From the NCBI GenBank assembly GCA_016840465.1, contig JAEOSH010000048.1, forward strand, positions 1 through 17,709: a stretch of DNA of 17,709 nt. The letters run 5' to 3'. Both the position numbers and the translations under genes were made by a program. The stretch comes from Candidatus Baldrarchaeum yapensis. GTDB lineage: Archaea > Asgardarchaeota > Baldrarchaeia > Baldrarchaeales > Baldrarchaeaceae. The notes under the pieces are model-generated. The model was given only the letters and a program-made list of their open reading frames with translations. It was not told the origin of the DNA and did no database searches. Below, one piece after another: positions 1 to 17,709 of this stretch; the first letter of the stretch is position 1, and the number at the start of each line of letters is the position of its first letter.

Positions 1-28
1 CTATAAACTCATGCGCATAAAGTGGCCG

Positions 29-949
29 CTAGTAAACAAAGGTCAACCAGTGAAGGTACCTCTCATCTCTACCTCTTACAACATCGAAGAACTTCCTCTG
101 GAGCGCCCTCGTCACGAGACCCGGCTTTCCGTCCCCTATCTTCCTCCCATCTATTTCGACCACCGGCGTCACCTCGGCAGCGGTCCCCGTGAAGAACACC
201 TCATCTGCGCCGTAAAGTTCGGTCTTCGTGATGTCCTTTTCGACAACTTCGTATCCCATGTCTCTCGCGAGTGTCATGACGGTATCCCTAGTTACTCCCA
301 CGAGTATACTGGCATGTACGGGCGGCGTGTATATTTTTCCATCCTTTACCACGAATATGTTCTCTCCGCTCCCTTCCGAGACGAATCCCCTGTGATCCAG
401 GAGTATTGCCTCGTTGGCTCCCCGCTCGACAGCCTCCATCTTCGCGAGATAACTGTTAGTGTAGTGGCCCGAAACCTTCGCCATCATCGGAAGCATGTTA
501 GGCGCGGGTTTCACCCAGCTGGAAGTGATGACTCTCGCCCCCTCCTCCAGCGCCTTTCCGAGGTAGGCTCCCCACCTCCACGCCATTATTGCGACGTTCA
601 CAGGAGCGTCCTTGGGGTATACATCCATGCTACCGAAGCCCTTGTAGACAAGGGGGCGGATGTAGCAGTCTTCGAACTCGTTTGCCCGAACCACCTCTAT
701 GCACGCCCTCATTATTTCCTCCTTGGTGTAAGGGATCTCCATCTTGTACACGCCCGCCGAGAAGAATAGCCTGTCTATGTGCTCCTTAAGCCTGAATATT
801 GCAGGCCCGTTCTCCGTTTTGTAGCAACGTATTCCCTCGAAGACCGCCGAGCCGTAATGGAGTGCATGCACCATAATGTGGACCTTTGCGTTTTCCCAGG
901 GCACCAACTCGCCATCCATCCAGACATATTTTGATCTCAATTCCATCAT
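29..949 (-). CDS. ilvE: Branched-chain amino acid aminotransferase (fold type IV PLP enzyme)
   Basis: Motifs ALHYGSAVFEGIRCY, YIRP, KVSGHYTNSYLAKMEA, EGSGENIF, LVGVTR, EVFFTGTAAEVTPV. Start moved from the ORF-track 985 to ATG ATG at 949/946 (MMELRSKYVWMDG), which follows GGAAGTGA. Confidence 0.95.
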   Translation of the reverse strand: MMELRSKYVWMDGELVPWENAKVHIMVHALHYGSAVFEGIRCYKTENGPAIFRLKEHIDRLFFSAGVYKMEIPYTKEEIMRACIEVVRANEFEDCYIRPLVYKGFGSMDVYPKDAPVNVAIMAWRWGAYLGKALEEGARVITSSWVKPAPNMLPMMAKVSGHYTNSYLAKMEAVERGANEAILLDHRGFVSEGSGENIFVVKDGKIYTPPVHASILVGVTRDTVMTLARDMGYEVVEKDITKTELYGADEVFFTGTAAEVTPVVEIDGRKIGDGKPGLVTRALQRKFFDVVRGRDERYLHWLTFVY

Positions 950-1055
950 ACTGATCACTTCCACCATGCCATAATCTGCGTACAATCAAGCGAGCAACAA
1001 ATATGACGCCATATACTGGTACTCTATCCCACAAAAAACGAGTATATGTAATTTC

Positions 1056-1075
1056 TGGGCAACATGATGTGCCTA
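1056..1075. promoter_or_regulatory. Imperfect palindrome TGGGCA-N8-TGCCTA, candidate Tar-like operator upstream of ilvE
   Basis: Halves are 5/6 self-complementary with an 8-nt spacer; 9/12 match to TGGACA-N8-TGTCCA. On the minus strand it is followed by GAAA and a weak TATA-like TTACATAT (1051-1044). Confidence 0.5.
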
Positions 1076-1077
1076 AA

Positions 1078-1097
1078 TGGATCAGACATATTATCCG
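1078..1097. promoter_or_regulatory. Second, weaker Tar-like box TGGATC-N8-TATCCG in tandem with the first
   Basis: Core GGAT-N10-ATCC; 8/12 match to TGGACA-N8-TGTCCA; 2 nt from the first box. Confidence 0.3.
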
Positions 1098-1360
1098 TAC
1101 GATAAGCGACTCTTGTATGCTTTTTCGCGATTATTAACAAATATTAGCACAAATATAAAATTTCGATTGGAAAACCATTCTAAAAACTTTGATAGAGTGA
1201 TGCTGTTGGTGGAAACTGAAGGTAATGGAAGAAGGTCATTTAGGGACAGATCAACAATTGTTCTAGAGCCATCGTACGAGGTTGTCTGTGCGTAGTTCAG
1301 CGTATTTATGAGTAACCTGCTTGAGGTCTCGTTAGGGGAGAAAGCCTGTTTTAATAACAT
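1091..1360 (-). CDS. Possible hypothetical protein (89 aa), doubtful
   Basis: ATG-initiated ORF in AT-rich DNA with no recognisable motif; a competing plus-strand ORF (1077-1295) overlaps it. Confidence 0.2.
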   Translation of the reverse strand: MLLKQAFSPNETSSRLLINTLNYAQTTSYDGSRTIVDLSLNDLLPLPSVSTNSITLSKFLEWFSNRNFIFVLIFVNNREKAYKSRLSYG

Positions 1361-1692
1361 ATTACTTTCCCTGGGCTTTGGTCCTTTTTATTATCAAATA
1401 TTGAACGTCTTTTAGCCGAAGAGAGCATGAATAGGCGAGAAACAGTTTTGCTAGGAGTAGAAGAGAAGGTGTCGAAAATTAGTTGGGGGTAGGGGGCTTA
1501 TAGGCATGATGATAGGAACTGGTGGTAGAATCTATATACTCTATGTTTGTTCGCATGCTTGTGATCGTGGTTTTGGTACTGTTGCTACTTCTGTGGGTGG
1601 AGCATTGGAGCAGTTAAAATAGTCGAAAAAACTTAGGATCGCTTTGCTTTGAGAGGAACTAGTGGAAAATGAGAGGTTTGAGAGAAGACAGG

Positions 1693-2391
1693 TTAAGCTG
1701 GTGGTTTTGCTTTTAGCCATGATTCTCTGAGGATTCTTGTGAGTAAGTCTATGTAAGGTGTCATTGTTGAAGCTACTCCCTTGATTTCTTCTTCAATACA
1801 GGCGAAAACCACTTCCTCCCTATCTCTACTAACACCTATGCACTCTAATTCTGGTAAAATTTTCACTTTAATGTTGTCAATTTCGGTTAGTTTTGATACC
1901 TGATCCGTTAACTTATCTGTAACTATTTGAACGCTTACCGTCGGTTTAACGGTGCTAAAGGCGCTTAACACATTTTCCATGTCTGCTGGTACAACGGCGA
2001 AAAGAGAGGATTTAGCTTTTCCCACTACATCTATCATATATTGCTCAACGGTTCTCCTATCTGGCAACACGAAGATATCGGTAGCTTCTGAGAATCTATC
2101 AATAATATCCCTTAGTGGAGAGATTCTCCTTTTAACTTCACTTTTTACTGTTCCAAAAGTTTTTTCGATTTCTCCTAAGCCTCTATTAACAACTTCGTTT
2201 CTAAATTCTTCGGTAAATTGTTCCATCTTGCTTTTTGCTTCTTCAGCTAATCCCCTAAAAATTTTTGTTATTTCAGCCATAATTGACGATAAAAGTTTTG
2301 TCAATTCGTTTTCAAAAGCTTCTATTTTTTCCTTAAGTTCTTCTACGTCTCTCTTAGATCCTAAAACTATTTTGCCCTTTTCTGACAACAT
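1693..2391 (-). CDS. Protein with an N-terminal helical/coiled-coil region and a C-terminal TrmB-effector/PLD-like alpha-beta domain; no HTH
   Basis: 232 aa ORF in AT-rich DNA, preceded by GGGGGAAGA and TTATATA about 20 nt upstream. Residues ~15-100 are E/K-rich amphipathic helix. The C-terminal part (VVGKAKSSLFAVVP...VQIVTD...VKILP...IGVSRDREEVVF...GVAS...LRESWLKA) follows the pattern of TrmB sugar-binding-like domains. Confidence 0.75.
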   Translation of the reverse strand: MLSEKGKIVLGSKRDVEELKEKIEAFENELTKLLSSIMAEITKIFRGLAEEAKSKMEQFTEEFRNEVVNRGLGEIEKTFGTVKSEVKRRISPLRDIIDRFSEATDIFVLPDRRTVEQYMIDVVGKAKSSLFAVVPADMENVLSAFSTVKPTVSVQIVTDKLTDQVSKLTEIDNIKVKILPELECIGVSRDREEVVFACIEEEIKGVASTMTPYIDLLTRILRESWLKAKPPA

Positions 2392-2405
2392 TCTTCCCCC
2401 AAATG

Positions 2406-2423
2406 TTGTAGTATATAATACAA
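2406..2423. promoter_or_regulatory. Near-perfect palindrome TTGTAGTATATAATACAA overlapping the TATA box of the 1693-2391 gene
   Basis: 16 of 18 positions are self-complementary; contains TTATATA on the minus strand. Confidence 0.5.
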
Positions 2424-2854
2424 AAAGTTGTAATCATATGGCATGAAAATATCATGTATAACTATCCTAATTAAAATTTTTCATCAAAAAGGAGACTGTT
2501 TCATAATTTTACAAAAGACGAGGTGTCTTCGTGGATTGTAGTCGGTTTAGCATGCGTTGTAGCGCTACGACCTAACGTTTTTCACCACTATATCATTATG
2601 CAGAAAGAAAAAAGCAAAGAAAAGTTAGAAACTTATAATTTTACAGAAACGAAACAGCACCATTCAAAGAAAAAACCAAAATCATTACCTTTCTAACCGT
2701 TACAACTATAACCGTAACTGAAAACAGCATAAAAACCTTTGTTCCTAATCTTTTTTATGATACACCTAATCATTTGTCGCCAAATCGTTTTCCAGAATTG
2801 ACAAAATAATTACTCTAATATACCATTATGCTATTATATAATCATGTGATGATT

Positions 2855-3094
2855 ATGAAGAAGTTCTCGACAATTCCGGTTTCCGTTGAAGTTAAAAAAA
2901 TTCTTGAGAAGGCAAAAGGAGAAAGAACTTGGGACGAATTCCTAATATCTTTACTAAAAACTGCAAATTTGGCAAGACGGCTGCATGCCGCAGAGGAGTT
3001 GGAAAAAAGATTCGATGATGATCTCGAGAGAGCAATAAAGGAATCGATCGAGGAATCCAGGAGGAGGTTGAGATTCAGAGAGCCAGATTCGTAA
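2855..3094 (+). CDS. vapB: VapB-type antitoxin
   Basis: MKKFSTIPVSVEVKKILEKAKGERTWDEFL...RLRFR pattern of archaeal antitoxins; directly upstream of and overlapping a PIN gene. ORF-track start 2828 spans the TTATATAA box (2834-2841), so ATG 2849 or 2855 is more likely. Confidence 0.8.
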   Translation: MKKFSTIPVSVEVKKILEKAKGERTWDEFLISLLKTANLARRLHAAEELEKRFDDDLERAIKESIEESRRRLRFREPDS

Positions 3095-3504
3095 TAGATA
3101 CGGATGTACTCATATTCCTTGTCCGGAACAAACTTCTCAGAAAGGTAATTGAAGTACACGATCTATGCATAACTTTTGTGACCATGTATGAGTATTTGCG
3201 GGGCTCTGTGCTCGCGAACAGAGACCCTTTAGAGGAGAAAAGGTTGCTTGAGGACGCATTTGAGATATTGTGGCCCGACAATCAGTTCGTACTGAAGCTA
3301 TCGGAGATATGGGCGAAACTTAAGAAAAAGGGGATGTTGATCGACGATCGAGACCTGATGATAGGAGTTCTTTCAATAGTTCGCGACATTCCACTATGCA
3401 CGTTTAACAAGTCGCATTTCAGCAGGCTTCAGGAATTCAACCTAAAGCTGATAGATATCAAGGATATTCTCGCAGAAGTAGGCGGATTACCCAGTACTAG
3501 ATAA
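3073..3504 (+). CDS. vapC: VapC PIN-domain toxin
   Basis: The frame is open well upstream of the ORF-track start 3178 and encodes RFVIDTDVLIF, then TMYEYLRG, IDDRDLMIG and TFNKSHF. No ATG/GTG/TTG precedes the DTD motif. Start placed at ATT 3073, 4 nt after GGAGGAGGT. Confidence 0.88.
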   Translation: MQRARFVIDTDVLIFLVRNKLLRKVIEVHDLCITFVTMYEYLRGSVLANRDPLEEKRLLEDAFEILWPDNQFVLKLSEIWAKLKKKGMLIDDRDLMIGVLSIVRDIPLCTFNKSHFSRLQEFNLKLIDIKDILAEVGGLPSTR

Positions 3505-3669
3505 CCACCTTGATAGGCAGTCGAAGATCCTCATGATTTGGCAATAGAGATTTTAGAACGGTAATTAGGACGTGAGGGTTGTATTAAGGAGTGGAGACGT
3601 GAGCAAATCGCCATCCGAAATGAGTATCGAAAAAGGGCTCCACTTTGATACTATTAATAAAATAATTGG

Positions 3670-4470
3670 TTATCTGCTCCTACTAAGGTTCTCCCTCAGA
3701 TTCTTAAGCAACGATGAGAGTTCATGAATGTTCTTAACCGCATCTAAAAGCTGGCATGCAAAGTTAAGAAACTTCCTAATCGCAACACGCGAATGCCGAC
3801 TATTCAGCAGTGAAAACACAAGTTCATCGCTATCATCCAGTATCTCCCTCGTGTGGGAAATTAGTCTCTTAAATGAGGGGCCTGCAAACTTTTCGAGTTT
3901 CCTCACACCCTCCCTACAGACAAAATACCCATAGAGCAACCCTATGAAGTATGGGAGCGCTATCGTTACTGCAACCGTCCGATCGTGAAACTCGGGATCT
4001 GCTATCACAATATCAGCGCCCAAAAGGCTAAATAAATCTATTACGAACTTGCAGTCCTCGCATCTTCCGTCCACCGGGATGACCACGATTTTTCGAGACT
4101 TGAAACTGTCTGCAGTCCTCCCAAAGAGGGGATGTACACTACACACCTTGACGCTTTTCGGAAATTTCTTGAGTACGGGAATTATGCTCCCCTTCAGTGA
4201 CGCTATGTCGATTATTATCTTCCCCCTCAGTCCACGCCTCTGAACGATTTCACGAACATCCTCTAGAACCTCGGAGGTTACGTCTATCGGCGTCGCAATG
4301 AGTATGACATCACTGTTCACCACAAGATCCTCCAGCGTTGAGTACACGACCCCCCAGAAATCCTTGACCTTCGAGGGATCTATGTCATAGACACCGATTT
4401 CAAAGTGATCCTTAAGTTTCTCTGCAAACCATCTGCCCATTCTCCCGTATCCCACGATTCCCAGCCTCAT
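3670..4470 (-). CDS. tyrA: Prephenate (or arogenate) dehydrogenase, no ACT domain
   Basis: Rossmann GIVGYGRMG, DIASLKG, SVHPLFG; last gene of the aro operon; SD GGTGA 4 nt before ATG. Confidence 0.9.
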   Translation of the reverse strand: MRLGIVGYGRMGRWFAEKLKDHFEIGVYDIDPSKVKDFWGVVYSTLEDLVVNSDVILIATPIDVTSEVLEDVREIVQRRGLRGKIIIDIASLKGSIIPVLKKFPKSVKVCSVHPLFGRTADSFKSRKIVVIPVDGRCEDCKFVIDLFSLLGADIVIADPEFHDRTVAVTIALPYFIGLLYGYFVCREGVRKLEKFAGPSFKRLISHTREILDDSDELVFSLLNSRHSRVAIRKFLNFACQLLDAVKNIHELSSLLKNLRENLSRSR

Positions 4471-4474
4471 GCGA

Positions 4475-5536
4475 TCACCGTCCGCTACATTCCTCCGCGA
4501 CCATGTTCATTCTCCTGAACGCCTCCTCCAATCTATCAGATACGAGTGATACCCTTACGAACTGCTTGTAATTTCCAAACGCCTCTCCCGGAAATACGCT
4601 GACACCCTGCTTGAGCAGTTTATATGTGAATTCGGTTCCCGAGATTCCAGCCTTAATCTTAGGAAATATGTATATTGCGCCATCCGGCTCCACAAACTCG
4701 AAGAACTTCCTGCCAAGCGTTTTCTTCGCTGCTTCAACCCTCCTCTTATAAATGTCGGATACTATTCTCCTGACTTCATCGATTACCTCGAGGGCCTTGA
4801 GGGCCGCCGCCTGTACAAATCCGGGAACGCACGTCACGGTGGCCTCTATGAACCTCTGGATTTTCTTGATGATCTCCCTGTTCGCGATAGCGAAGCCTAT
4901 TCGAAAGCCCGTCATGCTGAACGTCTTCGAAAAACTGTGCACGAACACTCCCTTTTCATAGTTGAAGTCAAGTATTGAGGAGAACCTCGAGTTGAATAGA
5001 ATGTCCCTGTAAACCTCATCCGATACGACGGTGATTCCCCTTTCAGACGCTACATCTAGGAGCTCTCTCATCTTGCTCCGTGGAAGTGCGACACCCGTCG
5101 GATTGTTCGGATAGTTTATGATCACGAGATCGACCTCGTCATCCATTTCGGTAAAGTCCGGAACCCATCTGCCCTCCATCGAGGTCTCCAAGACCTGAAT
5201 CTTCTTGCCGAAAAGAGATGCCATATGGACGTATGCGGGCCAGAAAGGTGCAATAACCGCAATCTTTCTCGAAAAGAACACCTGCGACGCTATTAGGAGT
5301 TTCGATCCCGGCGATATTATTACCTCTTCCGCGTCAACATCATATAGTTCCGCGATCCTTTCCCGCAACTCCCTTATTCCAACCGTGGAGACGTACTCCG
5401 TCTCGCCCCTCCTGATGGAGTCGAACATTGCCCCGATGATTCTCTCATCGACCCTGATGTCCGGTTGCCCCGCGTCTAGCCTTATCTCAACATCGGACTC
5501 GGATAGCTTGTTGAAAAACTCGTAGACGTTAAACAA
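4475..5536 (-). CDS. Class I/II PLP aminotransferase (AspC-like, likely aromatic aminotransferase)
   Basis: NYPNNPTG, SDEVY, SFSKTFSMTGFRIG motifs; TTG start abutting the chorismate mutase stop. Confidence 0.9.
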   Translation of the reverse strand: MFNVYEFFNKLSESDVEIRLDAGQPDIRVDERIIGAMFDSIRRGETEYVSTVGIRELRERIAELYDVDAEEVIISPGSKLLIASQVFFSRKIAVIAPFWPAYVHMASLFGKKIQVLETSMEGRWVPDFTEMDDEVDLVIINYPNNPTGVALPRSKMRELLDVASERGITVVSDEVYRDILFNSRFSSILDFNYEKGVFVHSFSKTFSMTGFRIGFAIANREIIKKIQRFIEATVTCVPGFVQAAALKALEVIDEVRRIVSDIYKRRVEAAKKTLGRKFFEFVEPDGAIYIFPKIKAGISGTEFTYKLLKQGVSVFPGEAFGNYKQFVRVSLVSDRLEEAFRRMNMVAEECSGR

Positions 5537-5779
5537 TCACCCATCACCCTGTAACCTTATCGACAGCCTCAAAATCTCCCTAAAAACGTCCCTGTAGATT
5601 CCTGCCCTTCGTAAAACGTGCTCCTCCCTCTTCGGGTCTCTGATGTCCAACCCTATCCTCCTCTTCAACTCCCTGATCTCCCTCACAAGCTTCATCCTCC
5701 TATCGAGCAATCTTATTATCTCCTCGTCTATCCTGTCGATCTCCCGCCTGAGCTCCAGTATCCTCTCCAACTCAACCAC
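5537..5779 (-). CDS. aroQ: Monofunctional chorismate mutase (AroQ class)
   Basis: LRREIDRIDEEIIRLLDRRMKL...IRDPKREEHVL signature. Start is GTG 5779, or TTG 5770 after SD GAGGTG. Confidence 0.9.
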   Translation of the reverse strand: MVELERILELRREIDRIDEEIIRLLDRRMKLVREIRELKRRIGLDIRDPKREEHVLRRAGIYRDVFREILRLSIRLQGDG

Positions 5780-6834
5780 CTCAGGAGGTGATCCGTCAAA
5801 ACTATCGCGAAAACCGCCTCTACGACTGGCACTGCCCGTATCGCGATACAGGTATCAAACCTCCCCCTCAGTTTCAAATCTACCTCTCTCATCTCCCGGA
5901 GATTCACGCTCCTCTGCGGTTTCAGGATGGACGGCGTGGGCTTTATCACAACTCTGAACCTTATAGGTGCACCGTTGCTCATTCCCCCGAGTATTCCACC
6001 TGCATTATTCGTTCTGAACTCCACCCTCCCATCCCTAACTGTAAGCTGATCGTTGGCCTCGCTCCCCCTCATTTGTGCGAGTCTGAATCCCGCCCCGAAT
6101 TCTATGCCCTTGACTGCCGGTATCACGAACATCGCCTTTGCAAGATCCCCGTCTAAGGTATCTATCGGGGGCTCCCCGAGACCCACCGGGACGTTAAGCG
6201 CCACCGCCTCGATGATCCCCCCGATACTATCCCCCTCATTCTTAATATCGCGCAAAAGGTCTACTATTCCTCTGGAAGCTTCCAGGTCCGGGCATGCAAC
6301 TGGGCTCTTGGGGAGGTTTTCCCTAATTTCCTCAAGAGTCATGTCTTCCCTCATGCGGACGTTTCCTATTTGAAAAACGTACGCCAGTACCTCTATTCCG
6401 AATTTTTCGAGAACTTTCTTTGCAATAGACCCTGCGGCAACAAGCGCGGCCGTTATTCTACCCGAGAAGATCCCCCCACCCCTATAATCGTTGAAACCGA
6501 AGTACTTAATTCTGGCAACATAATCCGCGTGTCCCGGCCTCGGAATGTCCTTTATCTTCTCGTAGGGTGCGGAGTCGACGTCTCGATTCCATACGACTAT
6601 TGTTATGGGCGCGCCCGTTGTCCGCCCGTTGAAGACCCCGGATAGGATTGTAAAATCGTCCTCTTCATCCCTAGGACTGGAGAACTCGTCCTTTCCGGGC
6701 CTCCTCCTCTCGAGATCTCTCCTTATGTCGTCGGGGTTCACCTCTATTCCGGGAGGGCATCCCTCTATCACGGCGCCCACGCATTTCCCGTGGCTCTCTC
6801 CGAATATCGAGACCCTGAACGCCTTCCCTATCAT
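5728..6834 (-). CDS. aroC: Chorismate synthase
   Basis: FGESHG, PRPGHAD, RGGG, GDSIGG, IPAVKGIEFGAG, NNAGGILGGMSNG, KPTPSI; ATGA overlap with aroA. Confidence 0.97.
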   Translation of the reverse strand: MIGKAFRVSIFGESHGKCVGAVIEGCPPGIEVNPDDIRRDLERRRPGKDEFSSPRDEEDDFTILSGVFNGRTTGAPITIVVWNRDVDSAPYEKIKDIPRPGHADYVARIKYFGFNDYRGGGIFSGRITAALVAAGSIAKKVLEKFGIEVLAYVFQIGNVRMREDMTLEEIRENLPKSPVACPDLEASRGIVDLLRDIKNEGDSIGGIIEAVALNVPVGLGEPPIDTLDGDLAKAMFVIPAVKGIEFGAGFRLAQMRGSEANDQLTVRDGRVEFRTNNAGGILGGMSNGAPIRFRVVIKPTPSILKPQRSVNLREMREVDLKLRGRFDTCIAIRAVPVVEAVFAIVLTDHLLRWLSWRGYWSSGGRSTG

Positions 6835-8087
6835 TGGAACTCGACCCTCCCGCCGATTCTCATAAGATCGTTAAAGAACGCGGGATAGGAGTCCTGCACA
6901 CAATCTACTCCTAGGATCTTGCTCTCGCCCCTCGCACCCAGCGCCGCGATTACAAGCGCCATCGCTATCCTGTGATCCCCATATGAGTCCAGAACCGCAC
7001 CCCTTAACTCCCTATGCCCTTTGATTACGAGTCCATCTTCTCTTTCCTTAACATTTACTCCCATTCTTTTCAGGTTATCGGCGATCGCGCGTAACCTATC
7101 CGATTCCTTGTATCTGAGGTGATCAGCACCCGAAATTATTGTTGTTCCCCTAGCATAGGCGCCTAGGACGGATATTACGGGAACAAGATCTGGCGCGTCA
7201 CTGCAGTTCACATGTATTCCCTCTAGGTCTCCCCGGGATACTTCAATCACCTCCCCATGGATCTTGACATCCGCACCCATTTGACAGAGGACGTCGAGTA
7301 TCATCCGGTCCCCTTGGACGTCCCTCGGATCTAGGCCCCGCACCCTCACCTTGCCGTGCAAGGCTCCCGCCGCAAGTATGAACGCCGCAGAGGAATAGTC
7401 ACCCGGGATTTTGAACGTGGTGGGTATCGGGTTTTGCCTTTCGACGGAGAACCTCCTGTAATCTTCCCTATGTACCGATAGACCGAACCTCCTCATGGAC
7501 TTTATCGTTATATCCAGATAGGGACGCGACTTCGGCTCCGAAATGATCTCGATCTCGAGGCCCACCTTTGGCGCAACGATTAGGAGGGCCGTAATGAATT
7601 GTGATGAAACATCGCCTCTTACCTTCAAAGTACGGGACTTTATCTTGTCCCTTCCGCCTCGGACGAGTATGGGAAGTCTCCCCCCTTCGGAAAATTCCAC
7701 CTCTATTCCCATTTGAGACAGTGCCTCGATCATCGGAGACATAGGTCTCCTCCTTAAGGATGCGGACCCGTCTATCACCGTGGTTCCGTCAACTAGGGCG
7801 GCAATTGCCATTGAAATCCTCGCGGTGGTTCCCGAGTTTCCGCACCAGATGACATCTTTTGGCTGGACGGGATCTCCAACTCCGATAATCCTTTCCCAAG
7901 ACGCGTCAGCGCCGAACTCTCGTATCGCGCCCATGCTTGCCTCTGTGTCATTCGATATGAGGGGGTTCACTAATCTGGACTCTCCCTCCGCGAGCAGGGA
8001 AAGAAATAGAGCCCTGTGGGTGTAGCTCTTAGATGGCGGGGCCCTGACCTCCCCGCTTATTTCAGATGGGACGACCCTAACGTTCAC
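6831..8087 (-). CDS. aroA: EPSP synthase
   Basis: PPSKSYTHRAL, GNSGTT, RPM, SSQFITAL, GDYSSAAF, KESDRL, DHRIAM. Start moved to GTG 8087, 5 nt after SD GAGGTGA. Confidence 0.97.
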   Translation of the reverse strand: MNVRVVPSEISGEVRAPPSKSYTHRALFLSLLAEGESRLVNPLISNDTEASMGAIREFGADASWERIIGVGDPVQPKDVIWCGNSGTTARISMAIAALVDGTTVIDGSASLRRRPMSPMIEALSQMGIEVEFSEGGRLPILVRGGRDKIKSRTLKVRGDVSSQFITALLIVAPKVGLEIEIISEPKSRPYLDITIKSMRRFGLSVHREDYRRFSVERQNPIPTTFKIPGDYSSAAFILAAGALHGKVRVRGLDPRDVQGDRMILDVLCQMGADVKIHGEVIEVSRGDLEGIHVNCSDAPDLVPVISVLGAYARGTTIISGADHLRYKESDRLRAIADNLKRMGVNVKEREDGLVIKGHRELRGAVLDSYGDHRIAMALVIAALGARGESKILGVDCVQDSYPAFFNDLMRIGGRVEFQ

Positions 8088-8092
8088 GGTTA

Positions 8093-8932
8093 TCACCTCG
8101 TCTCCGTGATGATTATCCTCTCGGCATCCTCCCTCTCCTCCCAAACTTCCCTTACCCCTTCCGGATCCTCGGTGACCGCTACAACAGCTGGCCCGGTCCC
8201 CGAAACTGCCGCCGCGATTGCGCCCGCCTTTAAGGCTTCAAATATCGGGCTCGTGTCATATCCCAGTAAGGCCGCATAAAGAATTCCGTTTATTACCATT
8301 GCCTCCCTCCACTTTCCGGCAAGCGCCAATTTGAACGCCTCTTCCACGTAGGGTGCCACTATTTTGAAGTTTACACCCTTGAGGGACCCCTTGCTGACCC
8401 TCTTCCTCGGCACAAGTATCACGACTGGCAGTCGATCAACCTCCTCCCGCTTGATCAATTCCGTATTGATGTTATCGGTGATGCACAAACCTCCTAGGAG
8501 GGAGGCGCACGCATCGTCGAACGCTCCCGTTATGGTAACACCAGCGACCTTTGCGGCCTCCACTCCGAGTTTTATTACCTCTAAGGGATCGAGTTTCTCC
8601 CCGATGGCATCTAAAACTGCGGATACTAGGGCGTTTGCTGCCGCGCTGCTACTTTTAAGTCCTCTCGATATTGGAATTTCCGAGCGGATGAATACTCTCA
8701 ACCCTCCCTCTATTCCAAATTTGCGAAACATGACCTCCTTGACGGCCCTCACAAGATCAAAATCACATACTTCCTCCGTCCCATCAATTCGAATTTCCCC
8801 CTCAATGACATCCTCATCAACTATTTCAATGTGTGCCTCCGTCCTCAGTTTTATTCCAATTGCTGCACCTTTTCCGGTGGCTATCGCGTTTATTACCGTG
8901 ATCGCACCGTAGGCTTCACCCTTCCCCCTCAT
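8093..8932 (-). CDS. aroK: Archaeal (GHMP-family) shikimate kinase
   Basis: GAITVINAIATGKGAAIGI, IPISRGLKSSSAAAN, TGAFDDA, SGTGPA. Confidence 0.95.
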   Translation of the reverse strand: MRGKGEAYGAITVINAIATGKGAAIGIKLRTEAHIEIVDEDVIEGEIRIDGTEEVCDFDLVRAVKEVMFRKFGIEGGLRVFIRSEIPISRGLKSSSAAANALVSAVLDAIGEKLDPLEVIKLGVEAAKVAGVTITGAFDDACASLLGGLCITDNINTELIKREEVDRLPVVILVPRKRVSKGSLKGVNFKIVAPYVEEAFKLALAGKWREAMVINGILYAALLGYDTSPIFEALKAGAIAAAVSGTGPAVVAVTEDPEGVREVWEEREDAERIIITETR

Positions 8933-9791
8933 TTTCCTCCACCCCTAATGCTTTCAGTGCCGCATTTCTCATAATTCGAATATCGGGATAGTGCCCTGTC
9001 CAGAGTTTAAAGCTCTCTGCCCCCTGGAGAACCAGCATCCACAACCCGTCTATCGTTGTACATCCCGCTTTCATGGCGTCCCTGAGAAGTTTAGTATGCA
9101 ACGGCCTGTAAACTATGTCGAAGACCACCAATCCGGGTCTTAGCAAGTGTTCCGGCACCAAACTCTCATTCGACTCCATGCCCACCGATGTGGCGTTTAT
9201 CAGAATGTCCGCATCTCTCAGTTCGTTCTCGAGATTCCTTACGCTCAGCCGCATTCCACGAACTGTTGAGCCGTTATTTGCAAGGTTTCTGGCGAGATTT
9301 ACCGCCTTTTCTTCGGTTCTGTTCAGAATTGCGAGTTCGGAAACCCTGCCGGAAAGGGTATACGCAATCGCCCTTGCGGCCCCTCCAGCTCCGAGCAACA
9401 CCACTTTTTTCCCATCCACGTCGGTGAACATCTCAAGGGATTTCAATGCGCCCACACCGTCGGTGTTGTAACCCTTAAGTGTCCCACCTTCGTTGACGAT
9501 CGTGTTTACCGCACCTATCTTCCGAGCGTCCTCCGATACCTCATCCAGATACTTCACAACCTCTATTTTGTGGGGCATCGTCACGTTTGCTCCCCCTATA
9601 CCCAACGATCTGATCCCCTCAACCGCCTTTCCGAGGTCTTGCGGCTCAACCTCGAATGCCACGTACACGAAGTTCAGGTTAAGGGCTCTTATGGCGGCGT
9701 TGTGCATTACCGGGCTCAGCGAGTGCCTCACAGGTTTTCCTATCAGGCATAAAACCCTAGTGCTCGCATCTATTATTGCAAGACCCTCCAA
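8916..9791 (-). CDS. aroE: Shikimate dehydrogenase
   Basis: HSLSPVMHN, NVTMPHK, GAVNT, NTDGVG, GAGGAARA, NATSVGM, DGLWMLVLQGA. Start is TTG 9791 or ATA 9776. Confidence 0.96.
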   Translation of the reverse strand: MEGLAIIDASTRVLCLIGKPVRHSLSPVMHNAAIRALNLNFVYVAFEVEPQDLGKAVEGIRSLGIGGANVTMPHKIEVVKYLDEVSEDARKIGAVNTIVNEGGTLKGYNTDGVGALKSLEMFTDVDGKKVVLLGAGGAARAIAYTLSGRVSELAILNRTEEKAVNLARNLANNGSTVRGMRLSVRNLENELRDADILINATSVGMESNESLVPEHLLRPGLVVFDIVYRPLHTKLLRDAMKAGCTTIDGLWMLVLQGAESFKLWTGHYPDIRIMRNAALKALGVEENEGEG

Positions 9792-10432
9792 ACGCTCCTC
9801 ACCTCATCAACCGTCAGTTGCCCACTGGCGGTTTCCTTCCCCCTCGATACGGATGCGTATGTAAATGGAGCACCAAAAAGCGGCGCGAGTATCCTGGAGA
9901 TCCTACCCAGATCCCCCATGCAGAATGCAACGGTTGGTATGTTCTTTGGCTCGGCAACCAGCCTCAGAGCGATAATGTTATCCTCCATCCTACGGGCATA
10001 CGTTACTATTTTTGCAATGTCGGCACCACTTCCGGCAATGGCGTCCCGTATTTTCACCAGCTCTTCGAAAGGGGGCGTTTTCTCGAAATCGTGATGGGAA
10101 ACTATGACTTTAACTCCATGCCTCCTCGCAAGGCGTATGACATCATCGCGAATGTCCGAATTCAGTTCTATATCAATGTACCGTGGTTTTATCTTTATAA
10201 ACCGCCTAAACGCTTCAAACCTCTCCCTTTCGCTTCCGGTGAAGGCCCCACCCTCTTTCGCCGTCCTGATGGTAATTATAAGCTTGTCGGAAAACTCTCT
10301 CAGAGAGTCAAACCCATTGAAGTCCTGCAGGAAGTCCGCGCGGATCTCAATAAGATCCGCCTTTTCACCCACACTTTCCACATCTGCGATGGCTTCCTTG
10401 ATTGTTTTCGCCTTCACACATGCGACTATCAA
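9773..10432 (-). CDS. aroD: Type I 3-dehydroquinate dehydratase
   Basis: EIRADFL, TIRTAKEGG, YIDIEL, SHHDFEKTP, IAKIV, MGDLGRISR, ASGQL. Start moved to TTG 10432 (TTGA overlap with the aroB stop, after GGAGGT). Confidence 0.95.
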   Translation of the reverse strand: MIVACVKAKTIKEAIADVESVGEKADLIEIRADFLQDFNGFDSLREFSDKLIITIRTAKEGGAFTGSERERFEAFRRFIKIKPRYIDIELNSDIRDDVIRLARRHGVKVIVSHHDFEKTPPFEELVKIRDAIAGSGADIAKIVTYARRMEDNIIALRLVAEPKNIPTVAFCMGDLGRISRILAPLFGAPFTYASVSRGKETASGQLTVDEVRSVWRVLQ

Positions 10433-11481
10433 TTTGCAACCTCCGTCAACGCCTCGAGGATCAAATCTTCCGGTACCTCCATTATTCTCACGGATCCTAT
10501 CCTCTCCGGCAAAATCATGACCTGCCTTCCATACCACGCCTTTTTATCGACCTTTATTGCCTCCATTATCCTCTTCGGGTCCAAGTTGTGCCTCGTGGGC
10601 AACCCCAAGGTTTCTAAGAGCCCAATCACCCTGTCCGTTTCCCTGAAGCCCAATAGTTTCTCGGCAATTAGGCAACACACGACGATGCCCACCGACACCG
10701 CGAACCCATGCTTTATCCGGTAGTTCGATGCACTCTCTATCCCGTGTCCGATCGTATGCCCGAGGTTTAGAATCCTCCGTTTGTCAGACTCTCTAAGGTC
10801 CTCCTCGACGACCTGCACTTTCAACATCACACATCTCTTGACAATATTTGTTACAATGTCCTTATCTTGCGCGAGCACCGCTCTTGCGTTTTCTTCCAGG
10901 TACTCGAAGAAGTTTCTGTCCATTATGATGCCGTACTTCGCAACTTCCGCCAGTCCGTTCAGGTACTCTTCCCGCGGAAGCGTTTGCAGAGTCTGGGGGT
11001 CTATCAGAACGACGTTTGGGGGATAGAACGTTCCAATGATGTTCTTGCCTATGAAGTTTACGCCCGTCTTACCCCCGATTGCGGCATCCACCTGGGCCAT
11101 GAGGGTTGTGGGGATGAGGATCAAAAGTATCCCGCGCATGTACGTCGAGGCGACGAACCCCGCGAGATCGGTTATGACGCCGCCGCCCAAACCTATGAGT
11201 AGGCTTTTCCTCGTAAACCCATTTTTTATCATCTTACTCCATATCTCGATCGCTGTCTCTATGCTCTTTGCGTCCTCTCCATCCCTTACTAAAAATAGAG
11301 AGATGTCGCCGTCAAGGGATTGAAGTACGGCGTCTAACCAGAATTTCGCGACGACGTCGTTTGTCAGGACTCCCACCTTGAACGGAGAAAGTTCATCGAC
11401 CCATCCGCGTAGATCGCCGAGACTGTTCCATCCTATCACTATTTTCCCCACTATTGCCGACTCTATTACCTCGGTATCCAT
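10429..11481 (-). CDS. aroB: 3-dehydroquinate synthase
   Basis: [56 protein letters not shown]. Confidence 0.97.
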
Positions 11482-12263
11482 CTCCTTACCTCCGAAATAA
11501 GTCTTCTGAAGTCCTCGAATGTGAGGCTCTGGGGGCCATCGGATAGAGCCTCTGAGGGATTGGGGTGCACCTCCACCATTATCCCATCGGCACCAACAGC
11601 GGCCGCTGCCCTCGCCAATGGGATTACGAGGCTTCTCTTCCCGGCGGCATGAGATGGGTCCACAATCACGGGAAGATGGCTCAGTTCCTTAACCACGGGA
11701 ACCGCCGATATGTCGAGGGTGAACCTCGTCGACGGCTCAAAAGTTCTTATTCCCCTCTCGCACAGGATCACGTTCTCGTTTCCCTCGAGCATTATGTACT
11801 CGGCGGCAAGCAGCCACTCCTCAATGGTGGATGAAAATCCCCTTTTCAGCAGCACAGGCATTTTTCTCTTTCCGACTTCCCTGAGCAACGGTGTATTCTG
11901 CATATTTCTGGCGCCTATCTGCAACATGTCCGCGTACTTTGCAACGAGATCCACATGTCTGGTATCGAGAACTTCCGTAACAACGGGCAATCCGGTCTCA
12001 TCACTCGCTTCCCTAAGCCATTTCAGTGCTTCCTCACCGAGTCCTTGGAAGGAGTATGGCGACGTCCGAGGCTTGAAAGCCCCTCCCCTCAGCATGTCGG
12101 CGCCCACTTCCTTTAGGAACCTTGCGGTTTCCAGGATCTGCTCCCTGCTCTCCACCGAGCACGGTCCCGCTATTATTACGAAATCCTCGCCTATCTTTCG
12201 TCCCCCCACTTCTACCACGGTTTTTTCGCGATGTTCCTTACTTGTAAGCTTGAACTTCTTCAT
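11466..12263 (-). CDS. aroF: DAHP synthase class I-beta, catalytic barrel only
   Basis: [59 protein letters not shown]. Start is ATG 12263 (ATGA overlap with transketolase beta), giving 265 aa. Confidence 0.96.
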
Positions 12264-13195
12264 TTCACCACCTCCTCCGCCGCTCTCACTATACTTTCGA
12301 TGTCGAGACCGTAGTGTTTGAGAAGAGATACGTAGTTCCGCGAGCACGTTCCGAAGGTATCCCTGATGCCGACCCTCTTCATGCGAACCGGGTACTCTTC
12401 GGAAATCTCCTCCAAAATTGCGCTTCCCAGTCCCCCGAAGATGTTGTGCTCCTCTACCGCTACAAATGCGCCGGTGCGACTCGCCATATTTATGAGTGTC
12501 CTCCTATCGAGGGGCTTAATTGTGTGCACGTCGATAACAGCGGCGTTTATGCCTCTTTTCTTCAGAATTTTCGCTGCATGAAGGGCCATCGCCGTCATGA
12601 CCCCACATGCCGCTATGCAAACATCATCGCCGTCCTCAAGGCGATTTATCTTTCCCATTTTTATCTCGGATTCGTCCTCGTAAACTCTTGGGGCGTAATC
12701 TCTGCCTATTCTCATATATGCGGGCCCATGCCTCTGGAAAATTTCGAAAAGGAGTTTTCTGGTGGAGACAGCATCGGCAGGCACCACGACGTTCATGTTT
12801 GGGATGACCCTCATGATCGCAATATCCTCCAGCGACTGATGGGAGGAACCGTCAAGATAATCGGATAATCCGGCATGTGTGGCAACAAATTTCACATTAA
12901 GGCGGTCCCGCGCAACCGTATTGCGTATCTGTTCCCAAGCTCTCATAAGGAACATTGAGAATGCGGACACTAGAGGGAGTTTCCCTGCAATTGCGAGGCC
13001 CGCGGCGGTTCCAACGAGGTCCTGTTCACTGATCCCAACTTGGATGAACCTGTGGGGGAACCTTTCGGCGAACTTCTTGGTCATCGTGGAGCGCGCAACG
13101 TCGGCGTCCAGTACGACGAGGTGTTCCAGTTTCTCACCCAGCTCTAATAACGCCTCGGCAAACGCTCCCCTGTAGCTTTCCACCGTGAAGTTCAC
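12260..13195 (-). CDS. Transketolase, C-terminal (beta) subunit
   Basis: [55 protein letters not shown]. Confidence 0.95.
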
Positions 13196-14307
13196 TAGCC
13201 CTCACCCGTATGGGCAATTATTACCTTCGGCGCGCCCCTCACCCTTTCCGCCTTCATTAACGCATCCAGAATTTGCCCGTGATCATGCCCATCTACCTCG
13301 AAGACCTCCCAGCCAAACACCTTCCACCTCTCACGGAGCGGCTCCTTCGACTTTATGCCCTCGGTGGGACCATTGAGCTGGCTTCCGTTCCTATCCACGA
13401 TCGCAATTACATTATCCAGCCGGTAATGGGCGGCGGTCATGGCGGCCTCCCATATTTGTCCCTCGTCAAGCTCTCCATCCCCGAGTATCACGTAAACGTT
13501 CTTTCGCACACCATCCATCTTTGACGCCAGAGCAATGCCGTTCGCTACCGATAACCCTTGACCCAGAGACCCCGTGGAGACCGCAACCAAGGGAACCCCT
13601 CTTTTTGCGTGCGTCGGCAGTTTAGATCCGAGGTCTCCGAACGTTTTGAGGTCATCATCTTTTATGAATCCAAACTCCGCAAGTATGACGTAAAGCGCCG
13701 GGACGCAGTGCCCCTTGCTCAGGATCAGAACATTGTCGTCCGGTTTGGCGTTATCCAGGATGAACCACTTCGTGAGCAGGACTAGCAGTATGTCCAGCAC
13801 GGATAGCGACGAGCCGAGGTGCCAGTTTCCAACAGGTTTTAGAACCTCCCTCAGCCTCTGCTTGAGCTTCCACGACAACTCTCTGAGATGCACACTAATA
13901 GCCGCGGAGATATCTTCCGGTTTTTGACAGGAGATCTGATGGACATCCAGGACTCTTACCTCGTTCTGGCAATCAACTTTCCCATTCATATCGGCGCTAC
14001 AGCCCATCCGACCGCAGTCGTGCCTGTACTCACAACAGCCTTTGTCATTTTCGGATGCCGAGATGAGCGCGAGAACAAGTCTGCCCAATTCGGTGATCTC
14101 CACGTTCTTGGGCGCGTTTTTGCTACCATAGTCTATTAGTCCCAGGTCTTTTAGTATTTTGGCGTTCAGTTTCAGGGTCGATGGAGAAATCGAGTACTTC
14201 TCCGAGAGGTACGAGACAAGGGAGTTCAGGGAGGAAAACTTTCCGTCCGCGTGCGAGAGAATCAGAATCTGTTTCTCGTTGAGGGCCCTGCGCAGAAGTC
14301 TACCCAT
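13195..14307 (-). CDS. Fusion: winged-helix regulator (Tar-like) + Cys-rich linker + transketolase N-terminal (alpha) subunit
   Basis: aa 1-84 wHTH-like (SLNSLVSYLSEKYSISPSTLKLNAKILKDLGLIDY...VEITELGRLVL); aa ~85-135 linker with 6 Cys; aa ~136-370 transketolase (HLGSSLS, LSKGH, STGSLGQG, TPP motif GDGELDEG...IVDRN). The frame stays open to 14382, so the true start may be further upstream. Confidence 0.85.
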   Translation of the reverse strand: MGRLLRRALNEKQILILSHADGKFSSLNSLVSYLSEKYSISPSTLKLNAKILKDLGLIDYGSKNAPKNVEITELGRLVLALISASENDKGCCEYRHDCGRMGCSADMNGKVDCQNEVRVLDVHQISCQKPEDISAAISVHLRELSWKLKQRLREVLKPVGNWHLGSSLSVLDILLVLLTKWFILDNAKPDDNVLILSKGHCVPALYVILAEFGFIKDDDLKTFGDLGSKLPTHAKRGVPLVAVSTGSLGQGLSVANGIALASKMDGVRKNVYVILGDGELDEGQIWEAAMTAAHYRLDNVIAIVDRNGSQLNGPTEGIKSKEPLRERWKVFGWEVFEVDGHDHGQILDALMKAERVRGAPKVIIAHTGEG

Positions 14308-14342
14308 TCCGGCCGCGTTGGGCTTTCTACGGATGATGTTTA

Positions 14343-14378
14343 TTAACTCCTCGGTAATGGATATTGGCAGAACAACAT
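14343..14378 (-). other. SD-led 11-codon uORF MLFCQYPLPRS, or the frameshifted true start of the fusion gene
   Basis: GAGGTGA (14389-14383) + 4 nt + ATG, the same spacing as tyrA and the 17199 gene, but out of frame with the downstream ORF. Confidence 0.5.
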
Positions 14379-14428
14379 CGCCTCACCTCAGCTCTTGTAG
14401 GACCCTTTCTCATCATTTCACCCTTCCA

Positions 14429-14461
14429 TTTTAAAGTCTGACGGGCAACTTTACCTATCCA
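14429..14461 (-). promoter_or_regulatory. Putative aro operon promoter: Tar-like box TGGATA-N8-TGCCCG (14461-14442) + 6 nt + TATA box TTTAAAA (14435-14429)
   Basis: Directly read from the sequence; 9/12 match to TGGACA-N8-TGTCCA with exact spacer; correct orientation and distance to the SD. Confidence 0.6.
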
Positions 14462-14652
14462 CGAGCGTGAGAAGAAGACCGCTACGCCCTGCCTCGTGTT
14501 CCAAATGTTTCAGCGAAGTTTCAAGCGTTGTCCCGTGTATCCCGCCCGTTCACATCATGAGGACAGTTATCGCACTATGCTTTTCAAGTATCGCCTTTAA
14601 ACCGAAGTCAATCCCGCTCACATCCGGTATCTGCATCTGCATTAGCCTCCTG

Positions 14653-14907
14653 CTACCATAACAACTCAAGCCTCCGCTCATCTCTCCTCCGCTCCCTGTA
14701 CAACTCCCTTAGCGCCTTATCGGCAATATCGGAAGATACCGGTTTGCATGCCTCCAGCAATAACCGAGGGTTCTTCCTTCTCCTGTACATGAGAAGGAAC
14801 CAGATCGCCTCGTCGAGGGTGACCCTCCTTCCCAGCTTTATCTGTAACTCCGACACGATCCTCAACAGCTCCCTCTTAACCTCCTCACCGATGAGAATCA
14901 CAGCCAT
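14653..14907 (-). CDS. VapB-type antitoxin-like protein, no toxin downstream
   Basis: MAVILIGEEVKRELLRIVSELQIKLGRRVTLDEAIWFLL...ALRELYRERRRDE resembles crenarchaeal VapB; SD GAGGT present. Confidence 0.65.
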   Translation of the reverse strand: MAVILIGEEVKRELLRIVSELQIKLGRRVTLDEAIWFLLMYRRRKNPRLLLEACKPVSSDIADKALRELYRERRRDERRLELLW

Positions 14908-14921
14908 ACAGGGTTACCTCA

Positions 14922-15179
14922 TCATTCAAAACCTGTCGAGGAGAGTTTTCTGGACAGTTCCTTCTCCCCCTCCTCTATCAGACGCTCCTCGTCGACGGGC
15001 TTGCCGAGAGTCGATGAGCATTCCTCTATCGGATCGAATTTTCCACCAGGAATCAATATCAACCTCCCGGCGTCCAAAATGCATATTAACTCATTGTTCT
15101 CCTTTATCCCCAGCTTCCTCCGGACAACCGCTGGCAACTTCACGATCCCGTTACGGTATACCTTAATTCTGTAAATCAT
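14922..15179 (-). CDS. AbrB/MazE/SpoVT-family DNA-binding protein (antitoxin-like)
   Basis: KVYRNGIVKLPAVVRRKLGIKENNEL...LILIP signature. Confidence 0.85.
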   Translation of the reverse strand: MIYRIKVYRNGIVKLPAVVRRKLGIKENNELICILDAGRLILIPGGKFDPIEECSSTLGKPVDEERLIEEGEKELSRKLSSTGFE

Positions 15180-15269
15180 ATGACCACCAACGTCGGAGGC
15201 ACCCCTTCACTTAATGTGTTGTCATTTATTTTTATGGCAATAGGTGGTTGCATTATCCTCTGTGGCACG

Positions 15270-15572
15270 TACGCAACAGCCGAGGAGTACTTGAAGGCGC
15301 TCACCTACCACTTCAACTTCAGGGACATAATAAGCGAAGTGATGGGGAGGGGAAGGTGAACCGTGACGTCTCTCGAGAAAGCGATGGAGAGAATCTCGGA
15401 TGTCATCGGCGCCTGGTTCGAAGGTGGATGGGATAAGGCAAACTACCTCCACGTGTGGGGATTCCATGAGGCAAAGTTAAATGTCGAGGCCGTGAAAAGA
15501 AGATTCCCCCACCTAGAGAAAATGGTCAACGAATCCCTAAAGATAGTCCGTAGCCTCCATCACAAAGGGTAG
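15270..15572 (+). pseudogene. PaREP1-family (HEPN-like) pseudogene, 5' truncated, with a nonsense codon
   Basis: In-frame YATAEEYLKALTYHFNF...GRGR*TVTSLEKA...WDKANYLHVWGFHEAKL. TGA at 15357-15359 replaces the expected Trp (TGG) of GRWT. Confidence 0.8.
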
Positions 15573-15728
15573 GACACTTACACGATAAGGGCCGTTACTG
15601 CAGTATGAAAACCATGTAAAAAGAAATTAGGAGTAAATAGAGGTCGCGGCTCCCCATTATCTTCAATTCATTCCTGCCATGTGGAAGAATACAAATATTC
15701 GACCAGATATACTCAGAATGGGGTCTGC

Positions 15729-16228
15729 ATGTCAGAGGTCATAGTTCTTCCCAAAGCGATTGTAGATAGGGTTAGAAAGGAGGCGGAGAGGCGCGGTCTC
15801 TCGCTCGGAGATTACATTATCGACCTCCTATCTCAGGGTCTGGACCCAAAAGACAGAGCCAGGGAGTACGTCATTGTTGCTGAGGAGTTATTAAACAGGC
15901 CGAAGAGGAGTTGAAAAAGGAAGACCTGAGGCAGGCCGCCGAGAAGGCGTGGGAAGCAGCCGCCTTGGCTGTGAAGGATTATGCGTACTGGAAGGAGGGC
16001 AAACATCTTTCGAGCCATGGCGAGTTATGGGAGTACAGTAGGGTCATTTCCGAAGACCTGGGAACTTGGGTGTTAGAGGTGTGGAATCAGGCATCGGGAA
16101 TGCATACATGCTTTTACGAGGGGTGGTGCACGAAAGAACATGTTGACGCCACCCTGAAATTCATAGAAAAACTCGTAAACGCAATTGCCGAGATGGTATT
16201 GAAGGATAAAACTCTCCGGACAAGTTAA
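15729..16228 (+). pseudogene. PaREP1-family gene split by a one-base frameshift
   Basis: MSEVIVLPKAIVDRVRKEAERRGLSL...LDPKDRAREY...ELL continues in the -1 frame as QAEEELKKEDLRQAAEKAWEAAALAVK...SHGELWEY...MHTCFYEGW. Junction at TTAAAC 15891-15896. Confidence 0.85.
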
Positions 16229-16509
16229 GACATACAAAGTATGAGTGGTAGAAGTTCCATTAGGTTTGGGAATTCGGCCCGAAAGAAGGTATCTTGTCAC
16301 GTATCCGAACATTCGAGAAATATGCTTTCAACGTGAGCACTCATATTGATCCTTGAGATTGCTCTTTTTCCTACAAATCGAATCTCCTACCGATAATATA
16401 AACCCTTTACTCCTCCGCTCATGAACTCCCATAACTCCTATAACCTTCCATCTAACCGTATTTTATCACTCATTCACACATATCACGCGAACTACAACCG
16501 CGCATCTTG

Positions 16510-16923
16510 CTAGAACCCTAAATCCTCGGGCGTCTTTCTCTTAACCCACTTCACACGATCAAAATCCTTATCATAGGAGACGATGACCTTAATGTTCAGC
16601 TTTTTCATCGTGCGTACAGCTAGCGCATCATCAAAATCTAACCCCTCGTCCCTCATCACCTCAGTCGCCTCAATTTTATCGTAAATGGTTAGGTGGTAAA
16701 TCGAGAGGCCGCGATACTGCAACAAGGATGTTAAAAAGACCGCGATGTCCCTCCATGACTTCCCATAATTCTCCATGACGATGACGACATTATCTATATG
16801 AAAATCGGTGGTGTACGCATCGAGTCTTCCGGATTGAACCGCCTTGAGGAAATTTTTCGCCGGGACTCCGTGCTCCTGCGCTAATTCCACTTCAAGGAAG
16901 ATATTTGAATCGATAAATAGCAT
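16510..16923 (-). CDS. vapC: VapC PIN-domain toxin
   Basis: FIDSNIFL, LDFDDAL, SYDKDFD; ATG abuts the antitoxin stop. Confidence 0.92.
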   Translation of the reverse strand: MLFIDSNIFLEVELAQEHGVPAKNFLKAVQSGRLDAYTTDFHIDNVVIVMENYGKSWRDIAVFLTSLLQYRGLSIYHLTIYDKIEATEVMRDEGLDFDDALAVRTMKKLNIKVIVSYDKDFDRVKWVKRKTPEDLGF

Positions 16924-17199
16924 TCAACTCACGCTCTTCTTCGCCCTTATTCTCCTAGCCTCGTGCTGAAGCTCAACCCCGCTCTTCTTTACGTGACTGA
17001 GCATCCCATAAATCGCCTCGACCGGATCCTCGATCAACCCCACCACCTTAATCGCCTCCGAAACCCTCGCAACCCATTCACTCAACGCCTTCTCCGCCGC
17101 TACGCTCAAAGACCCCTTGCCGTACCCGTAAAGTTTCATCGCAAGTTCCCTGAACTTCCTTTCAACCTCGTCCGATACGTACACCTTTATGCTTCCCAT
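16924..17199 (-). CDS. vapB: Ribbon-helix-helix-type antitoxin paired with VapC
   Basis: MGSIKVYVSDEVERKFRELAMKLYG...SLSVAAEKALSEW; start moved to ATG 17199, 4 nt after GGTGA. Confidence 0.82.
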   Translation of the reverse strand: MGSIKVYVSDEVERKFRELAMKLYGYGKGSLSVAAEKALSEWVARVSEAIKVVGLIEDPVEAIYGMLSHVKKSGVELQHEARRIRAKKSVS

Positions 17200-17218
17200 G
17201 GAATCACCGATTAAAAAG

Positions 17219-17234
17219 GACCTTAAGACCTTAA
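17219..17234. repeat. Tandem direct repeat GACCTTAA x2 in the vapBC promoter
   Basis: Exact 8-mer duplicated; overlaps and follows the minus-strand TTATTAA element (17237-17231). Confidence 0.6.
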
Positions 17235-17506
17235 TAACCATTGCCCTAAATCCCCAATGGCACCTAAACATTAAAGACACTAATTACGTCATAGGCCACC
17301 ACCACGACGACCAAAAGCATCCACCACCGCCAATCTGCAGACTCTAAAACATCAGTCCCGAATCACTAATCTGCAATACCATAGTCACACCACCAAAACC
17401 AACTCCATGAATTCAGCCGAAAAACCCACGACAAACAACTATAACGCCCGAGACTAGAGCACCGATCTTCTCGCCATTTTTAAATCATAAACCCAAAATC
17501 TTTCAA

Positions 17507-17709
17507 ATGATACCCGACATGGACGAGAGGATCACGATGGGGAGATCTCCCATCCTAGGATATAACTTCATAAGGAAGATCTGCGAAACATCCTCCTCCG
17601 AAATATGGCTCGCAGAAAAAGATGGACGAAAAATGCACCATCAAAATCCCGAAAAACGACGTCACGCTCACAGAACCCATTAAGGAGAGATTCCTAAGGC
17701 GCGTGAAAA
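17507..17709 (+). pseudogene. 5' fragment of a Ser/Thr protein kinase-like gene with a frameshift (runs off the window)
   Basis: Frame 1 LGYNFIRKICETSSSEIWLAEKDGRK; after the A5 run (17629-17633) the +1 frame gives CTIKIPK...EPIKERFLRRVK, resembling kinase subdomains I-III. TTTTAAAT lies 23 nt upstream. Confidence 0.55.

Follow-up and report, generated by a model that had tools for sequence, protein, structure and literature searches.

The best-described relative of the system considered here is the Tar (TK0271) regulon of Thermococcus kodakarensis, which covers the promoters of aro, trp and tyr-phe (Yamamoto et al., 2019, PMC6737238). We analysed a 17,709-nucleotide stretch of DNA from Candidatus Baldrarchaeum yapensis, referred to below as the window, in which ilvE is preceded by a 6-8-6 palindrome of the same TGGACA-N8-TGTCCA type; in T. 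kodakarensis it stands directly upstream of a BRE/TATA, and here it lies upstream of a weak TATA-like element. The genome also codes for homologous winged-helix regulators, and both half-sites of the ilvE-proximal palindrome (TAGGCA and TGCCCA) are found verbatim in Thermococcaceae aro promoters. In other respects the two systems differ: the target codes for a fold-IV aminotransferase of which the Thermococcaceae searched gave no example, the box is separated from the TATA by 3 rather than 4 nt, the genome has three Tar paralogs, and the comparisons reported below tie ilvE boxes to a paralog with an Ile/Leu/Val-type leader and not to the aro-type protein.

The bacterial ilv, leu and thr attenuators provide a second point of comparison, as each has a short leader peptide with control codons for the amino acid made by the pathway, while Shine-Dalgarno (SD)-stimulated frameshifts such as that of RF2 involve an internal SD-like motif. 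The leaders of Tar-family genes resemble both, having control codons for the pathway and an SD-like motif at a fixed distance. Unlike the attenuators, they overlap the reading frame of a transcription factor out of frame, and not a terminator hairpin, and the mechanism put forward for them here is a predicted one.

The ilvE promoter region and its boxes

The window corresponds to contig C85, from a genome of 2.27 Mb that is 96% complete. Besides IlvE and a 232-aa protein, it encodes a pair resembling vapBC, together with a Thermococcales-like aro operon that is headed by a Tar-transketolase fusion and ends 2.7 kb from ilvE. Leftward, the window continues into contig C77 (joined via strain contigs), and an acyl-CoA dehydrogenase gene thus lies shortly downstream of ilvE. 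No Rfam match was found within the window, and an 89-aa open reading frame at 1091-1360 was not called by the coding model. The 232-aa protein (1693-2391) has a helical N-terminal half and no family above cut-off; diverged relatives of its gene (approximately 90% DNA identity) are present in vent metagenome runs X4 and X6. The features needed below are as follows.

29..949, minus strand: ilvE (TIGR01122 equivalog, 450.6 bits against a cut-off of 245.55)
955..962, minus strand: SD-like GGAAGTGA ahead of the ATG at 949/946, read from the sequence; homolog N-termini agree with this start
986..1012, minus strand: short upstream ORF MASYLLLA, no SD, three consecutive Leu codons
1045..1052, minus strand: weak TATA-like ATTACATA (TATA score 4.0), on the downstream side of the proximal box at a distance of 3 nt; P2, a candidate regulated promoter
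1056..1075, minus strand: proximal Tar-family box TAGGCA-N8-TGCCCA
1078..1097, minus strand: distal degenerate box CGGATA-N8-GATCCA, at a 22-nt period to the proximal box
1152..1165, minus strand: BRE-TATA CGAAAT-TTTATATT (TATA score 7.5), upstream of both boxes; candidate promoter P1
4475..5536, minus strand: class I aminotransferase (PF00155), TK0260-like, within the aro operon, flanked by chorismate mutase and prephenate dehydrogenase
13195..14307, minus strand: aro-type Tar domain fused to a transketolase N-half, 46-55% identical to Thermococcus Tar-position proteins
14343..14378, minus strand: out-of-frame leader MLFCQYPLPRS, of Gln-aromatic type, ahead of the Tar fusion
14442..14461, minus strand: aro promoter box TGGATA-N8-TGCCCG, 6 nt ahead of TTTAAAAT (10.2 bits, box+TATA rank 6)

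An earlier sequence-only reading had described tandem Tar-like boxes upstream of ilvE, and re-reading the minus strand bore out the motifs and their places: CGGATA-N8-GATCCA at 1097-1078, TAGGCA-N8-TGCCCA at 1075-1056, then GAAA and TTACATAT at 1051-1044. A better TATA register is ATTACATA at 1052-1045. That reading overlooked the best BRE-TATA of the intergenic region (946-1692), which sits at 1165-1152, and there are therefore two candidate ilvE promoters. The element at 1010-1017 (AGTATATG) was also considered as the ilvE promoter and dropped, being a poorer TATA than either candidate. Mini-ORFs with three consecutive Leu codons, like that in the ilvE leader, occur in only 4 of 1453 upstream regions (any three of I/L/V, 57), which as a Leu-linked feature noticed post hoc is suggestive only. 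Another of the four, MLLLAIKAPCWM, lies upstream of 4560 on contig C46 of the same genome (G000), ahead of a 3-hydroxyacyl-CoA dehydrogenase-like gene.

Counted against the bare T. kodakarensis consensus TGGACA-N8-TGTCCA, the distal and proximal boxes have four and three mismatches, levels reached by 613 and 101 intergenic sites, respectively. Such levels are common in this genome, so mismatch counting was dropped as uninformative and a matrix was built instead from natural Thermococcaceae boxes. It was trained solely on aro promoters of that family, of which 30 were collected; their boxes mostly deviate from the consensus at one to five positions and the TATA is fixed at 4 nt from the box. 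With this matrix the proximal box scores 14.3 bits, within the range of the training sites themselves (8.1-18.4); scores at least this high occur in 11 of the 1537 upstream regions (0-4 in shuffled sequence, mean approximately 2). When box and TATA are scored together it ranks fifth of the 1537 (shuffled 0-2, fewer than one expected). The distal box, at 4.0 bits, is at chance level, with 243 regions observed to score as well against approximately 315 in shuffles. A strain allele seen in two data sets (1097 C>T) gives TGGATA-N8-GATCCA, which scores 10.3 bits and falls within the top 33 of 1537. Given this allele the distal box may be a decayed second site, and it is at most an auxiliary one.

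The spacing between box and TATA is 3 nt at ilvE, 6 nt at the aro promoter of the window, and 4-7 nt among the comparators overall. Exact-box and neighbour-gene searches of metagenome contigs gave no matches. That the proximal box is a chance match without function we consider improbable. The estimated false-discovery rate at its score is approximately 15-20%, its right half-site plus the A-run resembles a BRE, the distal box is at background, and the strains compared (L113-L115, L269, L270) are 99.8% identical, which leaves a single informative allele and no footprint. Against this, the one informative allele moves the second box toward consensus, only three tandem arrangements in the genome pass, the proximal box is nearly identical to that of a Tar paralog, and independent boxed ilvE genes are seen in Tar-positive but not in Tar-negative Asgard genomes (see below). 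The proximal element, next to a weak TATA, is probably a true operator of the Tar family, and a functional role for it is very likely.

Tar-family paralogs and their leaders

Three Tar-family proteins are encoded in the genome: the fusion in the window, a protein on contig C81 and one on contig C9, upstream of trpB2. All three genes have a box-like element before a TATA and a short out-of-frame leader. Across the phylum the family is present in 127 of 301 genomes; most relatives escaped protein searches with the Tar domain that used a word index. In a tree, aro-type Tar forms a clade of its own (100/99 support) that contains the window fusion along with Thermococcus Tar-position proteins. The C81 protein falls away from this clade, among Asgard proteins with an STxKWNL helix (STVKWNL in C81), and the C9 protein groups with trpB2-linked proteins.

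The leaders differ along the same lines. The C81 gene (7791-8198) has an N-terminal part without a canonical start, and its leader contains one Ile module and one Leu module. In the common Asgard leaders an Ile, Leu or Val codon stands fourth after the SD-like motif in 10.7 of 13 lineage groups, compared with 0.9-2.2 at other offsets, and these leaders are in the +1 frame (L116:3750-4196 [G000 C81], L121-L149, L246-L260). The trpB2-linked paralogs have Trp at that position. Aro-type leaders, in Thermococcaceae and in the fusions of TACK genomes, have one to three SD-led modules that end in Gln-Phe, Gln-Trp or Gln-Tyr and use the other frame (L166-L196, L169, L271-L287); several aro-type Tar genes have no ATG before the conserved N-terminus.

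Scored with half-site matrices for each of the three types, the proximal ilvE box does almost equally well (14.1 bits for aro, 14.3-15.7 for Ile/Leu/Val and 12.9 for Trp), so that the DNA alone does not name the binder, and cross-binding by the three paralogs is possible. The proximal box is identical to the C81 autoregulatory box at 16 of 20 positions, and no other intergenic 20-mer reaches 16/20 to the C81 box. Once the shared consensus is allowed for, this is a modest sign pointing to C81.

Some further dyads were noted. The trpB2 and trp operon promoters (L117 [C9:26247-26690]; G000 C51:14812-14845) have a variant dyad in common, GGATC-N8-GGCC, with AAAATC and then a TATA after it; it fits the Thermococcus matrix poorly and may reflect a specificity peculiar to the C9 paralog. 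The distal ilvE box and the two trp promoters also fit a 'Trp-variant' pattern, which was post hoc and was not counted. Near-perfect tandem dyads TGGTCA-N8-TGACCA are flanked by a small heat-shock-like gene on one side and an HTH gene on the other (G000 C92:796-835), and may belong to another regulator with a similar half-site.

Boxed ilvE genes in other genomes and the candidate binder

Close orthologous ilvE promoters were lacking for comparison, as the genome is the only member of its family and none of its four order-mates has a close ilvE. We compared more distant genomes according to the Tar type they encode. Among 14 Asgard genomes with an Ile/Leu/Val-type regulator, the ilvE box+TATA reached a shuffle p ≤0.005 in five and was borderline in one more, whereas none of 16 Tar-negative Asgard genomes had a boxed ilvE (in four of the 16 the gene is inside an operon). 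Boxed ilvE was found in Asgard genomes where the sole Tar relative detected has an Ile/Leu/Val-type leader. At family level the association is 3/5 versus 0/5 (p = 0.08), which is not significant, and kin are not independent. A strict box+TATA pattern, which does not match the TAGGCA half-site of the window and was applied to other genomes only, has a single genome-wide match in the complete 3.6-Mb genome G039, and this is the ilvE promoter (a control pattern gave three). Gene neighbourhoods include regulators located among ilv genes in G006 and G017, with boxes ahead of both ilvE and ilvB in the G006 cluster ilvE-gltB-regulator-ilvBNC; a regulator ahead of a leuA-like gene in family f18; and a box ahead of ilvC in G041. 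In the Tar-positive families f13 and f15 ilvE has no box, nor has the distant type-II ilvE of f5 and f7, and the f12 boxes are in a divergent promoter common to an Lrp/AsnC gene. Box+TATA scores at the f15 ilvE genes were not counted, as the sequence, inspected by eye, resembles the 3' end of a tRNA. The tRNA-like gene concerned, possibly a tRNA-Val with an intron, is directly upstream of ilvE (L009, L151-L153).

The boxed Asgard copies are not direct orthologs of the window ilvE, whose nearest outside relatives are unboxed, as is its own in-paralog on contig C37 (77% identical, sister in the tree), and we therefore regard the proximal site as a lineage-specific gain. The two copies also differ in the encoded enzyme. 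IlvE of the window keeps all the BCAT pocket residues (as in PMC8320979) save Gly108. Like E. coli IlvE and TIGR01122 BCATs (PDB 1i1k, 1wrv) it has Y31, F36, G38, R40, Y95, R97, M107, V109, the catalytic Lys, Y164 and the GTAA turn; unlike them its O-pocket loop reads MDVYP and not MGVNP. Asp108 in this loop (window 626-628 region) occurs in none of 119 homologs and is absent from the in-paralog. T26V and R102K are further differences from the family.

The sequence-only reading had linked the boxes to an extended aromatic regulon, with the Tar-transketolase fusion binding them and co-activating ilvE with the aro operon, and with IlvE possibly serving as an extra Phe/Tyr aminotransferase. Several observations fit this. 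The aro-type matrix scores the proximal box well, the aro operon is close by, the boxed copy of the duplicate pair is the one with the altered O-pocket loop, and fold-IV enzymes can accept aromatic substrates (PMC9309667, PMC8320979). As IlvE of E. coli has a part in Tyr/Phe transamination (PMC9309667), an aromatic side activity of the window enzyme is plausible by analogy. One promoter of an IOR, moreover, has a 10.6-bit box, and prephenate dehydratase was not found in the genome, so that aryl-acid salvage would be useful. However, in the TACK genomes that have both an aro-type fusion and ilvE, none of the 12 ilvE genes has a strong box beside its TATA, even where ilvE adjoins the aro operon, whereas fusion promoters are boxed beside the TATA in 16 of 18; the conservation upstream of ilvE that co-activation by the fusion called for is thus missing there. 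The aro operon already has its own TK0260-like aminotransferase, approximately 50% identical to the same-position gene in Thermococcus loci, and aminotransferases of this kind co-occur with tyr-phe clusters (PMC9986279). No class IV homolog was found in the 81 Thermococcaceae searched, which places ilvE outside the known Tar regulon. In addition, the ilvE spacer of 3 nt compares with 5-7 nt for fusion-type boxes, and the Gly-to-Asp change brings charge, not hydrophobicity, into the pocket. The aromatic assignment of the box is consequently unlikely, and a role as Phe/Tyr aminotransferase is not supported.

The other boxed genes bear on a further explanation. Top-scoring boxes in the genome precede two acyl-CoA dehydrogenase genes, a thiolase operon, MaoC hydratase genes, glnA, a peptide-binding protein gene and the C81 gene, and promoters of acyl-CoA dehydrogenase, thiolase and MaoC genes are boxed in 4 of 31 cases, against an overall 17 of 1537 (p = 3e-4, post hoc). 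The set has the look of an amino-acid/acyl-CoA regulon and not of a purely aromatic one, which keeps alive a reading in which the box is repressive or shared. Here ilvE would be transcribed from the stronger upstream promoter (1152-1165), and repression would come from a Tar-family protein sitting either 30-75 nt downstream of the start or over the BRE of the weak promoter, within an amino-acid/acyl-CoA catabolic regulon that more than one paralog recognises. The position of the best BRE-TATA upstream of the boxes is consistent with this, as are the interchangeable paralog matrices, the failure to find ilvC in the genome and the occurrence of the strongest boxes at acyl-CoA catabolic genes, including the gene with tandem boxes that lies shortly downstream of ilvE. 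On the other hand, Tar itself is an activator (PMC6737238), comparator boxes lie 4-7 nt upstream of the TATA, which is an activator geometry, and the boxes of the neighbouring acyl-CoA dehydrogenase gene and of glnA also abut the TATA from upstream. We consider repression, or shared catabolic control, to be quite unlikely. The tandem boxes ahead of that acyl-CoA dehydrogenase gene (L118:5251-5296, on C77) are of Tar type, score 17.7 and 10.3 bits and have a 26-nt period.

As ilvC and prephenate dehydratase were both not found in the genome, branched-chain and Phe synthesis alike look incomplete if only standard routes are counted. We weighed a reverse-catabolism route to branched-chain amino acids and rejected it, the POR/VOR/KGOR-type operons being unboxed; among 2-oxoacid oxidoreductase operons the sole exception is the IOR mentioned above. 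One of two ilvD-like genes (G000 C83:14499-16094) is broken into three ORFs.

A possible branched-chain branch of the Tar family

Membership of ilvE in a branched-chain regulon of the C81 Ile/Leu-type paralog, with activation by that protein, is the explanation we favour, at slightly better than even chances. Weighing against it are the near-equal matrix scores, the Tar-positive lineages with an unboxed ilvE, the failure to find ilvC, the unboxed oxidoreductase operons, the short 3-nt spacer and the stronger TATA farther upstream. The proximal 20-mer would be bound by a dimer of a Tar-family winged-helix protein, most likely the C81 paralog and not the aromatic fusion. The C81 regulator would be reached from its out-of-frame leader, in which SD-like modules are seen in the sequence to put Ile and Leu codons four codons downstream. 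Ribosomes stalled at these codons when Ile- or Leu-tRNA is scarce may then shift by +1, or restart, into the frame of the regulator. By analogy with Tar (PMC6737238), the regulator made in this way is predicted to bind its own promoter and the ilvE box and to stimulate the weak adjacent TATA, and the IlvE copy produced would, from its family assignment, act mainly on branched-chain 2-oxo and amino acids. For ilvE and C81 alike, binding, the identity of the binder, activation and gating by frameshift are what we infer from sequence.

More broadly, and tentatively, Tar could be one branch of a wider archaeal family in which leaders with SD-placed control codons (Ile/Leu/Val, Trp, or Gln-Phe/Trp/Tyr) gate the regulator by hungry-codon frameshifting. 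The ilvE box would then be a target of the Ile/Leu/Val branch, within a branched-chain regulon of Asgard archaea that has not been described before; no published account of a branched-chain Tar branch in these archaea was found in the literature searched. The box is probably an operator of a known type, and its value is as a pointer to this second, branched-chain branch of Tar across Asgard archaea. We advise against listing it under the aromatic Tar regulon. How a shortage of any single aromatic amino acid is sensed was left open in the Tar paper (PMC6737238), and aro leaders with separate Phe, Trp and Tyr modules, if the proposal is true, would explain how T. kodakarensis senses the lack of any one of them. 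A 2021 review gives one case of programmed frameshifting in Archaea, fucA1 (PMC8211752); the leaders described here are candidates for regulatory frameshifting in this domain.

Follow-up and report, generated by a model that had tools for sequence, protein, structure and literature searches.

Tar is among the few characterised transcription activators of Archaea. Until now, it has been regarded as a small, free-standing protein of Thermococcales. In trigger enzymes such as PutA and BirA, catalysis or the ligand state switches DNA binding. Bacteria also possess programmed frameshift sensors, including prfB, in which a +1 shift responds to the level of RF2, and dnaX, in which a −1 shift is stimulated by an upstream SD-like element. 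In Thermococcus kodakarensis, the Tar site is TGGACA-N8-TGTCCA, and erythrose-4-phosphate (E4P), at approximately 5 mM, is the only metabolite found to release Tar from DNA (PMC6737238). In T. kodakarensis, the regulon is induced when any single aromatic amino acid is lost, while Phe, Trp, and Tyr are without effect on Tar binding in vitro (PMC6737238). Known fusions of archaeal transketolases join Tkt N and C, or join Tkt-N with ribulose-phosphate 3-epimerase in Thaumarchaeota (PMC11237513), and no regulator–transketolase fusion is among those given in that survey.

The window analysed in the present study, a stretch of 17,709 nucleotides from Candidatus Baldrarchaeum yapensis, carries on its minus strand a frame of 395 codons without a stop, running from 14382 to the stop codon at 13197–13195. 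ATG 14307 is the sole canonical start of this frame and leads to a product of 370 amino acids (ORF 13195–14307, minus strand), and the 25 codons at 14382–14308 form a leader and no conventional N-terminus. The original prediction had read a winged-helix (wHTH) domain, a linker, and a transketolase domain in one stop-free frame, and both the open frame and the family matches to its two ends bear out this reading.

The N-terminal domain (residues 1–88; 14044–14307, minus strand) is a Tar (TK0271-family) winged-helix DNA-binding domain. At E 5.6e-29 and 100.2 bits, residues 3–86 match model positions 4–87 of 89 in NCBIfam NF053753 (‘TK0271 family transcriptional activator’). This score is lower than the curated cut-off of 130, though the homology is nonetheless clear; the model, which NCBI labels as type ‘exception’, may, we assume, be tuned to Thermococcales proteins. 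S43, T44, L45, N48, L52, and G75 (recognition region ...STLK.N..L...) are invariant in 30 Tar-family members, the window protein included. The AlphaFold2 model of the domain has a pLDDT of 93, and MarR/ArsR/PadR-type folds match it at TM 0.6–0.75. Searching the PDB by sequence with the Tar profile gave no significant match, and phmmer returned 185 relatives of the domain. The NF053753 match, the predicted MarR-like winged-helix fold, and the position of the gene as the first of an aro operon thus confirm the homology to Tar (TK0271) that had been suggested for this domain.

The C-terminal part, approximately residues 130–370 (13198–13920, minus strand), is the TPP-binding N-terminal half of a transketolase. 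Pfam Transketolase_N (PF00456) matches residues 160–367 (1.1e-32), the transketolase model NF004559 matches residues 141–370 (9.5e-69), and the closest solved chain is 6YAK chain A, the N-terminal component of a split transketolase (residues 140–370; 9.5e-54). The metal/TPP motif GDG...N (G276-D277-G278...N307) and His163, His200, and His233 are invariant among fused relatives. Both domains of the fusion are intact and identified. As in the split-chain transketolase 6YAK, the TPP/metal motif and the active-site His residues are present and the C-half partner is encoded by the next gene; unlike 6YAK, the window protein, as known here from its sequence, adds an N-terminal DNA-binding domain and a linker.

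The fusion opens an aro/tyr operon of 11 genes, which abut or overlap. The second gene encodes the transketolase C-half (12260–13195, minus strand), with pyrimidine-binding and C-terminal domains (Pfam Transket_pyr, 5.6e-45; Transketolase_C, 2.4e-30), and its GTG start overlaps the TAG stop of the fusion by one base. The genes that follow (3670–12347, minus strand; Pfam) encode DAHP synthase, DHQ synthase, DHQ dehydratase, shikimate dehydrogenase, a GHMP-type shikimate kinase, EPSP synthase, chorismate synthase, an aminotransferase, and, finally, prephenate dehydrogenase. The locus thus resembles that of T. kodakarensis, where a homologous wHTH of approximately 85 residues is encoded by the first aro-operon gene directly upstream of the split transketolase genes (PMC6737238). 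However, whereas T. kodakarensis Tar is free-standing with approximately 90 amino acids, the Tar of the window is the N-terminal domain of a 370-residue protein, joined covalently to the transketolase N-half through a linker of approximately 40 residues.

At least 15 contigs from approximately ten samples (ENA, JGI, NCBI, and Logan assemblies) encode the same 370-residue protein. Ten of these loci were fetched, and all of them agree with the window at every base over the gene and 250 nt upstream. The fusion is thus no artefact. Intact fusions, which the original prediction had proposed to look for in other genomes, were found there as diverged homologues with both domains preserved. In the 96%-complete genome from which the window derives, the fusion is the sole strong Tar match and the sole transketolase-N match; the two other wHTH proteins that match the Tar family, at 43 and 27 bits, are distant paralogues.

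The fusion had been implied to be rare, and a word-indexed search with residues 1–140, which returned the query alone, at first made it appear unique to the window. Exhaustive phmmer searches and searches with the transketolase-N part overturned that result: among the 120 best transketolase-N cluster representatives, 43 carry the Tar domain at their N-terminus. The fused forms include P0047, P0055, P0077, P0091, and P0112, and the named fused representatives are annotated as ‘transketolase’ only. Fused loci are also present in species-representative genomes labelled Bathyarchaeota, Nitrososphaeria, and Thermoproteota ‘Kor2’, and both of the two apparently unfused calls examined were truncated calls of fused genes. 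In Thermococcus, tar and tktN are separate genes with a stop/start overlap, ATGA. The tar–tktN gene is thus real and evolutionarily maintained, with the same architecture in many archaeal lineages, and the fusion is common in uncultured archaea. The statement of the original prediction that no such fusion of a transcription factor with a transketolase was known to have been described still holds, as a literature search found no paper describing a Tar–transketolase fusion. Like the fusions reported by PMC11237513, the present one is an archaeal gene fusion of the transketolase N-half found by comparative genomics, though its partner is a transcription factor and not a pentose-phosphate enzyme.

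Upstream of the gene, a palindrome resembling the Tar box, TGGATA-N8-TGCCCG (14442–14461, minus strand), ends 6 nt before a putative TATA box, TTTAAAA (14429–14435, minus strand), a layout like the palindrome just upstream of the TATA box in T. kodakarensis. The candidate box agrees with the T. kodakarensis site at 9 of the 12 specified positions (three mismatches), a match that alone is no better than chance, with six such matches in the window against 6.3 expected. Every inspected locus of the Tar family has a box placed in the same way relative to its TATA box. Scanning the genome for the box consensus together with a TATA box gave 37 matches at the three-mismatch limit; beyond the promoter in the window, these showed no enrichment at aromatic genes, and the trp operon of this genome (contig C51) has no Tar box within four mismatches. 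An Rfam scan of the whole window gave no family at its threshold.

Between this promoter and ATG 14307, an SD-like sequence, GAGGTGAGG, and a mini-ORF of 12 codons can be read (14343–14390, minus strand). The mini-ORF starts at ATG 14378, contains CAA at 14366–14364 followed by the Tyr codon TAT at 14363–14361, and ends with TAA at 14345–14343. The open stretch of the Tar frame upstream of ATG 14307 (14308–14382, minus strand) is in the −1 frame of the mini-ORF, and 19 codons run in the Tar frame from ATA 14364 into the Tar ATG. In a census of 80 Tar-family leaders, in which a leader unit was defined as ATG, one to three codons, CAA, and a cognate codon, the unit was present in 47. Tar lies in the −1 frame of 59 units, compared to two and two in the other frames. 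The codon after CAA among these 59 units is Tyr in 25, Phe in 16, His in five, and Trp in two, and it fits the downstream pathway: Phe, Trp, or Tyr for aro genes, His for hisG/hisS, and Pro for proC, with one Tyr unit standing before a class-I W/Y tRNA synthetase. Furthermore, the Tar frame is open from the junction of CAA and the cognate codon to the Tar domain in all 44 of 44 loci with a unit. In 26 of these 44 loci, including the closest relative (L122), there is no ATG, GTG, or TTG between the junction and the Tar domain. The window differs from these 26 loci in having the in-frame ATG 14307 at the usual Tar start, and a frameshift is therefore not required here.

A strict scan of the genome for a mini-ORF with an open −1 frame passed three sites, and only that of the window has an aromatic codon after CAA. 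Other matches to the motif in the genome were considered as leader units; two of them fall within coding genes and were set aside as chance matches. If tRNA-Gln slipped by −1 from CAA to CCA, its middle position would be mispaired, and a slippery heptamer is absent. The leader shares with prfB and dnaX a short frame, a limiting A-site codon, an SD-like element (GGTGA) approximately 7–10 nt upstream, and a downstream gene in another, open frame. It differs from them in that the limiting factor would be an aminoacyl-tRNA (that of Tyr here), in the −1 direction, and in its archaeal host; the P-site codon CAA is invariant, a classical slippery heptamer is lacking, and in the window a normal ATG is also available. 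The recurrence of the unit and its frame suggests that the SD-led mini-ORF with its Tyr codon probably gates translation of the fusion. Alternatively, the leader may stall ribosomes without a change of frame, or initiation may take place at AUA or AUU in the Tar frame. The conserved promoter and leader, which the original prediction had missed, bear more directly on the control of the gene than the coupling to transketolase state that had been proposed.

Considering these results, we propose the following scenario, which, with its parts taken jointly, we hold with moderate confidence: tar–tktN would be a bifunctional regulator–enzyme gene in which fusion hard-wires translational coupling, combined with self-activation through the Tar box, pairing of the transketolase halves, and gating by the leader. 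The wHTH, with dimerisation through its own helices and through the transketolase, an obligate dimer, would bind the Tar-box-like palindrome beside the TATA box, and the bound fusion would activate the operon that encodes it, in the manner of T. kodakarensis Tar. The C-terminal part would pair with the transketolase C-half encoded by the neighbouring gene to supply erythrose-4-phosphate for DAHP synthase. The fusion may represent the end-point of the tight translational coupling seen between the separate genes of Thermococcus with their ATGA overlap, and, because Tar and the enzyme are fused, whatever gates translation of Tar would also gate that of the first enzyme. Ribosomes would start at the SD-led mini-ORF and, under a shortage of Tyr-tRNA, pause while CAA occupies the P site and UAU the A site; paused ribosomes would slip by −1 into the Tar frame. 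In Candidatus Baldrarchaeum yapensis, the plain ATG 14307, which has no SD, may contribute basal expression. A translational sensor of this kind would explain why the T. kodakarensis regulon is induced by the loss of each single aromatic amino acid, although the binding of Tar in vitro is indifferent to Phe, Trp, and Tyr.

A different role for the fusion, raised in the original prediction and in our view unlikely, would be that the transketolase half acts as a sensor, with the binding of TPP, a sugar phosphate, or E4P, or assembly with the C-half, altering DNA binding by the wHTH in cis. The window protein, judging from its sequence, resembles PutA and BirA in having a DNA-binding domain and an enzyme of the regulated pathway in one polypeptide, and E4P, which alone among metabolites was found to free T. 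kodakarensis Tar from DNA, is a product of transketolase. The fusion is retained across deep lineages, and in MAGs of Sulfolobales (P0091 cluster, 22 members) Tar is still attached to a transketolase N-half that has neither the GDG motif nor the His equivalents of H200 and H233, which fits a non-catalytic, possibly sensory role. However, the linker (approximately residues 89–129; 13921–14043, minus strand), a stretch of approximately 40 residues without a family match, offers a poor basis for allostery. Its pLDDT is below 50 over residues 90–118, compared to approximately 90 or above in both flanking domains, and it is thus predicted to be disordered; among fused forms, the linker ranges from approximately 10 to approximately 75 residues. 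It contains six Cys residues (91, 92, 98, 103, 113, and 127), and the closest relatives, P0190 and P0191, have linkers that are longer still, barely alignable, and without Cys richness. A metal site at these Cys residues was considered and dropped because they are not kept in the nearest relatives and the region is predicted to be disordered; a tRNA-type (bulge–helix–bulge) intron in the linker was likewise dropped, as a simple scan gave many weak candidates and none that was specific. Moreover, Thermococcales use separate proteins, and in Thermoplasmata Tar precedes DAHP synthase or DHQ synthase instead, suggesting that transketolase is not needed for Tar function. The disordered, unconserved linker thus speaks for two tethered modules and against an allosteric machine, and the window protein differs from PutA and BirA, whose switching is known, in that tethered modules are favoured and in that its regulator is an activator at archaeal BRE/TATA-type promoters.

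The same linker is relevant to whether the frame yields mostly separate Tar and transketolase-N proteins, by internal initiation or by proteolysis of the linker. A long, disordered linker should be open to proteases, and residues 101 and 107 are encoded by in-frame ATG codons. However, an SD-like sequence was sought before every internal in-frame ATG, GTG, or TTG of the linker and found before none, and most fused homologues have linkers of approximately 10–20 residues without internal starts, making a supply of two proteins improbable. It is very unlikely, too, that the protein is an enzyme only, with a wHTH that does not bind DNA and is kept as a solubility or dimerisation tag of transketolase while another regulator runs the operon. 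The score under the curated cut-off of the TK0271 family, the three mismatches of the Tar box, and the presence of the two distant wHTH paralogues would be compatible with such a role, but those paralogues are far weaker matches, the layout of box, TATA box, and leader is conserved, and the signature residues of the recognition region are all kept here and in fused relatives that are 44–57% identical to the window protein. That the frame stems from an error of assembly or sequencing, or from a decaying gene that recently lost the tar stop codon, is scarcely credible: although the genome is a 100-contig MAG and a one-base change at the ATGA overlap of Thermococcus could fuse tar and tktN, at least 10 samples, assembled independently, have the identical sequence, the 40-residue in-frame linker is unlike stop-codon readthrough, and dozens of diverged fused homologues retain both domains.

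The favoured scenario of a coupled, leader-gated regulator–enzyme gene can be extended, tentatively, to the history of the family. It is conceivable, though we regard it as doubtful, that the fusion is the older and commoner state of Tar in Archaea, that the free-standing Tar of Thermococcales is a product of fission, and that the protein is made mainly by a −1 slip at a hungry leader codon for Tyr or, elsewhere, Phe, Trp, His, or Pro. If this is true, one recoding event would supply the activator and the first enzyme of the operon together.

The Tar family is widespread across Archaea, and many uncultured lineages have Tar in physical fusion with the enzyme producing E4P, the one effector known for Tar. 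Gene callers often truncate the fused genes because a normal start codon is missing, and annotation pipelines overlook the regulator domain as well as the actual 5′ end of these genes. The fused form provides a natural construct with which tuning of an archaeal activator by an enzyme domain could be tested, and the conserved leader offers a testable explanation of aromatic amino acid sensing in archaea. A slip in the leader, if true, would answer the question left open in 2019 of how the lack of any one aromatic amino acid is sensed.

On the minus strand, the window translation holds one frame without stops from 14382 to the stop codon at 13197–13195, and ATG 14307, the sole ATG, GTG or TTG in the fusion frame, gives a product of 370 aa. 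Residues 3–86 matched NCBIfam NF053753 ('TK0271 family transcriptional activator', E 5.6e-29) with 100 bits, below the curated cut-off of 130 bits, and the transketolase N-half (TK-N) matched Pfam Transketolase_N over residues 160–367 (1.1e-32) and the NCBIfam transketolase model over residues 141–370 (9.5e-69). Since the NF053753 and transketolase matches lie in one open frame, the in-frame fusion of a winged helix–turn–helix (wHTH) domain, a linker and a transketolase domain described in the original prediction is present in the sequence. The further proposal that the wHTH is a homologue of Tar (TK0271), the aro-operon activator of Thermococcus kodakarensis, is borne out by the NF053753 match and the predicted winged-helix fold; strict membership of the TK0271 family is not, as the curated score is missed and the protein is not free-standing. 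The linker (13921–14043, minus strand; approximately 40 residues) has no family match and contains six cysteines within 37 residues (C91, C92, C98, C103, C113 and C127), which are specific to this species. AlphaFold2 with a 38-row alignment gave two confident domains, with residues 90–118 predicted to be disordered (pLDDT below 50), so that a metal or redox site formed by the cysteines is no more than conceivable. The wHTH modelled alone reached a pLDDT of 93, and its predicted fold resembles MarR/ArsR/PadR-type winged helices (TM 0.6–0.75). The best solved relative is 6YAK, a split transketolase N-terminal component (9.5e-54). Fused proteins 44–57% identical to the window protein retain the recognition-region residues of the Tar family, and the TPP/metal motif and three active-site histidines of TK-N are invariant among the fused relatives compared. 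By these comparisons, each domain is intact and conserved. Apart from the fusion gene, its own 96%-complete genome holds no strong Tar match and no TK-N match.

The fusion is not an assembly artefact. At least 15 contigs, assembled from different samples and taken from ENA, JGI, NCBI and Logan, carry a call of the exact 370-aa protein, and the gene with 250 nt upstream was identical to the window in ten fetched loci. Nor is the fusion unique to the window. In a word-indexed search, the first 140 residues matched only the query, reflecting the sensitivity limit of that search, whereas exhaustive phmmer with residues 1–140 against 1.84 billion cluster representatives gave 185 matches. In the longer matches P0047, P0055, P0077 and P0091, a Tar-like domain precedes Transketolase_N, and in P0112 Tar lies ahead of a full three-domain transketolase; where present, names on these proteins are 'transketolase' or 'hypothetical protein', and the organism labels include metagenome-assembled genomes (MAGs) called Nitrososphaeria and Sulfolobales. 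Species-representative genomes scanned with an alignment of the Tar domain gave in-frame fusions in a Bathyarchaeota MAG (L050) and a Nitrososphaeria MAG (L085), and a broken fusion in a Thermoproteota 'Kor2' MAG (L065). A TK-N search followed by the Tar HMM placed an N-terminal Tar domain in 43 of the 120 best TK-N cluster representatives, which is a lower bound because the two 'unfused' calls checked (P0273 and P0223) were truncated: their frames stay open 113–118 codons further upstream and encode a whole Tar domain that lacks a canonical start. Near-identical fused proteins were called at 272, 324, 344, 360 and 388 aa (L126, L127 and the length spread within clusters), because a canonical start codon is missing for the full Tar domain; among public 'transketolase' entries, those of the fused type are often 5′-truncated. 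The fusion is genuine, and among the closest database relatives of the transketolase, mostly unnamed metagenome sequences, it is common.

In Thermococcus MAGs, tar and tktN are separate with a stop/start overlap (…GAATGA…), and in Thermoplasmata, Tar homologues lie directly ahead of DAHP synthase or DHQ synthase. In a maximum-likelihood TK-N tree of 124 rows, which is only midpoint-rooted and whose fused and unfused labels are affected by gene calling, fused forms occupy three clades, and the unfused Thermococcales clade is nested in a 51-row clade (support 95/97) that otherwise consists almost entirely of fused forms. Taken literally, this topology points to fission in Thermococcales, a reading that we hold loosely.

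The next gene after the fusion encodes the transketolase C-half (12260–13195, minus strand), whose GTG start shares one base with the fusion stop. DAHP synthase, DHQ synthase, DHQ dehydratase, shikimate dehydrogenase, GHMP-type shikimate kinase, EPSP synthase, chorismate synthase, aminotransferase and prephenate dehydrogenase follow, and the operon genes abut or overlap. Small toxin–antitoxin-like genes lie upstream of the operon (14653–17280), including a MazE/AbrB-type antitoxin (14922–15179) and a PIN domain (16510–16923) with a small partner (16924–17280). Called genes with PaREP1 domains are located around 15360–16230.

The leader of the operon is a more surprising element than the fusion. 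The T. kodakarensis Tar box is the palindrome TGGACA-N8-TGTCCA (PMC6737238), and a candidate matching it at 9 of 12 positions, TGGATA-N8-TGCCCG, is located at 14461–14442 on the minus strand, six bases ahead of a putative TATA box, TTTAAAA (14435–14429). Approximately 40 nt downstream of TTTAAAA, GAGGTGAGG precedes a 12-codon mini-ORF (ATG 14378, stop 14345–14343), with CAA TAT (Gln-Tyr) as codons five and six. The Tar frame, open from 14382, is the −1 frame of this mini-ORF. In aligned Tar loci from Thermococci, Thermoplasmata, DHVE2, Bathyarchaeia, Nitrososphaeria and others, the order of box, TATA and unit is constant, the unit being close to GTGATG-YCC-YGC-CAA followed by TTT/TTC, TGG or TAT/TAC; two or three tandem units reading Gln-Phe, Gln-Trp and Gln-Tyr occur in four lineages. 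An unbiased census of 80 distinct leaders (ATG, one to three codons, CAA and any codon, at most 150 nt upstream of the Tar domain) gave 59 matches with Tar at −1 versus 2 and 2 in the other frames; among the 59, the codon after CAA was Tyr in 25, Phe in 16, His in 5, Leu in 5, Trp in 2 and others in 6. In every one of the 44 loci where a unit could be recognised, the Tar frame was open from the junction of CAA and the cognate codon to the Tar domain; two of them have a stop inside the unit, just upstream of the junction. No ATG, GTG or TTG occurs between junction and domain in 26 of the 44. These 26 include L122, the closest relative of the window gene, whose called start is inside the conserved domain. 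The leaders of L124, another close relative, and L122, both on Logan contigs, differ by one A in a run of seven or eight between the mini-ORF stop and tar, placing tar of L124 in the mini-ORF's own frame; either an error in sequencing or a naturally slippery run could account for this.

The codon after CAA evidently tracks the downstream genes. His units ahead of Tar paralogues are followed by hisG (L048) or hisS (L081, L083 and L100), proC has a Pro unit ahead of it, the gene for a class-I W/Y tRNA synthetase has a Tyr unit, and that for a PALP enzyme the size of TrpB has a Trp unit; Tyr and Phe units precede a DeoC-type aldolase, which we take to be an alternative aro entry enzyme. A second unit in the own genome, GGTGATG TCC TGC CAA TTT (Met-Ser-Cys-Gln-Phe-Leu-stop; C61:49188–49310, L111), lies behind a TATA-like box approximately 100 nt upstream of pheS (NF003210, 8e-56; cut by the contig end). 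This pheS shares the frame of its mini-ORF instead of lying at −1, and the −1 frame runs for approximately 40 codons, ending just past the pheS start. In a Thermococcus MAG (L115, G042:C22:17676), the identical 14-nt motif GATGCCCTGCCAAT is just upstream of a gene beginning MPKFDV..., presumably pheT, and CAA is followed by TTG (Leu), which differs from a Phe codon by one base. At the start of the own-genome trp operon (C51:14860–14960, trpA-like first gene), TTC CAA TGG was seen in the +1 frame relative to the gene, the frame relation of the leader units, with no ATG for it; no Tar box within four mismatches was found upstream of this operon.

Considering these results, we propose the following scenario. 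The wHTH would bind the box beside the TATA box and activate its own operon, and the C-terminal part together with the C-half would supply erythrose-4-phosphate (E4P) to DAHP synthase. Separate tar and tktN would be translationally coupled by the ATGA overlap and the fused genes absolutely so; the fusion therefore looks like the end-point of a pressure for the first enzyme to come under the gate that acts on Tar translation. For this gate, the best explanation would be that ribosomes pause at the cognate codon (Tyr here) and then slip by −1 from CAA to the Tar frame, which the GGTGA element 7–10 nt upstream may assist. In dnaX, an SD-like element aids frameshifting. A −1 slip from CAA gives a middle-position mismatch for tRNA-Gln, and a slippery heptamer is absent; in the window, the frameshift is not obligatory because an ordinary ATG, without an SD, is present at the Tar start. 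Other possible readings are a stalling leader without frame change, a small leader hairpin pairing GGTG with YRCC, and initiation at AUA or AUU in the Tar frame, against which His and Pro units place ACA or ACC, poor start codons, at that position.

Tar homologues have been described inside Thermococcales aro operons, with few distant ones elsewhere; Tar was not released from DNA by Phe, Trp, Tyr, chorismate or other pathway compounds, E4P alone releasing it at about 5 mM, and the authors left the sensing of shortage of any single aromatic amino acid unexplained (Yamamoto et al., PMC6737238). The coupling suggested in the original prediction, in which transketolase state tunes DNA binding by the fused wHTH, is possible but unsupported: E4P is both Tar's only known effector and a transketolase product, and Sulfolobales proteins keep a TK-N without catalytic motifs on Tar, hinting at a non-catalytic role, but the linker is predicted to be disordered, varies from approximately 10 to 75 residues and is unconserved even between nearest relatives, and other lineages pair Tar with different enzymes as neighbours. 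In that Sulfolobales cluster (P0091, 22 members), TK-N has neither the GDG motif nor histidines matching H200 and H233, matches Pfam only at 4.5e-6, and could be a pseudo-enzyme that is retained for regulation or dimerisation.

A 2024 survey of archaeal fusions contains Tkt N+C and Tkt-Rpe fusions and no regulator–transketolase fusion (PMC11237513). Full-text searches found no description of a Tar–transketolase fusion or of an archaeal aromatic leader peptide; the fusion is un-annotated and, as far as searchable, unpublished. The window protein shares a homologous wHTH with Tar, differs from it by the fusion to TK-N, and falls as a variant into the known kind of bifunctional enzyme–regulators. 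From loci in Micrarchaeota, Marsarchaeota and other labelled or unlabelled archaeal MAGs (L048, L081, L083, L100, L110, L108 and L090), the Tar family seems to be a general collection of amino-acid regulators, each with a cognate-codon leader. If the proposed gate is true, more activator and more enzyme would be made exactly when the amino acid is short.

Follow-up and report, generated by a model that had tools for sequence, protein, structure and literature searches.

Does the aromatic amino-acid biosynthesis (aro) operon of Candidatus Baldrarchaeum yapensis, an archaeon outside the Thermococcales, carry at its promoter an operator for the activator Tar, and is this operator read by the Tar homologue encoded in the first gene of the same operon? 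The stretch of DNA that we analysed, hereafter the window, is 17,709 nt of one contig, for which an initial annotation had proposed a Tar-like site directly upstream of the aro TATA box. In Thermococcus kodakarensis, Tar binds TGGACA-N8-TGTCCA upstream of the BRE/TATA of three promoters with a Kd of 5-10 nM (PMC6737238), and it activates all three in vitro (PMC6737238, Yamamoto et al., 2019). Its gene, TK0271, is itself part of the aro operon, and the probe for the aro promoter was taken from the region before TK0271; related boxes in other Thermococcales were already reported in 2019, and archaeal activators typically sit upstream of the BRE/TATA (PMC6737238). The consensus given in the initial annotation agrees with this published one (PMC6737238).

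The sequence, coordinates, consensus agreement and spacer length given for the site all read as annotated. On the minus strand it runs through the half-site TGGATA (14461-14456), the spacer ggtaaagt (14455-14448) and the half-site TGCCCG (14447-14442), followed by tcagac (14441-14436) and TTTAAAAT (14435-14428). The candidate Tar-type box thus spans 14442..14461 (minus strand), with two half-sites that agree with the consensus at nine of 12 positions and an exactly 8-nt spacer, GGTAAAGT. The box is symmetrical at only 3/6 of its dyad positions, and the terminal base, G, occurs in none of 24 Thermococcales boxes. The 6-nt gap TCAGAC (14436..14441, minus strand) occupies the position of the TFB-recognition element (BRE) and makes a poor one. 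Next comes the TATA box TTTAAAAT at 14428..14435 (minus strand), which consists of TTTAAAA at 14435-14429 extended to 14428 and aligns with TTTAAATA, TTTAAAAA or CTTAAATA at the same position in all related promoters. Because the order of box, TATA, leader and Tar domain is conserved across lineages, 14428-14435 can be taken as the working TATA box, and from this we infer a transcription start near 14405 (14402..14408, minus strand), at the usual archaeal spacing of ~23-24 nt from the TATA-box end and in agreement with the start expected in the initial annotation. The box would then lie about 37 to 56 nt upstream of the start and abuts the weak BRE and TTTAAAAT; a BRE this weak may make the promoter activator-dependent. 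According to the window's ORF list the box falls in a non-coding interval, and an Rfam scan of 14200-14750 gave no match, the only signal being a sub-threshold snoRNA-like one of 16.5 bits (cut-off 60). A second TATA-like sequence, TTAATAAA at 14339-14346, is unlikely to be the main promoter: it coincides with the region where the conserved leader frame has its double stop, and the order of TATA and leader at 14428-14435 is the one that matches all relatives.

The first gene of the operon (13195-14307, minus strand) encodes a protein of 370 aa in which a Tar homologue is joined to the N-terminal half of a transketolase. The Tar-like winged-helix domain, the presumed binder of the box, comprises residues 1-87 (14047..14307, minus strand) and has 50-57% identity with Thermococcales Tar; it is continued in frame by a linker and the N-terminal half of transketolase (13195..14046, minus strand; Pfam PF00456, E = 1.4e-32). 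A profile HMM recognised the window's own domain at E = 3e-50, and in a word-seeded search this domain matched Thermococcus Tar homologues at E = 1e-17. The recognition helix PSTLKLNAKILKD (residues 42-54) is identical to that of the Thermococcus Tar homologues L023 and L041, as is the segment STLKLNAKILKDLGLIDYG, relative to which the T. kodakarensis type has only K/R and D/E exchanges. No significant family was returned when the Tar domain was compared with Pfam and with PDB sequences. Its AlphaFold2 model is a winged helix (pLDDT 92.9) closest to MarR-family folds (TM-score 0.6-0.7); it shares with MarR-family regulators, e.g. ST1710 of Sulfolobus tokodaii (PDB 3gfi), a similar fold and the expected dimer on a dyad, but its sequence is not significantly similar to theirs, and most MarR proteins act as repressors that are released by ligands. 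The gene and its promoter are found in identical form on at least eight independent metagenome contigs, which argues that the fusion is not an assembly error. In all, 15 contigs carry the fusion gene, and the eight copies that were aligned are all identical, so that within-species variation is nil. We also considered whether the in-frame N-terminal extension at 14382-14308 was an assembly frameshift and rejected this, as eight independent assemblies are identical there.

A word-seeded search found no fused relatives, which turned out to be misleading, as an exhaustive HMM search recovered six fusion lineages. These Tar-transketolase fusions of uncultured archaea (P0006, P0007, P0009, P0011, P0013 and P0015) each head an aro operon; P0009 joins the Tar-like domain to a full-length transketolase, the others to the N-terminal half. 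The window Tar domain is 41-45% identical to those of its fusion relatives, versus 50-57% to free-standing Thermococcales Tar. Being closer to the latter, the window fusion may be of separate origin, with more than one fusion event.

By its agreement with the consensus, the box does not stand out. Sites with at most three mismatches number 636 in the 2.27-Mb genome, about one per 3.6 kb, and six were observed in the window versus five expected. Nine of 12 positions and the 8-nt spacer are therefore, by themselves, at chance level, and do not furnish the independent support for Tar for which they had been taken. The degenerate form TGGAYA-N8-TGYCCR was not enriched in the organism's own genome either (five matches versus four in the control). 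We then scored the site with a weight matrix made from 24 distinct Thermococcales aro-promoter boxes, in an oriented and a symmetrised version, with the window site kept out of the training set; the boxes derive from Tar homologues detected by profile search in 31 of 99 Thermococcales genomes and from additional contig-scan loci. The window site obtained 13.15 bits (oriented) and 13.95 bits (symmetrised), of which a part could reflect inheritance, the training boxes coming from homologous promoters. This is far above all other sites in the window, the runner-up having 4.5 bits. Among the 4.53 million strand positions of the genome, only 12 (oriented) or 6 (symmetrised) reach the score of the window site, i.e. 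about 1-3 per million positions, and the site ranks fourth in 2.27 Mb when positions are counted by site. The validated T. kodakarensis trp operator got 11.6 and 12.5 bits with the same matrix, below the window site. Under leave-one-out scoring the training boxes range from 10.9 to 25.6 bits; the window site falls inside this range and below 21 of the 24 boxes. The chance of such a score 3-7 nt upstream of the window TATA box is about 1e-5. Judged by this independent matrix, the putative operator is more than a chance match, and the comparison of the site with background that had been suggested as a check thus speaks in its favour. There is no genome-wide enrichment of such scores, as the 12 and 6 positions compare with 15 and 8 in the reversed-genome control; the T. 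kodakarensis genome is not enriched either (two sites with at most one mismatch versus three in the control), and none is expected when a regulon consists of only one to three promoters. Seven other top-scoring matrix matches in the genome (C64:28199, C62:744, C9:19414, C1:44140, C67:64530, C96:25795 and C37:8450) lie within long ORFs and were taken as chance occurrences. A further one, C59:17910, is intergenic and lies 10 nt from a TATA-like box.

It is the comparison with relatives, the matrix included, on which the case for the site depends. In Thermococcales, each of the 24 distinct Tar-aro promoters, among them the one in the T. kodakarensis probe that was bound by Tar, has its box 4 nt upstream of the TATA box; these boxes deviate from the consensus by one to five mismatches, so that a three-mismatch box is typical, and the TATA boxes are TTTAAATA-like. 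The published aro EMSA primers are identical to L027, L053 and L056, and the 213-bp amplicon includes TGGACAGGCAAACCTGGCGA, ATAG and TTTAAATA. The trp probe sPTK0252 reads TGGACA-CCTCAGCA-TGTCCA, AAGC, CTTATATC, and the genome of L053 also carries the exact trp operator of this probe (TGGACACCTCAGCATGTCCA, AAGC, CTTATATC). In six other fusion lineages, too, the promoter has a box that is separated by ~5 nt from a TATA box: TGGACATGTATACATGCCCG, ATAGG and CTTAAATA in L070; TGGCCCACGAAAGCTGTCCA, GTACC and TTTAAATA in L072; AGGTTATGTTCACCTGTCCA with the uncertain gap CTATA and uncertain TATA box TTTTTAAA in L073; AGGGCAGGCTGTCATGTCCA, GAATA and TTTAAAAA in L074; TGGGCAGCCCGGGCTGCCCA, ACAGA and CTAAAATA in L075 (ACAGAC before TAAAATA); and TGGTCAAACTGGATTGCCCA, AAAAC and TTTAAATA in L077. 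Like the window, these loci combine Tar fused to transketolase with a box, a TATA box and a leader containing aromatic codons. The window shares the half-site TGCCCG with L070 and the gap pentamer CAGAC with L075, and its box is closest to the Thermococcales aro boxes, being identical at 17 of 20 positions to that of locus L061, TGGATAGGAACAGTTGCCCA. Allowing for TATA boundaries that are uncertain by ~1 nt, the gap between box and TATA ranges from 4 nt at the validated trp site, through ~5 nt for the fusion lineages and two Micrarchaeota loci, to 6 nt in the window. Across these loci the order of box, TATA, Shine-Dalgarno with aromatic mini-frame, and Tar domain is conserved and the remaining promoter DNA is unalignable, while the Tar domains of the lineages that keep this order are about 45-60% diverged. 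Such a layout, preserved amid unalignable flanks and diverged Tar domains, points to selection on the box and not to mere shared ancestry. A second conserved element, GGACNNNTGTTTGTCAnANnGACA, which has a small palindrome, was seen about 100-150 nt upstream of the Tar box in the Thermococcus loci L025, L027, L046, L048, L051 and L053; it is absent from the window.

Taken together with a score above that of the trp operator and a recognition helix that is kept, the recurrence of this layout in 24 of 24 Thermococcales promoters and six fusion lineages bears out the annotation of a Tar-type operator at the aro promoter, as far as sequence comparison can tell. The window box is very probably the expected regulatory site of the known Tar type and not a new kind of element. 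With the Tar operator it has in common the dyad of two hexamers, the 8-nt spacer and, apart from the length of the gap, the place directly upstream of the BRE/TATA, and with the T. kodakarensis system the aro operon and a first gene encoding a Tar-family regulator with a conserved recognition helix. It differs in the half-sites, TGGATA and TGCCCG, which have three mismatches and the terminal G, in the 6-nt instead of 4-nt gap to TATA, in the fusion of the regulator to the transketolase N-half and in a host outside Thermococcales.

Downstream of the fusion gene, the rest of the operon under the window promoter extends over 3670..13195 (minus strand; ORFs and Pfam). The genes of the operon, which places the box at the promoter of aromatic amino-acid biosynthesis, encode transketolase N and C halves, DAHP synthase, DHQ synthase, DHQase, shikimate dehydrogenase, a shikimate kinase-like protein, EPSP synthase, chorismate synthase, an aminotransferase and prephenate dehydrogenase, the aroB-aroC genes being within the operon. 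The GC content of the aro operon (3670-14307) is 51.7%, versus 44.7% for its flanks and 43.6% for the native trp operon, and toxin-antitoxin and PaREP1 genes neighbour it on either side. Its DAHP synthase shares 69-73% of residues with Thermococcales enzymes versus at most 67% in the phylum sample, and has no match in four class relatives. Tar itself was found in none of the four other genomes of the host class, which comprises five genomes, and in none of 399 other sampled genomes of the phylum. Based on the absence of Tar from the class and phylum samples, the GC contrast and the affinity of the DAHP synthase, the aro operon and its control region look horizontally acquired; box, TATA box and aromatic-codon leader would have arrived in this non-Thermococcales archaeon as one transferred unit. 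The Tar regulon of the window's organism seems to consist of this one acquired operon. Whereas the Tar regulon of T. kodakarensis has boxes at aro, trp and tyr-phe, around the promoter of the native trp operon (contig C51, 14891-21373) no box exceeds 9 bits, and this operon does not belong to the regulon; the tyrosine-branch genes are inside the aro operon itself, and prephenate dehydratase (PF00800) was not found in the 96%-complete genome. The enrichment of sites upstream of aro, trp and tyr genes that had been proposed as a check is hence not there, with the trp operon lacking a box and the 12 genomic positions set against 15 in the reversed control.

The explanation that we favour, with a probability of about three in four, has the fused Tar domain bound to the dyad at 14442-14461, most likely as a dimer, and assisting TBP and TFB at a promoter whose BRE is poor, which would result in positive autoregulation. 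The MarR-like winged-helix domain of the fusion protein would contact both half-sites as a dimer, which the dyad and the MarR-like fold suggest, and its binding would promote loading of TBP and TFB and thereby raise transcription of the whole aro operon. As the regulator is the first gene of its own operon, such a loop would amount to positive autoregulation. Autoregulation by the fusion protein had been put forward before; it does appear to follow from the gene order, but as an idea it was already implied by the presence of TK0271 at the Tar-activated aro promoter (PMC6737238). Of the activator-like position that had been described, the placement directly upstream of TATA stands, but the gap is 6 nt, where Thermococcales promoters invariably have 4 nt. 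With two more base pairs, the bound protein would be rotated by about 70 degrees with respect to TBP and TFB.

Activation from this position has precedents in Ptr2 of Methanocaldococcus jannaschii and TFB-RF1 of Pyrococcus furiosus, which are activators bound upstream of the BRE/TATA. The window arrangement, with its site just 5′ of a weak BRE/TATA and presumed recruitment of TBP and TFB, resembles theirs in the mode of action only, since Ptr2 and TFB-RF1 belong to protein families unrelated to Tar and have different site sequences.

A transferred operon may also bring along a box that no longer works, in which case the promoter would be constitutive or controlled by the leader and the Tar domain would have another role or none. 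In line with such a relic are the score near the bottom of the training range, the dyad symmetry of 3/6 and the unusual terminal G, as well as a gap 2 nt longer than in any Thermococcales promoter and the lack of a box at the other aromatic operons of the genome, and the aligned copies have no sequence variation from which constraint could be read. Yet box, TATA and leader unit have kept their order although the Tar domain has diverged by about 45% from Thermococcales and the flanks cannot be aligned; the recognition helix is fully conserved, and the other fusion lineages keep their boxes at gaps of about 5 nt. We therefore regard a dead site as unlikely.

A second reader of the box, acting instead of or together with the fused Tar domain, might be supplied by another gene of the same genome. 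Contig C81 encodes (7797-8198, plus strand) a second Tar-like winged-helix protein, which is 41% identical over 62 residues and has the helix ESTVKWNLRKLRDMGLI. Upstream of this gene, at 7712-7731 (plus strand), there is a box, TAGGCAACTCATGTTATCCA, followed by AAAG and the TATA-like AATTAAGTATA; a Shine-Dalgarno sequence and an ATG that is out of frame with the long ORF open a short frame, MSGGEYW... Class relatives carry genes homologous to this paralogue with TATA-adjacent dyads, e.g. TCGGTAAATATTTTTACCTA. In the window itself, a box TAGGCACATCATGTTGCCCA at 1056-1075 (minus strand), with GAAA and the TATA-like TTACATATA, lies upstream of a class IV aminotransferase gene (ilvE; 29-985, minus strand). 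Its half-sites score 14.9 bits versus 10.6 bits for those of the aro box, but it has another type of spacer and is similar to the box of the C81 paralogue. That the paralogue has a Tar-like box before its own gene, sharing the half-site TATCCA/TGGATA with the aro box, that a similar box precedes ilvE in the window and that same-class relatives have paralogues with TATA-adjacent dyads would all fit recognition of the aro box by the paralogue. However, the recognition helices differ (ESTVKWNLRKLRDMGLI in the paralogue versus PSTLKLNAKILKDLGLI), the C81-type boxes depart from the aro box in having a spacer of their own in common (TCATGT) as well as a gap of 4 nt, and the aro box is most similar to Thermococcales aro boxes (17/20 to L061), so that we consider a part for the paralogue at the aro promoter quite improbable.

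Much the same can be said, with still less in its favour, of a genuine Tar site that represses or limits transcription. Here the two extra base pairs would bring the bound protein into conflict with TFB and TBP, and the fusion protein would regulate itself negatively. The gap is indeed unlike the geometry validated for activation, and the folds closest to the Tar domain are those of MarR-like winged-helix proteins, many of which are repressors. But the weak BRE fits a promoter in need of activation, and the site lies wholly upstream of the BRE/TATA, the typical position of archaeal activators (PMC6737238), which makes repression very unlikely. Least credible of all is a chance match without function: sites with nine of 12 positions do occur once per 3.6 kb and six times in the window, with no genome-wide enrichment, but a matrix score this good 3-7 nt upstream of the window TATA has a chance of about 1e-5, and all related promoters show the same arrangement.

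Binding by the fused Tar domain may not be the only layer of control at this promoter. Between the TATA box and the Tar domain lies a leader (14343..14389, minus strand) with the Shine-Dalgarno sequence GAGGTGA at 14389-14383 and an 11-codon frame, ATG...TAA, at 14378-14343, which encodes MLFCQYPLPRS and contains the conserved CAA-TAT (Gln-Tyr). A homologous unit is present at the same place in all 37 distinct related loci, with a pattern of Shine-Dalgarno, ATG, two codons, CAA and a Phe, Trp or Tyr codon (consensus Met-Pro/Ser-x-Gln-Phe/Trp/Tyr). In each of 54 units from the 37 distinct loci (L023-L032, L041-L068 and L070-L077) the mini-frame is one base out of phase with the Tar frame. Distances from unit to Tar, 45-105 nt, are all multiples of 3, and no stop interrupts the Tar frame between the unit and the domain. 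The aromatic codon has a conserved third base, while the Tar-frame residue that overlaps this codon varies (F/L/S after Tyr units, D/E/G after Trp units). This, together with the open Tar frame, makes both frames, the mini-frame and Tar, appear to be under selection. Seven Thermococcales loci (L024, L043, L047, L049, L050, L054 and L058) have no ATG, GTG or TTG in the Tar frame between the upstream stop and the domain, and in L057 such codons occur in this frame only upstream of the TATA box, so that eight Thermococcales loci are without a usable start; in these eight, it is the out-of-phase mini-frame that comes with an ATG and a Shine-Dalgarno sequence. In L053 and T. kodakarensis, the reverse EMSA primer of 2019 ends 11 nt into the annotated TK0271 frame. 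The annotated TK0271 ATG there is the A-TG-G of the leader CAA-TGG (Gln-Trp), so that the start of Tar as annotated shares bases with the third leader unit, read in another frame. Recoding, a non-AUG start at an overlapping ATA or ATT, and termination-reinitiation are possible explanations for the phase offset. One may speculate that the box is the transcriptional half of a two-layer switch, in which synthesis of Tar might need ribosomes to get past, or to change frame at, an aromatic codon, so that shortage of any single one of Phe, Trp and Tyr would set the level of Tar and the box would amplify it via positive autoregulation. We put this forward tentatively, as an idea that is less likely than not.

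What seems new here is a Tar box outside Thermococcales, a fused regulator and a slightly longer spacing to TATA; our literature search found no paper on a Tar-transketolase fusion or on Tar boxes outside Thermococcales. An experimentally defined archaeal activator-operator pair would thereby be extended beyond Thermococcales, to another phylum, to a transferred operon and to a regulator fused to an enzyme of the pathway. The natural box-TATA spacings of 4, 5 and 6 nt could show how an archaeal activator contacts TBP and TFB. And in the window the putative activator is joined to the half-enzyme whose product is erythrose 4-phosphate; in T. kodakarensis, Tar comes off its DNA in response to this compound.
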